Position numbers and translations under genes: made by a program
Origin: Gemmatimonadota bacterium
GTDB lineage: Bacteria; Gemmatimonadota; Gemmatimonadetes; Gemmatimonadales; Gemmatimonadaceae
Reading direction: 5' to 3'
Length of the DNA: 64,000 bases
Assembly: GCA_031127095.1 (NCBI GenBank)
Contig: JARIEX010000002.1
Coordinates: forward strand, 3,346-67,345
Shown: positions 1 to 64,000 of the stretch, piece by piece
Numbering within the stretch: position 1 is the stretch's first letter
How the letters are laid out: every line of letters starts with the position of its first letter
The notes under the pieces: generated by a model
The model's database searches: none
Told to the model about the DNA's origin: nothing
The model's input: the letters and a program-made list of their open reading frames with translations, nothing else

Positions 1-2
1 AC

Positions 3-1976
3 GGGGCCGTGCCGTTGCAGCGGCGCGAGGTGGTCGCGGGTGGGCTGTATCTCTCGCACAGCGACTACATGATGTCGTTCGCGATGGGGCGGTCCGACTC
101 CGCGCGTCTGGTCGTCACCTGGCGCGACGGACGCGAGAGTGTGATTGAGCGGGTCGTCGCCAACCGCGCGTATGAGATCACGCCGCGTACCGCGCGTGCT
201 GCCGGGGCGGATACCACGGCGGTGGTGCCCGCGCTGTTTGCCGATGCCACCGCGCAGCTGGGGGGCCACCGTCACGTCGAGGATCGCTTCGACGATTGGG
301 ATCGGCAGTTTTTGCTGCCGCAGGCGTTGTCGCAGCTCGGTCCGGGCGTCTCGTGGTTTGACGTGGATCGTGATGGCGCCGAGGATCTGATCGTCGGCAC
401 CGGGAAGGGGGGGCGCGTGGCGCTGTTTCGCTCCAGCGGCGGTACGATGGTGCCGCAGCCGGCGCGTGGACCGCTGGCCACGGCAGATCTCACGACCGTC
501 CTCGGCATGGCAAGCGGCACGGGCACGCGCCTCATCGCCGGTGTGGCCACGTGGCAGTTCCGCACCGAGGCGGACATGATCGCGCAGCCGGCCGCCATCA
601 GCATGGCGTTGCCACGCGGCGCGTGGTCGGCGCCGTCGGAGCCTGCGGTCGGGTCGCACGAATCGTCCACCGGACCGATCGCGCTGGGCGACTACGACGC
701 TGATGGGGCACTCGACCTGTTCGTCGGCTCGCGGGCGCTCCCGCTGCGCTATCCGTTGCCGGCGTCGTCGGGGCTGTTCCGCCAAGTGAACGGCCGGTTC
801 GTGTTCGACACGGCCAATGCCGCGGTGCTGCGTGACGTGGGCATGATTACGTCGGGGATGTTTGCCGACCTGAACGGCGATGCGCACGCCGACCTCGTGC
901 TCACGCGTGACTGGGGGGCGATCCTGTTATTGCTCAATGACGGTCAGGGCCGGTTGCGCCCGGCCCCCGAGTCGTGGGGGCTGTCGCGCTGGACGAGCCA
1001 GTGGAACGGGGCGTCGGTGGGTGATCTGGACGGCGACGGTGCGCTCGATCTCGTGGCCACCAGCTGGGGGCGCAACACGGGCGTAGAGGCCGACAGTGCG
1101 CGCCCGCTGACGCTGACCTACGGCGCGTTCGGTAGCGGCGGCGAGATCGAGATGTTGCCGGCCCGCGCTGACGGTCGCACGGGTGCGCTGGTGCCGCTCT
1201 ACGGCTTCGCGCGGGTCCGCATGGCGGTGAAAGATGTCGTGGCGCGCGTGGGCAGCTTTGCCGCGTATGCCGGTGCCTCGGTGGATTCGGTGGTCGGCGG
1301 GACCGCCACGCAGCGGCTGGCGGTGCGCACGCTCGACCACATGCTATTCCGCAACGCGGGCGGCCGCTTCACGGCCACGCCGCTGGCCGCGGAGGCGCAA
1401 CAGGCACCGGCCTTCGCGTCGGCCATCGCCGACTTCGACGGCGACGGCGCCGAAGATGTTTTTCTCGGACAAAACTTTTTCCCCACCATGATCGGCGTAC
1501 CGCGACATGATCAGGGACGCGGGCTGCTCCTGCGCGGTGACGGGGCCGGCGCGCTGACGCCGCTGTCGGCGCAGCAGTCGGGGATTGCCGTGTACGGCGA
1601 TCAGCGTGGTGCCGCGTACGCCGATTTCAACCGCGACGGCCGGCTTGACCTCGCGGTGTCACAGAACGGCGATCAGACGCGGCTGTTCGAGAACCGCGGC
1701 GCGCGGGTCGGTCTCCGCGTGCGTCTGCGTGGTCCGTCCGGCAACCCGGATGGTGTCGGCGCGCAGCTGCGCATCATGTACGGCGCGACGATGGGGCCGG
1801 TGCGTGAGGTGCAAGCGGGATCGGGGTATTGGTCGCAGAACGGGGCCGTGCAGCTGTTCGGACTGCGGGCGACGCCCACGGGCGTGTGGGTGCGCTGGCC
1901 CGGCGGCGTGGTGCACCGGGTGACCGTGCCGGCCGGCGCGCGCGAGGTCGTCGTGCCGTTCGACGGCGCGCGTTAA
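3..1976 (+). CDS. FG-GAP/VCBS-repeat protein with ASPIC/UnbV domains (CRTAC1-like); 5' end outside window
   Basis: Repeated DxDxDGxxD Ca-binding motifs (DVDRDGAEDL, DYDADGALDL, DLNGDAHADL, DLDGDGALDL, DFDGDGAEDV, DFNRDGRLDL); C-terminal GVGAQL...AGSGYWSQN...FGL...VRWPGG ASPIC/UnbV signature; frame open from the window edge. Confidence 0.88.
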   Translation, partial: GAVPLQRREVVAGGLYLSHSDYMMSFAMGRSDSARLVVTWRDGRESVIERVVANRAYEITPRTARAAGADTTAVVPALFADATAQLGGHRHVEDRFDDWDRQFLLPQALSQLGPGVSWFDVDRDGAEDLIVGTGKGGRVALFRSSGGTMVPQPARGPLATADLTTVLGMASGTGTRLIAGVATWQFRTEADMIAQPAAISMALPRGAWSAPSEPAVGSHESSTGPIALGDYDADGALDLFVGSRALPLRYPLPASSGLFRQVNGRFVFDTANAAVLRDVGMITSGMFADLNGDAHADLVLTRDWGAILLLLNDGQGRLRPAPESWGLSRWTSQWNGASVGDLDGDGALDLVATSWGRNTGVEADSARPLTLTYGAFGSGGEIEMLPARADGRTGALVPLYGFARVRMAVKDVVARVGSFAAYAGASVDSVVGGTATQRLAVRTLDHMLFRNAGGRFTATPLAAEAQQAPAFASAIADFDGDGAEDVFLGQNFFPTMIGVPRHDQGRGLLLRGDGAGALTPLSAQQSGIAVYGDQRGAAYADFNRDGRLDLAVSQNGDQTRLFENRGARVGLRVRLRGPSGNPDGVGAQLRIMYGATMGPVREVQAGSGYWSQNGAVQLFGLRATPTGVWVRWPGGVVHRVTVPAGAREVVVPFDGAR

Positions 1977-1983
1977 CCTGCGC

Positions 1984-2751
1984 TCACCACGCGAGGTAGC
2001 GGCCACCCCACGTGGTGCGGGTGCCGAGCAACAGTCCCGTCGCGATGGCTTCCATGGTGGTCCGCACGTCGGGCGCCTGAGCGGTGAGCGTGGCGAGTCG
2101 CACGGTCAGTTCCGCCTGCGACGGCAACCGGTCGGCGGCCAGCACGAGCAGATACCGGTCGGCCGGTTCGCGCGGCGGCAGCCGGGTCGCGACGTAGCGC
2201 GTCGTGGCTGCCAGCTGACTGCAGGGGAGTAAGCGGTCCCGCGAGGGATCGATGACCGGCGTGGGCTCGACGACGCGGGCGTTCGGGTCGGTTTTGCGCT
2301 GTGCCCGCTGCGCCGCCAGCTCGATGCGGCGCTGCTCGGCGGCCCGATTGGCCACACACCGCGCGTACTCGGCGCGTGCCTGCGCCTGTGCCGCGGCGGT
2401 GAGCGCCGCGTCCTCGGTTTGCACGGTGCGTGACAAGTCCACGCGCTGCCGGCCACGCTCCCGGATCAGCCGTCGCGCGCCGTCGGGCACGATCAGTTCG
2501 ATGTCTTTCCCGGGCACGACGGCCAGTACCAGCACGCGGTCGGACCCGCGTCCGGTCAACCACGCCACCTGCCGCGCGGCATCGACCGAGTCGATGGTGA
2601 TGGCGAAGCGGAGGGAGTCACCGACGGCGGCGCCGATGGGCGGGCGTTGCGCCATGAGCGACGACGCGCACGCGGACAGCACACCGACGCGGACGAGACC
2701 CCGCGCCCACGCGCCGGGACGCGGCGTCCCGTCGTTACGGCTGCCGTCCAT
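1984..2751 (-). CDS. Hypothetical exported protein
   Basis: 255-aa ORF with signal-peptide-like N-terminus (VGVLSACASSLMAQ); start overlaps the end of the upstream plug gene by 17 bp. Confidence 0.65.
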   Translation of the reverse strand: MDGSRNDGTPRPGAWARGLVRVGVLSACASSLMAQRPPIGAAVGDSLRFAITIDSVDAARQVAWLTGRGSDRVLVLAVVPGKDIELIVPDGARRLIRERGRQRVDLSRTVQTEDAALTAAAQAQARAEYARCVANRAAEQRRIELAAQRAQRKTDPNARVVEPTPVIDPSRDRLLPCSQLAATTRYVATRLPPREPADRYLLVLAADRLPSQAELTVRLATLTAQAPDVRTTMEAIATGLLLGTRTTWGGRYLAW

Positions 2752-3496
2752 TGGGGATCCGGGTCCAGACGACGATCGTGCCGCAGGGCGTGGTGTTGGC
2801 CCCGATCCGCTGAAATTCGACGGGAATGCTGGAGAAGTACGGATACAGCTCGATTGCCTCGACCGTGTTGGACGGCAGCTCGTCGATTTCCATCCCCTGT
2901 GAGCGTGTTCCGTCCAGCCAGATGTCCGGCTGGCACGACGTGGTGCGGGAGCCGGCGTTGTACGCGGCGAAGCGCACCTTCCCGCGCACCACGTTCACGC
3001 CGCGCTTGCTGCGCAGCAGATCACTCAGTCGCGAGGCCCCCCGCGCGACGATGTCCTGCCGCGTGATGAAGGTGCCGATGCCGCTGGCCCGCCGCGTCTC
3101 GAAGTTCCGGAGCCCGAGCGCCGACCGCGTGAGCGATTCGTTCACGGTCACCCCTGACACGCGCTGCGCGACGGCATCGAGCTGCACCATGACCGTGTCC
3201 CACTGCCGGTTGCGCGCCGTGAGTCGCGCCTCGATCGGTTCGTACCCCACGTGACGCAGCGAAATCGTCACGGTGTCGATGTCGCCCGTGATCAGCCGGA
3301 ATCCACCCCGGACGTCGGTGAGGACACTCGTGCCCTGTACGGTGACCGTGACCTGCGCCACGGCGGCGCCGGCAGCATCGCGGACGATACCCACGAGGGG
3401 CCGTCCGGTCGGTGCGGCCGGCGTTTGCGCGCGTCCCGTGGTCGTGAGCATGCACGAGACGATCACGCCCGCCAGCCGGTGGAAAGCCCTCGTCAT
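2735..3496 (-). CDS. Carboxypeptidase-regulatory-like domain + TonB-receptor plug domain protein, no beta-barrel
   Basis: Signal peptide; LVGIVRD...TDVRGGF...HVGYEP; plug motifs FITRQDI...LSDLL, IWLDG, IELY...CGTIVVWTR; start reassigned to ATG 3496 (MTRAF). Confidence 0.8.
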   Translation of the reverse strand: MTRAFHRLAGVIVSCMLTTTGRAQTPAAPTGRPLVGIVRDAAGAAVAQVTVTVQGTSVLTDVRGGFRLITGDIDTVTISLRHVGYEPIEARLTARNRQWDTVMVQLDAVAQRVSGVTVNESLTRSALGLRNFETRRASGIGTFITRQDIVARGASRLSDLLRSKRGVNVVRGKVRFAAYNAGSRTTSCQPDIWLDGTRSQGMEIDELPSNTVEAIELYPYFSSIPVEFQRIGANTTPCGTIVVWTRIPNGRQP

Positions 3497-3584
3497 GATT
3501 CCAAGATGGCTCGCTGGCGAGAGGGCGTAAAGCCGCCCACGCGGTGGGGGGCTGCGCGACCCGTGACACGTGCTTCCGGTGCCA

Positions 3585-3613
3585 TTGCCTGCCTGTGACG
3601 CGAGCGATACCTT
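3585..3613 (+). promoter_or_regulatory. Putative sigma70 promoter for the susC operon
   Basis: TTGCCT (3585-3590), 17 nt, TACCTT (3608-3613). Confidence 0.5.
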
Positions 3614-3983
3614 AGCGGTTGATACGCTGGAATACGCCGCGGTCCGCTGCGGCTCATCCCGCGGGGCGTCTAGCGAGCCCCGCGAAATCGTCGTCGCCCG
3701 TTTCGCAACACGTTCACTGCGCGGTCGCGCGGTGACCGGGCAGACGTATCCAATGGTCACTGCGCGGATCACCGTACGAGCGCGTACGGCACCGCCTGTC
3801 GTCCGAAAATTCTGGTGAAGCTTCTGGTGATGGTCCCGGGCACGCAGGTGGCCGGTGGCAGGACCTCGATCGGCAGCACTCTGCGGAGTCGGCCGGTCGG
3901 GTTGGGTGGCCGGCGGGACCTCCACTCCCGTTGGCGAGATTTCTCTCCCCCGTTTCCGGCTTCTGATGCGCCGAGGGCTGAGC

Positions 3984-6900
3984 ATGTCGAGATTTATGCG
4001 GTGGCTGTCGCAGGTCCCTATCGCCGTTGCCGTGTTGCTGATGCCCGTCGTGGCGCAGGCACAAGGTCCGGCGGTCATCACCGGAACCGTGAAGAGCGAG
4101 TTCGGTGATCCCCTCGAGAACGCGAACGTCTATATCGTGGAACTCGCCATTTCGGTGGGTACCAACGCGGCGGGTCGTTACACCATGACGATCCCAGCGG
4201 ATCGTCTCCGTGGCCAGGCGTTGCAGCTGCGCGCCCGTTCCATCGGGTACAAGGCCGATGCGAAGCCCATCACGCTGAAGGCAGGCCCGCAGTCGTTCGA
4301 CTTCTCCCTGGCCAAAGACATCAATCGCCTCCAGGAAGTCGTTACCACCGGCGTGACCGCGGGTACGGAGCAGAAGAAGCTCGCGTTCTCGGTGGCGCAG
4401 GTCAGCGACAAGGACATGCCCGTTCCGGGTTCCAACCCGTTGTCGCAGCTGCAGGGTAAGGTGGCCGGCGCCAACATCGTGTCGGCCTCGGGCCGTCCGG
4501 GCACGGCGCCCGCCATCATCCTCCGTGGCCCCCAGTCGATCAATGCCTCGGGCCGTGGTCAGGACCCGCTGTACATCATTGACGGCGTCGTGTCGCAGGG
4601 TGGCCTGCAGGACATCAACCCGCAGGACATCGAGAACATCGAAGTCGTGAAGGGTGCGGCCGCCTCGTCGCTGTACGGCTCGCGCGCTGGTAACGGTGTG
4701 ATCCAGATCACCACGCGCTCGGGCAAGAACCAGAGCGAAGGCGTGAAGTTTCGCGCCAACGTGGAATACGGCATGTCGGACATCGAGAAGGAGTACCAGT
4801 ACCCGACCACGCACTTCATGCTGATGGACGAGACGGCGTCGCGTTTCTGCGTCTCGGTGTCGGGTACGGCCGATTGCTCGCGGACCGTCGACATCTATCA
4901 GGAAGCGTATCGCATCAACAATGATGGCGGAGACTTTGCGCTTCCTCCCGCCGTCTTCGCGAACGATGGTGGTATCTCCCGGAATCCGGGTGCGGTCGGT
5001 TCGCGGGCCCTGTTTCAGGTGAACCAGTTCCCGAAGACGTACAACCCGATCGAACAGTTCCTCACCAACGGTCAGGTCATCAACTCGACGCTCGATGCCA
5101 CCGGTCGTGTGGGCCGCACGAACTTCTTCGCCTCGGTGAACCAGCTCCGTCAGGAAGGTTCGGTCAAGTTGCTCCCGGGGTACACGCGCAACTCGATGCG
5201 CTTGAACGTGGACCAGCAGCTGGGCGGCAACATCAACTTCTCGATCCGCTCCAGCTATTCCAGCGCGAACGACTACAACAACGGCGGCGGCTGGTTCGGC
5301 CTCACGCGTCAGCCGGCCAATGCGCAGCTGTTCGCCACGGACTCGAAGGATCGCCTGTACATCCGGACGGTGGCGCAAAACCAGGGCGCGCAAAACGTGA
5401 ACCCGGCGTACAGCTCGCAGAACTTCGTGCCGTTGGCTCGCATCGACCGCTTCGTGGGGAATGCCACGGCGCGCTGGACGCCGCTCAGCTGGCTCGACGG
5501 CGAATTCAACTTCGGTTACGACGCCCGTAACACCTTCCAGGAGTCGCAGCAGGACCGTGGCTACCGGACGTCCGCGCTGAGCTCGACGAACCTCGGGTCG
5601 ATCAACCGTAGCGCGGCCCGCTCGTACTCGCTCAACGCCTCGGGTAACGTGTCGGCGCGCAAGAATTGGTTCGAGGAAAGCCTCACCTCGCGCCTCACGC
5701 TGCGCTACCTCTACGAAACGCAGGACGCGCGCTCGCAGAGCACCGGCGGTGCCAACCTCGCCGTGCCGGGCCTCCGTGATCCGGACGCGGCCATTCAGAA
5801 CTTCTTCACCTCGGGTGGTACGGAAACCGTGCGTCAGCTCGGCTTCTTCACCAACCTCGATCTCGATTACAAGGGCCGCTACATCGTGGGTGCCCTCGTG
5901 CGTCGCGACGCCGCCTCGCTCTTTGGTGCGGCCAACCGCTGGCAGACCTACGGCCGCGCGTCGTTCGCGTGGCGCTTGTCCGACGAGCCTTGGTTCAACC
6001 TGAACCAGATCTCCGACCTCAAGTTCCGCTACTCGGTCGGTCAGGCCGGAAACCGCCCGAACTTTACGGCGCAGTACGAGACGTTCAGCATCGGTGCCGG
6101 TGGCGCGCTCAACCCCAACCAGCTGGGCAACAAGAATCTCCGTCCGGAAGTCTCCACGGAGACCGAGTACGGCATGGACCTCGAGCTGTTCAGCAAGTAC
6201 GGCGTCACGCTCACGAAGTCGCACAACGTGATCGACGACCAGCTGCTGCAGCCGCCGCCGCCCGCCGCGGCCGGCTTCGCGAGCCAGTGGACCAACGCCG
6301 GCCAGCTCACGAACAACACGATCGAAGTCTCGCTGAACGTGCCGATCGTGGCCACGCGCAACGTCGATTACTCGGCTCGCTTCAACTACGACCGCACCAC
6401 GTCGGTCATCACGCGTCTTGATATCCCCGAGTACTTCATCGAGGGAACGATGTTCAAGATGGTGCAGGGCGGCGCGCTGGGTCAGATCTATGGCCGGAAG
6501 TTCGTGAAGGAGTGCGGCCAGCTCCCCGCTGATTTTCAGGCGAGATGCGGCTCGGGCCTCGAGTATCAGGCGAATGCGGACGGATTCATCGTGTATGTCG
6601 GTCAGGGTAACACGGTCAACGATGGCATCACGAAGAACCTGTGGATGACCCGCCTTCCTGCCGCCTCAGCGCCGTGGAAGGGTGGGACCGGTGGCGAGCC
6701 GCTCAGCTGGGGCATGCCCATCCTCGAGCGTGACGCCAACGGCGCCGTGGGCGTGCTGCCCCTCGGTCAGGCGCTCCCGCGCTTCCGCTGGTCCGCTGCG
6801 CAGAATTTCCGCTTCAAGCGCATCACCGCGTACGGGCTGCTCGACGCCACGGTTGGTAAGAGCGTCTGGAATCAAGGCCGGCAGTGGTCGCTGGGTGACT

Positions 6901-7283
6901 TCATGCACGCGGATGCCGACCAGCAGGGCAAGTCGGTGGCCGATGCGAAACCCGTTGGCTACTACTTCCGCGCCATCTCCACCGGCGGCATCGGTGGTCT
7001 GTATGACGTGCTGGGCCCGAACAACAACACCACCGAAGACGCCAGCTTTGTGAAGCTCCGTGAACTCTCGGTCGGCTACCGTATCGGTTCGATCGCCGGC
7101 GTGGGCAACTGGAACCTCGCCCTCATTGGTCGCAACCTGATCACCTTCACGAAGTACAAGGGTTTCGATCCCGAAGTAGGGTTGGGGGGTGGCCAGCTCG
7201 GATCCGCTGTGCTCAACGCCAACGACGGATACGTTTTCCCGAACCTGCGCCAGTTCACATTCTCGCTCAACACCAGTTTCTGA
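3984..7283 (+). CDS. susC: SusC/RagA-family TonB-dependent outer membrane transporter
   Basis: Signal peptide, N-terminal extension, LQEVVTTG TonB box, PLYIIDGV, DINPQDIENIEVVKGAAASSLYGSRAGNGVIQITT, EDASFVKLRELSVGY, GFDPEV, terminal Phe; start placed at ATG 3984. Confidence 0.95.
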   Translation: MSRFMRWLSQVPIAVAVLLMPVVAQAQGPAVITGTVKSEFGDPLENANVYIVELAISVGTNAAGRYTMTIPADRLRGQALQLRARSIGYKADAKPITLKAGPQSFDFSLAKDINRLQEVVTTGVTAGTEQKKLAFSVAQVSDKDMPVPGSNPLSQLQGKVAGANIVSASGRPGTAPAIILRGPQSINASGRGQDPLYIIDGVVSQGGLQDINPQDIENIEVVKGAAASSLYGSRAGNGVIQITTRSGKNQSEGVKFRANVEYGMSDIEKEYQYPTTHFMLMDETASRFCVSVSGTADCSRTVDIYQEAYRINNDGGDFALPPAVFANDGGISRNPGAVGSRALFQVNQFPKTYNPIEQFLTNGQVINSTLDATGRVGRTNFFASVNQLRQEGSVKLLPGYTRNSMRLNVDQQLGGNINFSIRSSYSSANDYNNGGGWFGLTRQPANAQLFATDSKDRLYIRTVAQNQGAQNVNPAYSSQNFVPLARIDRFVGNATARWTPLSWLDGEFNFGYDARNTFQESQQDRGYRTSALSSTNLGSINRSAARSYSLNASGNVSARKNWFEESLTSRLTLRYLYETQDARSQSTGGANLAVPGLRDPDAAIQNFFTSGGTETVRQLGFFTNLDLDYKGRYIVGALVRRDAASLFGAANRWQTYGRASFAWRLSDEPWFNLNQISDLKFRYSVGQAGNRPNFTAQYETFSIGAGGALNPNQLGNKNLRPEVSTETEYGMDLELFSKYGVTLTKSHNVIDDQLLQPPPPAAAGFASQWTNAGQLTNNTIEVSLNVPIVATRNVDYSARFNYDRTTSVITRLDIPEYFIEGTMFKMVQGGALGQIYGRKFVKECGQLPADFQARCGSGLEYQANADGFIVYVGQGNTVNDGITKNLWMTRLPAASAPWKGGTGGEPLSWGMPILERDANGAVGVLPLGQALPRFRWSAAQNFRFKRITAYGLLDATVGKSVWNQGRQWSLGDFMHADADQQGKSVADAKPVGYYFRAISTGGIGGLYDVLGPNNNTTEDASFVKLRELSVGYRIGSIAGVGNWNLALIGRNLITFTKYKGFDPEVGLGGGQLGSAVLNANDGYVFPNLRQFTFSLNTSF

Positions 7284-7290
7284 CCCCGGA

Positions 7291-7333
7291 GTTCACGCCG
7301 CGCGAGGCGTTGAATGCCCTCGCGCGCGTGGAC
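7291..7333 (+). other. Intergenic stem-loop between susC and susD
   Basis: GTTCACG-C-CGCGCGAGG ... CCTCGCGCG-CGTGGAC inverted repeat, no U-tract. Confidence 0.5.
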
Positions 7334-7352
7334 AGCCTCTTGAGGAGATTCG

Positions 7353-8993
7353 ATGCGTAAGCACGTTTCGCAGTACATCGCGGGCGGTGGGGTACTGCTG
7401 GGGCTTTTGGCCTGCAGCGGTGACTCACTGAACGTCACGAACGTCAACGATCCAGACGTGGCGCGCGCCTACGCCACACCCTCGGGTGTGGAAGGTGTCG
7501 TGGCCGGACTGGGTGTGCAGTTGAACAACACCCAGCGCGCGACCGAATCGGTCAACACCCAAGCGCGTATTCTTTCCGGCGAAAACATCGCCTCGGTGGC
7601 CAACTTCGGGATGGCGGCCCGCTCGCAGATTCCGCGTTCGATCATTTCGAACGAACTTGGTAACGATCAGCAGGCGGGCAATCTCGCGAACTTCAATCAG
7701 TTCTCGCGGGTGTCCCGGACAGCGTCGAACGCCATCGCTGCTGTGAACCGTTTGGCCACCACTGGCCAAACCATCGGCAGCCCGGCGCAGGATGCCCGTG
7801 CGAAGGCATTTGCCTTCCTCATTCTCGGACAGGCGCTCGGCAATCTGGCGCGGGCGTACGATTCGGCCGCCGTCGTCACACCGGCCACGCCGAGCGACGA
7901 GGTGCCAGGGCTTTCCGGTGCCGCGCAGGTCAACACGACTGCCTTGCAGATGCTTGATTCTGCCATCGCGATTGCCAACTCGGCAGCTGCGACGAACGGC
8001 GCCAACGGCTTCCCGTTGCCGACAACATGGATCAGCGGAGTCGCCCTCACGCGCGACAACTTCGTGCGGTTGGCTCGTTCGTATAAGGCACGGTTCCGCG
8101 CCGGTGTGGCTCGCACTCCGGCCGCACGCGCCGCTGTTGATTGGGCGGCCGTCATTGCTGATGCCACCAACGGTATCACCGCCGATTTCACCATCAGCCT
8201 GGGTGGCACTACCGGCTGGAGCGCCGCGTACGACTTCAACCAGATGTACGTGGTCGGTGGATGGCATTCCGTGCCGTACTTCTACTACGGCATGGCTGAC
8301 GTGTCCGGCTCCTATGATGCGTGGTTGGCCACGGCGCGTGATTCACGCACGGACTTCACCCTCGTCACCCCCGACACCCGCTGGCCCCGAGGCACCACAC
8401 GTGCCGCACAGCAGGCCACCGCGCCGACGCTGTCGCTCCCGGCTGGCGTGTACTTCCGCAACCGTCCGACCGGCGAAGACGTCCCCCTCGTTGGCCCCGG
8501 CGATTCGCAGTACGATTTCCGTCGGTACGGTGCCTCGTGGCTCAACGCCGTGACTGGCCCCTACACGGAGATGTCCAAGACGGAAGTGGACATGCTCGCG
8601 GCCGAAGGTTACATCCGCACCGGCAATCTGCCGGCCGCGGTCTCGCTGGTGAATCTCACCCGCGTGAAGAACGGCCTCGACGCCATCGGTAACGTGGCGA
8701 GTGCCACCACGCCGTACTCCACCAATGTGGCCACGTGTGTACCGCGCGTGCCGGTGGCGCCGAACTTCACCAGCACGGCGTGCGGCAGTCTGCTTGAAGC
8801 CATGAAGTATGAGAAGCGCATCGAGACCGCCTATACGGGCTACTTCATCTGGTTCTCAGACAACCGCGGCTGGGGTGACCTCGTTGAGGGAACGCCAGTC
8901 GAGTGGCCGGTGCCGTATCAGGAAATGCAGTCGCGCCAAAAGGCGTACTACAACGGCACCAACCGCGCGCCGCGTGGCACGTACGGGTTCTGA
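7353..8993 (+). CDS. susD: SusD/RagB-family nutrient-binding lipoprotein
   Basis: GAGGAG SD; lipobox LLAC; directly after susC; MLAAEGYIR...VNLTR and KYEKRIE...WFSDNRGWG...WPVP SusD-type C-terminus. Confidence 0.88.
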   Translation: MRKHVSQYIAGGGVLLGLLACSGDSLNVTNVNDPDVARAYATPSGVEGVVAGLGVQLNNTQRATESVNTQARILSGENIASVANFGMAARSQIPRSIISNELGNDQQAGNLANFNQFSRVSRTASNAIAAVNRLATTGQTIGSPAQDARAKAFAFLILGQALGNLARAYDSAAVVTPATPSDEVPGLSGAAQVNTTALQMLDSAIAIANSAAATNGANGFPLPTTWISGVALTRDNFVRLARSYKARFRAGVARTPAARAAVDWAAVIADATNGITADFTISLGGTTGWSAAYDFNQMYVVGGWHSVPYFYYGMADVSGSYDAWLATARDSRTDFTLVTPDTRWPRGTTRAAQQATAPTLSLPAGVYFRNRPTGEDVPLVGPGDSQYDFRRYGASWLNAVTGPYTEMSKTEVDMLAAEGYIRTGNLPAAVSLVNLTRVKNGLDAIGNVASATTPYSTNVATCVPRVPVAPNFTSTACGSLLEAMKYEKRIETAYTGYFIWFSDNRGWGDLVEGTPVEWPVPYQEMQSRQKAYYNGTNRAPRGTYGF

Positions 8994-9493
8994 TGACTGA
9001 CCACCGGAACGACTCGCGTCGCACGCGCTCGGAGACGATCGCGCAGCGGTCCGTGGGCGTTCTGTGTGCGTTGGCGCTGGTGCTGCAGATCGGGTGCTTT
9101 TCGTATCTCCCGGTGCAGTCCGCACCACCCCTTCCCGCACAGCAAGTTGGCATCGTGGTCAACGATCGCGGTCGCGTGTTGTTGGGGGATCGGGTCGGTG
9201 CCAGCGTCGATCGGATTGATGGGAAGGTGATCAGCCGGCAGGATGGTTCCATTGTCGTGGACGTGTATCGCGTGACGGATCTGCGCGGGAACACGGCCAC
9301 GTGGACGGGAGAACGGGTGTCGATTCCAGACGAAGCGATTCTGGGGTACCGCGCCCGGAAGGTCTCGAAGTTGAAAACACTCCTGCTGGTTGGTTCGATC
9401 GTTTTTGCCATCGTCGCGTCGCTCGGCCAATCACTCGATCTCTTCGGAGATGAGCTTGGCGAGCGTCCCGGTGAAGGCCCGCAACAGTCCTGA
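8993..9493 (+). CDS. Hypothetical lipoprotein/membrane protein
   Basis: TGATG overlap with the susD stop; QIGC lipobox-like segment; C-terminal hydrophobic helix. Confidence 0.7.
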   Translation: MTDHRNDSRRTRSETIAQRSVGVLCALALVLQIGCFSYLPVQSAPPLPAQQVGIVVNDRGRVLLGDRVGASVDRIDGKVISRQDGSIVVDVYRVTDLRGNTATWTGERVSIPDEAILGYRARKVSKLKTLLLVGSIVFAIVASLGQSLDLFGDELGERPGEGPQQS

Positions 9494-9562
9494 GCGGCTA
9501 CGCGCTCGCGCGGTCGTCTCGTTTACCGTTTCTATTTCGCTTCTTCCCGGAGTCCTTGCCTC

Positions 9563-10405
9563 ATGCGGCTCTCCCGATTCGTACTTCTTGGCGCAGCAGT
9601 GTCGGCGATGGTCGGTTGCAGTGAGCCCAGCGATGTGCCCACCACGCCGAACATCCCGCCCCTGGCGTTCGTTCGCTACATCAACGCGGTTCCCGATACG
9701 CTCAACACCACGGTCCGCTTCATCGACCAGGTGGAGTACTCGCCTATCTCCTGGGCGAACGTGCCCTTCCGTGGTCTCGGACAGGGCAACTACCAGCCCA
9801 CGGCGGCCGGCGCGCGCAAGTTCCGCGTCTTCACCGCCGACGCCGTGAACTTCAGTGTGGCGGGTAACACGGTGATTCTCGTGGATACCACCATCACCTT
9901 CGAGGCCGGCAAGTACTACACGATGTTGCACCTCGGCTACGCCCGCGCCGGTGCTTCGCCGAAGCAGCGTATCGTAGCGATCAACGATGTCTTCCCCGCG
10001 CAGGCCGCCGGAATCGCGTTCCGCGCGATCCACGCCGGACTCGACGTCGGAAACGTCGACATTTACGCTACGGCCACGACAACGGACGCCATCACCGGCG
10101 CCCCGCTGCTCGCGAACGTCCCGCTGAACACGGTGTCGGCGTACCTCGCCCGCTCCACGGGTGCCTTTGCGGCCCGTGTCACGGCAACCGGTTCTACCAC
10201 GGCGGTCATCAGCGCAGCGGCTCCGGCCGGTACCGCTGGCAGCGCCTCAGTCGATCCGCTCGGTGGCGCCACGATCGCCGGGTCGATCATCACGGCGATC
10301 GCCTTCCCCGCGACGCCGGCCAACTCGGCCGGTACGCGGTTCACGACACCGGGCGTGGTCTACTACGTGGACAAGCAGCCGCCACGCACCACGCCCAACC
10401 CGTAA
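9563..10405 (+). CDS. DUF4397-like lipoprotein
   Basis: Lipobox MVGC; AFVRYINAVPD and FRAIHAGLDVGNVDIY repeats typical of DUF4397. Confidence 0.78.
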   Translation: MRLSRFVLLGAAVSAMVGCSEPSDVPTTPNIPPLAFVRYINAVPDTLNTTVRFIDQVEYSPISWANVPFRGLGQGNYQPTAAGARKFRVFTADAVNFSVAGNTVILVDTTITFEAGKYYTMLHLGYARAGASPKQRIVAINDVFPAQAAGIAFRAIHAGLDVGNVDIYATATTTDAITGAPLLANVPLNTVSAYLARSTGAFAARVTATGSTTAVISAAAPAGTAGSASVDPLGGATIAGSIITAIAFPATPANSAGTRFTTPGVVYYVDKQPPRTTPNP

Positions 10406-10416
10406 TTCAGACGATC

Positions 10417-11184
10417 GTGCGTTCGCACGACCGCGTGAATTCAGCGACCGCGAATGTGACCAGTGTCACGTTCGCGGTCGCTGTGGTTTTGGTCATGCTC
10501 GGCCTACCCGTCGGCGCGTCGGCGCAGGTGCTGCGGGGCACTGCACGCATCGTCGGGGACGACCGCCCCCTCAACCAAGCGCGCGTGATGGCCCTCCTGC
10601 GAGACGGCCGTGCCGTGGGCAGCACCGTCACCGACGATATCGGGCGATTTCAGTTCCGGGTGAACGCGGGAGGACAACCCTTCGCGATCTCGATCACACG
10701 CATTGGCATGGAGCCAACGCTTTCGGACGAGATCACCCTTGGTGCCGCTGACACGCTCGAGGTGGACTTCAGCGTGATTGAGACGGGAATCCGCACCGAT
10801 ACGGTGCGGGTGAAGGCCACGCCGTCGTTGAACGAGGTGCGCCTCGCCGAAGCACGACGACGCGGCTGGCGCGTCTTTCCGCCCGCCGACGTGGAGCAGC
10901 TCCGCGAACGGGCGAACTCGTTCGAAGACCTGTTGCGATCCAGCGGATATCCCGGATTCGTCGTTCCCGGTCGTCGCGACGACTGCATTCGCTCCACGCG
11001 CTACAATCGCTGCCTCACAATCGTGCTGGATGGCACCCCCCTTGGCGGCAGCTATCCCAACATCAATCCGCGTGACGTCCATTTTTTTGCGCTGCTCGGC
11101 AAGACGGAAGCCGCCGTGCAGTTCGGCGACCGAGCGCCCTGGGGCGCCCTCGTGATCTACACACGAGCCCGGGGCGACCGGTAG
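10417..11184 (+). CDS. Second carboxypeptidase-regulatory-like + plug domain protein without barrel
   Basis: Signal peptide (ASAQ); VTDDIGRF...RIGMEP; IVLDG...INPRDV...AAVQFG...WGALVIYTR; exact start uncertain (GTG 10417 or 10456). Confidence 0.75.
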   Translation: MRSHDRVNSATANVTSVTFAVAVVLVMLGLPVGASAQVLRGTARIVGDDRPLNQARVMALLRDGRAVGSTVTDDIGRFQFRVNAGGQPFAISITRIGMEPTLSDEITLGAADTLEVDFSVIETGIRTDTVRVKATPSLNEVRLAEARRRGWRVFPPADVEQLRERANSFEDLLRSSGYPGFVVPGRRDDCIRSTRYNRCLTIVLDGTPLGGSYPNINPRDVHFFALLGKTEAAVQFGDRAPWGALVIYTRARGDR

Positions 11185-11215
11185 CGGCGCTATCCGCGGC
11201 GCGCCAAGTTATCGC

Positions 11216-13138
11216 ATGCTTGCACCCCTCCGACGCCTCGTGATCGCCGCGCTGCTCCACGGCGCCCCGCTGTCCCTGTGTGCCCAGGGTGCGCCCCCCG
11301 CGGCCGATGCCTCGCGCATGCCTCCCCCTGGCTGGGTGGGCTCCCCGAAGCAGTACGACGCGATCAAGACGTCCACCGACCTCATGATCCCCACGCGCGA
11401 TGGCAAGCGCATGGCCACCGATGTATACCGCCCCAGCCGCAACGGGGTTCCGCTGGCACAGCCGCTGCCGGTGTTGCTCAATCGCACCCCGTACAACAAG
11501 ACGGCGCTCGCCGACCTGGCCATGTGGTACGCTGAACGCGGCTATGTGGTGGCGCTGCAGGACACGCGCGGCCGCTACAAGTCGGAAGGCACCTTCTCGA
11601 AAGTGCAGCCGGCCGACGCCACGGACGGCTACGACGTGATCGAATGGCTCGCGAAGCAGCCGTACGCCAACGGCATCGTGGGGATGTGGGGCACCTCCTT
11701 CTCAGCGCACACCGAGGCCGGCGCGGCGCAGTACAACCCGCCGTCGCTCAAGTCGATGGTGCTCAACATGGGCGGCCTCGCCAACGGCTGGGACCACGGC
11801 GTGCGGTACCGCGGCGCCTACGAAATGGGACGGCAACTCACGTGGGCGTGGAGCCAGCTGCTGGCCGACGCGCGCTCCCCCGACGTGAAGGCGTTGCTCA
11901 CCAAGGAGAAGGTGGAGGACTGGTACACCGTGCAGCCCATGCGGCGCGGCCTCAATCCCCTCTCGGTGGACTCGCAGTACGAAGGGTGGTACTTCGACTT
12001 CTTCGAGCGCGCCGATTACGACGCGTACTGGAAGGATCCGATGCTGGCGTGGGACGAACACTACGGCGAAACGTCGGACATCCCCATGATGCACGTGGGT
12101 GGCTGGTACGACATCTTCACCGCCGGCACGTTCAAGAACTTCACCGAGCTACGCAAGCTCAAGAAGACGCCGCAGCGCATCGTGATCGGTCCGTGGACGC
12201 ACGGCGGCAACAACCGCAGCTTCGCCGGTGACGTGGCGTACGGCGACAGCGCCGCGATTCCCGATTTCCTCACCGACTTCCACCTGCGCTGGTTCGATCA
12301 TCACCTCAAGGGCACGGCCAACGGGATCGAGACAGATCCGGCGGTGCGTGTATTCGTGATGGGCACGGGCAATGGCCGGAAGGACGCCAACGGGCGCCTG
12401 CTGCACGGCGGGTACTGGCGCACCAGCGATACGTGGCCGGTGACTGGCACGCGCATGGCGCCGTATTACTTCCAAGCCGACGGCTCGCTGCGCCCCACGA
12501 AGCCGAAGGCGCTGCAGTCGAAGACCACATACACCTTCGACCCGCGCCACCCCGTGCCGACGGTCGGCGGCGGCTCGTCGGCCCGTCTCAAGGACGGCGC
12601 GTACAACCAGCGCGAAGACCCGCGCTTCCCACCCTCGGCGGCGCCGTGGCTGCCGCTCCGTTCGCGTGCCGATGTCGTGGTGTTTCAGACCGAGCCGCTG
12701 GCCGAGGACATGACCGTGATCGGGCCGATCACGGTGAAGCTGTTCGCGTCGGCCACCACCGTGGACGCGGACTTCACGGCGAAACTCGTGGACGTGTATC
12801 CCTCGAGTACCGACTGGCCCGGCGGCTTCGACCTCAATCTCACCGATGCCATCGTGCGCGGCCGGTATCGCGCCACGCGCGATCATGCGGTGATGCTGCA
12901 GCCCGGCCGCGTGTACGAGTTCACGATCGATCCGTTCCCCACGGCGAACGTGTTCAAGAAGGGGCACCGCATCCGCGTGGATATCTCCAGCAGCAACTTC
13001 CCGCGCTTCGATGTCAATCCCAACACCGGCGAGCCGTTGGGTAAAAACCGCCGGATGATCACCACCGACATCTCGGTCCAGCACAGCGCGACCTATCCGT
13101 CGCACATCGTGCTGCCGCTCGCCCCCGCCCGGCCGTAG
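11216..13138 (+). CDS. CocE/NonD family hydrolase (peptidase S15-like)
   Basis: RTPYNK, QDTRGRYKSEG, nucleophile GMWGTSF, GGWYDIF, IGPWTH, SSSNFPRFDVN. Confidence 0.93.
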   Translation: MLAPLRRLVIAALLHGAPLSLCAQGAPPAADASRMPPPGWVGSPKQYDAIKTSTDLMIPTRDGKRMATDVYRPSRNGVPLAQPLPVLLNRTPYNKTALADLAMWYAERGYVVALQDTRGRYKSEGTFSKVQPADATDGYDVIEWLAKQPYANGIVGMWGTSFSAHTEAGAAQYNPPSLKSMVLNMGGLANGWDHGVRYRGAYEMGRQLTWAWSQLLADARSPDVKALLTKEKVEDWYTVQPMRRGLNPLSVDSQYEGWYFDFFERADYDAYWKDPMLAWDEHYGETSDIPMMHVGGWYDIFTAGTFKNFTELRKLKKTPQRIVIGPWTHGGNNRSFAGDVAYGDSAAIPDFLTDFHLRWFDHHLKGTANGIETDPAVRVFVMGTGNGRKDANGRLLHGGYWRTSDTWPVTGTRMAPYYFQADGSLRPTKPKALQSKTTYTFDPRHPVPTVGGGSSARLKDGAYNQREDPRFPPSAAPWLPLRSRADVVVFQTEPLAEDMTVIGPITVKLFASATTVDADFTAKLVDVYPSSTDWPGGFDLNLTDAIVRGRYRATRDHAVMLQPGRVYEFTIDPFPTANVFKKGHRIRVDISSSNFPRFDVNPNTGEPLGKNRRMITTDISVQHSATYPSHIVLPLAPARP

Positions 13139-13144
13139 TCGGCG

Positions 13145-14467
13145 ATGCTGCTCACGCTCCTCGCCTACGGCATGGTCATCGTCTTCATGACGCTGATCAT
13201 GACGAAACGGCTGTCGCCGCTGACGGCGCTGATCCTGGTGCCCGTCGCCTTCGGCATCGCCGGCGGCTTCGCCCCGCAGCTCGGGGAGATGATGGTCGCT
13301 GGCATTACCAAGCTGGCACCGACTGGTGTCATGCTGATGTTCGCGATTTTGTATTTCGCGATCATGCTCGACGCCGGCCTGTTCGAGCCGTTCGTGCAAC
13401 GGCTCATCGCCCTCGTGCACGGCGATCCCATGAAAGTGGTCGTGGGCTCGGCGGTGTTGGCGCTCCTGGTGTCACTCGACGGTGACGGGTCGACCACCTA
13501 CATGATCACCACCGCCGCCATGCTGCCGCTCTTTCGCCGGTTGGGCATGCGCCCGCTGGTGCTGGCCTGTGTGACCATGCTGGCCGGGGGCGTCATGAAC
13601 ATACTGCCGTGGGGTGGGCCGACGGCGCGCGCCGCCAGCGCGCTGTCGGTCGACGTGAGCACGGTGTTCGTGCCCATGATCCCGGCGCTCGTCGCTGGTG
13701 TGTGTTGGGTGCTGTACGCGTCGTATCGCCTCGGCCTGAGCGAACGCCGTCGGCTCGCCGCGGTCGGTGCCGCGTCGTCGGCCAACACCCAGGTGCTCCT
13801 CGAGGAACTCGCCAATCCGAACAACAGCGAGGATACGCTGCATCGGCGCCCCGATCGGCTCATCGTGAACGCGGTGCTCACCGTGGCGCTGCTGGTGGCG
13901 CTGATCGCGGCGGTCTTGCCGTTGCCAGTGATCTTCATGATCGGCTTCGCGGTGGCGATGCTATTGAACTACCCCACGATCGATGAGCAGAAGGCGCTGT
14001 TGTCGCGGCACGCGGGCAATGTGCTCGCGGTGGTGGGGCTCATCTTCGCCGCGGGCATTTTCACCGGCATCTTGTCGGGCACGAAGATGGTGGACGCCAT
14101 GGCGGAGAGCGTGATCGGCCTCGTGCCGGCCGCGCTGGGGCCGTATCTGGCCGTTGTCACGGGCGTGCTCAGCATCCCGTTCACGTTCTTTATTTCGAAC
14201 GACGCGTTCTACTTCGGCGTCCTGCCGATTCTCGCCAAGGCCGGCGAAGCGTATGGCATCACCGCCGCCGAGATGGCGCGGGCGTCATTGATCGGCCAGC
14301 CGGTGCACCTGCTCAGTCCTCTGGTGCCGTCCACCTTCCTGCTGGTGGGGCTGGTGGGCGTGGACTTCGATGATCACCAGCGGTACACGCTCAAGTGGGC
14401 GCTCGCGTCGGCCGCCGTGCTGCTGCTGGCGGGGCTGGCCACCCTCGTGATCCCGCTACGCGGCTAG
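13145..14467 (+). CDS. CitMHS-family citrate/metal-citrate transporter
   Basis: Multi-TM; VSLDGDGSTT, MNILPWGGPTARA, SNDAFYFGVLP, HLLSPLVPST. Confidence 0.9.
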   Translation: MLLTLLAYGMVIVFMTLIMTKRLSPLTALILVPVAFGIAGGFAPQLGEMMVAGITKLAPTGVMLMFAILYFAIMLDAGLFEPFVQRLIALVHGDPMKVVVGSAVLALLVSLDGDGSTTYMITTAAMLPLFRRLGMRPLVLACVTMLAGGVMNILPWGGPTARAASALSVDVSTVFVPMIPALVAGVCWVLYASYRLGLSERRRLAAVGAASSANTQVLLEELANPNNSEDTLHRRPDRLIVNAVLTVALLVALIAAVLPLPVIFMIGFAVAMLLNYPTIDEQKALLSRHAGNVLAVVGLIFAAGIFTGILSGTKMVDAMAESVIGLVPAALGPYLAVVTGVLSIPFTFFISNDAFYFGVLPILAKAGEAYGITAAEMARASLIGQPVHLLSPLVPSTFLLVGLVGVDFDDHQRYTLKWALASAAVLLLAGLATLVIPLRG

Positions 14468-14498
14468 CCGCGGCCGCGGTCGCGAGCCGGCGCGGCCG

Positions 14499-15839
14499 TT
14501 ACCGCGGTGCGTGCAGCAGCCGCTGCACCAGCTGCACCGACCGTTCCGTGGCGCCGAGTTCGCGCGCGACCAGATCGCGCGCGGCGTGTCCGGCGGCCGC
14601 GCGCACGTCGGCGTGATCAAACCATTGGTGGAGCGCCGCGATCAGCGCCGTACGGTCGTGCGCGACCACGGCGCCCCCCGCCGCGAGCAGTAGCCCGGCC
14701 TCGCGGCTCATGTCGTGGCGCGGCCCGAACAGCACCGGCACCCCGAACGCGGCCGGTTCGATCACCGAGTGCAGCCCCGCCGCGTGGAAGCCGCCGCCCA
14801 CGTACGCCACGTCGGCCAGGGCGTACAGGTCGCCCAGCACCCCCACGCGGTCCACCACGATCACGTCGTGGCCCGACTGCACCGTGTCCTCACTCGCGTT
14901 CGCCGACGGCATGGTTTGCGCGTCGGACAGCGTGACGGCGCGCAGCCCGCCCTGCCGCGCCCAGTCGAGCAGTGGGGCCAGATGCGCGGCGGTCGGCTCG
15001 TGCGGTGCGATGATCAGGCGCGGCGCCGGCGTGTCGTGCGGCCACGACGCCACGAGCGCCGCAAAGGCCGGGAGCAGGACCGCTTCGTCGGCCGGCCACG
15101 TGGACCCGGCGACGAGGGTGGGACGACCGCCCGCCAGCTGCTGCAGCAGCGGCTGCGCCCGGTCCACCCGCTCCGCCTTGGCCCACACCTGATCGAAGCG
15201 CGTGTCTCCCGTGATCTCGAGCACGGCCGGGCGCACCCCCAGCTCGCGCAGCCGCTCCGCGTGACCGGCATCGATGGCGCCGACGCCTTGCAGGGCCGCG
15301 TAGGCATCGCGCAGCAGCAGGCGGGACAGCAGTCCCCGGCGCCCCGATCGGGGCGCCACGGTGCCACTGAGGAGCGCCACGGGGATGTTTCGGGCGGCAG
15401 CCCGCGCCACCAGCGTGGGCCAGACGTCCAGCTTCACGAACACCAACACCGTGGGCTGCAGCGCATCCAGCATCGCGTCGGCATCGCGGGCGCTGTCGAA
15501 CGGCAGGTAGTCGGTGATGTCGGCGCCGATGGTGGGCGCAAACGGCTCGGCGCTGGGCGAAAAAAACGTGTACGCCAGCTGCACCTCGGGGTGGCGTGTG
15601 CGCAGGGCATGGGCCACCGGTCGTGCCTGCAGCCCTTCACCCACCGACGGGGCGTGCATCCACACCAACGGACGCGACGGGGTGCGGACGCGGTGTGCCG
15701 CGGCGGCCACGCGCGCGGTGAGGCCGCGTCGGGCCGCGAACGACCGCCACACTTTTGATCCGTGCGACGGGGCCACCCGCGACAGCAGGCGGGCTGCGGC
15801 GACCCCTGCGCCGTAGGCCGCCCGGACGAACGGGTTCAG
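14499..15839 (-). CDS. waaA: 3-deoxy-D-manno-octulosonic acid (Kdo) transferase
   Basis: WMHAPSVGE, YLPFD, GDTRFDQV, VAGSTW, YVGGGF...HSVIEPAAFG; start uncertain (CTG 15839 overlapping the upstream stop, or GTG 15776). Confidence 0.9.
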   Translation of the reverse strand: MNPFVRAAYGAGVAAARLLSRVAPSHGSKVWRSFAARRGLTARVAAAAHRVRTPSRPLVWMHAPSVGEGLQARPVAHALRTRHPEVQLAYTFFSPSAEPFAPTIGADITDYLPFDSARDADAMLDALQPTVLVFVKLDVWPTLVARAAARNIPVALLSGTVAPRSGRRGLLSRLLLRDAYAALQGVGAIDAGHAERLRELGVRPAVLEITGDTRFDQVWAKAERVDRAQPLLQQLAGGRPTLVAGSTWPADEAVLLPAFAALVASWPHDTPAPRLIIAPHEPTAAHLAPLLDWARQGGLRAVTLSDAQTMPSANASEDTVQSGHDVIVVDRVGVLGDLYALADVAYVGGGFHAAGLHSVIEPAAFGVPVLFGPRHDMSREAGLLLAAGGAVVAHDRTALIAALHQWFDHADVRAAAGHAARDLVARELGATERSVQLVQRLLHAPR

Positions 15840-16633
15840 CGCGAGGTCCCCGCGCGTGCCCGCGCGCTGGCGATCGTGAGCGCCGTATCGATGGCGCGCC
15901 GGAAGTCTTTGTATGGCAGCGCGCCCTGCACGAGGAACTCACCCACGAGAAACGACGGGGTCGACTGCACCTTCGCCTGCGAGGCCTGCCGCAGGTCGTT
16001 CTCCACCAGCATGCGGATTGCCTCCGACTGCATGCAGCGGCCGTACGACGGCAGATCCAGCTTCACTTCGCGCGCGAGGCTGTTGAGGCGTGCGGTGGGG
16101 TTGTCCGGATTCTGAAACGCTTTCTGGTCGCGGAAGAGTCGCTCGGAGTACTCCCAGAACTTGCCCTGCACGGCCGCGCACATGGACGCCTCAGCCTGCA
16201 CCCGCGCATGCGGGTGAATCGAGAGCGGCAGATGCAGATAGGCCATGCGGATCTTGCCGGTGTCGATGTAGTCGCGCTTGAGGCTGGCCATCGATTCGTC
16301 GTGCCACTGCTTGCAGTAGGGGCACTGGAAGTCGCTGATCATCACCACCCACATGGCATCGGAACGTCCCATCAGACGGCCTTTGTCGGCCCGCTGGATC
16401 AGGAGCGAGTCGGCGAGCGTGTCGCCCGCGAGCCCCGCACCGGTCGCGGCGGCCATCGATTGCACGGGGGAGGCCGGTGCACTGGCCGTCGCGGTGGCGG
16501 TCGCGGGCGTGGATGCGGCGGCGGTCGCGCCGCCGGCCGTCCCGGCGGCCGCGTCCGACTGGCCGCACGCGGCGAGCGCACCGAGCGCCATCAGGAGAGC
16601 GATCAGGCGGTGGGCGGGGGCTGGACGGACCAT
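15836..16633 (-). CDS. DsbA-family thiol-disulfide oxidoreductase lipoprotein
   Basis: Lipobox LAAC, Ala/Thr linker, SDFQCPYC, GKFWEY, VQSTPSF; start reassigned to ATG 16633. Confidence 0.88.
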   Translation of the reverse strand: MVRPAPAHRLIALLMALGALAACGQSDAAAGTAGGATAAASTPATATATASAPASPVQSMAAATGAGLAGDTLADSLLIQRADKGRLMGRSDAMWVVMISDFQCPYCKQWHDESMASLKRDYIDTGKIRMAYLHLPLSIHPHARVQAEASMCAAVQGKFWEYSERLFRDQKAFQNPDNPTARLNSLAREVKLDLPSYGRCMQSEAIRMLVENDLRQASQAKVQSTPSFLVGEFLVQGALPYKDFRRAIDTALTIASARARAGTSR

Positions 16634-16913
16634 GACAGTGTGGAGCGACAAGGTGGCTCGGAGCGCGTCGTCCCTCGGCGGGGGTGCTGCGGGACGACGC
16701 GCACGGATGGGTCCGGCAGGCGCGGGCAGCACGCCACGGCCAGTCGGACCTCCGGTGAAATCTAGCGACGGCGATGCCATGAAGCCGCGAGGCGATGCCG
16801 CCGCGAGGCCCCCGTTTGTCGGGGATGACACCGGATGCCGTCCCCACGCGTAGGGGCAGTATCTTCTCCCCGTGCATCCCTCTGTGATTTTCCCCGCCAT
16901 CCACCATTCCGTC

Positions 16914-17798
16914 ATGTGGCCGCCCCGAGGGCGGCCCGCGCGCGCGTGGCGTCTGCTGCAACGGCTGCCGGCGGTGCTGGCGCTGGCCGTCGCGAGTGCG
17001 CTGCTGCCGCTCGCGTCGGCGTGGGGGCAGGTCACCGGCGCGGCACCGTTGCCGCAGCCGGTGGGCTACGTGAACGACTTCGCCAACGTGCTCACGCCCG
17101 ATGCGCGTGCGCGGATCGAAGACCTCGCGCAGCGCGTCCATGCCGCCACCCGTGGCGACATGGTGGTGGTCACGCTGCCGGATCTGGGCGGGCGCCCGGT
17201 GGAAGAGGTGGCGCTCCGGCTCGGGCGCGAATGGAAAGTCGGCGCCGAGGCGGCCATCGGCGATGAGGCGCGCAACGCCGGCGTGATCATTCTGCTCGTG
17301 CCCAAGGAAACCTCCGACGATGGCCGCGGCTATTGCCGCATCGAAACGGGGCAGGGGGCCGAGGGGTTCATCACCGATGCAACGGCCGGCGCGCTGTGCC
17401 GCGAGCAGACGGAGCTGTTCAAGGCCCGCGACTATGCCGGCGCGCTCGAAGGGCTCGCCTTCAACGTGGCCGACCGGTACGCCGCCACGTTCGGTGTCAC
17501 GCTGGACGGCGCCCCGCGCTCCCAGCGTCGGGAGCGCGCGCCGCAACGCGGCATCCCACCGTTCCTGATCGTGCTGGGGCTGATGGTGCTGGTCAGTGTG
17601 CTCAACGGGGCTGGTGGGCGCCGGCGTCGCGGCTGTGTGGGGTGCATCCCGATCCCGATCCCCGGCCCCTCGCTCCATGGCGGGTTCGGCGGCGGCGGTG
17701 GGTTTGGCGGGTTCGGCGGCGGCGGCGGTGGGGGCGGCTTCGGCGGCTTCGGCGGCGGTGGCGGCTTTAGTGGTGGTGGCGGCGGTTCCAACTGGTGA
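16914..17798 (+). CDS. TPM-domain (YgcG-like) membrane protein with Gly-rich tail
   Basis: GYVNDFANVL, WKVG...NAGVIILL, RIETGQGAEGFITDA, one TM, GGFGG...FSGGGGGSNW tail. Confidence 0.9.
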   Translation: MWPPRGRPARAWRLLQRLPAVLALAVASALLPLASAWGQVTGAAPLPQPVGYVNDFANVLTPDARARIEDLAQRVHAATRGDMVVVTLPDLGGRPVEEVALRLGREWKVGAEAAIGDEARNAGVIILLVPKETSDDGRGYCRIETGQGAEGFITDATAGALCREQTELFKARDYAGALEGLAFNVADRYAATFGVTLDGAPRSQRRERAPQRGIPPFLIVLGLMVLVSVLNGAGGRRRRGCVGCIPIPIPGPSLHGGFGGGGGFGGFGGGGGGGGFGGFGGGGGFSGGGGGSNW

Positions 17799-17805
17799 TC
17801 TGACT

Positions 17806-18561
17806 ATGGCACGTGCGACGATGTCCCTCGATGATCTGGTCCGGCAGCTCCAACAGGTGCACGGCGATGCGCTGCGCGCCGTCGTGCTGTACGGTTCCGC
17901 CGCCAGCGGCGAGCAGGTGGCCGGCTACTCCGATTACAACGTGATGGTGATCGTCTCATCCATCGCGCTGGCGCAGATGCGCTCGCTCGCGCAGACGATG
18001 CGGGCGTGGCAGGAGGCCGGGAATCCGCCCGTGCTCGAGCTCACCGAGGCGGAGTGGCAGCGGTCGGCCGACATCTTCCCGATGGAATACGCCGACATCC
18101 TCGAGCGGCACCGGCTGCTGCACGGTACGCTGCCGACCGCCGACATTGTCGTGCATGTCCATCATCTGCGCCTGCAAACCGAGCAGGAGGCCATGGGCAA
18201 GTTGCTGCGCCTCCGGCGGGGCGTGATGGTGGCCGGCACCGACGTGAAGCGGCAAACCGAACTGCTGCGGTCCAGCTACAGCGCCCTGCAGGTGATCTTC
18301 CGCGCGGTCCTGCGCCTGCACAACGTGCGCCCCGAGCGTGACGCGAACGCCGTGATCGCGGCAACGGCCGCGCGCGGCGGCTTCGATCCGGCCCCCTTCA
18401 CGCGCGTGTCCGCGTTGGTGCGCGGAACGGCCATCCCCAACGCCGACGTCGAATCCGTACTCGCGGGGTACGTGAACGGACTGAACCAGCTCGTTGAATA
18501 TCTCGACCGATTCGCGCCGCCCGAGGCGGCATCGGACGTTATCCACCCCGTCTCTTCCTGA
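17806..18561 (+). CDS. Nucleotidyltransferase (Pol-beta superfamily) domain protein
   Basis: VVLYGSAASG...SDYNVMVIV minimal-NTase motif, helical C-terminal domain; ATG 7 bp after the TPM stop. Confidence 0.75.
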   Translation: MARATMSLDDLVRQLQQVHGDALRAVVLYGSAASGEQVAGYSDYNVMVIVSSIALAQMRSLAQTMRAWQEAGNPPVLELTEAEWQRSADIFPMEYADILERHRLLHGTLPTADIVVHVHHLRLQTEQEAMGKLLRLRRGVMVAGTDVKRQTELLRSSYSALQVIFRAVLRLHNVRPERDANAVIAATAARGGFDPAPFTRVSALVRGTAIPNADVESVLAGYVNGLNQLVEYLDRFAPPEAASDVIHPVSS

Positions 18562-18569
18562 GGAGTCTC

Positions 18570-19217
18570 ATGCGTACTACGTACCCGTCGCGACATCCCG
18601 CTGCGTCCTTCCGCTGGACGCGCCTCGCGTCCCGTGCGCGCGGGCTGGCCATGGCGCTCGCCCTGCCGCTCATCGCGCCCCTCGCGCTGAACGGCTGCGG
18701 CTACAACACGATCCAGTCGTACGACGAACAGGCCGCGCAGGCCAAGCAGAACATCGACGCGCAGCTGCAGCGGCGCGCGGACCTGATCCCCAATCTCGTC
18801 AATACGGTCAAGGGCTTCGCGGCGCAGGAAAGTGAGGTGCTCACCGCGGTCACCCAGGCGCGCGCCGGCCTCGTGGGAGCGTTGCAGAAGCCGGGTGGGT
18901 CCGATCCGACCGAACTCGCCAACGCCAACCAGCAGCTCACCAGCGCGCTTGGCCGCCTCAATGTGACCGTCGAGGCGTATCCGGAGCTCAAGTCCAACGA
19001 GAACTTCCTGCGGCTGCAGGATGAACTCACCGGAACCGAGAATCGCATCGCGGTCTCGCGTACCGATTACAACGGCGCCGTGCGGCTGTACAACGAGTAT
19101 ATCCGCAAGTTTCCGGCGGTCCTTACCGCTAAGGCGACGGGTGCCACGCCGCGCACGTATTTCGAGGTCACCGATGCGGCCGCGCGTGCGGCGCCGACGG
19201 TCGACTTCAAGAAGTAG
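18570..19217 (+). CDS. lemA: LemA family lipoprotein
   Basis: AGGAG SD; LNGCGYN; QRRADLIPNLV; EAYPELKSNENFLRLQDELTGTENRI. Confidence 0.93.
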   Translation: MRTTYPSRHPAASFRWTRLASRARGLAMALALPLIAPLALNGCGYNTIQSYDEQAAQAKQNIDAQLQRRADLIPNLVNTVKGFAAQESEVLTAVTQARAGLVGALQKPGGSDPTELANANQQLTSALGRLNVTVEAYPELKSNENFLRLQDELTGTENRIAVSRTDYNGAVRLYNEYIRKFPAVLTAKATGATPRTYFEVTDAAARAAPTVDFKK

Positions 19218-19242
19218 AGCGCCCGACGCCCGTCGGCGCGCG

Positions 19243-20787
19243 TTACGCTTTCGCCGGCGGGGCAGGGCGGGGGAACACCCCCTCGCCCTTCTGCACGCGC
19301 CAGCCGGCCGGATCGAGCGCATGCAGCGCGGTGATGCGCTGTTCGCCCGCCGTGCCCGGGGCGCCCAGCTGGGCCCACACGGCTTCCACCTTCGTGGGCA
19401 TGAACGGCGCCAGTAGCACCGTCTGCCGCGCGATGCGGCGGATCAGCGACGCCAGAATCTGCGCCAGCTCAGCCTGACGCGCCGGGTCCTTCGCCACCGC
19501 CCACGGCGTCGTCGCGGCCGTGTACTCGTTGGCGCGCGCCGTCATGCGCGCCACGGCCGCGAGCCCCTCGTGCAGCAGCCACCCGCGTGAGCCGTCCATG
19601 CCGGCATGGTACGCCGCGAGGTCGGCGTCGTCGTCCAGCTCCGCCTCGGGGCGCGCTGCCGCCGGCACTTCGCCGTCGAAGTACTTCTCCACCATCGCGA
19701 TCGCGCGGCTGGCCAGATTGCCGAACGCGTTCGCGAGATCGCTGGTGTAGCGCTCCTCGAACCGCTCCCACGAGAAATTGCCGTCGCTGTCGAACGGCAC
19801 TTCGCGCAGCAGCACATAGCGGAACGCGTCGGCGCCGTAGCGGTCGATGGCTTCGCCCAGGTCGAGCTTCACGCCCGCGCTCTTGGAGAACCGCTCGCCG
19901 CCCAGCTGCACGAACCCGTGGGCCCACACCTGTTTCGGCAGCGGCAGCCCGGCGGCTTCCAGCATCGCCGGCCAGATCACCACGTGGAAGCGCGTGATGT
20001 CCTTGCCGATGATGTGCAGGTCGGCCGGCCAGCGCGCCTCGTATCCGGCATCGGGGAACCCCGTGGCCGTGAGGTAGTTGGGGAGCGCGTCGAACCACAC
20101 GTACGTGCCCTGCGTTTCGCCGTTCGACAGCGCGAGCGGAAACGGCACCGCCCAGTCCAGGCGCGCGCGCGACGCCGAAATGTCCTCGAGTCCCTGCGCG
20201 AGCAGGCCGAGCATCTCGTTCCGGCGGCTCTCCGGCTCGATGAACGACGGATTCGTGGTCAGCAGGTTCTGCAGGAATCCCTGGTACTTCGACAGGCGGA
20301 AAAACCAGTTGCGCTCTTCGACTTCCTCGAGCGTGCGCGTGGCGTGCAGCACGCACTTGCCATCCACGATGTCGGCGTCCTGCTTGAACGCCTCGCACCC
20401 TACGCAGTACAAACCGGTGTACGAGCGCTCGTAAAAATCATCCGGGTTCCGCTCGGCGATCATCCGGATCAACGCCTGCACACCGGCTTTGTGGTGCGGC
20501 TCGGTGGTGCGGATGAACTGATCGTACGAAATGCCGAGGCGGGCCCAGATCGCCTGAAAGCGCTCGGCGATGGCATCGGTGAACGCCTGCGGTGCCACAC
20601 CATCCTTGGCGGCCGTCTGCTGCACCTTCTGCCCGTGTTCGTCCATGCCGATCAGCAGGTGCACGTCGTCGCCGCACAGGCGACGGTAGCGCGCGATCAC
20701 ATCGGCGCCGATCTTCTCGAGGGCGTGCCCCAGGTGCGGATCGCCATTCGCGTAATCGATGGCGGTAGTCAGGTAGAATCGCGGCAC
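19243..20787 (-). CDS. metG: Methionyl-tRNA synthetase (short form, no C-terminal tRNA-binding domain)
   Basis: FYLTTAIDYANGDPHLGH, GMDEHGQK, YVWFDAL, IGKDITRFH, RFSKS; GTG start 20787. Confidence 0.96.
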   Translation of the reverse strand: MPRFYLTTAIDYANGDPHLGHALEKIGADVIARYRRLCGDDVHLLIGMDEHGQKVQQTAAKDGVAPQAFTDAIAERFQAIWARLGISYDQFIRTTEPHHKAGVQALIRMIAERNPDDFYERSYTGLYCVGCEAFKQDADIVDGKCVLHATRTLEEVEERNWFFRLSKYQGFLQNLLTTNPSFIEPESRRNEMLGLLAQGLEDISASRARLDWAVPFPLALSNGETQGTYVWFDALPNYLTATGFPDAGYEARWPADLHIIGKDITRFHVVIWPAMLEAAGLPLPKQVWAHGFVQLGGERFSKSAGVKLDLGEAIDRYGADAFRYVLLREVPFDSDGNFSWERFEERYTSDLANAFGNLASRAIAMVEKYFDGEVPAAARPEAELDDDADLAAYHAGMDGSRGWLLHEGLAAVARMTARANEYTAATTPWAVAKDPARQAELAQILASLIRRIARQTVLLAPFMPTKVEAVWAQLGAPGTAGEQRITALHALDPAGWRVQKGEGVFPRPAPPAKA

Positions 20788-20794
20788 GTCGTGC

Positions 20795-22027
20795 TTACTC
20801 CTCGGTGTCATCGCTGTCGTCGTCCTCGCCATCACCCGACGGCGCGGTCCCTGTCGGGTCCGTCTGGCGGCGCTCTTCGGCTGCACGGAGGCGGCGACCG
20901 CCACGACGTCCGCGACGACGCTTCCGACGCGTGGCCTCGGCGGCGCTTTCGGCGGCCGTTTCTGTGACGCCGATATCGATCGACGGCTCGGCGGTGACCG
21001 GCGCCACGGTCGCCGGCGTTACGGCACCCGGCGTTACGGCACCCGGCGCGATCTCCATCAACGTCGCAATCTCGATTTCAACCGTGTCGAGCATGGCGCG
21101 CACGGCGGGATCGGCATGCGCGTCGGCGTGATCGTCGACAGTCGATGCGCGCAGGTCGTCCGTCACGGTATCCGCAATCGGCTCGGTCGGCTGGTCCAGT
21201 CCGTCCACTTCACGACGGAGCTCGGCCAGCGTGATCACGCGGCTGTCTCCCTCTGCCGTGCGCAGGGTCACGCGTTCGTTGAAGATGTCACACGAAATCA
21301 CCTTTTCTTCGCCGAGTGACGTGGTGAGAATCTTCCCTTCCTTCGGGAATTTCCGGCGGCTCAGCACGTAGAACTCGTGCTCGTAGCGCAGGCAGCACAT
21401 CAACCGGCCGCAAGCGCCAGAAATCTGCTGCGGATTGAGCGACAGCTTCTGATCTTTGGCAACGCCGAGATTGACCGGGCGCAGATCGGGAAGCCACGAC
21501 GCCGAGCAGTACTCGCGGCCGCAGCGTCCCACCCCGGAGAGGCGCTTGGCCTCGTCGCGCACGCCGATCTGTTTGAGTTCGATCCGGGTACGGAATTGCG
21601 CCGCCAGATCGCGCACGAGGCCGCGGAAATCCACGCGGCGCTCGGCGGTGAAAAAAAGCGTCAGCTTGCGGCGATCCCACTGCCACTCCGCGTCGGTCAG
21701 CTTCATGACCAGCCCGTTGGCCTTGACCCGCTCCATCGACGTGCGGCGCGCGGCTTCATTCTCCGCGGTGAGTTCGCGGTCGAACTGCTCGTCGGCCTTC
21801 GTGGCCAGCCGCAGTGCCACCCGCGGCGGAGGCGTCGTCCCGCAGCCGTGGGCGCAGCCATTACAGCGCACCTCGGCCAATTCGCCGGTCGAGTGCACAC
21901 GACCGAAGTCCTCACCACGGTCAGCCTCGACGATCACCCCCGCCTTGAGTGGGGGTGCCGTCTCGCCTGTCCAGGTGAAGAATTCCTTGCGGTTGCCGCG
22001 GAACGCGACTTCGATCAGATGCGCCAC
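20795..22027 (-). CDS. ricT: PSP1/RicT (YaaT) Fe-S regulatory protein with disordered C-terminal tail
   Basis: FFTAERRVDFR, RIELKQIGVRDEAK, GRCGREYC, ISGACGRLMCCLRYE; upstream of metG. Confidence 0.88.
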   Translation of the reverse strand: MAHLIEVAFRGNRKEFFTWTGETAPPLKAGVIVEADRGEDFGRVHSTGELAEVRCNGCAHGCGTTPPPRVALRLATKADEQFDRELTAENEAARRTSMERVKANGLVMKLTDAEWQWDRRKLTLFFTAERRVDFRGLVRDLAAQFRTRIELKQIGVRDEAKRLSGVGRCGREYCSASWLPDLRPVNLGVAKDQKLSLNPQQISGACGRLMCCLRYEHEFYVLSRRKFPKEGKILTTSLGEEKVISCDIFNERVTLRTAEGDSRVITLAELRREVDGLDQPTEPIADTVTDDLRASTVDDHADAHADPAVRAMLDTVEIEIATLMEIAPGAVTPGAVTPATVAPVTAEPSIDIGVTETAAESAAEATRRKRRRGRRGGRRLRAAEERRQTDPTGTAPSGDGEDDDSDDTEE

Positions 22028-22037
22028 GGCGTGAAAG

Positions 22038-23006
22038 CTACTCGGTGAACTGTCCCATGCGCAGGAACTTCTCGCGCCGGCGCCGGACGAGTTTGTCAGG
22101 CTTGAGCCGCCGCAACTCCTCGAGGTTCCGCACGAGCGTGTCGCGCAGGGTGTTCGCCGTGGTCACGTGGTCCGCGTGTGCGCCACCCACGGGCTCCGGG
22201 ATGATCTCGTCGATCACGCGCAACTCGATCAGATCCGGTGCCGTCAGCCGGAGGGCCTTCGCCGCCTTTTCCCGCATCTCGGGGCTCTTCCCGTCCTTCC
22301 AGAGAATGGCCGCGCACCCTTCCACGGAAATCGTGGAATACACGGAGTTCTCGAACATCAGGACCCGGTCGGCCACACCGAGCGCGAGCGCACCGCCCGA
22401 TCCACCTTCGCCGATGACCGTGGCGATGATGGGCACCTGCAGATTGCTCATCTCGAGCAGGTTGCGGGCGATCGCTTCGCTCTGGCCGCGCTCTTCGGCG
22501 CCCAGCCCCGGCCAAGCGCCGGGCGTGTCGATGAAGGTGATCACCGGGACCTGGAATTTCTCGGCCAGCTTCATCAGGCGCAGCGCCTTCCGGTATCCCT
22601 CCGGGTGCGGCATGCCGAAGTTGCGGCGCAGATTCTCCTTGGTGTCACGGCCGCGTTCGTGCCCGATCAGCATCACCGTCTCCCCCTCCAGCCGCGCCCA
22701 GCCGGCCAGGATCGCCGCATCTTCGCGGAACAGACGGTCGCCGTGGAGTTCGATGAAATCCGTGAAGGCGAGCCGGAGGTAATCGGAGGTGAACGGACGC
22801 CGCGCGATGCGCGCCACCTGGACCCGCTGGAGCGGGCTCAGTTTCTGGTAGATCTCGACCCGCAGCTCACTCAACCGACGTTGCAGCGGTTCCAGCTCTT
22901 GCGTCACGTCGAGGGACTGTTCCGACGCGAGTCGCTTCAGCTCCTCGATCTGTTTTTCGAGCTCCGCCAGAGGACGCTCGAACTCGAGAACCGGGGCAGC
23001 AGCCAT
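22038..23006 (-). CDS. accA: Acetyl-CoA carboxylase carboxyltransferase alpha subunit
   Basis: ELHGDR, NFGMPHPEGYRKALR, DTPGAWPG, GEGGSGGAL; follows dnaE. Confidence 0.97.
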   Translation of the reverse strand: MAAAPVLEFERPLAELEKQIEELKRLASEQSLDVTQELEPLQRRLSELRVEIYQKLSPLQRVQVARIARRPFTSDYLRLAFTDFIELHGDRLFREDAAILAGWARLEGETVMLIGHERGRDTKENLRRNFGMPHPEGYRKALRLMKLAEKFQVPVITFIDTPGAWPGLGAEERGQSEAIARNLLEMSNLQVPIIATVIGEGGSGGALALGVADRVLMFENSVYSTISVEGCAAILWKDGKSPEMREKAAKALRLTAPDLIELRVIDEIIPEPVGGAHADHVTTANTLRDTLVRNLEELRRLKPDKLVRRRREKFLRMGQFTE

Positions 23007-23036
23007 GACAATCCTGGAAAAAGGACGCGACGCCCG

Positions 23037-26000
23037 TCAGCTGCCGGCGCGCACGAGGCGCACACGATCAGCGCCGAGAAGCGCGCGAAGATCGGACAGA
23101 ATGGCGGGCGATGCGGCCACGGTGAGCGATCGGGACCGGAAGCGGACCAGCCTCCCGGATTCGTCACTCCACCGGACCTCGAGCGGCGCCGAGCCCTCAT
23201 GGGACTCGACCGTCGCCCGCACATCGTCCATCACCCCGGGGGCAAGATCGAGCCCCCGGCTCAGGTCGATCGCGACCGCCAGTTCACCGTTGGCCCGCAC
23301 TTCTGCAAAGCGCGTAACCGTGTCCACGATGAATGTCGCGCTCTCGACGCCCTGATCTTTCCGTGAATAACCGCCCTTGAGAAGCAGCGGCACATCGGGC
23401 CGGACACGTTCGGCGATCACCGCCCACGCCTCCGGAAACACCAGCACTTCGGAAGATCCGGAAAAATCCTCCACTGTCAACCGGGCGAACTCTGCCCCTG
23501 ACCGTTTCGAAATCTGCTTCTTGATGGCCGTGACCACCACACCGATCGTCACCGCCTCGCTGGTCCACGTGCCCAGCGCCGACACGGTGCTGCTGGCGAA
23601 CAGTTCGCACTCTGTTCGGTACGGCTCGAGCGGATGACCGGAAATGTAGAAGCCCAGCAATTCCTTTTCGCGCTGGAGCCGCTCGCTTTCGCTCCACACC
23701 GGTACGGACGGCAGTGGTGGCGGCGGCGCGGAGCCGGAGGGGGACATCTCGTCCGCCTCGCTGCCCAGCAGGTCGCCGAACAGTGATACCTGTCCCTTGG
23801 CCGCCTCTTCCTGACGCAACGACGCTTCGTTGATCGCGTGATCGAGCGCGGCCAGCAGCTGCGCCCGGTGCCCGCCCAGGCTGTCGCAGGCCCCGGCGGC
23901 GATCAGCGCTTCGAACACCCGCTTGTTGCACACGCGCAGGTCCACGCGCGAGCACACATCGTACAGCGACGCGAAGGTCCCATCCACGCGCGCCGCGATC
24001 AGCGAATCGATCGCGCCGCGCCCCACGTTGCGGATCGCGCCCAGTCCAAAGCGCACGCGCTTGTCCCCCACCACCGTGAAGCGCCACCCCGATTCGTTCA
24101 CGTCGGGCGCGAGCACCTCGATCTGCATTTCGCGCGCTTCGGCGATGTACTTGATGACTTCTTCGGTTTTCCCGATGTTCGACGACAGCAGCGCGGCCAT
24201 GAACTCGGCCGGATGGTGCGCCTTCAGGAAGGCCGTGTGGTACGCGACGACGGAGTAGGCGACAGAATGTGACTTGTTAAATCCATAACGCCCGAACGTC
24301 TCGATCTGCCCCGACAGTTCGTCGATGATCTTGGGGTCGTATCCCTTCGCGACCGCCTTCGTCACGAACTTGCCGAGCTCCTTCTTGATCAGCTCCGCGT
24401 CCTTCTTGCCCACGGCCTTTCGCAGCACGTCCGCTTCGGCCAGCGAGATCCCCGCCAGCACCTGCGCCAGACGCATCACCTGTTCCTGATAGGTGATCAC
24501 GCCGTACGTGTTCGAGAGAATCGGCTCCAGCTCGGGGAGCGCGTACACGGTGGGCTCTTCGCCGCGCTTCCGCTTGATGTACACGTTGTGCATGCCCGCG
24601 TCGAGCGGACCCGGACGCAGCAGCGCGTTGGACGCGACCAAGTCATCGAACCGGTCGCAGCGCATGCGCTTGAGCACGTCGGTCGCGAGCGGCGATTCGA
24701 ACTGGAACACGCCACCGGTGCGGCCGGCGCGCAGCAGCTGATACGTCTTCTCGTCGGTGAAGCCGCGCTCCTCGAGCACGACCTCGACCCCGCTCCGCTG
24801 CTTGATGCTGGCCAGCGTGTCGCTGATCACCGTCAGCGTGGTGAGACCGAGGAAGTCCATCTTGAGCATGCCGGCTTTTTCCAGCGCGTTCATGTCGTAC
24901 TGTGTCACGATCACGCGCTCGTCGTCGCCGCCACCGCCCGCCCCTTTCGAGGCCTGCGTGCAGATCGGCACGAACTCATCCAGCGGGCCCGGCGCGATCA
25001 CCACGCCGGCGGCATGTACACCCGTGTGACGCGACAACCCTTCCAGCGAAATCGCGAAATCCAGCAGTTGCTTGTAGCGCGGCTCGTTCTGATAGAACGC
25101 CTTCACTTCCGGCACCTGCTCGATCGCTTCCTTGACCGTCAGCGAGAAGTTCGGCGCGTTCGGAATCAGCTTCGCCAGCGCGTCGGTTTCCCCCGGCGTG
25201 AAACCCAGCGTGCGCCCCACGTCTTTCACGGCGGCGCGCGACTTCATCGTGCCGAAGGTCACGATCTGCCCGACCGACTCCTTCCCGTACTTCTGCCGCA
25301 CGTACTCGATCACTTCCCCGCGTCGCTCGAAGCAGAAGTCGACGTCCACGTCGGGCATCGAGACGCGTTCGGGATTCAGGAAGCGCTCGAAGAGCAGGTC
25401 GAACTCGAGCGGGCACACGTCGGTGATGCGCGTGGCGTACGCCACCAGCGATCCCGCCGCCGACCCGCGCCCCGGTCCCACCGGAATGCCACGGTCGCGC
25501 GCCGCCTTGATGAAGTCGGCGGTGATCAGGAAGTAGCCGGCGTAGCCGGTCTTCGTGATCACCCCCAGCTCATAGTCCAGCCGCTCCTGCACGTTGGCGG
25601 GCAGCGGGTCACCGTAGCGCACCTTCGCGCCTTCAGTGGACAGCCGCACGAGATACTCGTTCTCGGTCTCCACGCCGGGCGGGAGCGGGAACGACGGCAC
25701 GTAGTACTGCTTCGCGAACTGCACGTCCACCGAATCGGCGATGGCCAGCGTGTTCGTGAGTACGTCCTCGCGTCCGGGGAAGAACGGACGGATCTCCGTG
25801 GCCGGCTTGAAGTACAATCCGTCGTCGTACTTCATGCGGTCGCGGTCGTTGCGATCCTTGCCCAGCCCGATGCACAGCAGCACGTCGTGCGCGTCGTGAT
25901 CCTCGTGCTTGAGGAAGTGCGCGTCGTTCGTGGCGATCACCGGCAAGCCCAGCTCGTCGCCCAGCGAGAGGATCTTGGCGTTGAGCGTAGCCTGCCCCTC

Positions 26001-26540
26001 GCTGGTGTGCGCCTGCACCTCGAGGTAGTACCGGTCCTTGAACAGCTCGGCGTACCACGCGGCGGCCTCACGCGCGGCATCCATGCGGTTCTCCATCAGG
26101 TGCCCGGCCACCTCGCCGGCCAGACACGCCGACGACACGATCAGCCCCTCGGAGTACTTGGCCAGCAGCTCGCGGTCGATCCGCGGCTTCGTGTAGAAGC
26201 CTTCGGTGTAGGCCAGCGAGGACAACTTGACCAGATTTTTGTAGCCCACGAGGTCGCGGGCCAGCAGCACCAGGTGGTAGTACGGCTTCTGTCCCGGGGC
26301 GGGACGCCCCCGCGTGCGCCGGTCGCCTGGCGCCACGTAGGCTTCCATCCCCATGATGGGCTTCACGCCCGCCTTGCGTGCCTTCTCCTGGAAATCCCAG
26401 GCAGCATGCATGTTACCGTGATCCGTGATCGCCAGCCCCGGCATTTCGTAATGCTGGGCGCGCTTGATCAGATCATCGATACGATTCGCGCCGTCGAGGA
26501 GCGAATACTCGGAGTGGCAGTGCAGATGAACGAACGACAT
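23037..26540 (-). CDS. dnaE: DNA polymerase III alpha subunit
   Basis: PHP HLHCHSEYSLLDG, GPGRGSAAGS, FERFLNPERVSMPDVDVDF, KMDFLGL, YGFNKSHS, C-terminal OB fold; start ATG 26540. Confidence 0.98.
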   Translation of the reverse strand: MSFVHLHCHSEYSLLDGANRIDDLIKRAQHYEMPGLAITDHGNMHAAWDFQEKARKAGVKPIMGMEAYVAPGDRRTRGRPAPGQKPYYHLVLLARDLVGYKNLVKLSSLAYTEGFYTKPRIDRELLAKYSEGLIVSSACLAGEVAGHLMENRMDAAREAAAWYAELFKDRYYLEVQAHTSEGQATLNAKILSLGDELGLPVIATNDAHFLKHEDHDAHDVLLCIGLGKDRNDRDRMKYDDGLYFKPATEIRPFFPGREDVLTNTLAIADSVDVQFAKQYYVPSFPLPPGVETENEYLVRLSTEGAKVRYGDPLPANVQERLDYELGVITKTGYAGYFLITADFIKAARDRGIPVGPGRGSAAGSLVAYATRITDVCPLEFDLLFERFLNPERVSMPDVDVDFCFERRGEVIEYVRQKYGKESVGQIVTFGTMKSRAAVKDVGRTLGFTPGETDALAKLIPNAPNFSLTVKEAIEQVPEVKAFYQNEPRYKQLLDFAISLEGLSRHTGVHAAGVVIAPGPLDEFVPICTQASKGAGGGGDDERVIVTQYDMNALEKAGMLKMDFLGLTTLTVISDTLASIKQRSGVEVVLEERGFTDEKTYQLLRAGRTGGVFQFESPLATDVLKRMRCDRFDDLVASNALLRPGPLDAGMHNVYIKRKRGEEPTVYALPELEPILSNTYGVITYQEQVMRLAQVLAGISLAEADVLRKAVGKKDAELIKKELGKFVTKAVAKGYDPKIIDELSGQIETFGRYGFNKSHSVAYSVVAYHTAFLKAHHPAEFMAALLSSNIGKTEEVIKYIAEAREMQIEVLAPDVNESGWRFTVVGDKRVRFGLGAIRNVGRGAIDSLIAARVDGTFASLYDVCSRVDLRVCNKRVFEALIAAGACDSLGGHRAQLLAALDHAINEASLRQEEAAKGQVSLFGDLLGSEADEMSPSGSAPPPPLPSVPVWSESERLQREKELLGFYISGHPLEPYRTECELFASSTVSALGTWTSEAVTIGVVVTAIKKQISKRSGAEFARLTVEDFSGSSEVLVFPEAWAVIAERVRPDVPLLLKGGYSRKDQGVESATFIVDTVTRFAEVRANGELAVAIDLSRGLDLAPGVMDDVRATVESHEGSAPLEVRWSDESGRLVRFRSRSLTVAASPAILSDLRALLGADRVRLVRAGS

Positions 26541-26549
26541 GGACCGGGA

Positions 26550-27653
26550 ATGATAGTCCACCAGACCGAGCCGCGACACGGGATTGACTTCAGGCGACCG
26601 CGCACCTGGCGCGCCGTCCGGCGCATCACGGGGGTCACCACCGCCGCGCTGGCCCTGCTGCTGGGCGTGTCCCCCATGGGATGCTACCTGTCGCGCGCCG
26701 CCTTCGAGGAGGCGCGCATCCTCACGCGTCGCCAGCCGATCGCGCGCCTCGTGGCCGACCCGGCCACCGAGCCCGCGCTGCGCGACAAGCTCGCCCTGGT
26801 CCAGGACGTCCGCCGGTTTGCCATCGATTCACTCCACCTCAAGGCTGGCAACAGCTTCACCGCGTACGCGGGACTCGACCGCGACACGCTGGTTCTCGTG
26901 GTGTCAGCCGCCTATCGCGACCGGCTGGAGCCCAAAACGTGGTGGTTTCCCGTGGTGGGACGGTTCCCGTACAAGGGCTTCTTCGATTTCCCCGGCGCCC
27001 TCCGCACCGCCGACGCGCTTCGGAGCGACGGCTTCGACGTCACCGTCGGCGCCTCGTCGGCGTTCAGCACCCTCGGCTGGTTCAACGACCCGCTGGTCAG
27101 CACCACGGTCAAGGCTGACTCCGTGGCGCTCGTCAACACGGTGATCCACGAACTCCTGCACAACACCTTCTTCGCGAAGGGGCAGGTGTCGTTCAACGAA
27201 TCATTCGCCAGCTTCGTGGGCGGGCGCGGGGCCGAACAGTTCTTCCGCGCCCGCGGAGACACGGCCTCGCTGCGCCGCGCCGAAGTGGAGTGGCAGGACG
27301 ACCGCCTCATGGGCGCCTTCTGGGAGCGCACCGCCACGGAGATCGACGGCGTGTTCAGCGCGCTCCCTGACTCCGCGAGTGCCGCGCGCATCGCCGCGCG
27401 CGACACGGTGTACGCGCGCGCACGGCAGCGGCTGGTGGACAGCGTGGGCCCGCAGCTGCGCACCTATCCCGACGGCTGGACCCGACGGGTGGCGCTCAAC
27501 AACGCCGTGTTGCTGTCACGGCGCGTGTACGCCGAGCGCCTCGATCACTTCGACTCGGTGTACGCCGCAGAAGGATACAATCTCCGGCGGGCCATTCAGC
27601 GCATCATCGCCCTTCAGGCAGCAGCACAAACCGCGCGCGATTCGTCTCGGTAA
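26550..27653 (+). CDS. Putative Zn aminopeptidase (Aminopep/DUF2265-like)
   Basis: WWFPVVGRFPYKGFF, AFSTLGWFNDP, HELLH...NESFA gluzincin motif, LNNA; start uncertain. Confidence 0.82.
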   Translation: MIVHQTEPRHGIDFRRPRTWRAVRRITGVTTAALALLLGVSPMGCYLSRAAFEEARILTRRQPIARLVADPATEPALRDKLALVQDVRRFAIDSLHLKAGNSFTAYAGLDRDTLVLVVSAAYRDRLEPKTWWFPVVGRFPYKGFFDFPGALRTADALRSDGFDVTVGASSAFSTLGWFNDPLVSTTVKADSVALVNTVIHELLHNTFFAKGQVSFNESFASFVGGRGAEQFFRARGDTASLRRAEVEWQDDRLMGAFWERTATEIDGVFSALPDSASAARIAARDTVYARARQRLVDSVGPQLRTYPDGWTRRVALNNAVLLSRRVYAERLDHFDSVYAAEGYNLRRAIQRIIALQAAAQTARDSSR

Positions 27654-30444
27654 GATACCGCGTCGCCGCCGCCGCGAGCGCGCCGGATGACAGCCCTGTA
27701 ATCAGCGGGTCTTCGGCGCCGATGGTACCTACGTCGTCGCCGTATTCGAGCCGCGCGCGGAGGGTGCTTAGCCAGTAACCGTTCTGCTTCCGCGCCACCT
27801 CCAGCTCCCGTCGCTGCTGCTCGCGCACGCGCTCCACTTCCGCCGCGGTGGGCGGCACGCGGCGCAGTGAATCCAGCTCCTGCTGGACGGCCGCGAACAT
27901 CGCGTCCGCCTTGTCCGGCGCCGATCCGTAGCTGATCACCACCTGCCATTCCGCGCGCGGCTGGCGCGCGAACTGCGTGTTCACGCTCACTGAATACGTG
28001 CCCCCCAGCGACTCGCGTAAGCGATCCAACAGGCGCATCTCGAGCACCTCGCCCACCGACGACAGCAGGTACGATTCCTCGCGGCTCCAGCGCCCCTCGC
28101 CGGCCAGTACGATCGCCGTCTGACTCTGCGGCGCGATCCCTTTGCGCACCGTCTTGTCGATGCGGCCGCTGAACATCGCGGGACCCACGTCGCGGAACGT
28201 TTCGCGACGCCCGCCCGCCGGCAGCGGCGCGAGCCACTGTTCCACGAGCGGCTTGAGCACGGCCAGATCCACGTTGCCCACGAACAGGAAGGTGAAGTCC
28301 CCCGTGTCCGCAAAGCGGTCGCGGTAGATCGCCAGCATCTCGCGCAGGTCGAGCTCCTGCAGCATTGCCACCGACAGCGGGCGCACGCGCGGGTGACCGC
28401 CGCCCAGCGTCATCTGCACGGTATCGCTGAACACCGCCGCCGGGTTGGCGTCTTTGTTCTTGAGCACCTGCTCGAACTGCTGCAGGAGGGCCTTGAACGC
28501 CGACGTGTCCGCGCGCGGCGCCGTGAGGCGCAGCCACGTGAGCTGCAGCATCGTTTCCAGATCTTTGGGTGAGGCGCGCCCGCTCACCCCTTCGCTGAGG
28601 TCGGAAATCACCGCCGTGGCCGACGCCACTTTGCCGGTGAGTTTCTTGGTCAGATCAACCAGCGAATAGTCCCCCATGCCGCCGCGCTCGAGCACGGTGG
28701 TGGTGAGCGACGTCTTGAACACGTCGCGGTCGGACACGAGGCTCGCGCCGCCGGGGCTCCAGCCGCTCATCACGATCTGGTCGGCGGTGAAGTCGGTGGG
28801 CTTCACAAACACCTTGATGCCGTTCGAGAGCGTCCACTCCGTGAGGTCCAGCGACGCCACCTTGCGCTCCGACACCACCCGGCCCGTGGGCGGCACTGCG
28901 GCGACCAACGCGCCCGCTGTCACCGTTTCCACCCACGGCGCAATCGCGGCCGCGTGCACCGTGCCGAACAGCGCGCGGATCTCCGCCTCGGTGGGCACCC
29001 GCAGTCCGTCTTTGTCGGGCAGACTCACCGTCACCACCCGATTCGCCTCACCCACCCGGCCGGCGCCCAGCGCGTTCACCTCGGCCAGCGTGACCGTGGG
29101 CAGCAGGCGCTGCATCGCCGCGTACTCGAACGCGATGCCCGGAATGGCCTCGCCCTCCAAGTAGTTGCCGATGTACTCCTCCACAAACGCCTCCGACGGC
29201 GTCTTGTCGCGCTCCTGATACGCCCGCTCGTAGCCGCGCAGCGTGTTCACCGTGGCGCGCGCCAGTTCGGCCGGGAGAAACCCATGCTGCCGCACCCGCT
29301 CCGCTTCGATGAGCACGGCGCGCAAGGACTCCAGCAGCTGCCCCTCCTTGGCGCGCGCATCGAGCGCGTAGTACGCGCTGTTGCGCACGAAGCTCCCGCC
29401 GCCGGCGCTGGCACCCACGAACGGCGTCTCCGGCTTCAACGCGAGTTCGCCAAGGCGCTGATTGAGCATCTGATCATACAGGCGCTCCAGCAGATCCTGT
29501 CGCAGATCACCGACCGTGCGGGTGGTGCGCCCGGGGCGCTTCCAGAGCACGCCCACCGACGAGGCGGAGAGCTCCTTGTCGGTGGCGATGGACACCAGCG
29601 TGGAGTCGTGGGTGGGCACCGCGGCGGTTACGCGCCGGCGCGCCCCGGGACGCGCCGGGATCCGGCCAAAGGTGGAGCGCACCAGCGCCTCCAGTCGCGT
29701 GGGGTCGGCATCGCCGACGGCCACGACAGCCATGAGATCCGGCCGGTACCAGTCGCGCCAGAAGCGCTTGAGCGGCGCGGGATTCGCGCCCTCGAGAATC
29801 TCCGGCTTGCCGATCGGCAGGCGGTCGGCGTAGCGCGAGCCGCGGAAGATCACGGGGAACTGCTGATCGCGCAGCCGCTCGCCGGCACCGAGGCCGGTGC
29901 GCCACTCCGCCAGCACCACGCCCCGTTCGGCCACCACCTCGGTGGAGTCGAACAGAATGCCGCCGGCCACATCACCCAGAAAACGGAAACTCTTCTCGAG
30001 AATGCCGGCGCTGTCGGTGGGTACCGGCAGGATGTACACCGTTTCGTCGAAGCTCGTGAAGGCATTGAGGTCGGCGCCGAAGCGCACGCCGATCGACTCG
30101 AGGTATTTCACGATGTCATTCTTGGCGAACGACGTGGTGCCGTTGAACGCCATGTGCTCGATGAAGTGCGCCAGCCCGCGCTGATCATCGTCTTCCAGAA
30201 TCGAGCCCGCATTGACCACCAGCCGCAGCTCGGCGCGCTGCTCCGGTTTTGTGTTGCGCCGGATGTAATAGCGGATGCCGTTGGGCAACGTGCCGATGCG
30301 CACGGCTGGATCAACCGGCAGTGCGGCGGAAAGGGCGAACGAATCGGTGGAGGCGGCTGGCCTCGTGTTCGCTTGCGCTCCAACAGCGCCAGCCGTCGTA
30401 ACCGCCAGGAGCGCGGCGATCGAAAAACTATTGAAAAAAGTCAA
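27604..30444 (-). CDS. M16 family zinc protease (PqqL-like), exported
   Basis: Inverted zincin HFIEH in GLAHFIEHMAFNGT, NAFTSFDETVY, RLPIG, LSNG, LRESLGGTY; probable TTG start 30444 followed by a signal peptide. Confidence 0.93.
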   Translation of the reverse strand: MTFFNSFSIAALLAVTTAGAVGAQANTRPAASTDSFALSAALPVDPAVRIGTLPNGIRYYIRRNTKPEQRAELRLVVNAGSILEDDDQRGLAHFIEHMAFNGTTSFAKNDIVKYLESIGVRFGADLNAFTSFDETVYILPVPTDSAGILEKSFRFLGDVAGGILFDSTEVVAERGVVLAEWRTGLGAGERLRDQQFPVIFRGSRYADRLPIGKPEILEGANPAPLKRFWRDWYRPDLMAVVAVGDADPTRLEALVRSTFGRIPARPGARRRVTAAVPTHDSTLVSIATDKELSASSVGVLWKRPGRTTRTVGDLRQDLLERLYDQMLNQRLGELALKPETPFVGASAGGGSFVRNSAYYALDARAKEGQLLESLRAVLIEAERVRQHGFLPAELARATVNTLRGYERAYQERDKTPSEAFVEEYIGNYLEGEAIPGIAFEYAAMQRLLPTVTLAEVNALGAGRVGEANRVVTVSLPDKDGLRVPTEAEIRALFGTVHAAAIAPWVETVTAGALVAAVPPTGRVVSERKVASLDLTEWTLSNGIKVFVKPTDFTADQIVMSGWSPGGASLVSDRDVFKTSLTTTVLERGGMGDYSLVDLTKKLTGKVASATAVISDLSEGVSGRASPKDLETMLQLTWLRLTAPRADTSAFKALLQQFEQVLKNKDANPAAVFSDTVQMTLGGGHPRVRPLSVAMLQELDLREMLAIYRDRFADTGDFTFLFVGNVDLAVLKPLVEQWLAPLPAGGRRETFRDVGPAMFSGRIDKTVRKGIAPQSQTAIVLAGEGRWSREESYLLSSVGEVLEMRLLDRLRESLGGTYSVSVNTQFARQPRAEWQVVISYGSAPDKADAMFAAVQQELDSLRRVPPTAAEVERVREQQRRELEVARKQNGYWLSTLRARLEYGDDVGTIGAEDPLITGLSSGALAAAATRYLTETNRARFVLLPEGR

Positions 30445-30562
30445 GATGGCCCCGTTGAAAGCGCTGCAAACCGTGCACTGCCGTTGCTGAATTCCGAGCG
30501 CTATAGACAATCTGGTACCTCGCGCGGACGACTGACCGCTCACCTCAGAGGCAGTCGCGCAG

Positions 30563-32662
30563 TTACGTGCTCGGGAATCTCCCCCGCAGCAGTGCCCGTA
30601 AATCCAGCGGGGGCGCATCACCCCGCGGAGCCGGCAGCGCCGGCGGCATGGCCTCACCCAGGGTGACCCGTTGCATGGTGGTGCGTACCCCGGGGTCGAG
30701 AAAACGGGACAGCTGACTGTAGGCGAAATCGGCGCCGGTGCGTGTGGCGTAGCTGTGCAGCGGATACGTCACGTACAGCTGGTCGCGTGCGCGTGTCATG
30801 GCCACGTAGAGCAGGCGCCGCTCTTCATCCACCTGTGCGTCGTCGTGGGCGGCGCGCGCCATGGGGAACACGCCGTCGGAGGCGTGGATCACGAACACCA
30901 CGTCCCATTCCTTCCCCTTGGCCGAGTGGGCCGTGGAGAGAATCAGTGCGTCGTCCTCGTCGGTGCTCCCCACTGCCAGATCCTGCGTGTTGGCCGGCGG
31001 CTCGAGGGCGAGCGCAGACAGGAAGGTGCTGCGGTCGGGGTAGCCGGCGGCGATGATCTCGAGCTGGTCGAGATCGGCCATGCGCGGGGGCGCGTCGTCG
31101 TAGGTGGCCAGCAGGATCGGATCGTACAGCTGACGGCACAGCCGGATGGATTCAGCGGGCGAATGTGGCACGTTGCTGCGCTCCACGCGCCGCATGCCGT
31201 CCAGCAGGGCAGCGAGGGCTTGCAGCGCGGGGCGCGCCCGCGACGGCGCCTTGGTGGCCCCCAGCGCCATCGGCTCCCAATTGTGGTGCATCAGCAGCTC
31301 CACGGCGGCGCGCGCGGTGGCGTCTCCAACGCCGGGGAGCAGCCGCAGCAGCCGGTACCAGCTCACCTCGTCGCGCGGATTCTCCAGCACGCGCAGGAAG
31401 GCGAGGAGGTCCTTGATGTGGGCCGCTTCGAGGAACTTGAGGCCCCCCCACTTTTCGTATGGAATGCGGCGGTTGGCCAGCTCGATTTCCAGATCGGCCG
31501 ACAGGTAGCCGGCGCGGAAGAGCACCGCCATCTCGCGCAGCGGTACCCCCTCCTGATGCAGTTCGAGCAGGCGGTCCACCACGAAGGCGGTCTGTGCGTG
31601 TTCGTCCTTCACCGTGACCAGCCACGGTGCCTCGCCGCCGGTACGCTCGGTCCACAGCTGCTTCGAGTAGCGTTCGAGGCTGCGCGAAATGAGCGTGTTG
31701 GTGGTGTCGAGAATCGGCGCCGTCGAGCGGTAATTGCGCTCGAGCGTCACGATGTGCGTGCCGGGAAACTGGCGCGGAAAATCGAGGATGTTGCGGATCG
31801 TCGCGCCGCGGAACGCATAGATGCTTTGCGCGTCGTCGCCCACCACGGTGATGCGGCCGTTGGTGCACAGCGCGCGCAGGATGCGTGACTGCAGCGGGTT
31901 GGTGTCCTGATACTCGTCCACGAGCACGTGGTCGTACAGCGCGCGGATCTGGTCGGCGATCGGGGGGGCCTGCTCCAGCAGCAGCGCCCACGACAGCAGC
32001 AGATCATCGTAATCCAGCAGGTTGCGCTCGGCCTTGCGCCGGACGTAATCGCCGAACAGCACTTCGATGTCGCCGGTCCAGGCCAGAAAGTGCGGCCACT
32101 GATCGGCCAGCAGGTCGGCGATCGGCTGCTCGGTGTTCACGTGGCGCGAGTAGATCGACTGCAGCGTCTCCGCGCGCGGGAAGCGCGGCGCCGAGCGCGG
32201 GGCATTTTTGAGATCCGCGTAGCCCAGCGCGGCGCGGGAGATGCCCATCAGGTCGGAGGCGTCGCTCTGATCCAGAATAGTGAAGTCGGCCGGGAGCCCG
32301 GCGGCGGGACCGAAGCGGCGCAGCAGGCGGTGGGCGATGCCGTGGAAGGTGCCGCCCTGGACCTGGTGCGAGGCGGAGCCCACCAGCCGTTCGCAGCGCC
32401 CCAGCATTTCCTGTGACGCCCGCCGGGTGAAGGTGAGCAGCAGGATCCGGCCGGCGGGGACGCCCCTACCTATTAAGTGGGCGACGCGATGGATGAGCGT
32501 GCGGGTCTTCCCCGAGCCGGCGCCCGCCACGATCAGCAGCGGCGTATCGCCATGCGCGGCGGCTTCGGCCTGGGCGGCGTTGAGCGCGGGCCCGTCAACG
32601 GCCACCGGGGGCGGGGGGACGACCCGGGGGGCGGGGACATGGATCCGGGGAGGCTCGACCAT
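30563..32662 (-). CDS. UvrD/Rep/PcrA-family SF1 DNA helicase
   Basis: AGAGSGKT, DEYQDTN, VGDDAQSIYAFRGA, NYRST, HSAKGKEW, EERRLLYVAMTRA; start ATG 32662. Confidence 0.94.
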   Translation of the reverse strand: MVEPPRIHVPAPRVVPPPPVAVDGPALNAAQAEAAAHGDTPLLIVAGAGSGKTRTLIHRVAHLIGRGVPAGRILLLTFTRRASQEMLGRCERLVGSASHQVQGGTFHGIAHRLLRRFGPAAGLPADFTILDQSDASDLMGISRAALGYADLKNAPRSAPRFPRAETLQSIYSRHVNTEQPIADLLADQWPHFLAWTGDIEVLFGDYVRRKAERNLLDYDDLLLSWALLLEQAPPIADQIRALYDHVLVDEYQDTNPLQSRILRALCTNGRITVVGDDAQSIYAFRGATIRNILDFPRQFPGTHIVTLERNYRSTAPILDTTNTLISRSLERYSKQLWTERTGGEAPWLVTVKDEHAQTAFVVDRLLELHQEGVPLREMAVLFRAGYLSADLEIELANRRIPYEKWGGLKFLEAAHIKDLLAFLRVLENPRDEVSWYRLLRLLPGVGDATARAAVELLMHHNWEPMALGATKAPSRARPALQALAALLDGMRRVERSNVPHSPAESIRLCRQLYDPILLATYDDAPPRMADLDQLEIIAAGYPDRSTFLSALALEPPANTQDLAVGSTDEDDALILSTAHSAKGKEWDVVFVIHASDGVFPMARAAHDDAQVDEERRLLYVAMTRARDQLYVTYPLHSYATRTGADFAYSQLSRFLDPGVRTTMQRVTLGEAMPPALPAPRGDAPPLDLRALLRGRFPST

Positions 32663-32798
32663 TGATGTATAGTAGCGGCCGGCGTGCCGGCGCGTCGTCT
32701 GTCCGGCCGCCACTGTGACCCTCGCGCCGGGGCGGGCGTCTAGTGACGATGCTGAGGGGAAGCGGGAGCATTTTGTGGACAACTCCCCGCGGGAACGG

Positions 32799-32822
32799 CC
32801 CCGTCACAGCATTGTGACGGGG
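32799..32822. promoter_or_regulatory. Perfect palindrome, candidate transcription-factor site
   Basis: CCCCGTCACA-gcat-TGTGACGGGG, 28 bp upstream of the predicted -35. Confidence 0.5.
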
Positions 32823-32850
32823 GTGGCCGGAATCCGGCGCACGCGGACGC

Positions 32851-32880
32851 TTGACGTGCGCGGGCCAACGCCTCTAGGTT
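32851..32880 (+). promoter_or_regulatory. Putative sigma70 promoter for the Ig-domain surface protein
   Basis: TTGACG (32851-32856), 18 nt, TAGGTT (32875-32880). Confidence 0.55.
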
Positions 32881-33256
32881 TGGTCGTGAATCCTGACGGA
32901 AGAGAGCGCGCGCCAGCCCAAGGGCTGGCCACGCCCTTTTCCTATGGTTGTCGGTGATGGTTGTTGGTGAAGGATCGCACAGCACAGTGTGCGAGCTGGA
33001 AATCACGCGGCGTTGGCGCTTGGGTCGGCAAGGCGTGATGCAGGGCAGCAGTACAGAACACTCCGGGCATCATGCCCTTCGTACGTCGCAGACGCAGATT
33101 CGGCCGCTCCCCGAGACTCGTCGCGATCCTCTGCGAAGACCGTATCGATGAAGCGTACGCCAGAGCGGCGCGCGCTTGCCAACGCAAGACGTTGTTGATG
33201 AGGCGCCCAACCTCATTGACGGCAGCTACCTCCACGACCTCGAAAGAGGGGGATTA

Positions 33257-36200
33257 ATGCAACTCTTTTCTCGGAATAAGGCGATCGTCGCCCTGAGCCT
33301 TGGCGCCCTGGCGCTCGGTGCTTGCGGTGATGACGTGACGGTGCCTGTGGCACCGGCCGCGCCGATCACGCTGTCCATCACGCCGCCCTCTGCCAACATG
33401 AACATTGGCGAAGCGGTGAATTTTGCGGTGCAGATCTCGGGCGGCACTGGCGCGGCGACGCTGGCCAGCTGCACCTCGAGCTCGGCCACGGTTGCCACGG
33501 CGACCGTCTCTGGTTCGTCCTGCCGCGTGACCGCGGTCGGCGCGGGTAACGCGACGATCACGGCGGCCGCGTCGACGGGTCAGTCGGCTGCTGCCTCCGT
33601 CTCGGTGGCCGCTCCGGCTGCCGCGATCAGCGGCCTGCAGGTTTCGCCGAGCGCGGCGAACGTGCAGGTGAACCAGACCGTCACGATCGTCCCGACGGTG
33701 AACAAGGGTGCCGCCGCGGTCGCGGTGGCGTACACGTACGCCTCGTCGACCGCCTCGGTTGCCACGGTGTCTGCCGCCGGTGTCGTCACCGCGGTCGGCC
33801 CCGGCGTCGCCACCATCACGGTGACGGCCACGGGCACGGGCACGGGCTTCACGTCCACGACGCTTACGTCGGCGGCTGCGATCACGGTCACGGCGCTGCC
33901 CACGGGCATGACGTCGCTGAACGTTTCGCCGGCCACGCTGGCCCTGGCGGCCGGCAGCACGGCGCAGGTCGTTGCCAACGCGCAGCAGCCCTCGGGCGCG
34001 GCCGCGGCCACGATCACCTACGGCACCACCGCCCCGGCGGTTGCCACGGTGAGCTCGATGGGTCTGATCACGGCGGTTGGCGCCGGCTCAGCGGTGATCA
34101 CGGTGACGGCCTCGTCGGCCGCCAACGCGAACTTCGCGGCCGCGACGCTCTCCGGCACGGTGGCCGTCACGGTGTCGCCGGCGGCGCAGATCTCGATCGC
34201 CTCGATCACGCAGGGCGGTAATGCCGTCGACGTGAACAGCGTGTCCGGACAGGTCCAGATCAACACCAACCTCGTTACCAACGGCCAGCTCGTGTCGGCC
34301 ATCTCCGCCTGGGTATGCCGGGTCGGTGAGACGGTGCCGGATTGCGCTGCGCGCTCGGGTATGCCCGCTGCCCAGCAGTCGTTCGGCACCGGCGGTGCGG
34401 CCAATGGTCCTGTGTCGCTCACGATCAACACCGCCGACTTCACGGTCGCGCCGGATTTCGGCAGCGCGTCGGTCAAGTACAACAACGGCCAGAACGTCGT
34501 GGTGGCCACGGTCACCACCGTCGGCGGCCTGAACGCGGCCAACAGCAACCTGTCCGTGCTGAACTTCACGAACGTTGACGGCTTCGCCGCGCGCCATGTG
34601 GCGCCGACGACGACGGCTTCGAACTCGGCTGGCGCTGCCTACTTCGGTGGCCCGAGCAGCGGTGGTCGTGGCTCGATCTCCGTGGTGCCGGTGACGTACA
34701 CCGCGGGCCGCACGATCAAGGCTGCCACGGCTGGCGTGCCGGCTGGTGTCGCTTCGTGCGCCGCTGGCATCAGCTTTACCTCGGCGGCGACGCCGTGGAC
34801 GTTCACGTACGGAACCTCGCTCGGTACGGCGACCGGCGCGAATGCCACGAACGTCGTGTGCACTGGCGCGGCTGCCACGCTTGACCTGACGGCGGTTGTT
34901 TCGGCTTCCACGTACAGCGACAACACGGCTGGACCGATGGCGACGGGTGCAGTCGAATCGACGCCCGCTGCCAACACGTTCCTCACGATCTCCTCGAGCA
35001 CGACGCCGATTGCGGCGCCGGCCTCGATCCGTGTGGACTACATCGCGCCGGCTGGCGGCTCATTCTCCATCCCGACCAGCGGCTGGGTGAACGCGAGCAC
35101 GATCTTCGGTACGGCTACTGGCACGATCCTCACGCTCGCCACGGACGGGAACGTCGGTCTCCCGACCACCCCGAACGTGCGCTACCGTGGTTGTGTGGCG
35201 GCGGATACGACGACCTTCGCGATGGGCACGCTCACGGGTTCGGACATCCCGGAGTGCTCCACCAGCAACGCGAACACCGTGTACACCGCGCGTTACTATC
35301 CGATCGACCGCCTCGGCAACGTCGGTACGACCGTCGCGTCGGGTACGTTCGGCGTTGACAAGACCGCCCCGATCGTGCGCTACAGCGCTGGTATCGCGGC
35401 TGATCGTTCCATCAACCCGGCCGAGGCGAATGCCTTCCAGGTTGAGGCACTCGACGAGCGCTCGGGTCTGACCAGTGCGGCCACGGCGTCCTTCACGCGC
35501 ACGTTGCGTCGGTCGAGCTCCTTGAGTCTTTCGGGCTGGGCAGCTGCGTCGAACAACTTCTGCAACGACGCCGCTGCTGCCACGGGGTCGCTCGGCTTCG
35601 GTGCGCTGTTCATCAGCGCCCCGAACTGCGCGTATGCCGCCACGGCCGCGTACGCCGGAACGACGACGGATGGCTACTCGATCGCTCCGGCGATCGCTTA
35701 TGCCGGCCTCGCGGGCGACGGCTACTTCACCTACCGTGCGCGCGTCGCTGACGAAGCGGGCAACACGGCGGTGGTGGCGCGTCAGGCGATCCTGCGTAGC
35801 ACCACCACGCCGGTCGTGACGGCTGCCGTCATGATCGCGCCGATCACCTCGACCTACACGGGCCCGTTCACGGGCACGTTCCAGGATCAGGTGGAGACCA
35901 AGGGCACTGGCCTGCGCGTGAAGTACGGTGCGGTGGAACTGGCCTACCCGATGTCGCTCACGTCCGCCGTTACCTTCGACGACGTGATCACGCGGGACTC
36001 GCTGTACAGCGGCACCACGCCGTTTGCCTCGGGCGTCCGTCTCTACACGGATCTCGAGCAGACCACCGTCGGCAACGCGCCCGGTGGCACGTTGTTCCAG
36101 CTGTCCGCGTCGGGCAACTACGCCCAGAACTTCGGCGGCGTGGGCGCGAGCAGCTTCGCCAACTTCCTGACCGGCTCGATCACGTTCGATGCCGCCACCT

Positions 36201-36640
36201 GGACGACCAAGTCTGCCACGCTGGCGCGCTTCTATGTCACGTCGGACGCGGCTTCGTACAACAGCCCGGTGGGCGGTCTCAAGGCCCAGGTAGTTGGACC
36301 GGCCAACACGTTCAACTCGCCGTTCTCCCGCGTTGACTTCTACCGCCTGCTGGCCGTGTCCGGCCAGTGGGAGTATGTCGGCTCGGTTGACGCCACGGCC
36401 ACGCCGTGCATCAGCGTGTCGCAGACTTGTGGTGTGTACATCGGTGAGAACACGAGCACGACTGAGCGTGTGATCACCTACGTGCTCCGCGCGCCGGGCA
36501 CCGGCGCCGAAAGCACCGATGCGATCTCGCTCGCTGCGGGCAACTACGTGGCGATCGGCACCACCGGCACGTCGGGTCGTGGCCTGCTCACGCAGGGATC
36601 TGCTGACCTCACGCCGCCGCCGCCGGCCAGCCGCCGTTAA
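33257..36640 (+). CDS. Large Ig-like-domain lipoprotein, candidate S-layer/major surface protein
   Basis: GAGGGGG SD; lipobox LGAC; three Big_2-like repeats (S/T...VATVS...G.VTAVG.G.A.IT); DRLGN, DKTAP, DEAGN Ig motifs; Ala/Thr/Ser/Gly-rich. Confidence 0.8.
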   Translation: MQLFSRNKAIVALSLGALALGACGDDVTVPVAPAAPITLSITPPSANMNIGEAVNFAVQISGGTGAATLASCTSSSATVATATVSGSSCRVTAVGAGNATITAAASTGQSAAASVSVAAPAAAISGLQVSPSAANVQVNQTVTIVPTVNKGAAAVAVAYTYASSTASVATVSAAGVVTAVGPGVATITVTATGTGTGFTSTTLTSAAAITVTALPTGMTSLNVSPATLALAAGSTAQVVANAQQPSGAAAATITYGTTAPAVATVSSMGLITAVGAGSAVITVTASSAANANFAAATLSGTVAVTVSPAAQISIASITQGGNAVDVNSVSGQVQINTNLVTNGQLVSAISAWVCRVGETVPDCAARSGMPAAQQSFGTGGAANGPVSLTINTADFTVAPDFGSASVKYNNGQNVVVATVTTVGGLNAANSNLSVLNFTNVDGFAARHVAPTTTASNSAGAAYFGGPSSGGRGSISVVPVTYTAGRTIKAATAGVPAGVASCAAGISFTSAATPWTFTYGTSLGTATGANATNVVCTGAAATLDLTAVVSASTYSDNTAGPMATGAVESTPAANTFLTISSSTTPIAAPASIRVDYIAPAGGSFSIPTSGWVNASTIFGTATGTILTLATDGNVGLPTTPNVRYRGCVAADTTTFAMGTLTGSDIPECSTSNANTVYTARYYPIDRLGNVGTTVASGTFGVDKTAPIVRYSAGIAADRSINPAEANAFQVEALDERSGLTSAATASFTRTLRRSSSLSLSGWAAASNNFCNDAAAATGSLGFGALFISAPNCAYAATAAYAGTTTDGYSIAPAIAYAGLAGDGYFTYRARVADEAGNTAVVARQAILRSTTTPVVTAAVMIAPITSTYTGPFTGTFQDQVETKGTGLRVKYGAVELAYPMSLTSAVTFDDVITRDSLYSGTTPFASGVRLYTDLEQTTVGNAPGGTLFQLSASGNYAQNFGGVGASSFANFLTGSITFDAATWTTKSATLARFYVTSDAASYNSPVGGLKAQVVGPANTFNSPFSRVDFYRLLAVSGQWEYVGSVDATATPCISVSQTCGVYIGENTSTTERVITYVLRAPGTGAESTDAISLAAGNYVAIGTTGTSGRGLLTQGSADLTPPPPASRR

Positions 36641-36651
36641 TTGGCAGCTCC

Positions 36652-36680
36652 TCAAGCGCCGGGCAACTCCCGGCGCTTGA
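36652..36680 (+). other. Stem-loop just after the surface-protein stop
   Basis: TCAAGCGCCGGG-caact-CCCGGCGCTTGA, perfect 12-bp stem. Confidence 0.7.
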
Positions 36681-36691
36681 CGGTGGAACGG

Positions 36692-36733
36692 AATAGCGCG
36701 GCCCTGCCCTCACGGGCAGGGCCGCGCTATTTT
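36692..36733 (+). terminator. Rho-independent terminator
   Basis: AATAGCGCGGCCCTGCCC-tcac-GGGCAGGGCCGCGCTATT running into TTTT. Confidence 0.85.
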
Positions 36734-36798
36734 GCGTCCTGAACTCACCACACCGGCCGATCGAGCGACGCGGTCGGCACACCAACCCACGAGAATCC

Positions 36799-37275
36799 AT
36801 GCCTGCTGTTTTTGTCCGTCGCGCCGTGCGAACGGCGATTGTGCTCCTGCTCGCCGCCTGTTCCAGTGACTCCCAGGAAGTAGGCGCCGAACGGCTCAAA
36901 GCCGTCCGCGATGGGATGCCCCGCGATTCCGTCATGGCGATCCTCGGGACCGGCCCACTCACCGCCCGCTACGCCGACACGCTCCGCGTCGATCATGGCT
37001 TCCGCCGCAGCGTCTACCTCGTGGACGGCCAGACGATCGAGGTGCTCTACTATCGCGAGCAGCCCGGTGACGTGACCGAAGCGGTGCAGCAGGACACCGA
37101 GACGCCCATTGTGCTGGCCGACGGAAAGGCGTTGGGCTGGGGATGGGCGTCCTACGCGGATGCCATGAAGCAGTACAACCTGCCGTCCCCCATTGAGGCG
37201 CCCACGCCGCCGGCCCCTTCCACCGCGTCGCCGGCCGCTCCGGCCGCGCGCCCGGATTCTGGCCCGAAGGCCTAA
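36799..37275 (+). CDS. Small lipoprotein (BamE/DUF3192-like fold possible)
   Basis: Lipobox LAAC; GMPRDSVMAILG, EVLYY, TPIVLADGKALGWG; Pro/Ala tail. Confidence 0.72.
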   Translation: MPAVFVRRAVRTAIVLLLAACSSDSQEVGAERLKAVRDGMPRDSVMAILGTGPLTARYADTLRVDHGFRRSVYLVDGQTIEVLYYREQPGDVTEAVQQDTETPIVLADGKALGWGWASYADAMKQYNLPSPIEAPTPPAPSTASPAAPAARPDSGPKA

Positions 37276-37333
37276 GTCGGGGGGCACCGGCGCCCCGACC
37301 CGTTCTTTCGGGGCTGCGACGGCACGCACCTCG

Positions 37334-39538
37334 GTGACCGCGGCGGCGCCGTCTGCTGTCAGCGCCTCGTGGCCGTGGCTCGTGGTGGCGCTGGCAGTAC
37401 TGTTCAACGCCATCGCCCTCTGGCCCGAGTGGAGCGCCCGCGTCCCGGCGCGCAATGATGCCACGTTCCACCTCCTCATGCTTGAGGGGGCGAGCGCCGC
37501 CCTAGCGAGTGCCGCCGTGGCGGGCGCGGCGAACCCGCTGGACTTCTGGATCCCGCAGCTCGAGCTCGGGTTTCCCCAGTTCCTGTACTACCAGCACCTG
37601 CCACATCTGGTGCTGGCGGCGCTGCACCGCCTCGGCGCGGGCACGGTGTCGGCCGCGGGGCTGCTGCACGGCACGCAATACCTGCTGCTGGTGGCGATGC
37701 CGTGCACGGTGGCCTGGTCGATGTACCGGCTGGGCTTTTCAGCGGCCGCCAGCGCCTTCGGCGGGGCCGCCTCCACGCTACTGTCGGCCGACAGCCGCAT
37801 GGCGCTGGAATACAACAGCTACGTGTGGCGGGGGTACGGCCTCTTTTCGCAGCTGTGCGGCGTGCACCTGTTTTTCATTACCGGCGCCCGCCTATCGCGC
37901 ACCATGCGCACCGGTGCCGGCTACGCCGGGACGACCGCGTGGCTTGCGGCGCTGGTGCTCAGCCACCTCCTGTTCGGCGCCTTCATGGCGCTTACGAGCG
38001 TTATGCTCTGGGTGGCCGGCGCCGAGCGCCGCACGGCGATACCACGCCTGATCCGGCTGGCCGTGGTGGGCGTTGGCGCCTTTGCGCTGGCGTCGTACCT
38101 GCTGGTTCCGTTTCTCGAAAGCAGCACCAGCTACCTGAGCAGTGTGCGGTGGGCACCCGGCTCGGACACCGGCGTCAGGGCGGTGGCGCCGCCGGCCATG
38201 CGTGGCCTCTCTGATGCGCTGTTCCGCGGAGAATTACTCGACTTCGGCCGTCTCCCCGTGCTTACGGGCCTGGCGCTGGCCGGGCTACTGGCCGCGATGC
38301 GCCGCCGCGATGCGGCGGGGCGCGTGGTCGCGGTAGGACTCCTGGCGTGGACGGCGCTGTACATGCTGCGCCCCGGGGCCGGTGTGTTGGCCGGGGTGAT
38401 CCCCGCCCACAGCGGCGCGGCCACGTTCCGCTTTTCCAGCATGGTGGGGGTGTTCGCCATTCTGGCGGCGGGGTACGCGGCGGGCGTGGTGTGGGAGTGG
38501 CTGGCGGGGCCGGCGTCTCCGGTGCGGCGCTGGCTCCCGGCATCGGCCCGTGCCATCGCGGCGCTGCTCCTACTGGTGGCCCTGCTGGCGCCTGCTGCGG
38601 GTGAACGCTGGACGTACTACGGCGGCAACCGAGACATCCTGGTCCAGGCCACCGACGCGTTCGACGCGAACGAGGACATCCGCCCGATGCTGGCGGTGCT
38701 GGCGGCGCAGCCGGAGGGACGCACCTACGCCGGTCCTGTGCGTGGGCGGAGCTGCGCCATGAGCATCGGCCGCGCCTTCTGTCTGTCGGATCTCCTCAAT
38801 GCGCAGGGGACCGCCACGGTGGGCAATCCCATGCAGGAGCTCGCGATCACGTCGGGGCTGGTGTTCGACCTCCCCATTACTGACCCGGCGATGTTCGACC
38901 TGCTCGATGTGCGCCGCGTGGTGGCCCCCACCGGCGCGAGCCTGCCGTCGTTTGTGCAGCCCGATACCACGATCGGGCGCTACACGCTGTACCGTGTGGC
39001 CACCTCCGGGAGCGTGCAGTACGTGGCCGTCACGGCGCGTCGGCGCACGTCCAGCCAGGACACGCTGTGGGCGGCCACGCAACAGTGGCTCCGCGACGGC
39101 GGCGCAGCGCGGCGTGAGGTGGTGCGCTGGGACTATCACCGCCCCGCCGGACCGCTGGCGCTCCGTGCGCCGTGTGCCCATCCGCTGCTGGAGCGGGAGG
39201 AGGTGGCGTCGCAGCGGCTGCTGGTGGAGGTGGCGTGCCCCGGCCCCGCCGGTGACACGCTGGCCGTGGCCTTCAAGATGACGTACCACCCGCAATGGCA
39301 GGTCACGGTGGACGGCGCGCCGGTGTCCCCCTACATGGTGTCGCCGGGCTTTCTGGCCGTGGACGTGCTGCCCGGCCGGCACCGGATCGAGGCCCGCTAC
39401 GTGGCCCACCCGTGGAAGCTGCCGCTGCTGCTGGGCGGGATCCTGCTCTTCGCGGCGCTGTGTGCGCGCTCCGACTGGGCCGACCGTCCGGCCCGGTGGT
39501 GGCTGCACCGGGCGGCCCCCGTCTCCGCCTCCGGCTGA
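37334..39538 (+). CDS. Multi-TM GT-C-like membrane protein (PTPS_related/YfhO-like)
   Basis: NDATFH in first loop, WIPQLELGFPQFLYYQHLPH, about 11-12 TM helices, C-terminal YHPQWQVTVDG...PGRHRIEARY; GTG start inferred. Confidence 0.72.
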   Translation: MTAAAPSAVSASWPWLVVALAVLFNAIALWPEWSARVPARNDATFHLLMLEGASAALASAAVAGAANPLDFWIPQLELGFPQFLYYQHLPHLVLAALHRLGAGTVSAAGLLHGTQYLLLVAMPCTVAWSMYRLGFSAAASAFGGAASTLLSADSRMALEYNSYVWRGYGLFSQLCGVHLFFITGARLSRTMRTGAGYAGTTAWLAALVLSHLLFGAFMALTSVMLWVAGAERRTAIPRLIRLAVVGVGAFALASYLLVPFLESSTSYLSSVRWAPGSDTGVRAVAPPAMRGLSDALFRGELLDFGRLPVLTGLALAGLLAAMRRRDAAGRVVAVGLLAWTALYMLRPGAGVLAGVIPAHSGAATFRFSSMVGVFAILAAGYAAGVVWEWLAGPASPVRRWLPASARAIAALLLLVALLAPAAGERWTYYGGNRDILVQATDAFDANEDIRPMLAVLAAQPEGRTYAGPVRGRSCAMSIGRAFCLSDLLNAQGTATVGNPMQELAITSGLVFDLPITDPAMFDLLDVRRVVAPTGASLPSFVQPDTTIGRYTLYRVATSGSVQYVAVTARRRTSSQDTLWAATQQWLRDGGAARREVVRWDYHRPAGPLALRAPCAHPLLEREEVASQRLLVEVACPGPAGDTLAVAFKMTYHPQWQVTVDGAPVSPYMVSPGFLAVDVLPGRHRIEARYVAHPWKLPLLLGGILLFAALCARSDWADRPARWWLHRAAPVSASG

Positions 39539-39552
39539 TTGCTTGTGACCGC

Positions 39553-40260
39553 TTAGCCGCGGAGGAGTGCGGCGAGCGGCTCCGGCAGCGCCGTCAGGCG
39601 GAGCGAGAACGCGTTCGCCAGCCCCGCGGCCACCGCCTGCTGCACTGTGTGCCAATCGGGCACCGCGACCCCGGCCCGTGTGCATTCGCGCGCCACGGTG
39701 CTCATCTCCACACCGTCGATCCCGCAGGGCACGGTGTACGCAAACGTGGCGAGATCGTTCTCGACGTTGAGCGCCACGCCGTGCCACGTGACCCAGTCCC
39801 GCGCGTGCACCCCGATACTGGCCAGCTTCACGCGCCGCCCCAAGGGGTCGGTGTGCCACACGCCGGTCAGCCCCGCCACGCGCGCGCACGACAGCCCCAC
39901 GGTGGCGAGCCCGCGGATGATCCCCTCTTCAACCTGCCGCAGGTACCAGTGCAGGTCCTGCGTGTGCCGCTTGAGATCGATGATGGGATACGCCACCAGC
40001 TGCCCCGGCTCGTGAATGGTCACGTCGCCGCCCCGCTCCACGTCGCGCAGTTGCACGCCGCACGCTGCCAGATACTCCGGCGTGGCCAGCAGATGGCCCG
40101 GCTTGGTGCTCCGCCCCAGCGTCACCACCGGCGGATGCTGGACCAGAATGAGCAGATCCTGGTCGAGCGCCCCACTGATGCGCGCCGCGGCAGCGCGCTT
40201 CTGCAGCGCCCAGGCGTCGTCGTAGGGGGTGAGGCCGAGGTCGAGGACGTAGAGGTGCAT
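39553..40260 (-). CDS. lipB: Lipoyl(octanoyl) transferase
   Basis: QHPPVVTLGR, RGGDVTIHEPGQLVAYP, KLASIG, HGVALNV, PCGI. Confidence 0.96.
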   Translation of the reverse strand: MHLYVLDLGLTPYDDAWALQKRAAAARISGALDQDLLILVQHPPVVTLGRSTKPGHLLATPEYLAACGVQLRDVERGGDVTIHEPGQLVAYPIIDLKRHTQDLHWYLRQVEEGIIRGLATVGLSCARVAGLTGVWHTDPLGRRVKLASIGVHARDWVTWHGVALNVENDLATFAYTVPCGIDGVEMSTVARECTRAGVAVPDWHTVQQAVAAGLANAFSLRLTALPEPLAALLRG

Positions 40261-40268
40261 AAAGCAAC

Positions 40269-40371
40269 AGTGAGTAGTGAGTGCTGAGTGAGAAGTTCTG
40301 AGTCGGGAGTCGCGGGAAGCGAACGGGGGTACGAAGTCGGGCGCGTGCGCGCTCCGTACCCCGTACCCCCG
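40269..40371. repeat. Degenerate heptamer tandem repeats plus inverted repeat
   Basis: agtgagt agtgagt gctgagt gagaagt tctgagt cgggagt (40269-40310); CGGGGGTACG...CGTACCCCCG (40324-40371). Confidence 0.65.
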
Positions 40372-40395
40372 ACGCCCTGCTTCGGCGTTGTCGCG

Positions 40396-41799
40396 TTACG
40401 CGTGCAGCATCTTCCCCAGTGAATCCAGCACCGCTTCGCCGATCGCTTCGGACAGCGTGGGGTGGGCGTGGATCGCCAGATCGATCTCTTCCACCGTGAA
40501 CTCGTTCTCGCGGGCCACCACGAGTTCGTGGATCATCTCGGTGGCGTGGGCTCCCACGATATGCGCGCCCAGAATTTCGCCGTGCTTGGCATCGCGGATG
40601 ATCTTCACGAAGCCGTCGGTCTCACCACTGGTGCGTGCGCGGCCGTTCGCGGAGAAGGGGAACTTGCCAATGGTATAGTCGAGCTTCTTGTCTTTGCACG
40701 CCTGTTCCGTGAGGCCGATGCTCGCCACTTCCGGATGGCAGTACGTGCAGCTGGGGATGTTGTTGTAGTTCACGAGATGCGCGTGCTGACCGCCCAGCAG
40801 GTCGGCCAGCACATGCCCTTCGCGCGAGCCCTTGTGCGCGAGCATCTGATTGCCCGACACGTCACCGATGGCGTAGTAGCCCGGGACGTTGGTCTCGAAC
40901 TTCGCGTTGATCTTCACGAAGCCGCGCTCCGACTTCGCCACGCCGACCGTCTCGAGGCCGATCTTTTCCACGTTCGGGGCGCGGCCGGCGGCCACGAGCA
41001 CCTTGTCCACCGCGAGCGTGTGCGTGGTGCCGCCCGACTCGACCACGAGCGTGGCGCCGGTCGCGGTGATCTTCGTGCTGGTGATCTTGGCACCCGTGAG
41101 GATGTCGATCTTCCGCTTCTTGAACGCCTTCGCCAGTTCGGCGCTGCAATCGGCGTCTTCGATGGGCAGAATGGTCGGTGCCACTTCCACCATCGTCACC
41201 TTGGTGCCGAAGGCCGCGAACACATCGGCGAATTCCACGCCCACGGCACCGGCGCCCACCACCACCATCGACGCGGGCGCCTTCTCTGCCACCAGGACGT
41301 CGTCGCTGGACAGCACGACGTTCCGGTCCAGTTCGAGCCCCGCCTGCGGGAGCCCCTTTACGCGCGAGCCGGTGGCGATGACCACCGCCTTCTTCGCCTC
41401 GTGCGTCTCTTTTTTTCCGTCGGCCATGGTCACGGTGACCTTCTTCCCCTTCTCGAGCACGCCTTCACCGCGGATCCACTGCACCTTGTGCTTCTTCATC
41501 AGGAACTCGACGCCCTTCGAGTTCTGCGCGCTGATGCTGCGCGACCGCTTCATGGCCGGGCCGAAGTCGAGGGTGATGCCGTCGAGCGTGATGCCGTGTT
41601 CGGCCGCCTTGCCGATTTTGACGGCCAGCCCGGCGCTTTCGAGCAGCGACTTGGCCGGGATGCACCCCCAGAGCACACAGGTGCCGCCGAGTGCTTCACG
41701 TTCGATAACGGCCACCTGCATGCCCAGTTGGGCGCAGCGGATGGCGCAGACGTAGCCGGCGGGACCGCCGCCAAGAATGATGACGTCGAACAAGGCCAT
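40396..41799 (-). CDS. lpdA: Dihydrolipoyl dehydrogenase (E3)
   Basis: GGGPAGY, GGTCVLWGCIP, GAGAVGVE, HAHPTLSE. Confidence 0.97.
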   Translation of the reverse strand: MALFDVIILGGGPAGYVCAIRCAQLGMQVAVIEREALGGTCVLWGCIPAKSLLESAGLAVKIGKAAEHGITLDGITLDFGPAMKRSRSISAQNSKGVEFLMKKHKVQWIRGEGVLEKGKKVTVTMADGKKETHEAKKAVVIATGSRVKGLPQAGLELDRNVVLSSDDVLVAEKAPASMVVVGAGAVGVEFADVFAAFGTKVTMVEVAPTILPIEDADCSAELAKAFKKRKIDILTGAKITSTKITATGATLVVESGGTTHTLAVDKVLVAAGRAPNVEKIGLETVGVAKSERGFVKINAKFETNVPGYYAIGDVSGNQMLAHKGSREGHVLADLLGGQHAHLVNYNNIPSCTYCHPEVASIGLTEQACKDKKLDYTIGKFPFSANGRARTSGETDGFVKIIRDAKHGEILGAHIVGAHATEMIHELVVARENEFTVEEIDLAIHAHPTLSEAIGEAVLDSLGKMLHA

Positions 41800-41868
41800 G
41801 TGAGTCGGGGATTAGCGGGGAAGGGTGATGCCGAAAGATAGCGGAAGTGCGTCGGCGGGAGGGGTCGG

Positions 41869-43188
41869 CTAGCCGAGCAGCCACTGAGCGGCTGAAAACC
41901 ACTGCAGCGTGCCGGGGAGGCGCCGCGTCGGCGGGGACTGGTCGTGCGTGATGAGCAGCGCGACGGCGTCGGGATAGGTGGTGGCGGCTGCCTCGAGCGC
42001 CCGCACCTCCCGCTCCCATGTCGTGTCGTCCGTCGTGTCCAGGCACACCTGCACCAGCAGCGGCGGCTCGCCTGGCCGCGCGGCGAAAAAGTCCACTTCG
42101 CGGTCGTCGCCGACCCGCAGCCAGGACACGGCATACTCCCGTCGCTCGAGTTCAAGGAGGACGGCCGTCTCGAGCGCCCGCCCGCGATGCGCTCGACCAG
42201 GCTGCTCGTAGAGCGGGATGAGCCCCGCATCGACCGGGTACACCTTGCGCGGATTCACCATGCGTTGCTTCTCCGAGGCGCTGTGCATGTCGAGCACGCG
42301 AACGAGAAAGGCGTCTTGCAGGTGATCGAGGTAAGCGTGGAGCGTGTCCTTGCCAATCGACACGCCCTGTGACTTCAGGACGTTGTAGAACTTGTGCACG
42401 GTGAAGCTGCCGCCAGGTGTGGAGAGCAGGTGCCGCTGCAGCGCCCGTAGCGCCGTGGGATTCGAGACGTTGTGGCGTTCGATGACGTCGCGGAGCACCA
42501 TGGTGTCGACGTAGCCTGTGAGCAGTCTCGCCCGGTCGCGGGGGGCGATGCCCTGCGCTTCCGGGAAGCCTCCCGACTGCAGGTAGTCGCGGAGTCGGGC
42601 ATCAATGGCCGCTCGCTCCGCGGGGTCGAGCTGGTGCCAGGATGCCTCCGGCTCCGCCCGCGCGTGGCGGAGCGCTTCGCGAAAGGAGAAGGGATGCACG
42701 AGCACCTCGAGCAGTCGTCCGCGGACGGCTGTGGCCACTTCCTGGCTGAGGAGTTTTGCCGAGGATCCGGAGATCACGATATCCACGTTCTTTGCTTCCA
42801 CGAGGCGATGCACGAGCGACTCCCACCCCTCGACAATCTGGATCTCGTCGAGGTACAGCGAGAGAAGGCCCTCGGCGCGGATCGTGGGGAATTGCCGGGC
42901 GTGCTCATCGATCACCCAGCCAAGGTCGAGCGCGGTCATGCCGATGAGGCGCTCATCTTCGAGCCCCAGCATGAGCTGCGATTCCCGGGGGCGCCCTCCC
43001 GCGATGCGATCGGCGCGCTGTTGGTGTAGGAACGAGGTCTTTCCACCGCGCCGTACGCCGATGACGGCGAGCGGCTTACCGGGAATCCCGGGCAGGCGCA
43101 CGTCTCGCCGCGTGAGATTCGGTGGTGGCACGGAGAGCGCTTCCGCGAGCTTGACTCTGAGGAGCTCCGGTGAAACTGTCCTTTCCAT
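41869..43188 (-). CDS. AAA_14 ATPase + DUF4143 / PD-(D/E)XK-like domain protein
   Basis: GVRRGGKT Walker A, LYLDEIQ Walker B, SGSSAKLL, GGFPE, RKVYPVDAG, LETAV, EVDF...LVQV; start ATG 43188. Confidence 0.9.
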   Translation of the reverse strand: MERTVSPELLRVKLAEALSVPPPNLTRRDVRLPGIPGKPLAVIGVRRGGKTSFLHQQRADRIAGGRPRESQLMLGLEDERLIGMTALDLGWVIDEHARQFPTIRAEGLLSLYLDEIQIVEGWESLVHRLVEAKNVDIVISGSSAKLLSQEVATAVRGRLLEVLVHPFSFREALRHARAEPEASWHQLDPAERAAIDARLRDYLQSGGFPEAQGIAPRDRARLLTGYVDTMVLRDVIERHNVSNPTALRALQRHLLSTPGGSFTVHKFYNVLKSQGVSIGKDTLHAYLDHLQDAFLVRVLDMHSASEKQRMVNPRKVYPVDAGLIPLYEQPGRAHRGRALETAVLLELERREYAVSWLRVGDDREVDFFAARPGEPPLLVQVCLDTTDDTTWEREVRALEAAATTYPDAVALLITHDQSPPTRRLPGTLQWFSAAQWLLG

Positions 43189-43228
43189 AAGGACAGAATA
43201 TGCCACTATTGTCCTTTTTACAAGGACG
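43176..43228 (-). promoter_or_regulatory. Leaderless promoter with two palindromic operators
   Basis: Minus strand TTGTAA (43223-43218), 17 nt, TATTCT (43200-43195), 6 nt, ATG; palindromes TGTCCTT-N5-AAGGACA (43177-43195) and TGTCCTT-N5-AAGGACG (43210-43228). Confidence 0.72.
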
Positions 43229-43279
43229 AATGTTTCTTCTCCTGGCGTACGTGCGATGTAGGCCGAAACGCGTTCTGTT

Positions 43280-46200
43280 CTACCGCCGCCCCGTGCGCAC
43301 GCCGTCGGAAACGACCACCTCGACCGCCCGACCGCCGGTGACCACCGTGTCACCCGACCGCCGCACGAAGCCCATCAGGGCGCCGGTGGCGGCGTCGCGC
43401 ACCATGGCCATGGGGTAGGCGGCGCTGTTCCACGTGACACGCGACCGGCCGTCGGCGGTGCGCTGCACTTGCGCCTGTACGGCGGGCGCGACCGGCGTGC
43501 CTCCCGCCCCGGGGGCGACCAAGCGGGCGCGGCGCTGCCCGATGGCGGAGAGCGGGGAGCGGGTATCACGCACGCGGATGGTGGCGAGGCGGTCTTCGAG
43601 CGCCGCGCTCCACGGGACGACCACCGCGAACTGCCGCTCGTCGGTGGCGGCGGCATGGTCCACCGCGGGCGCCTCGATGGGAGTGTCCAGCAGGATCGCT
43701 CCGTCGGCGTCGAGTAGCTCGAGGCGGATGGCGGCCGACGGCACCGCGGCACTGGCCGGCGCCGGCACGCGGAAGGCGGGTTCGAGCTGGACGCGCCCGT
43801 TCGTGATGCGCCCCCACACCAGCAGGCCGTCACGCGGCGCGGCGGTGGCGTATGCGCTCGCGACCACGCTGGCGGCGGTGCTGCGATACTGCATGATGGC
43901 GCTCCACGTGTAGTCGCTCACCCACTGGTTGTTGCAGTACCCCATCACGTCAGTCCAGGTGGGCGACACGAGGGTGTTGAGCGCGCTGTTCCACCCCCAA
44001 TGACCGATGGTGCCGCCGCTGTAGGGGAAGTTGGTGTCCCCGGTGGTCCCGCAGGGCGCGTGATTGCGCGAGAAGTTGTGCCCCCATTCGTGTGCCGCGA
44101 CCTCATCACCGCTGGGCAGCAAGTCCCACCCGACCGCCGCGCGACCGGGGGCGTAGCCGTACCCCGCGATTCCGCTGGTGTACGACACGCCCAGCACGCC
44201 GTAGTAGTGCATCGCGCTGGGCGCCCCGTCGGTGGCGCGCAAGGCGTTGAGTTCGCTCAACACGGTCAGCCACTGGCCGTTGTCGTCGTTGCTCTGGATG
44301 TCGGTGGCGCTGGCGGTGAACGGCGCGCGCACGTCGGACACGACCGTGTTGAGCGGGAACATCTTTTGCACCGACGCCAGAAATGCGCCCTTGTTGGCGG
44401 CCGTCACGTTGCCCGTCCGTCCGCCGGCCACGACCGGCACCAACCGCACGGTGAACGTGGGAACGCTGTTCACCCGCAGCACCTGCGGTGTACCGCTGCG
44501 CGGCCAGATGTTGTCGCTGCGATCGGCGTCGGTCACGGCCAGCGCCGGATCGAGCTCGATGAGCACGCGCGTGGTGGGGCGGATGTTGACGCCCGGAATG
44601 ATCAGGTTCCACGTGGACGTGAGCGTGCCTTCGGCGAGCACGGTGCGCACCCCCGCTTCCGGGGCTGGAATGAGCGTGGACTGCAGCAGTGTGGCCCCGT
44701 CGTACAGGCGCACGCGCACGTCGGGGCGCGCGCTGTTGGCGGCGCTGGCTTGCACGAACACCCGCAGCAGCGCCTCGCGGCCGGCCACCAGCGCCACCGT
44801 GCCATCGAAGCGCTGAATGGCCTGCGTGACATATGCGGTGCTGATCGCGTAGTTCTGCGCCACGGTGGCGGCGTACGCGAAAGTGGCGGTGGCGGTGCCG
44901 TTGGGCGTGATGGTTACGCTCTGCGACGCCGGGGTCGGCGTGTACGTGGTGGCACCGCTCACGATGGTGTTGGCGGTAATCGTCCACGAGCCCACCTCGA
45001 GCGCCGACACCGTGCCCGCACCGCTCACCGACCGCGGTGCGCCGGTGCCGCTGAGGGCAAACGTCGGCGTGGCACTTCCCGGAATGCCGCTGGTGGCAAT
45101 GGTCACGGCACCGGTGGCCAGTGCGTACGACACGGTGGCGGGCGATGCCACGAGCGACGCCACAACGGTGACCTGCTGGGACACCGGCACCGGCACATAG
45201 GTGGTGGCGCCGGTGCCGACGCTCGCAGCCGACACCGTATAGCTGCCGGGGGCCAGCAGGGTGAGCGTGGTGGTGGCCGTCAGCGTGCGGGAAAATCCGC
45301 CGGGACCCGTCACGGCGACACTCCCGCTCGCTCCGCTGGGGAGGCCGCTGACCACCACGGCGATGGCCCCCGTGGTGATGGCATAGTGCACCGGCAGCGA
45401 CAGCGTGTCGCCGGCGGACACGGTGGTATCGCGCGCGGTGGGGGTGGGCAGGTAGGTCGCGCCGCCACCCGACACATTAGCGGCACTCAGGCGCCAGCGA
45501 CCCGCCACCGCTGGGCTGATGCGCGTGGTGCCCGTGACCGCGACGGCCTCACCGGACGGCGACAGGAGGGTGATGTTGGCCGGCGTTCCGGCCGGCAGCC
45601 CCGTGACCGGGATGTCCACCACCGTGGGGACCACGGCAAATGCCACGGTCACGGTGGTGGTGGCACCCGTGCTGATGGTGACCGACTGCTCGCGCGGCGC
45701 CGGCGCGTAGCGCACGCCGGCCACTGTGAGTGGGACCGCCGACACGGTGTAGCTGCCCACAGGCAACGAATCGAGCGTGGCGGCGCCGCTCAGCGCCCGC
45801 GTCAGGCCGTTTCCGGTGAGGGTGAGCACCGGAGCCGCGTCGGCGGGCACGCCGCTCGTGGTCAGCACCACGCGACCCACCTGCGCCGCGTACACCACGG
45901 CGGCCGGTGCCGCCACCACCGACGCGCGCACGGTTACCGTGAGCGTGTCGGGGGTGGGGCGGAAGGTGATGCCGTTGGCCGCCACGGTCGCGGCCACCAC
46001 CCGATACGCCCCGGGTACGAGGTCGGTGAGCGTCGCGGTGGCGGTGACCGAGCGGCTGAAGCCGTCGGGGCCGGTGACCTGCACCGCACCCGGACGTCCG
46101 GCGGGCAAGCCGGTCACCGCGACGGCAATGGCCCCGCTCGACACGTCGTAGCGCACGGCCACGCGCGCGGTGTCGCCGTGCTGCACCAGCGTGTCGATCG

Positions 46201-46747
46201 AGGCTGGCGTTGGAGTGTAGCGGAAGCCGCCGGTCAGCAGCGGCCCTGCCGCCACCCGCCACCGGCCGCTGTTCGCGCTGGTGAGCACGCGCGAGGTGGC
46301 CGCCGCTACCTCGCCGCCGCTTGGCGGCGACACCGTGACGGGGGCGTCCACGCCGGCGGGCACGCCCAGCAGTATCAGGTCAATCGCCGATGGCAGCGCC
46401 TGATACGTGATGGTCGTGGCCGATGGCGTGGAGCCACTCACCACGGTCACGGACACGACCGACGGTGTGGCGGCGAAGGTCCCGTCGGTGGTGCGTACGG
46501 GGCGCACGGTGATGGTGTGCACGCCCGCGGGGACATCGGTCCACGTGACCGAACCCGTGGCGGTGCGCGAAAAAGTGAGCCCGCTCACCGACACGTCGGC
46601 ACTGACGCCGGTCGGCAGCCCGGCGACCGTGAGACTCAGCACGCCCGGCGGCACGGCGCGCGGTGCCGTGGGCGTGTCGCCCCCGGAACAGGCGGCGACC
46701 AGCCACAGCAGCAGAACCAGCGCGCGGCGCGGGGAAATTCGTGGCAT
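43280..46747 (-). CDS. Lipoprotein with 7 beta-sandwich repeats and M66-like metzincin protease domain
   Basis: Lipobox VAAC; ~85-aa GLP/GVP repeats; YVTQAIQ...LVAGREALLRVFV; AHEWGHNFSRNHAPCG; Met-turn DVMGYC. Confidence 0.85.
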   Translation of the reverse strand: MPRISPRRALVLLLWLVAACSGGDTPTAPRAVPPGVLSLTVAGLPTGVSADVSVSGLTFSRTATGSVTWTDVPAGVHTITVRPVRTTDGTFAATPSVVSVTVVSGSTPSATTITYQALPSAIDLILLGVPAGVDAPVTVSPPSGGEVAAATSRVLTSANSGRWRVAAGPLLTGGFRYTPTPASIDTLVQHGDTARVAVRYDVSSGAIAVAVTGLPAGRPGAVQVTGPDGFSRSVTATATLTDLVPGAYRVVAATVAANGITFRPTPDTLTVTVRASVVAAPAAVVYAAQVGRVVLTTSGVPADAAPVLTLTGNGLTRALSGAATLDSLPVGSYTVSAVPLTVAGVRYAPAPREQSVTISTGATTTVTVAFAVVPTVVDIPVTGLPAGTPANITLLSPSGEAVAVTGTTRISPAVAGRWRLSAANVSGGGATYLPTPTARDTTVSAGDTLSLPVHYAITTGAIAVVVSGLPSGASGSVAVTGPGGFSRTLTATTTLTLLAPGSYTVSAASVGTGATTYVPVPVSQQVTVVASLVASPATVSYALATGAVTIATSGIPGSATPTFALSGTGAPRSVSGAGTVSALEVGSWTITANTIVSGATTYTPTPASQSVTITPNGTATATFAYAATVAQNYAISTAYVTQAIQRFDGTVALVAGREALLRVFVQASAANSARPDVRVRLYDGATLLQSTLIPAPEAGVRTVLAEGTLTSTWNLIIPGVNIRPTTRVLIELDPALAVTDADRSDNIWPRSGTPQVLRVNSVPTFTVRLVPVVAGGRTGNVTAANKGAFLASVQKMFPLNTVVSDVRAPFTASATDIQSNDDNGQWLTVLSELNALRATDGAPSAMHYYGVLGVSYTSGIAGYGYAPGRAAVGWDLLPSGDEVAAHEWGHNFSRNHAPCGTTGDTNFPYSGGTIGHWGWNSALNTLVSPTWTDVMGYCNNQWVSDYTWSAIMQYRSTAASVVASAYATAAPRDGLLVWGRITNGRVQLEPAFRVPAPASAAVPSAAIRLELLDADGAILLDTPIEAPAVDHAAATDERQFAVVVPWSAALEDRLATIRVRDTRSPLSAIGQRRARLVAPGAGGTPVAPAVQAQVQRTADGRSRVTWNSAAYPMAMVRDAATGALMGFVRRSGDTVVTGGRAVEVVVSDGVRTGRR

Positions 46748-46788
46748 CAGCAGGGCAGGGAGGTCTATTCACAGGACGACCGAAACGG

Positions 46789-46827
46789 CCGAACGCACCG
46801 AACACGGGTGGTGTTCGGTGCGTTCGG
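46789..46827. repeat. 17-bp perfect inverted repeat (REP-like stem-loop) after pdhC
   Basis: CCGAACGCACCGAACAC-gggtg-GTGTTCGGTGCGTTCGG. Confidence 0.75.
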
Positions 46828-46853
46828 TGTACGCGGTGCTCGGCGCGAACGGT

Positions 46854-48140
46854 CTAGAACAGCATCATCAGCGGCGACTCGAGCAGCGAGCGCAGCGTCT
46901 GGAGGAACTTTGCGCCGACGGCGCCATCGATGACGCGGTGATCGCAGCTGAGCGTGACGCGCATGCGCTGCCGCGGCACGAACTGGCCGTTCTCCCACAC
47001 CGGCTTAGTTTCCGTGGATCCTACGGCCAGAATGGCGGCCTCGGGCGGATTGATGATCGCGGTGAACTGATCGATCCCGAACATGCCGAGGTTGGACACG
47101 GAGAAGGTGCCGCCGCTGAATTCCGCCGGCTGCAGTTTCCGCTCGCGTGCCTTCTTGGCGAGTTCGCGGGCTTCCTTGCCGATCTGCCCCAGCCCCTTGC
47201 TCTGGGCGTCGCGGATCACGGGAACGATCAGGCCGTCGTCGGTGGCCACGGCCATGCCGACGTGCGCCGCGCTGAAGTAGCGGATGGATTCGCCCATCCA
47301 ATGCGCGTTGCACTCGGGGTGCCGGGTGAGGGCGATGGCGACGGCTTTGATGATGATGTCGTTGACCGACACCTTGAACTGATCGCCGTTGGCCACCATC
47401 TGCTCGCGTAGCTGCCCCACCTTCGTCATGTCGATTTCCGACGTGAGGTAGAACGTGGGCACCGGGCCGATGGACTCGCTGAGACGACGCGCGATGGTTT
47501 TGCGCATCTGCGTGAGCGCGACGTCCTTGTACTCGCCGTCGATCTGCATCGCGGTCGATACGGCGGTGGGCTTGGCGGCACTCGACACGGCCGTGGAGGC
47601 CGCTGTGGGTGCTGCGGCCATTGCGGCGGCGGCCGGGACGGCAGCCTCGATGTCACGACGAATCACGCGGCCCCCCGGGCCACTGCCGTGTACGCTCGCG
47701 AGGTTCACCCCCTTCTCGGCGGCCATGCGGCGGGCCAGCGGCGACGACCGCACCGGCCCAGACGGCTCGGCCACGGGCGCCGGCGCTGCTGCCGCGGCGG
47801 CCACGGGTGCGGCGGCGGGTGCGGCGGCGGACGGTGCGGCCACGGGTGCGGCGGCCGCGGCCGGCGCACTGCCGCCGCCGGTGAGCGCGCTGATGTCCTC
47901 GTCGGGGGCGGCGATCACGCCGATCACCGCGCCGATGGTGGCCGTGGTGCCTTCGGTGATCAACAGCGCGCGCAGCACGCCGTCACCGCGGGCCACGAGC
48001 TCCATGATCGCCTTGTCGGTTTCCACTTCACCGATGGTGTCACCGGTTTTCACGGTGTCGCCGACGTTCTTCACCCACTTCACGAGGCGTCCTTCCTCCA
48101 TCGTGGGAGAAAGCGCCTCCATCATCACTTTCGTTGCCAT
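46854..48140 (-). CDS. pdhC: Pyruvate dehydrogenase E2 dihydrolipoamide acetyltransferase
   Basis: Single lipoyl domain EVETDKA, Ala/Pro linker, SPLARR...GSGPGGRV, TFSVSNLG, DHRVIDG. Confidence 0.96.
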   Translation of the reverse strand: MATKVMMEALSPTMEEGRLVKWVKNVGDTVKTGDTIGEVETDKAIMELVARGDGVLRALLITEGTTATIGAVIGVIAAPDEDISALTGGGSAPAAAAAPVAAPSAAAPAAAPVAAAAAAPAPVAEPSGPVRSSPLARRMAAEKGVNLASVHGSGPGGRVIRRDIEAAVPAAAAMAAAPTAASTAVSSAAKPTAVSTAMQIDGEYKDVALTQMRKTIARRLSESIGPVPTFYLTSEIDMTKVGQLREQMVANGDQFKVSVNDIIIKAVAIALTRHPECNAHWMGESIRYFSAAHVGMAVATDDGLIVPVIRDAQSKGLGQIGKEARELAKKARERKLQPAEFSGGTFSVSNLGMFGIDQFTAIINPPEAAILAVGSTETKPVWENGQFVPRQRMRVTLSCDHRVIDGAVGAKFLQTLRSLLESPLMMLF

Positions 48141-48150
48141 GATCGCTGGG

Positions 48151-49131
48151 TCAGTCGAGGTAGAGAACCTGTCGGATTGCCGCGATCGTCTTCGGCAAGT
48201 CGGGCTTGGCGGCCTTTTCGAGACTCTTGGTATACGGCATCGGCGCATCGGCCTGATGCACGCGCAGCACGGGCGCATCGAGGTGATCGAAGCAGTAGCG
48301 CTGCACGTAGTCCACCACCTGCGCGCCCACGCCGCACACCTCCCATCCTTCTTCCACCACCACGCAGCGGTTCGTCTTCTTCACCGAGGCGGTGATGGCA
48401 TCGACGTCCATCGGCCGGATCGTGCGCAGATCGACCACGTCGCAGGTGATGCCTTCCTTCGCCATCTGGTCGGCGGCCTGCAGGGCCACGAGCACCATCT
48501 TGCCGTGCGACACCAGCGTGACGTGCTCGCCTTCGCGCTTGAGCTCGGCCTTGCCGATCGGCACGATGTAGTCGTCGTCGGGCACTTCGCCTTTGGTGTT
48601 GTACAGCATTTCGCCTTCGAGGAAGCACACCGGATTGTCGTCGCGGATGGCCGCCTTGAGGAGTCCCTTGGCGTCGTACGGCGTGGCCGGTGCCACGACC
48701 TTGAGGCCGGGGATGTGCGCCAGCCACGATTCCCACGCCTGCGAGTGCTGTGCACCCAGCTGTAGCGCGGCACCGTTGGGGCCGCGGAACACCATCGGCA
48801 TCGGGAACTGACCACCGGACATGTAGAGCATCTTCGCGGCGGCGTTGACCACCTGGTCGATCGCCAGCAGCGCGAAGTTCCACGTCATGAATTCGATGAT
48901 CGGACGCAGCCCCGCCATCGCGGCACCGACACCGACACCGGCAAATCCGAGTTCGGTGATCGGCGTGTCCACCACGCGCATCTCGCCGAATTCCTGCAGC
49001 AGTCCCTTCGAGACTTTATATGCGCCCTGATACACGGCGACTTCCTCACCCATCAGGAAGACGCGGTCGTCGCGGTGCATCTCTTCGCGGAGCGCCATGT
49101 TGAGCGCATCGCGGTACGTGATTACGGCCAT
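48151..49131 (-). CDS. pdhB: Pyruvate dehydrogenase E1 beta subunit
   Basis: MGEEVAVYQGAYKV, DTPITE, EFMTWNF, FRGPNG, AQHSQ. Confidence 0.97.
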   Translation of the reverse strand: MAVITYRDALNMALREEMHRDDRVFLMGEEVAVYQGAYKVSKGLLQEFGEMRVVDTPITELGFAGVGVGAAMAGLRPIIEFMTWNFALLAIDQVVNAAAKMLYMSGGQFPMPMVFRGPNGAALQLGAQHSQAWESWLAHIPGLKVVAPATPYDAKGLLKAAIRDDNPVCFLEGEMLYNTKGEVPDDDYIVPIGKAELKREGEHVTLVSHGKMVLVALQAADQMAKEGITCDVVDLRTIRPMDVDAITASVKKTNRCVVVEEGWEVCGVGAQVVDYVQRYCFDHLDAPVLRVHQADAPMPYTKSLEKAAKPDLPKTIAAIRQVLYLD

Positions 49132-49144
49132 GGTCGTATCGCCC

Positions 49145-50182
49145 TCAGCTCGTGGTTTCGACGAGAATGTCTTCCATGAGCGCCTCGAGCGGCAACTCCG
49201 GGCTCTGCTCAGCAAAGTCGATGCTGTCCTGCACGATCTTCTTGATCTCCTCGTCCATCGCGGCCACGTCGGCCGGCGTGATCTCGCCGGCTTCTTCCAT
49301 GCGCTGGCGGTGCAGGGCGATGGGGTCGCGCTTGAGGTACTGCTCGAGCTCTTCCTTGGTGCGGTACGTGCCGCTCACCGCGTCGGACATGGAGTGGCCC
49401 ATGAAGCGGTACGTGCGGATTTCGAGCAGCGTCGGCGTGCCGTCGGTGCGGGCGCGCTCGATGGCTTCTTCGGTGGCCTTGCGCACGGCGTACACGTCCT
49501 GACCGTCCACGACGTCACGCGGCATGTCGTACGACGCGCCACGCTTGTAGATGTCGTGAATGGCCGACGCGCGCTCGAGCGCGGTGCCCATGCCGTAGCG
49601 GTTGTTCTCGATGATGAACAGGCACGGCAGCTTCCAGAGCGCCGCCATGTTGAGCGCTTCGTGGAAGGCGCCGTTGTTCACGGCCGCCTCACCCATGAAG
49701 CACACGATCACCTGATCACCGCCGCGGTACTTGATGGCGAAGCCCACGCCGGCCGCGATGGGGATGTGTCCACCCACGATGCCGTGGCCGCCCAGGAAGC
49801 CGAGCTGCTTATCGAACATGTGCATGGAGCCACCCTTGCCCTTGGCGCAGCCGTCCTGCCGTCCGAACAGCTCCGCCATGACCGCGCGCGGCGTCATCCC
49901 GCGCGCCAGTGCCTGCCCATGATCACGATAGGTCGTGATGATGTAGTCGTCGGCACGCAGCAGCGACATGACGCCGGTGGAGATGGCCTCCTGCCCGATG
50001 TACAGGTGGCAGAAGCCGCCGATGCGCCCAATGGCGTACATCTCGGCGCACCGCTCTTCGAAGCGACGCTGCAGGAGCATCGAATACAGAAGCTCGCGAT
50101 TGGTGGCGGCCGAGGGGCTCGCCGACGCTTTGGCATCGGCGCGCACGGGCTCGCCCTTCTTGCGGGGTTTGGCTGTCGACAT
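49145..50182 (-). CDS. pdhA: Pyruvate dehydrogenase E1 alpha subunit
   Basis: GFCHLYIGQEA, YRDHG, GKGGSMH, GEAA...ENN TPP motif, TYRFMGHSMSD. Confidence 0.97.
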   Translation of the reverse strand: MSTAKPRKKGEPVRADAKASASPSAATNRELLYSMLLQRRFEERCAEMYAIGRIGGFCHLYIGQEAISTGVMSLLRADDYIITTYRDHGQALARGMTPRAVMAELFGRQDGCAKGKGGSMHMFDKQLGFLGGHGIVGGHIPIAAGVGFAIKYRGGDQVIVCFMGEAAVNNGAFHEALNMAALWKLPCLFIIENNRYGMGTALERASAIHDIYKRGASYDMPRDVVDGQDVYAVRKATEEAIERARTDGTPTLLEIRTYRFMGHSMSDAVSGTYRTKEELEQYLKRDPIALHRQRMEEAGEITPADVAAMDEEIKKIVQDSIDFAEQSPELPLEALMEDILVETTS

Positions 50183-50220
50183 GGCTGGGGAGGGTGTTGA
50201 GAACGGAGTCGTGCGTGGCG

Positions 50221-51129
50221 TCAGACGCCGGCGGCCTGCACCTGCTCCCACGCGTGGTAGCTGGAGCGCACCAGCGGGCCGCTCTCCACGTGGCGGAAGC
50301 CGAGTTGCATGCCCACCTGGTACAGCTCGCGGAACTCTTCGGGGGTGACGTAGCGGTCGAGTTCGATATGGCCGTCGGACGGACGGAGGTACTGCCCGAG
50401 GGTCAGGATGTCCACGTCGACGGAGCGCAGTTCCCGCATGACCTCGATGACTTCTTCATTCGTCTCGCCGAGGCCGAGAATGATGCCGGTCTTGGTGGGG
50501 ATGCCGGGCGCCACACGCTTGGCAATACGGAAGATCTCGAGCACACGCTCGTAGCGTCCGCCGGGGCGCGCCTTTTTGAACAGGCGCGGCACCGTTTCCG
50601 TATTGTGGTTGTAGATGTCGGGGCGCGCGTCGAGGACCGTGCGGATGGAGTCTTCGTTGCCCTGGAAATCGGGCACGAGCACTTCGATCGAGCAGCCCGG
50701 CAGACGCTGGTGAATCTGCCGGATGGTTTCGGCGAAGATGTACGCGCCGAAATCGGGGAGATCGTCGCGGTCCACCGACGTGATGACGGCGTGGCGCAAG
50801 TTGAGTTCGGCGATCGCCTGCCCGACGCGCGACGGCTCCTCGATGTCGTACTTGGGCGGTCGACCGTGCGACACGGCGCAATACGCGCAGTTCCGCGTGC
50901 AGACGTCGCCGAGGATCATGAAGGTGGCGGTGCCGTGCTCCCAGCATTCCCCGATGTTGGGGCAGTGCGCCTCCTGACAGACGGTGTGCAGGTCGAGTTC
51001 CTGCATCATCTGTTTGAGGCGCACGTAGTTCGCACCTCCAGGCGCCTTCACTTTGAGCCACGACGGCTTACGCTCGGGGAGCGCTTCGCGGCGATGGCGC
51101 CCCATGATCTGAACTAACTGCTCGGCCAT
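50221..51129 (-). CDS. lipA: Lipoyl synthase
   Basis: CQEAHCPNIGEC, CTRNCAYC, GQYLRP, VRSSYHA. Confidence 0.98.
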   Translation of the reverse strand: MAEQLVQIMGRHRREALPERKPSWLKVKAPGGANYVRLKQMMQELDLHTVCQEAHCPNIGECWEHGTATFMILGDVCTRNCAYCAVSHGRPPKYDIEEPSRVGQAIAELNLRHAVITSVDRDDLPDFGAYIFAETIRQIHQRLPGCSIEVLVPDFQGNEDSIRTVLDARPDIYNHNTETVPRLFKKARPGGRYERVLEIFRIAKRVAPGIPTKTGIILGLGETNEEVIEVMRELRSVDVDILTLGQYLRPSDGHIELDRYVTPEEFRELYQVGMQLGFRHVESGPLVRSSYHAWEQVQAAGV

Positions 51130-51248
51130 GTTCCACTGGAAAGGCCCGGAGGAGCCCGGGACGTGATCCGAAGAAGGTAGCCCGATGTTTCGTATCGGGA
51201 AACATGTCAGTAACCATCAACACGGAAATAGCTGGAATTCCCGAGGGC

Positions 51249-51274
51249 AGAAACTTTGGGCGAGGGCTATCGTA
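51249..51274 (+). promoter_or_regulatory. Putative ECF-sigma promoter
   Basis: AGAAAC-N16-CGTA, one mismatch to the SigW-type TGAAAC-N16-CGTA, 35 bp before the small membrane gene. Confidence 0.5.
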
Positions 51275-51309
51275 GGGGACAACAACCCCACTCTGACCTG
51301 AGGCAGACC

Positions 51310-51525
51310 ATGCTCCGCACCCTGTTTACCGTCGGCCTGATCGCGATGCTCGGCCTGATTGCCCTGAAGTTGGTGTTCGGGCTGCTGGGCCCGCTGGTGG
51401 GGCTGTTGTTCATGCTGCTCGGCTTCGCGATCCGCGTGGTACTGATCGGCGCGGTGGTGTACTTCGTGATCCGCGTGGTGAGCCCGCGGACGGCGGAACG
51501 GATCGAGCAGGCGATCCGCCGCTGA
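51310..51525 (+). CDS. Small hydrophobic membrane protein (71 aa)
   Basis: GAGG SD; two hydrophobic helices and a basic tail. Confidence 0.75.
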   Translation: MLRTLFTVGLIAMLGLIALKLVFGLLGPLVGLLFMLLGFAIRVVLIGAVVYFVIRVVSPRTAERIEQAIRR

Positions 51526-51598
51526 GGGTATCAGCGCTCGGTAGTGACCACGGTGGCGGCTGAATGCCGATCCCTGTCCCGCCCGGCTGTCCCCGCCG

Positions 51599-52597
51599 CT
51601 AGCCGTCCTGTCCCATCCGCTCCACGATCGCCCACGCCAGCATCGGCACCATGATCTCGTGGTGCCCCGTGATCTCGTAGCCTTTCCCGCTGTCCTGGGT
51701 GGGGCGCCGCACGACGTTCATGCGGGGCCGGTAGTGTCGCTGCATGTCGAGATCGCAGGTCACGAACCCGGTGGGGGCCCCGCCGTTCAGGTTGCGCGCG
51801 ATCGTGAGGGCCTTCAGGAATACCTCGGGCATGATCACCGCGCTGCCCACGTTCAGGACGACGCCGCCGTCGTGCAGGGTGCTGAGTGAGGCGGCCAGCC
51901 GGCGGAAGTCGCGGTGGCTGGTATCGCCGATGGCGGCCCCATTGGCGGCCGGGTGCTGGTGGATGATTTCACAGCCGAGGGCGGCGTGGATCGTGGCCGG
52001 TACGTGGTGCCGCCAGCACTGGTAGGTGAGCGACAGCTCGGGGTGCAACAGCGGTTCGGCATCGGCGAGGGCGCGGGCGACGGACTCCCCCATCCCCCAC
52101 TGCTGGGCCATGCCGGCGACAAAGGCGCCGTTGAGGCCGCGCCCGGTCTCGTCGGCCATCCCGAACGAGCCGTCGCGCAATCCGGCGGCGACATCTTCCG
52201 AGGTCCCGCCGAAACGCGCGATCTCGTAGTCGTGGATCGCGGCGGAGCCGTTCATCGCGACGTGCGTGATGATGCCACGCCGGACGAGATCCACCAGCAC
52301 ACGGGCCAGTCCGGTTTTGACGACGTGGCCGCCCAGCATGAGCAGCACGCCGCGTCCTTTGCGCCGTGCCGCCACGATGGCATCGACCACCGCCAGAAAA
52401 TCCCGCGCCACCAGAATGTCGGGGAGCGACGCCAGAAACGCGCCCATGGAGCGCGCCGCCGGATCATCCGGCGGTGGGGCCGCAAACTCGTCTGCGCGCA
52501 CCTTGTTGGGGCGGCTTTGCACCGGAATCGTGGTCACGCGCGACAGGTCGGCCTCGTGATACGACATCGGCGTGGACCGGTCAGTGGGCGCGGTCAT
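51599..52597 (-). CDS. Deoxyhypusine-synthase-like (GSU2086-type) protein
   Basis: MLGGHVVKTGL, HVAMNGSAAIHDYE, GSAVIMPEVFLKAL, GHHEIM; ATGA overlap with the upstream gene. Confidence 0.72.
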   Translation of the reverse strand: MTAPTDRSTPMSYHEADLSRVTTIPVQSRPNKVRADEFAAPPPDDPAARSMGAFLASLPDILVARDFLAVVDAIVAARRKGRGVLLMLGGHVVKTGLARVLVDLVRRGIITHVAMNGSAAIHDYEIARFGGTSEDVAAGLRDGSFGMADETGRGLNGAFVAGMAQQWGMGESVARALADAEPLLHPELSLTYQCWRHHVPATIHAALGCEIIHQHPAANGAAIGDTSHRDFRRLAASLSTLHDGGVVLNVGSAVIMPEVFLKALTIARNLNGGAPTGFVTCDLDMQRHYRPRMNVVRRPTQDSGKGYEITGHHEIMVPMLAWAIVERMGQDG

Positions 52598-54648
52598 TCG
52601 CCGGCGTCACCACTGCGGTCAGAACCGCTGCGGTCGGAACCGCTGCGGTCGGAACCGCCGCCGCCATCCCCGTCCCCGGGCCCCGACTCCCCGCTCTCCC
52701 CGCCATCCTTGTCCCGGCGTCCGCGCGACCGGCGGGCGCCGCCGCGGCGTCCCCGACGTCCACGACGACGGGCGCGTGCGGCGCGCTCCTCCTCGGATTC
52801 GCCCGCGACCTCGGCGCTGTCGTCGCGATCGTCCGCGTCACCGTCAGGCGTCTCCTCGCCCTCCGCCGTCGGTACGGCAGCGCCCCGCGATCTGGAACGC
52901 CGGGGCCGGTCCGGCCGCACGGTCGGGGTACCATCCCGTGCGGGGGCATCGCCGGAGTCGTTTCCGGAGCCGTTGCCGGAGCCGTTGCCGGAGCGGTTGC
53001 CCGCGTCGTCCCCCTGCGTGTCGCCGGCCTCGTCGCTGCCTTCGTCGCTGCCTTCGTCGCCGGCCGCGCCATCCTTCCGGGCGCGACCACGACGCGAACG
53101 ACGGTTGCGGCGCCGCTTGCGCCGCGGTCCGGTGCCCTCGGCCGTTTCCGCGCTGTCCTCGCCCACGTCGCTATCGGCGCCGTCTGCGGCGTCCTCGTCG
53201 TCCGTTTGGCCCGACTCCGGGCGCGACGATGGTGCTGCCGACCTGGACTCCAGCACCGATGATGACCCCTGGGCCGACTTCGGCTCGGTGTCCATCGGCG
53301 TGTTGCCGTCGACCGACGCTGCGTCACCTGCTGCCGCGCTGGCCGCTGCCGTGTCGGCCGCTGCCGTGTCGGCGGTGTCCTGATCGCGCGTGCCGCGGCG
53401 CCCGGCGGGCGGGGCGAACGGATCGTCGAGCGCGAGGGTGGGATCGCTGTAGGGCGACCGCTCTTCATTGCGCGGACGCCGTGGGGCGGCCGACGCGTTT
53501 CCGCGCGCGGCCCGCTGCCCGCGCGGCAGGCGCTCGGGGCGGACGGTCTTCGCCTCTCCCTCGGTGCCGGCAGCGCGCTCACGCTTCGCGCGCTCGGGTT
53601 TGGTGCGCTCGGGCGCGGCTGCGCGTTCGGTACGCGGCGCCTCGGCGGCCGGCGCGGGCCGCTCGGCAACCCGTTCCTCGCCGCGTTCGGTCGGTGCGTC
53701 GTCCGTGCGTTCGCTGCGGGCGCGCTCGCGCTCGCGGCGGCGCCCCTCGCGACGTCCGTTGAACGACTCTTCGTCCTCGACCCGCGGGCGCTGCTGTACA
53801 CGCTCGCGCAGCTTTTCGACCGACAGCTCCGGTTCGTCGCGTCGCTTGCCGGCGGCGCCACCACGCGGCGGGCGCCGCTCGCTGTCGCCCGAGGCGTCGG
53901 CGGCTGATCCCGCTTCGGCACGGCGGCCACGGGCCCCCCATGCCCACTTCAGCACCGCGAGGCCATCACGCACGGCAATACGGCGCGTCTCGCGCATGCG
54001 CACGCCATAGGTGGGCTCGAGCGGCACCGATTCCACCCGACGCGCGAGCGGGACCAGCTTGAGCAGCAGATCCGCGTTGGCGGTCCACGAGTCGCCCACG
54101 CACACCGGCGCCGATCCCGCCTGCCGCACCAGATCGCGCAGCGCGGAAATGCGGATCAGGCGCATGGAGGCCGTGAGGTCGCGCACGCCGTCCACCCGCA
54201 CGAACGGACGCATCGACCAGTGGGCCGCCTTGAACAAGCGGCGGACCGGCACCGGTGCGTCGGCCACCACCATGCGCTCGCCCACCACCAGATCCGCGCC
54301 GCCTTCGAAACGGCGGGCAAACTCCGGGACGAGGCCCGGCGGGTCGGTGAAGTCGCCTTGCATGAGCAGCAGCGCGTCACGACGCGGGTAGCGCGTCTGC
54401 GCCGACACATGCCGGATCAGGGCATCGATGGCGCCGGCATAGCCGATGCGGGAAGTGCCGCGCAGCACGGTGACGGGCATCGCGTGGGCGTACTGTTCCG
54501 CCACGTCCGCCGTTTCGTCGGTGCTCGCGTCATCGTACACCACGACTTCGTACTCACGCGGGAACTCCGCGAGCACGGTCCGAAGCCGCCAGAGAAGGAC
54601 GCCGATGGTGGCGACCTCGTTGTGCGCGGGAATGGCGAGGTAGAGCAC
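52594..54648 (-). CDS. GT2 (DPM1-like) glycosyltransferase domain + ~440-aa disordered charged tail
   Basis: LAIPAHNE, VVVYDDASTDET, ADLVVGER; GTG start 54648; low-complexity Arg/Asp/Glu/Gly tail. Confidence 0.82.
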   Translation of the reverse strand: MLYLAIPAHNEVATIGVLLWRLRTVLAEFPREYEVVVYDDASTDETADVAEQYAHAMPVTVLRGTSRIGYAGAIDALIRHVSAQTRYPRRDALLLMQGDFTDPPGLVPEFARRFEGGADLVVGERMVVADAPVPVRRLFKAAHWSMRPFVRVDGVRDLTASMRLIRISALRDLVRQAGSAPVCVGDSWTANADLLLKLVPLARRVESVPLEPTYGVRMRETRRIAVRDGLAVLKWAWGARGRRAEAGSAADASGDSERRPPRGGAAGKRRDEPELSVEKLRERVQQRPRVEDEESFNGRREGRRRERERARSERTDDAPTERGEERVAERPAPAAEAPRTERAAAPERTKPERAKRERAAGTEGEAKTVRPERLPRGQRAARGNASAAPRRPRNEERSPYSDPTLALDDPFAPPAGRRGTRDQDTADTAAADTAAASAAAGDAASVDGNTPMDTEPKSAQGSSSVLESRSAAPSSRPESGQTDDEDAADGADSDVGEDSAETAEGTGPRRKRRRNRRSRRGRARKDGAAGDEGSDEGSDEAGDTQGDDAGNRSGNGSGNGSGNDSGDAPARDGTPTVRPDRPRRSRSRGAAVPTAEGEETPDGDADDRDDSAEVAGESEEERAARARRRGRRGRRGGARRSRGRRDKDGGESGESGPGDGDGGGGSDRSGSDRSGSDRSGDAGE
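52613..52660. repeat. 15-bp tandem repeat x3 (GSDRS) in the GT2 tail
   Basis: (ctgcggtcrgaaccg)3; a 12-bp NGSG-coding repeat also lies at about 52959-53000. Confidence 0.7.
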
Positions 54649-54945
54649 AGGAGCCGGTGACGGGACGCGCCAGCCTATGGGAAACACACTGGCGTACTGG
54701 GGTACGACCGATAATAACAGAGAAGAGCCGTTGGCGGTGCGATTCGGGGCCACACGGTGGGCTGGCGCCCCTGGCGACCGTACAGCAACCAGCGGCACGG
54801 CGTCGCTGGGCACGTCTGCCCTCTGGCTGAGTGGGGGCGTCCAGGCGCACATTGCGCGGGGTCGTTCACCACGTGGCGGTTCCCCGCCGCCGACTCGCGG
54901 TCGGTCCCGTACGGCAGCGCCTCTTCCCGGACTGTGTCGTCCCTC

Positions 54946-55455
54946 ATGTTCGAACCACTTCGCGACGGGCTGCGCGGTATCTCCGCCAGACTCGATCCAG
55001 ACGAACGCCGCCGGATCACGCACACGATGCGTGAGGCGCTGGTGCACGCCCGGCTGGGTGTGGAGTCGCTGGCGCGCGCCGTGGCGGAGACGGCGGCGCG
55101 GCTGGCGGCCGAGCGTACCGAGCTCGAGACGGTGCGGCGGCGTCAGGGGCTGGCGGCGCAGATCAACGACGAGGACACGGTGGCCATCGCTGAGCGGTTC
55201 GCCCTTCTGCACGAGGAGCGGGTGGTGATGCTGGAGTCGAAGCAGATGGTGCAGCAGCAGGAGCACGCGATGGCCGAGCGCGAGTATGCGTCGATGGCCG
55301 CCGAACTGCGTGACCTCATGGCCGGCGTGACGCCGGGCCCGGCGTCGGACGCAGGCGGTGACACCCCGGAGCCAGCGCGGCGGCGGACGCGTGCCGAAAA
55401 GGAAGCCGACGCCGATGACCGACTGGCAGCGCTCAAGCGCCGCATGGGCAAGTGA
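54946..55455 (+). CDS. Coiled-coil protein, PspA/IM30-like
   Basis: Long heptad coiled coil, RRRQGLAAQINDEDTVAIA, C-terminal DDRLAALKRRMGK resembling the PspA C-terminus. Confidence 0.6.
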   Translation: MFEPLRDGLRGISARLDPDERRRITHTMREALVHARLGVESLARAVAETAARLAAERTELETVRRRQGLAAQINDEDTVAIAERFALLHEERVVMLESKQMVQQQEHAMAEREYASMAAELRDLMAGVTPGPASDAGGDTPEPARRRTRAEKEADADDRLAALKRRMGK

Positions 55456-57221
55456 GGGTCGGTCGTACTCTCGCCGTGCTGGGAATGGCCGCCTGTCTGC
55501 CGCTGCGTGGTGCGGCGGGGCAGCCCACACGCCCCGCGACGCCGAAGCCGCCGCCGGTGTCGAGCCGCGGGCGTCTGCCTGTGACGGGGTGCGCCGGGCA
55601 GCCGATCAGCGACATCGTCGTGATCACGCAGCCGCCGTTCACCGACCGCCTCCCACCACGGCTGGAGTGGGTGCGTCGCACGGTGCGATCGGTGCACGCC
55701 AATACGCGGGACGACGTGGTGCGTCGCTTCCTGCTGCTCAAAGTGGGTGAGGCGTGCAACCAGATCCGGCGCGCGGAATCGGAGCGCATCCTGCGTGCAC
55801 AGCCCTTCCTGGTTGACGCGCGGATCCGCGTGTACGACGACGAAGCGGGCGGCGTGCGCCTCGAGGTGGAAACGCGCGATGACTTCAGTCTGATCCTCGA
55901 GCCCACGCTGCAATCGAAGTCGCCGGTATTCCGAGGGATTCGCGTGGGCGAATCGAATATCGCCGGTACGGCCACGCTGGCGGCGGTGACGTGGCGCGAC
56001 GGTCTGGCGTACAACGACATCCTTGGCGTCGAGCTGGCGAACTATCAGTTCGGCGGCGCGCGCAACGAATTCCGTGCGTCCGCCCGTCGCAATCGCTTCG
56101 GACAGGACATGCGGCTGGAAGTGGTCCGTCCGTACTACACCGACCTGCAGCGCTTTGCGTTTATCGGCAGCGTGGGCGGCACGCGTGGACCGCTCGAATT
56201 CCGACGCGGGGATCTGCCCCGGAATGCACTCACGGTGCGCCGGGAGTTCGGCAATCTGGGGTGGGTGACCCGCGTGGGCCCGGTGGGCCGACTCCGGCTG
56301 GTCGGTGCGTCCATTACGCGGGAGCGCCAGTCCACCGACCAGACCTCACTCATGCTCACGCGCGAGGGGGTGCAGCCCGATCCGGTCGATGCGCCCATCC
56401 CGATCTTCCGGCGCCAATCGGTGGTCCGCGCCAATGCGCTGCTGGGTGTCCGCGGCATCCGCTTCGTCCCGGTGCAGGGGTTCGACGCCTTGAACGGTGT
56501 GCAGGACGTGCGCGTGGGCATGCAGCTCGGGCTTGTGGCCGGTCGTTCACTCAACGTGGGGCTGGCGCGCGACCGCGATTACTTTCTCGCGGCGAATCTG
56601 TACGCCGCGGCCGGCGGTGCCAAAAGCTTCGTTGGCCTGCAGGCCGTCTCCGAGGCGCGCTTCGATCGCGACGTGCAGGCGTGGGACAACATCGTCACGA
56701 GCGGACGGCTGGCGTGGTACTTCCGCCCCGCGGTGCGTCAGACGAGCGTGTTCGATGTGGAGTGGAGCGGCGGGCACGACATGCGCGTGCCGTTCCAGCT
56801 GTCACTCGCTGATCGTGAGGGCGGTCTGCTGGGGCACCGCAACTCGTGGCAGGCCGGCGCACAGCGGCTGATCGTGCGCGGCGAGCAGCGCCTCGTGATC
56901 CCCACGCGCCTCAACGTGGCCGACGTGGGGCTGGCCCTGTTCTCCGAGGGTGGGCGCTTGTGGGGGGACCCCTCGGTGCCGTATGCGGTGTCCACGCCGT
57001 GGCGCGGTGCGGTGGGTGTGTCGGTGCTCGCCGCGGTGCCGCCGCGGTCCCGCCGGCTCTGGCGGGTCGATTTCGCGGTGCCCGTGGGCACCGATCCGCA
57101 GCGGCGATTCGAGATCCGCTTGTCGAGCGTGGACCGCTCGCGCGTGTTCTGGGACGAGCCCAGAGATGTGCTGTCGGCGCGGGAGCGGACCGCGCCGACG
57201 AGCCTGTTCACCTGGCCGTAA
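55452..57221 (+). CDS. POTRA-containing outer membrane beta-barrel protein (Omp85-like)
   Basis: Signal peptide; HANTRDDVVRRFLLLKVGE...ESERILR POTRA; ESNIAG; amphipathic beta strands; WRVDFAVP. Confidence 0.72.
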   Translation: MRVGRTLAVLGMAACLPLRGAAGQPTRPATPKPPPVSSRGRLPVTGCAGQPISDIVVITQPPFTDRLPPRLEWVRRTVRSVHANTRDDVVRRFLLLKVGEACNQIRRAESERILRAQPFLVDARIRVYDDEAGGVRLEVETRDDFSLILEPTLQSKSPVFRGIRVGESNIAGTATLAAVTWRDGLAYNDILGVELANYQFGGARNEFRASARRNRFGQDMRLEVVRPYYTDLQRFAFIGSVGGTRGPLEFRRGDLPRNALTVRREFGNLGWVTRVGPVGRLRLVGASITRERQSTDQTSLMLTREGVQPDPVDAPIPIFRRQSVVRANALLGVRGIRFVPVQGFDALNGVQDVRVGMQLGLVAGRSLNVGLARDRDYFLAANLYAAAGGAKSFVGLQAVSEARFDRDVQAWDNIVTSGRLAWYFRPAVRQTSVFDVEWSGGHDMRVPFQLSLADREGGLLGHRNSWQAGAQRLIVRGEQRLVIPTRLNVADVGLALFSEGGRLWGDPSVPYAVSTPWRGAVGVSVLAAVPPRSRRLWRVDFAVPVGTDPQRRFEIRLSSVDRSRVFWDEPRDVLSARERTAPTSLFTWP

Positions 57222-57233
57222 TCACGCTGCCCG

Positions 57234-58793
57234 TTACTTCACGCCGGCCATCATCCGGCGGATCGGAATGACGAGGAGGGCGAGAATGACCGTGGCGCCG
57301 AAGAGCGCGATGGCGGTGCCGCTGAACACAAGCGGCGTCTGTTCCAGTTTGGTGGGATCGACGTGTCCGCCCACCAGGCCGGCCACGAGGTTGCCGACCG
57401 AGGTGGCGAGGAACCAGATGCCCATCATCTGTCCCACGTAGCGGCGGGGGGCGAGCTTGGTCATCGAGGACAGGCCGACCGGGCTCAGGAACAGCTCACC
57501 GAGCGTCTGGAACATGTAGCTCATGATCAGCCACCACGGTGACACGAGCACCGATCCGCCGCTCGCGACCACCTGATTGGCGGCGAACACCATGATCAGA
57601 AAGCCCACGCCCGCGAGTCCGAGGCCGAGCGCGAATTTCGTGGGGCTCGAGAGCTCGATGTTGCGCTTGGCCAGCATCAGCCAGAGCGCCGCGAAGACGG
57701 GCGAGAAGAGGATGATGAACGCCGAATTCACCGACTGGAACCACGTGGCCGGGATATCGAACCCGAACAGGTTGCGGTCGGTGAAATCGTTGGCGAACAG
57801 CTGCAGCGAGGTGGGCGCCTGTTCGAACGCCGCCCAGAAGATCGCGGCGAACACGAACAACACGAAGATCACCCCCGAGCGCAGCTTCTCGTCGCGGGTG
57901 AGCCCGCCGAAGGCGAACAGGAAGCTGAAGAAGGCAACGGCGATGCCGACGAGCACGAACGTCATTGCGCCGCCGATGGCCTGCGGATCGAGGGCGATGG
58001 CCCCGGTGCTGGCCAGCACGAACACGAGCGCGAGCACGGCCAGTCCGGCCAGCGTGTAATTGCGGACGGTCCCTTCACGTTTCGCCTGCACGGCGGGATC
58101 CGGATCCCGCACGATGTCCTGACCGATCGGGCCGAGCATGTCGCGCGCCTTGAGCCAGAACATGAGCAAGCCGAACAGCATGCCGACGCCGGCGGCGCCG
58201 AAGCCCCAGTGCCAGCTCACCCGCTCGCCCAGATAGCCGGTCACGAGCTGCCCCACGAAGGCGCCCGTGTTGATGCCCATGTAGAAGATCGAGAAGCCGG
58301 CATCGCGCCGCGCGCCGCCCTCAGGGTACAGATCACCGACGATGGCCGAGATGTTCGGCTTGAGGAGTCCGGTGCCGAGCACGATGAGCACGAGACCGAG
58401 GAAGAAAAAGATCTTGCCGATGCCGGCGCCCGCCATGCCGGAGATGCCGATGGACAGGTGGCCGCCGGTAATGAGCACGGCACCGATGAGGATCGAGCGT
58501 CGCAGTCCGAGCCAGCGGTCGGCGATCCAGCCGCCGGGGAGCGAGGCGAGATACACGCTCGCGGCGTAGATGCCCACGATGGCCGACGCGGAGGGGCGGT
58601 CGAAGCCGAAGCCGCCGTCGGCGAGCGCCGCCGCCATGAACAGCACCAGCAGCGGGCGCAGACCGTAGAAGGAGAACCGTTCCCACATTTCGGTCATGAA
58701 CAGCAGGCCGAGACCACGCGGGTGCCCGAAGAAGGCGCGGTCGTTCGCGGGGTGCGAGGCGGACGAGTCCGGGCGGAGCGAGGGAGGCGTCAC
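57234..58793 (-). CDS. POT/PTR proton-dependent oligopeptide transporter (DtpT-like)
   Basis: [55 protein letters not shown]; GTGA overlap with the oppF-like stop. Confidence 0.95.
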
Positions 58794-59806
58794 GACGCGT
58801 TGGATGAGAGGTGGGTGAACGGCGGCTTGAGGCAGGCCACGAAATGGCCCGGAGCCTTCTCCTCGAGCGCAGGGACGACGCGCGTGCATTCCGCATCCTT
58901 CTGCGGGTGTGGGCAGCGCGGGTGGAACACACAGCCGCTGGGCGGATTCGCCGGCGAGGGCGGATCGCCGGCGAGCAGAATGCGCTGCCGCCGGACGGTC
59001 GGATCGGGCACCGGCACCGCGGACAGCAGCGCCTGTGTGTACGGCATCATCGGCGCGGCGAAGAGCCGCGGCCGGGGCGCGAGCTCCACGATGCGTCCGA
59101 GGTACATCACGGCCACGCGATCGGCCATGTGCGCCACGACCGCGAGATCATGCGCGATGAACAGATACGACAAGCCCCGATCGCGCTGCAGGTCGCGCAG
59201 AAGATTCACCACCTGCGCCTGCACGCTCACGTCGAGCGCCGACACCGGCTCGTCGCACACGATGAACGACGGCTCCACGGCGAGCGCGCGCGCGATCCCG
59301 ATGCGCTGGCGTTGCCCGCCGGAAAATTCGTGCGGATAGCGCGACGCGTACTCGGTCCGCAGCCCCACTTCGTCCAGCAGGGCCGCGACCCGGCGGTCGG
59401 CGGCGCTTCCTTCGGCGAGTTCATGCACGATCAGTCCTTCCCGGATCGCGTCTCCCACGGTCATCCGTGGATTGAGCGAGCCGTAGGGATCCTGGAAGAT
59501 GATCTGCATCCGCCGGCGCATCCGCCGCAACGCTTCACCGCGCAGCGCGCGCAGATCGGTTCCGTCGAAATGCAGCTGGCCGTCGGTGGGTTCGATCAGG
59601 CGCAGAATGGCGCGCCCCGTGGTCGTCTTGCCGCAGCCTGATTCCCCCACGAGCGCCAGCGTCTCGCCGGCGGCCACGTCGAAGGACACGCCGTCCACCG
59701 CCTTCACGGCGCCGGTGGTGCGCTGCAGGAACCCCGAGCGAATGGGGAAGTGCTTGGTGAGCCCGCGCACCGACAACAGCGGCGCCGGCGTGGTCGATGC
59801 ACTCAT
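58790..59806 (-). CDS. Oligo/dipeptide ABC transporter ATPase (OppF/DppF)
   Basis: [44 protein letters not shown]. Confidence 0.95.
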
Positions 59807-60849
59807 GTGCGCACGACCTCGCGCCGGTCGGCGCGCCGCGCCGGTTCGGCAATCAGGTGGCATCGCGCGCGGTGGCCGGCGCCGATTTCGACCAGTGCCG
59901 GCTCCTCACTCGCGCAGCGGTCGAACGCGTACGGGCAGCGATCACGAAAGGCACAGCCGCTCGGCAGCGCCGTGGGCGGCGGCACCGACCCCGCGATGGT
60001 CTGCAGTCGCTCGGCTTCACGCCCCAGCCGCGGAATCGCGGCAAGCAGTCCCTCGGTGTAGGGGTGCGCCGGGGCGGCGAACAGCTCTGCCACGTTGGCT
60101 TCCTCGACGATGCGGCCGGCGTACATCACGATGACCCGCGAGGCCATCTCGGCGACGACGCCGAGATCGTGCGTGATGAGGAGCAGCGCCATGTTCGTCC
60201 GCGCGCGCAGGTCGCGCAGCAGTTCGAGGATCTGCGCCTGGATGGTGACGTCGAGCGCCGTCGTGGGCTCATCGGCGATGACGAGCTTGGGCGACATGAT
60301 CAGCGCCATCGCGATCATCACGCGCTGCCGCATGCCCCCCGAGAGCTCGTGCGGATACTGCGAGGCGCGCGCCGGCGCGTCGGCAATGCCCACCTGCGCC
60401 AGCATATCAACGGTGCGCGACCAGATGTCGCGCCGCGCGAGCGTGGTGTGAACGCGCAGCACTTCCGCGATCTGGTCGCCGACGGTGAGAACGGGATTGA
60501 GCGCCGTCATCGGCTCCTGAAAGATCATCGCCATGTGCTGCCCGCGGATGTCGCGCAGGCGTTCGTCGTCGAGCGTGAGGATGTCTGCGCCGTCAAAGCG
60601 GATGCGGCTGCCCGGCTCAATCCGTCCAGGTGGTGGGACGAGGCGCAGCAGCGACAGCGCGGTGAGCGACTTCCCGCACCCGGACTCGCCCACGAGACAG
60701 ACCGATTCCCCCCGCGACACCGTGAACGACACGCCGTCCACCGCGCGCGCGACGCCGCGGCCCGCCGGAAAGGCGATCTGCAGCGACTGCACATCGAGCA
60801 GTGGACCACCGGAATCGGGCGTGGAGTCGCGAGGGGGCGTAGACGTCAC
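59803..60849 (-). CDS. Oligo/dipeptide ABC transporter ATPase (OppD/DppD)
   Basis: [35 protein letters not shown]; GTG start overlapping the oppC-like stop. Confidence 0.95.
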
Positions 60850-61703
60850 GGGCGCACGGCACGGGGAAGGGGAGGGGCGGAGCGAGTGGGAACGTGCGCC
60901 GGAGCGAAGCGCTCGCGCAAGGCATCGCCGAGCGCATTGCAGGCCAGCACAGCGAAAACGGTGGCGAGGCCGGGAAAGAGCGTGAGCCACCACTCGGTTT
61001 GCATCACGCCGGATCCGTCGCGCAGGATCGTGCCCCAGCTGGCCTGCGGCGGCTGAATCCCGAGGCCGAGGTAGCTGAGCCCCGCTTCGAGGGCGATCGT
61101 GCCGGCCACGCCGAAGCTGGCGTTGATGGCCAGCGTGGGCAGAAGATGTGGAACCAGGTGACGCCAGAGCAGGCGTACCGGCCGCACGCCCAACGCACGG
61201 GCCGCGACGGTGAATTCGCGACCGCGCAGCGCGGCGAGGTCGTCGGCGACCAGCCGCGCGGTGGTGAACCAGCCGGTGAGCCCCACCAGCAAAATCAGCG
61301 CGGGGAGCGAAACGGTCCCCCACAGCGCGGCAATGGCCAGGAGCAACAGCAGGCGCGGGATCGAGAGCGCCACATCGATGAGGCGCTGCATGGCGGCGTG
61401 TACCCCGCCGCCGGCGAGGGTGGACAGCGCACCGTAGAGCGTGCCCACGATCAGCGACAGCACAACGGAGAGCGTGGCCAGCAGCAGCGAGATGCGGGCG
61501 CCGTCGAGTACACGGCTGAGCACATCGCGCCCCACGCCGTCGGTCCCAAACGGATGCGCCAGCGAGGGCGCTTGGCTGCGCAGCGCGATGATGTCGAGCT
61601 GTGCATTGGCGTCGTAGGGCGTGAGCCACGGGCCCGCGACGGTGAGGAGCACGAGCACGGCCGCCATCCCGGCGGGAACGGTGAGTCGACGCGAGGGGCT
61701 CAT
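60846..61703 (-). CDS. Oligo/dipeptide ABC permease (OppC/DppC)
   Basis: HPFGTDGVGRDVLSR, EFTVAARALG EAA motif, LSYLGLG. Confidence 0.93.
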   Translation of the reverse strand: MSPSRRLTVPAGMAAVLVLLTVAGPWLTPYDANAQLDIIALRSQAPSLAHPFGTDGVGRDVLSRVLDGARISLLLATLSVVLSLIVGTLYGALSTLAGGGVHAAMQRLIDVALSIPRLLLLLAIAALWGTVSLPALILLVGLTGWFTTARLVADDLAALRGREFTVAARALGVRPVRLLWRHLVPHLLPTLAINASFGVAGTIALEAGLSYLGLGIQPPQASWGTILRDGSGVMQTEWWLTLFPGLATVFAVLACNALGDALRERFAPAHVPTRSAPPLPRAVRP

Positions 61704-61710
61704 GCCGGCG

Positions 61711-62688
61711 TCACGCGTCGCGCAGGCGTGGATCGGCCAGATCACGCAGGATATCGGCCAGCGCCGCACCGAGGGCGGTGGCGGCGCTCCCCACGATCAC
61801 GCACGCCGACACCACGGCCACATCGCGCGCCTCGATGGCGCGGATCAGGGTGAAGCCCATGCCGGGCCACGCGAACACCCGTTCCACGAACACGGCGCCG
61901 GTGACGAGTGCCGGCAGCAGCAGGCCGGCCACCGTGATCACGGGCAGCAGCGCCGTCCGCCACGCTTGGCGACGCACGGCGGTTTCAGTGAGCCCCTTGG
62001 CGCGCGCCGTCTGCACGAACGGCTGCGTCATGCTCTCCTGCATGGCGATGCGCTGGTAGCGGGCGAAGACGGCGATCCCCACCAGCGACAGCGCGGTCAG
62101 CGGCAGTACGAGATGACGCAGGCGGTCGGCCAGTTGCGCGCCCGACGACTGGTAGGCGTAGAGGTCGCCCGTGATCCCGGTGGCGGGAAGCCAGCCGAGT
62201 TGGTGAGCGAACACCGTCATCAACGCGAGCGCGAGCCAGAACTCGGGGAGTGAATACAGCACGAGCAGCACGACGGCACTGACGCGATCGCGACGCGAGC
62301 CCACGCGTGCCCCTTGCCACGCGCCGATGGCGGAACCCAGGGCCACGCTGATCGCGAGCGCCGCGCCCATGAGCAGGAGCGAGCGCGGCAACGCCTCCGC
62401 GATGATGGCGGCGACCGGTCGCCGTTGATTGGGCGACCAGCCGAACTCGCCGCGGAGCAGGGCGAGCATCCACCGTCCGTACTGCGTGGCCAGTGAGTCG
62501 TTCAGTCCATACTGCGCGCGCACGGCGGCGCGCATCTCGGGTGACACCCCCTCGCCGAGCGCGGTGCCCGCGTCGCCGGGGGCGAGATGCACAAGCACGA
62601 ATGCCAGCGAGGCCGCCGCGAACACGACCGCCACGCTCATCGCGATGCGGCGCATCACGCGCGGCAGGAAGCGTGGCGTCGTGCTCAG
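61711..62688 (-). CDS. Oligo/dipeptide ABC permease (OppB/DppB)
   Basis: LAPGD, YGLN, FVQTARAKGL, VERVFAWPGMG; start uncertain (CTG 62688, GTG 62658 or ATG 62655). Confidence 0.92.
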   Translation of the reverse strand: MSTTPRFLPRVMRRIAMSVAVVFAAASLAFVLVHLAPGDAGTALGEGVSPEMRAAVRAQYGLNDSLATQYGRWMLALLRGEFGWSPNQRRPVAAIIAEALPRSLLLMGAALAISVALGSAIGAWQGARVGSRRDRVSAVVLLVLYSLPEFWLALALMTVFAHQLGWLPATGITGDLYAYQSSGAQLADRLRHLVLPLTALSLVGIAVFARYQRIAMQESMTQPFVQTARAKGLTETAVRRQAWRTALLPVITVAGLLLPALVTGAVFVERVFAWPGMGFTLIRAIEARDVAVVSACVIVGSAATALGAALADILRDLADPRLRDA

Positions 62689-64000
62689 GGAGGCGTCCCC
62701 AATCCGATCCGGTCTCGATCGAGACGCTGCGCCGGATCGATGCGCCAGTCGGCCAACCCGGCGTACCAGCCGTCGGCGCGCAGCGGCGTGGTGATCACGC
62801 GCCGATGGACCGCGAGCGGCGAGCGCTGCTCGTACAGCCACACCGCGGGGACGTCGTTGACGATCTCCTGGAACGCGCGGGCCCAGTAGCCGCGGCTCGC
62901 GCTCGGATCGAACGTGGTGAGGGCGCTGTCGAGCAGCGCGTCAAACGGCGCACTGGCGTAGCGACCGGCGTTCGACACCCCAATCGAGGCCCAGGTCTGC
63001 TTGAGCCCCACCAGACCGGGGCTCGTCTGCCATCCGCCCAGATACGCATCGAAGCGATGCGCATCCACGGCCTCGCTCCACGCGTTGTTCTCGAGCTGCT
63101 GTGGGGCGGCTTCGACGCCAATGGCACGGTATTGCTCCTGCAAGAGCACCGCATAGCGTTGGCGCGACGTGCTGCTGGCCGGAATGAGCATGCGGAACGA
63201 CAACGGAATGCCGTCGCGGTCGCGGACGCCGTCGTTGTCATGATCGACCCAGCCGGCCGAATCGAGCAGGGCCTTCGCCATGGCCACGTTGTACGGCAGC
63301 TGACGGAAGGCCGTGGTGTCAGGGATCAGGGCACGCGGCGCGGGGGCGAGCGCCGTCATCCCCAGCGAGTCGAACACGTTGCGCACGAGGCGGTCCCGGT
63401 CCACGGCCATGTGCAGCGCACGCCGCACGCGCGCATCGCCGAACAGGGGGTGCGGGCGCGCCGCGTTGGTGGTGTCGCGCAGGTTGAAGCCAAGAAATCC
63501 GTACTGCAGCGTGCGGTTGTCGATCAGTCGCAGCGCCGGTGTCTGCGCCACCTGCGCGAGATTGTCCGGCCGCAGATTTTCCAGCAGGTCGGCTTCACCG
63601 GCGAACAGCTTCACCGTGGCCGCCCCGTAATCCGGCGCGAGTGTCCACACCACCCGGTCCAGCAGCGCCCGGCCACGGGCATTGGCGGTGTCGGCCACGA
63701 TCTCGATGCGCTGGCCGGGCTCCCAGCGTGCGAACCGGAATCGTCCGGTGCCCACGGGACGGCGGCCGAAGGCGGCGCTGTCGAGCGCCGCCATGGGGAT
63801 CGTGTCCAGCAGGTGCGCCGGCAGGATGTACATGTGGTACGTGGCGTCGTAGAACTGCCGCGGCATCCGTCGCTTGAACCAGAACACCGCCGTCCGCGCA
63901 TCGCGCACCGACACCGAGTCGATGTTTCCCAACAGCGACTTCGCATCGACGGCCAGCGAGTCGCTGGTGTACACGCGGAACGTGTAGCGCACGTCGTCGG
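62685..64000 (-). CDS. Peptide ABC substrate-binding protein (SBP family 5); 5' end outside window
   Basis: PVGTGRF, DARVRRALHMAVDR, AKALLDSAGW.D.D.DGVR. Confidence 0.92.
   Translation of the reverse strand, partial: DDVRYTFRVYTSDSLAVDAKSLLGNIDSVSVRDARTAVFWFKRRMPRQFYDATYHMYILPAHLLDTIPMAALDSAAFGRRPVGTGRFRFARWEPGQRIEIVADTANARGRALLDRVVWTLAPDYGAATVKLFAGEADLLENLRPDNLAQVAQTPALRLIDNRTLQYGFLGFNLRDTTNAARPHPLFGDARVRRALHMAVDRDRLVRNVFDSLGMTALAPAPRALIPDTTAFRQLPYNVAMAKALLDSAGWVDHDNDGVRDRDGIPLSFRMLIPASSTSRQRYAVLLQEQYRAIGVEAAPQQLENNAWSEAVDAHRFDAYLGGWQTSPGLVGLKQTWASIGVSNAGRYASAPFDALLDSALTTFDPSASRGYWARAFQEIVNDVPAVWLYEQRSPLAVHRRVITTPLRADGWYAGLADWRIDPAQRLDRDRIGLGTPP

What the first reader, a model, noticed from the sequence alone, without database searches (positions are those of the whole stretch)
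41869..43228. Self-contained ATPase-nuclease gene in the PDH operon with a leaderless promoter overlapped by twin palindromic operators
Seen: an AT-rich patch upstream of the AAA_14/DUF4143 gene holds a near-consensus promoter (TTGTAA-N17-TATTCT) whose predicted +1 is the A of the ATG (43188). Two copies of TGTCCTT-N5-AAGGAC(A/G), 33 bp apart, cover the -35 box and the +1/start codon. Known: this family combines an ATPase, a winged helix and a restriction-like nuclease fold, and its function is unresolved; leaderless transcripts with paired operators occur in C-protein-controlled R-M systems. Inference: the protein binds its own operators and represses itself, making a one-gene, tightly dosed nuclease module (defence or selfish element) independent of the host operon.
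Basis: partly seen in the sequence, partly recalled or inferred. Interest (0 to 1): 0.8.

Follow-up and report, generated by a model that had tools for sequence, protein, structure and literature searches.

The report
Self-operator pair of an ATPase-nuclease cassette
Two matching DNA palindromes sit on the promoter and start codon of a horizontally inserted ATPase-nuclease gene from a very common but untested "phage-defence candidate" family; relatives in other phyla carry the same 33-bp-spaced layout, so the palindromes are most likely where the protein binds and shuts off its own gene.

Summary
YGTCCTT-N5-AAGGACA occurs twice, 33 bp apart (43210-43228 and 43177-43195). One copy covers a -35 box and the other covers the predicted +1/ATG. 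These are the only exact copies in the 3.5-Mb genome.

The gene (AAA_14 + DUF4143, PADLOC candidate PDC-S01) lies on a 1.43-kb cassette. The cassette is inserted between a 1155-aa ORF and lpdA in a 2-oxoacid dehydrogenase operon. A sister genome keeps the clean empty site, with no palindromes.

The strongest evidence is comparative:
- Homologues of 43-89% identity in unrelated contexts and phyla share no neighbouring gene, yet carry 2-3 copies of the same palindrome: 28 sites in 2,850 nt upstream, against 1 in 124 kb of flanks.
- The 32-33-bp phasing and the promoter geometry are the same.
- Distant relatives and same-genus paralogues have their own private arrays.

The AlphaFold model (pLDDT 94) shows a STAND/Orc-like ATPase, a winged helix and a restriction-endonuclease-like domain.

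The best reading is self-repression through the winged helix, with a leaderless mRNA. Binding, the direction of control, the TSS and nuclease activity are all inferred, and the beta3 motif is non-canonical (Q-V-C).

I found no publication of this. The scan's own notes record the same theme on at least 28 other genomes.

The parts
41848..43279 (-). Inserted cassette (about 1,432 bp): promoter, operators, ORF and a short tail. It is absent from the orthologous site of sister genome G034.
   Evidence: In L174 the stop codon of the 1155-aa ORF is followed by 7 nt and then the shared lpdA leader (ctttcgctatctttcggcatc...). In the window that leader resumes at about 41847. The boundaries are uncertain by about 7 nt, and no target duplication is seen.
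43210..43228 (.). Operator 1: CGTCCTT-gtaaa-AAGGACA (minus-strand reading). It overlaps the -35 box.
43177..43195 (.). Operator 2: TGTCCTT-atgga-AAGGACA. Its spacer holds the ATG, and its first T is the last base of the -10.
   Evidence: The arms extend to 8 bp (CTGTCCTT/AAGGACAG).
43218..43223 (-). -35-like hexamer TTGTAA. The TT is the end of the left arm of operator 1.
   Evidence: The same TTGnnn placement is seen in 11 of 16 aligned homologue promoters.
43195..43200 (-). -10-like hexamer TATTCT, 17 nt after the -35.
   Evidence: A TAnnnT-like box sits at the same place in the 14-nt gap between the sites in homologues. The promoter was not called by the consensus scan: 8 of 12 matches.
43188..43188 (-). 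Predicted transcription start, which is also the A of the start codon (leaderless mRNA). This is inferred.
   Evidence: Geometry. In L008 an in-frame TAA lies 4 codons upstream of the ATG, and there is no Shine-Dalgarno sequence. An RNA-library contig ends at 43180, which is weak support.
41869..43188 (-). CDS of 439 aa: AAA_14 + DUF4143, PADLOC PDC-S01.
   Evidence: Most close homologues are also 439 aa.
42664..43077 (-). P-loop NTPase domain (residues 38-175). Walker A is G44-x-R46-R47-x-G49-K50-T51. Walker B is D114-E115.
42235..42459 (-). Winged helix (residues 244-318): H244-256, H264-273, candidate recognition helix H280-292 (GKDTLH...), and a basic wing SEKQRMVNPRK.
   Evidence: There is a weak FUR hit. 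The equivalent region of a Thermus homologue hits the IclR and ArsR HTH models above their cut-offs, with weaker MarR-type hits.
41872..42231 (-). Restriction-endonuclease-like C-terminal domain (residues 320-439). Conserved residues are D320, E340, E364, D366 and Q380-V-C382.
   Evidence: There is a weak Mrr_cat hit, E 0.0018, below its cut-off. DUF4143 is listed as PD-(D/E)XK in PMC3424549.
43280..46747 (-). Upstream flank: 1155-aa ORF conserved in the genus, with no Pfam, NCBIfam or PADLOC hit. It is not part of the cassette.
40396..41799 (-). Downstream flank: lpdA (E3). It starts 70 nt after the cassette gene, with no terminator between them. It is not part of the cassette.

Best explanation
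The 1.43-kb stretch at 41848-43279 is a horizontally acquired one-gene cassette of the PDC-S01 family. It encodes a STAND/Orc-like P-loop ATPase, a winged helix and a restriction-endonuclease-like domain in one 439-aa chain.

Its promoter is built into two 19-bp palindromes (YGTCCTT-N5-AAGGACA) whose centres are 33 bp apart, about three helical turns. The -35 is made from the end of the left arm of site 1. The -10 ends on the first base of site 2. Transcription would start on the A of the ATG, inside the spacer of site 2.

Most likely mechanism:
1. Dimers of the protein bind both sites through the winged helix, on the same face of the DNA.
2. The bound dimers occlude RNA polymerase, so the gene represses itself and the potentially toxic protein is held at a low, buffered dose.
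3. The mRNA is leaderless.
4. Transcripts reading through from the host operon would instead fold the AUG into a hairpin loop with no Shine-Dalgarno sequence. This would insulate translation of the gene from the operon.

Shown: the sites, their uniqueness in the genome, their co-inheritance with the gene across phyla and contexts, the conserved phasing and promoter geometry, their absence from the empty site, the private arrays of paralogues, and the domain architecture.

Inferred: which protein binds, that binding represses, the TSS, nuclease activity, and any defence role.
For: (1) The sites are non-random and unique: 2 copies against 0.07 expected in the window, and the only exact copies in 3.5 Mb.

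(2) They travel with the gene. The consensus at 3 mismatches or fewer gives 28 sites in 2,850 nt upstream of 19 other loci, against 1 in 124,262 nt of their flanks. There are 2-3 sites per locus, 32-33 bp apart, and once 66 bp. The same holds in further genomes of the phylum.

(3) Seventeen non-syntenic loci share no neighbouring gene at E<1e-8, so no separate regulator travels with the sites.

(4) In the empty site of G034 and about 20 other genus members, the 1155-aa ORF abuts lpdA and there are no sites.

(5) The arms are conserved while the spacers vary freely. The -35 and -10 sit at fixed offsets. Codons 2-4 change amino acid (ERT, DGQ, QGT, KLT) yet keep the right arm.

(6) Lineage variants change both arms and both copies together: ATCCTT, CTCCTT, RCCCTT, and GACAGT in the same -40/-7 layout. 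These variants go with changes at the start of the candidate recognition helix: KDTLH, then GE[DE]TLY, ARDTVH and AKETLQ/E.

(7) In an unbiased repeated-palindrome test, 9 of 24 protein clusters below 50% identity scored, against 0.58 expected from shuffles. Among distinct family upstream regions 68 of 116 scored, against 9 of 107 control upstream regions. Spacing peaks at 32-33 bp and at 66 bp.

(8) Paralogues in the same genus have different private arrays. G026 carries both a GTCCTT-type copy and a TTGTCC-N7-GGACAA copy.

(9) The model has pLDDT 93.9 and a canonical winged helix. Its neighbours are the archaeal ATPases 2QEN and 2FNA (Z 16) and Orc1/Cdc6 (Z 11.7). The equivalent region of a Thermus homologue hits the IclR and ArsR HTH models above their cut-offs, plus weaker MarR-type hits.

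(10) A leaderless 5' end is unstructured (-5.2 kcal/mol, z +1.05), whereas a read-through RNA folds two hairpins (-20 kcal/mol, z -3.9).
Against: - There is no binding, footprint, reporter or TSS data.
- In STAND ATPases, the closest fold class after 2QEN and 2FNA, the winged helix serves autoinhibition and oligomerisation rather than DNA reading (own knowledge).
- The promoter matches only 8 of 12 positions and was not called by the scan.
- The helix-operator covariation rests on 3-4 lineage events. One lineage (L034, arms GTCAYT) keeps KDTLH. A pairwise test showed no excess helix-3 identity among pairs with the same arms.
- Four of 19 close loci had no site at 3 mismatches or fewer. Only 9 of 24 distant clusters passed the strict test.
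- The only RNA evidence is low-depth contigs from RNA libraries.
- The beta3 motif lacks the canonical acidic residue and Lys (Q-V-C/S/A/T), so 'nuclease' is not secure.
Confidence: 0.7

Rival explanations
1. The protein does bind the sites, but the array is mainly a docking or assembly platform rather than a simple repressor. Possible roles are Orc/STAND-like nucleation of an oligomer, positive autoregulation, or a resting-state 'parking' site.
For: The fold class is STAND/Orc1-Cdc6. Some relatives carry arrays of 3-6 phased sites, more than repression needs. A Thermus member is induced 6.6-fold when plasmid and Argonaute are both present (PMC4406477).
Against: In this locus, site 1 lies on the -35 and site 2 on the +1. 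That is the classical occlusion geometry, and it is conserved. There is no sign of a replicon or of a second array at the 3' end of the cassette: 1 site in 124 kb of flanks.
Confidence: 0.13
2. The palindromes act as RNA hairpins on transcripts coming from the upstream operon. They would block translation, act as processing or stability elements, or weakly terminate, rather than serve as protein-binding DNA sites.
For: The 66-nt RNA folds into two hairpins at -20 kcal/mol, z -3.9. An RNA-library contig from a relative runs from the 1155-aa ORF into operator 1. On the opposite strand, site 1 scores as terminator-like.
Against: - The arm sequence, not just the pairing, is conserved across phyla and is identical between the two copies.
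- In L009 both left arms became ATCCTT while the right arms stayed AAGGAC, which breaks a pair in both hairpins.
- The 33-bp phasing and the fixed -35/-10 offsets make sense on DNA, not on RNA.
- There is no Rfam match.
Confidence: 0.05
3. A host transcription factor unrelated to the cassette recognises the motif, so the sites are part of a host regulon.
For: None specific. It cannot be formally excluded without binding data.
Against: The motif is unique in the genome. It is absent from the same intergenic site in about 20 relatives that lack the gene. It follows the gene into unrelated phyla and contexts. Paralogues in one genome have different arrays.
Confidence: 0.03
4. The sites double as recognition sites for mobilisation or integration of the cassette, so the ATPase-nuclease would act as its own mobility enzyme.
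For: In G014, G026 and G035 the 5' edge of the insertion lies 10-14 nt from site 1. The family is patchily distributed: 13 of 401 genomes of the phylum. The same intergenic spot holds a Phd-PIN toxin-antitoxin pair in G008.
Against: There are no sites at the 3' end, no terminal inverted repeats and no target duplication. In the window 54 nt separate the upstream stop codon from site 1.
Confidence: 0.04

Closest known systems
PADLOC phage-defence candidate PDC-S01 (Pfam AAA_14 + DUF4143; COG1373)
   Same: The protein matches the PDC-S01 models (E 4e-89) and both Pfam domains above their cut-offs. It is a single-gene, patchily distributed ATPase fused to a PD-(D/E)XK-type domain, as described in PMC12988326.
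   Different: None of the papers I could search describe a promoter or operator for this family, and its function is untested. The one member assayed in E. coli B gave no protection against T4, T5 or T7 (bioRxiv 10.1101/2024.09.26.614923). This subfamily has Q-V-C/S where (D/E)-X-K is expected.
Controller (C) protein operators of restriction-modification systems (e.g. C.PvuII, C.AhdI, C.Esp1396I). This comparison is from my own knowledge, not tested here.
   Same: Paired palindromic boxes lie on the regulator's own promoter. Dimers bind cooperatively. At least some of these systems have leaderless transcripts. The purpose is tight dosing of a nuclease.
   Different: Here there is no separate small HTH protein and no methyltransferase. 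Regulator, ATPase and putative nuclease are one chain. The site spacing is 33 bp centre to centre, whereas C-boxes abut each other. There is no evidence of an activation phase.
Archaeal Orc1/Cdc6 with ORB repeats next to its own gene; archaeal ATPases 2QEN and 2FNA; STAND NTPases (Avs, NLR, CED-4)
   Same: Residues 20-329 superpose on the NTPase-lid-winged-helix module: 2QEN Z 16.4, 2FNA Z 15.8, NLR/Avs Z 10-14, Orc1/Cdc6 Z 11.7. Orc1/Cdc6 uses its winged helix to read inverted repeats placed beside its own gene (own knowledge).
   Different: There is no sign of an origin or replicon. The extra C-terminal endonuclease-like domain is not covered by these matches. In STAND proteins the winged helix is not a DNA reader.
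Winged-helix autorepressors of defence or abortive-infection loci (AbiEi, BrxR/CapW type). This comparison is from my own knowledge.
   Same: A winged-helix protein binds inverted repeats on the promoter of its own defence locus and represses it.
   Different: Those are separate regulator proteins or domains paired with distinct effectors. No sequence or Pfam relationship to them was found here.

Membership tests
PDC-S01 / AAA_14 + DUF4143 (COG1373) | AAA_14 and DUF4143 Pfam domains above their curated cut-offs, in that order in one protein | tested here: met
   AAA_14 scores 86.1 bits (cut-off 27) at residues 38-173. DUF4143 scores 46.6 bits (cut-off 28.1) at residues 233-381.
PDC-S01 / AAA_14 + DUF4143 (COG1373) | Match to the PADLOC PDC-S01 profile over nearly the full length | tested here: met
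   PDLC04787, E 4.2e-89, residues 41-438 against profile positions 31-407 of 412.
PDC-S01 / AAA_14 + DUF4143 (COG1373) | Intact Walker A and Walker B motifs | tested here: met
   G44, R46, G49, K50, T51, D114 and E115 are present in the window's protein. Across the 112 aligned homologues these positions are invariant or nearly so; T51 is Ser in 14 of 112.
PDC-S01 / AAA_14 + DUF4143 (COG1373) | Canonical PD-(D/E)XK catalytic triad in the C-terminal domain | tested here: inconclusive
   E340, E364 and D366 are conserved, but beta3 reads Q380-V-C382 (Q in 107 of 112; position 382 is C, S, A or T and never K). Mrr_cat scores only E 0.0018, below its cut-off.
PDC-S01 / AAA_14 + DUF4143 (COG1373) | Anti-phage or anti-plasmid activity | not testable with these tools
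   It is a candidate only (PMC12988326). The one tested member was negative against T4, T5 and T7 (bioRxiv 10.1101/2024.09.26.614923).
C-protein-controlled restriction-modification system | A separate small HTH controller gene together with methyltransferase and endonuclease genes | tested here: not met
   The cassette holds one ORF. Non-syntenic loci share no neighbouring gene.
C-protein-controlled restriction-modification system | Paired palindromic operators on the regulator's own promoter | tested here: met
   This is a functional analogy only.
C-protein-controlled restriction-modification system | Leaderless transcript from the regulated promoter | tested here: inconclusive
   The geometry fits. 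The only RNA evidence is a contig ending at 43180.
Orc1/Cdc6-type initiator with origin repeats | AAA+ domain, lid and winged-helix fold | tested here: met
   2qby_B Z 11.7, 1fnn_B Z 11.1. One search gives the Foldseek ORC/Cdc6 hits.
Orc1/Cdc6-type initiator with origin repeats | Repeats flank an AT-rich unwinding element and a replicon | not tested
   No replicon features were sought beyond the local composition. The cassette sits inside a chromosomal operon.

The most novel reading that the evidence does not exclude
The operator array is the resting dock of a one-polypeptide immune switch. The STAND/Orc-like protein sits nucleotide-locked on its own promoter. An invader cue (foreign DNA or a nucleotide-state change) pulls it off. 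This both derepresses the gene, giving a feed-forward burst, and releases the endonuclease-like domain. Sensor, regulator and effector would then be one chain, and the co-diversifying palindromes would keep each paralogue addressed to its own promoter.
Probability: 0.2. Interest if true: 0.85.

Novelty: new variant of a known kind. Interest (0 to 1): 0.62.

Why it matters
PDC-S01 is reported as the fourth most common defence-type gene in prokaryotes (PMC12988326). Even so, it has no known ligand, target or phenotype.

A conserved, phased operator that travels with the gene gives the family its first concrete, testable molecular property: a sequence-specific DNA site for the winged helix. It also gives a ready assay (EMSA, footprint or reporter).

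It may also explain why heterologous tests can fail, since expression from foreign promoters bypasses the native control.

This window adds three things: a clean natural insertion and empty-site pair inside an essential metabolic operon, a decaying copy (G035), and a leaderless version of the design in a GC-rich phylum.

Tried and rejected
- A generic count of 6+5+6 palindromes with one mismatch or fewer did not discriminate: 13.7 per kb upstream against 9.1 per kb background. I replaced it with consensus-based and repeated-palindrome tests.
- The consensus promoter scan found nothing in 40300-47000.
- Rfam gave no match.
- A PDB sequence search found no relative.
- NCBIfam gave no family.
- The pairwise covariation test asked whether helix-3 identity is higher among pairs with the same arms than among pairs with different arms, relative to other domains. 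It gave no signal (ratios 0.96-1.00 for helix 3, 0.89-1.02 for the other domains). Arms from the automatic detector are probably out of register, so I count this as inconclusive.
- RNA runs held only small shares. Low-depth contigs lie on 42695-42876 and 42930-43180, and there is one junction contig from a relative. None can prove a TSS or expression, and parts without cover mean nothing.
I could therefore not fetch upstream regions for the 40-54% identity representatives with variant recognition helices (P0125, P0127, P0128, P0129). I used a phylum-wide genome search instead.
- Chance is rejected.
- The 1155-aa neighbour as the binder is rejected, because non-syntenic loci lack it.
- No third site is visible 33 bp upstream of site 1 in the window (logic applied).
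Full report
**What is there**

On the minus strand the sequence reads ...cattCGTCCTTgtaaaAAGGACAatagtggcaTATTCTGTCCTTATGGAAAGGACAgttt....
- GTCCTT-N5-AAGGAC lies at 43211-43227 and at 43178-43194, with centres 33 bp apart.
- With one mismatch allowed there are only these 2 matches in the 64-kb window. Shuffles gave a mean of 0.07, and none of 100 reached 2.
- In the whole 3.5-Mb assembly (229 contigs, 83% complete) these are the only exact copies. The three one-mismatch sites elsewhere are about what the base composition predicts.
- TTGTAA (43223-43218), a 17-nt spacer and TATTCT (43200-43195) place +1 on the A of the ATG at 43188.
- The promoter matches consensus at 8 of 12 positions, and the consensus scan did not call it.
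- The patch has GC 0.56, against 0.65-0.76 around it.

**The gene and its setting**

The ORF at 41869-43188 (439 aa) carries AAA_14 and DUF4143. It matches PADLOC candidate PDC-S01 at E 4e-89. It is the only DUF4143 gene in the genome.

The surrounding operon is E1alpha, E1beta, E2, a 1155-aa ORF with no known domain, this gene, lpdA and a lipoyl ligase.

In about 20 other members of the genus, the 1155-aa ORF is followed directly by lpdA and no palindromes are present. G034 shows a clean empty site: the stop codon, 7 nt, then the shared lpdA leader, which resumes at about 41847 in the window.

The cassette is therefore a 1.43-kb insertion. It is shared by G000, G014, G026 and G035. In G035 a 5' deletion has removed residues 1-48 and the right half of site 2, and site 1 has decayed to AATGAC.

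Close relatives are sporadic: 13 of 401 genomes sampled from the phylum.

**The sites belong to the gene**

I took the upstream regions of homologues from genome and metagenome collections.
- Scanning with the consensus TGTCCTT-N5-AAGGACA at 3 mismatches or fewer gave 28 sites in 2,850 nt upstream of 19 other loci, against 1 site in 124,262 nt of their flanks.
- Fifteen of the 19 loci have at least one site, and 12 have two or three.
- The sites are 32-33 bp apart, once 66 bp.
- The loci come from Gemmatimonadota, Acidimicrobiia, Verrucomicrobiota, Polyangiaceae, Holophagales and Bacteriovoracaceae, at 43-89% protein identity.
- Apart from the three syntenic loci, no neighbouring gene is shared. 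No separate regulator therefore travels with the sites.
- A further draw from the phylum added more cases.

**Conserved geometry**

Anchoring the loci on the two promoter-proximal sites shows four things:
- The arms are conserved while the spacers vary freely.
- The -35 (TTGnnn) is formed by the last TT of the left arm of site 1 in 11 of 16 loci.
- A TAnnnT-like -10 ends on the first T of site 2, so the 17-nt promoter spacer is built into the 33-bp phasing.
- The start codon lies in the spacer of site 2 in the window, L008, L009, L030, L098, L103, L037, L012 and others. Other lineages keep the operator-promoter module but have a 13-55-nt leader, and L038 has AGGAGG.

Codons 2-4 change amino acid (ERT, DGQ, QGT, KLT) yet keep the right arm. 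This points to a constraint at the DNA level.

In L008 an in-frame TAA four codons upstream fixes the ATG as the start, and there is no Shine-Dalgarno sequence.

**Lineage variants**

Arm variants change in both arms and in both copies of a locus: ATCCTT, CTCCTT, RCCCTT, AGCCTT, and GACAGT in the same -40/-7 layout.

These classes go with changes at the start of the candidate recognition helix, residues 280-285:
- GKDTLH with [G/A]TCCTT, in 17 loci.
- GE[DE]TLY, plus V311R in the wing, with RCCCTT.
- ARDTVH with CTCCTT.
- AKETL[Q/E] with GACAGT.

This is suggestive only. It rests on 3-4 lineage events. L034 is an exception. A crude pairwise test gave no signal.

**The wider family**

Homologues of 27-34% identity (Bacteroidales, Treponema, Lachnospiraceae, DPANN archaea) carry their own repeated palindromes. 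In Bacteroidota these lie next to the TAnnTTTG box.
- In an unbiased test for two similar palindromes within 75 bp, 9 of 24 clusters below 50% identity scored, against 0.58 expected from dinucleotide shuffles.
- Among distinct family upstream regions 68 of 116 scored, against 9 of 107 control upstream regions from the same loci.
- The family spacings peak at 32-33 bp (39 cases) and 66 bp (14 cases). The control spacings are scattered.
- Paralogues in the same genus have private arrays: TAGCGATCAGCCG repeated 4-6 times at 22 bp, or TTGTCC-N7-GGACAA. G026 holds two different types.

The scan's notebook shows the same theme recorded on at least 28 other genomes. I treat those notes as leads. The tests above are my own.

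**The protein**

The AlphaFold2 model has pLDDT 93.9 and pTM 0.93. Its parts are:
- a P-loop domain (residues 38-175),
- a helical lid,
- a winged helix (H244-256, H264-273, H280-292, and a hairpin wing at 296-318),
- an alpha/beta C-terminal domain (residues 320-439).

Structural neighbours cover residues 20-329: the archaeal ATPases 2QEN (Z 16.4) and 2FNA (Z 15.8), the STAND proteins NLR, Avs and CED-4 (Z 10-14), and Orc1/Cdc6 (Z 11.7).

The C-terminal part gives only a weak Mrr_cat hit. Its beta3 strand reads Q-V-C/S/A/T where (D/E)-X-K is expected, although E340, E364 and D366 are conserved. Nuclease activity is therefore plausible but not secure.

In a Thermus thermophilus homologue the equivalent winged-helix region hits the IclR and ArsR HTH models above their cut-offs, with weaker MarR-type hits. 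A family member there (TT_P0211) rose 6.6-fold when plasmid and Argonaute were both present (PMC4406477). That fits a regulated gene, but it is indirect evidence.

**RNA-level evidence**

- A read-through RNA would fold both palindromes (-20 kcal/mol, z -3.9) and put the AUG in a hairpin loop. A transcript starting at 43188 has an unstructured 5' end.
- Low-depth RNA-library contigs lie on 42695-42876 and 42930-43180. The second stops 8 nt inside the ATG.
- A contig from a relative runs from the 1155-aa ORF into its operator 1.

These are weak hints only.

**Literature**

DUF4143 is listed as a PD-(D/E)XK family of unknown function (PMC3424549). PDC-S01 is described as the fourth most common defence-type gene, and it is unvalidated (PMC12988326). 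One member gave no protection against T4, T5 or T7 in E. coli B (bioRxiv 10.1101/2024.09.26.614923). I found no paper describing its promoter or operators.

**Verdict**

The locus works like a C-protein or AbiEi-type autorepressed nuclease locus, but regulator, ATPase and putative nuclease are one chain, and it is not a member of those families. My confidence in self-repression through the winged helix is about 0.7.

Noticed in passing
L178 (G008) 2125-2877; also L195 (G020): In two other genus members, the same intergenic spot between the 1155-aa ORF and lpdA holds a Phd/YefM antitoxin plus PIN-domain toxin pair instead of the ATPase cassette. This junction seems to be a landing site for small selfish or defence modules.
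   Followed up: partly
window 43280-46747 (-): A 1155-aa ORF sits between E2 and E3 of the dehydrogenase operon. It is conserved across the genus (49-77% identity in its last 200 aa) but has no Pfam, NCBIfam or PADLOC match. It is an unexplained resident of a metabolic operon.
   Followed up: no
L010 / L031 / L175 (G035), about 2068-2130 of L175: The orthologous cassette has lost residues 1-48 (including most of the Walker A motif) and the right half of site 2. The right arm of site 1 has changed to AATGAC. It looks like a decaying copy, with the operator eroding along with the gene.
   Followed up: partly
L216, L217, L219 (about 60% identity homologues), -40 to +12 of the start: The two sites are reverse complements of each other, including hybrid arms and spacers: TGCCCTT-ctcat-AAGTACA ... 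TGTACTT-atgag-AAGGGCA. The whole 52-bp operator region is therefore one large dyad rather than two self-symmetric boxes.
   Followed up: no
L204, L207, L208 (paralogues in G012, G036, G016): A different AAA_14/DUF4143 subfamily in the same genus is preceded by 4-6 direct repeats of TAGCGATCAGCCG at 22-bp spacing, running up to the start codon.
   Followed up: partly
window 41800-41868: No terminator follows the cassette gene, and lpdA starts 70 nt downstream. Transcription of lpdA and lipB must therefore cross the cassette or start at its promoter, so the insertion may alter expression of the operon.
   Followed up: no
L212 16075-16135 (T. thermophilus HB27 pTT27, upstream of TT_RS11170): The Thermus family member has three different palindromes at its start: GCCATCTC-N5-GAGATGGC, TGAATGA-N3-TCATTCA, and GGAAAG-AA-CTTTCC across codons 2-5. 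Its N-terminus is MERTF, like MERTV here.
   Followed up: no
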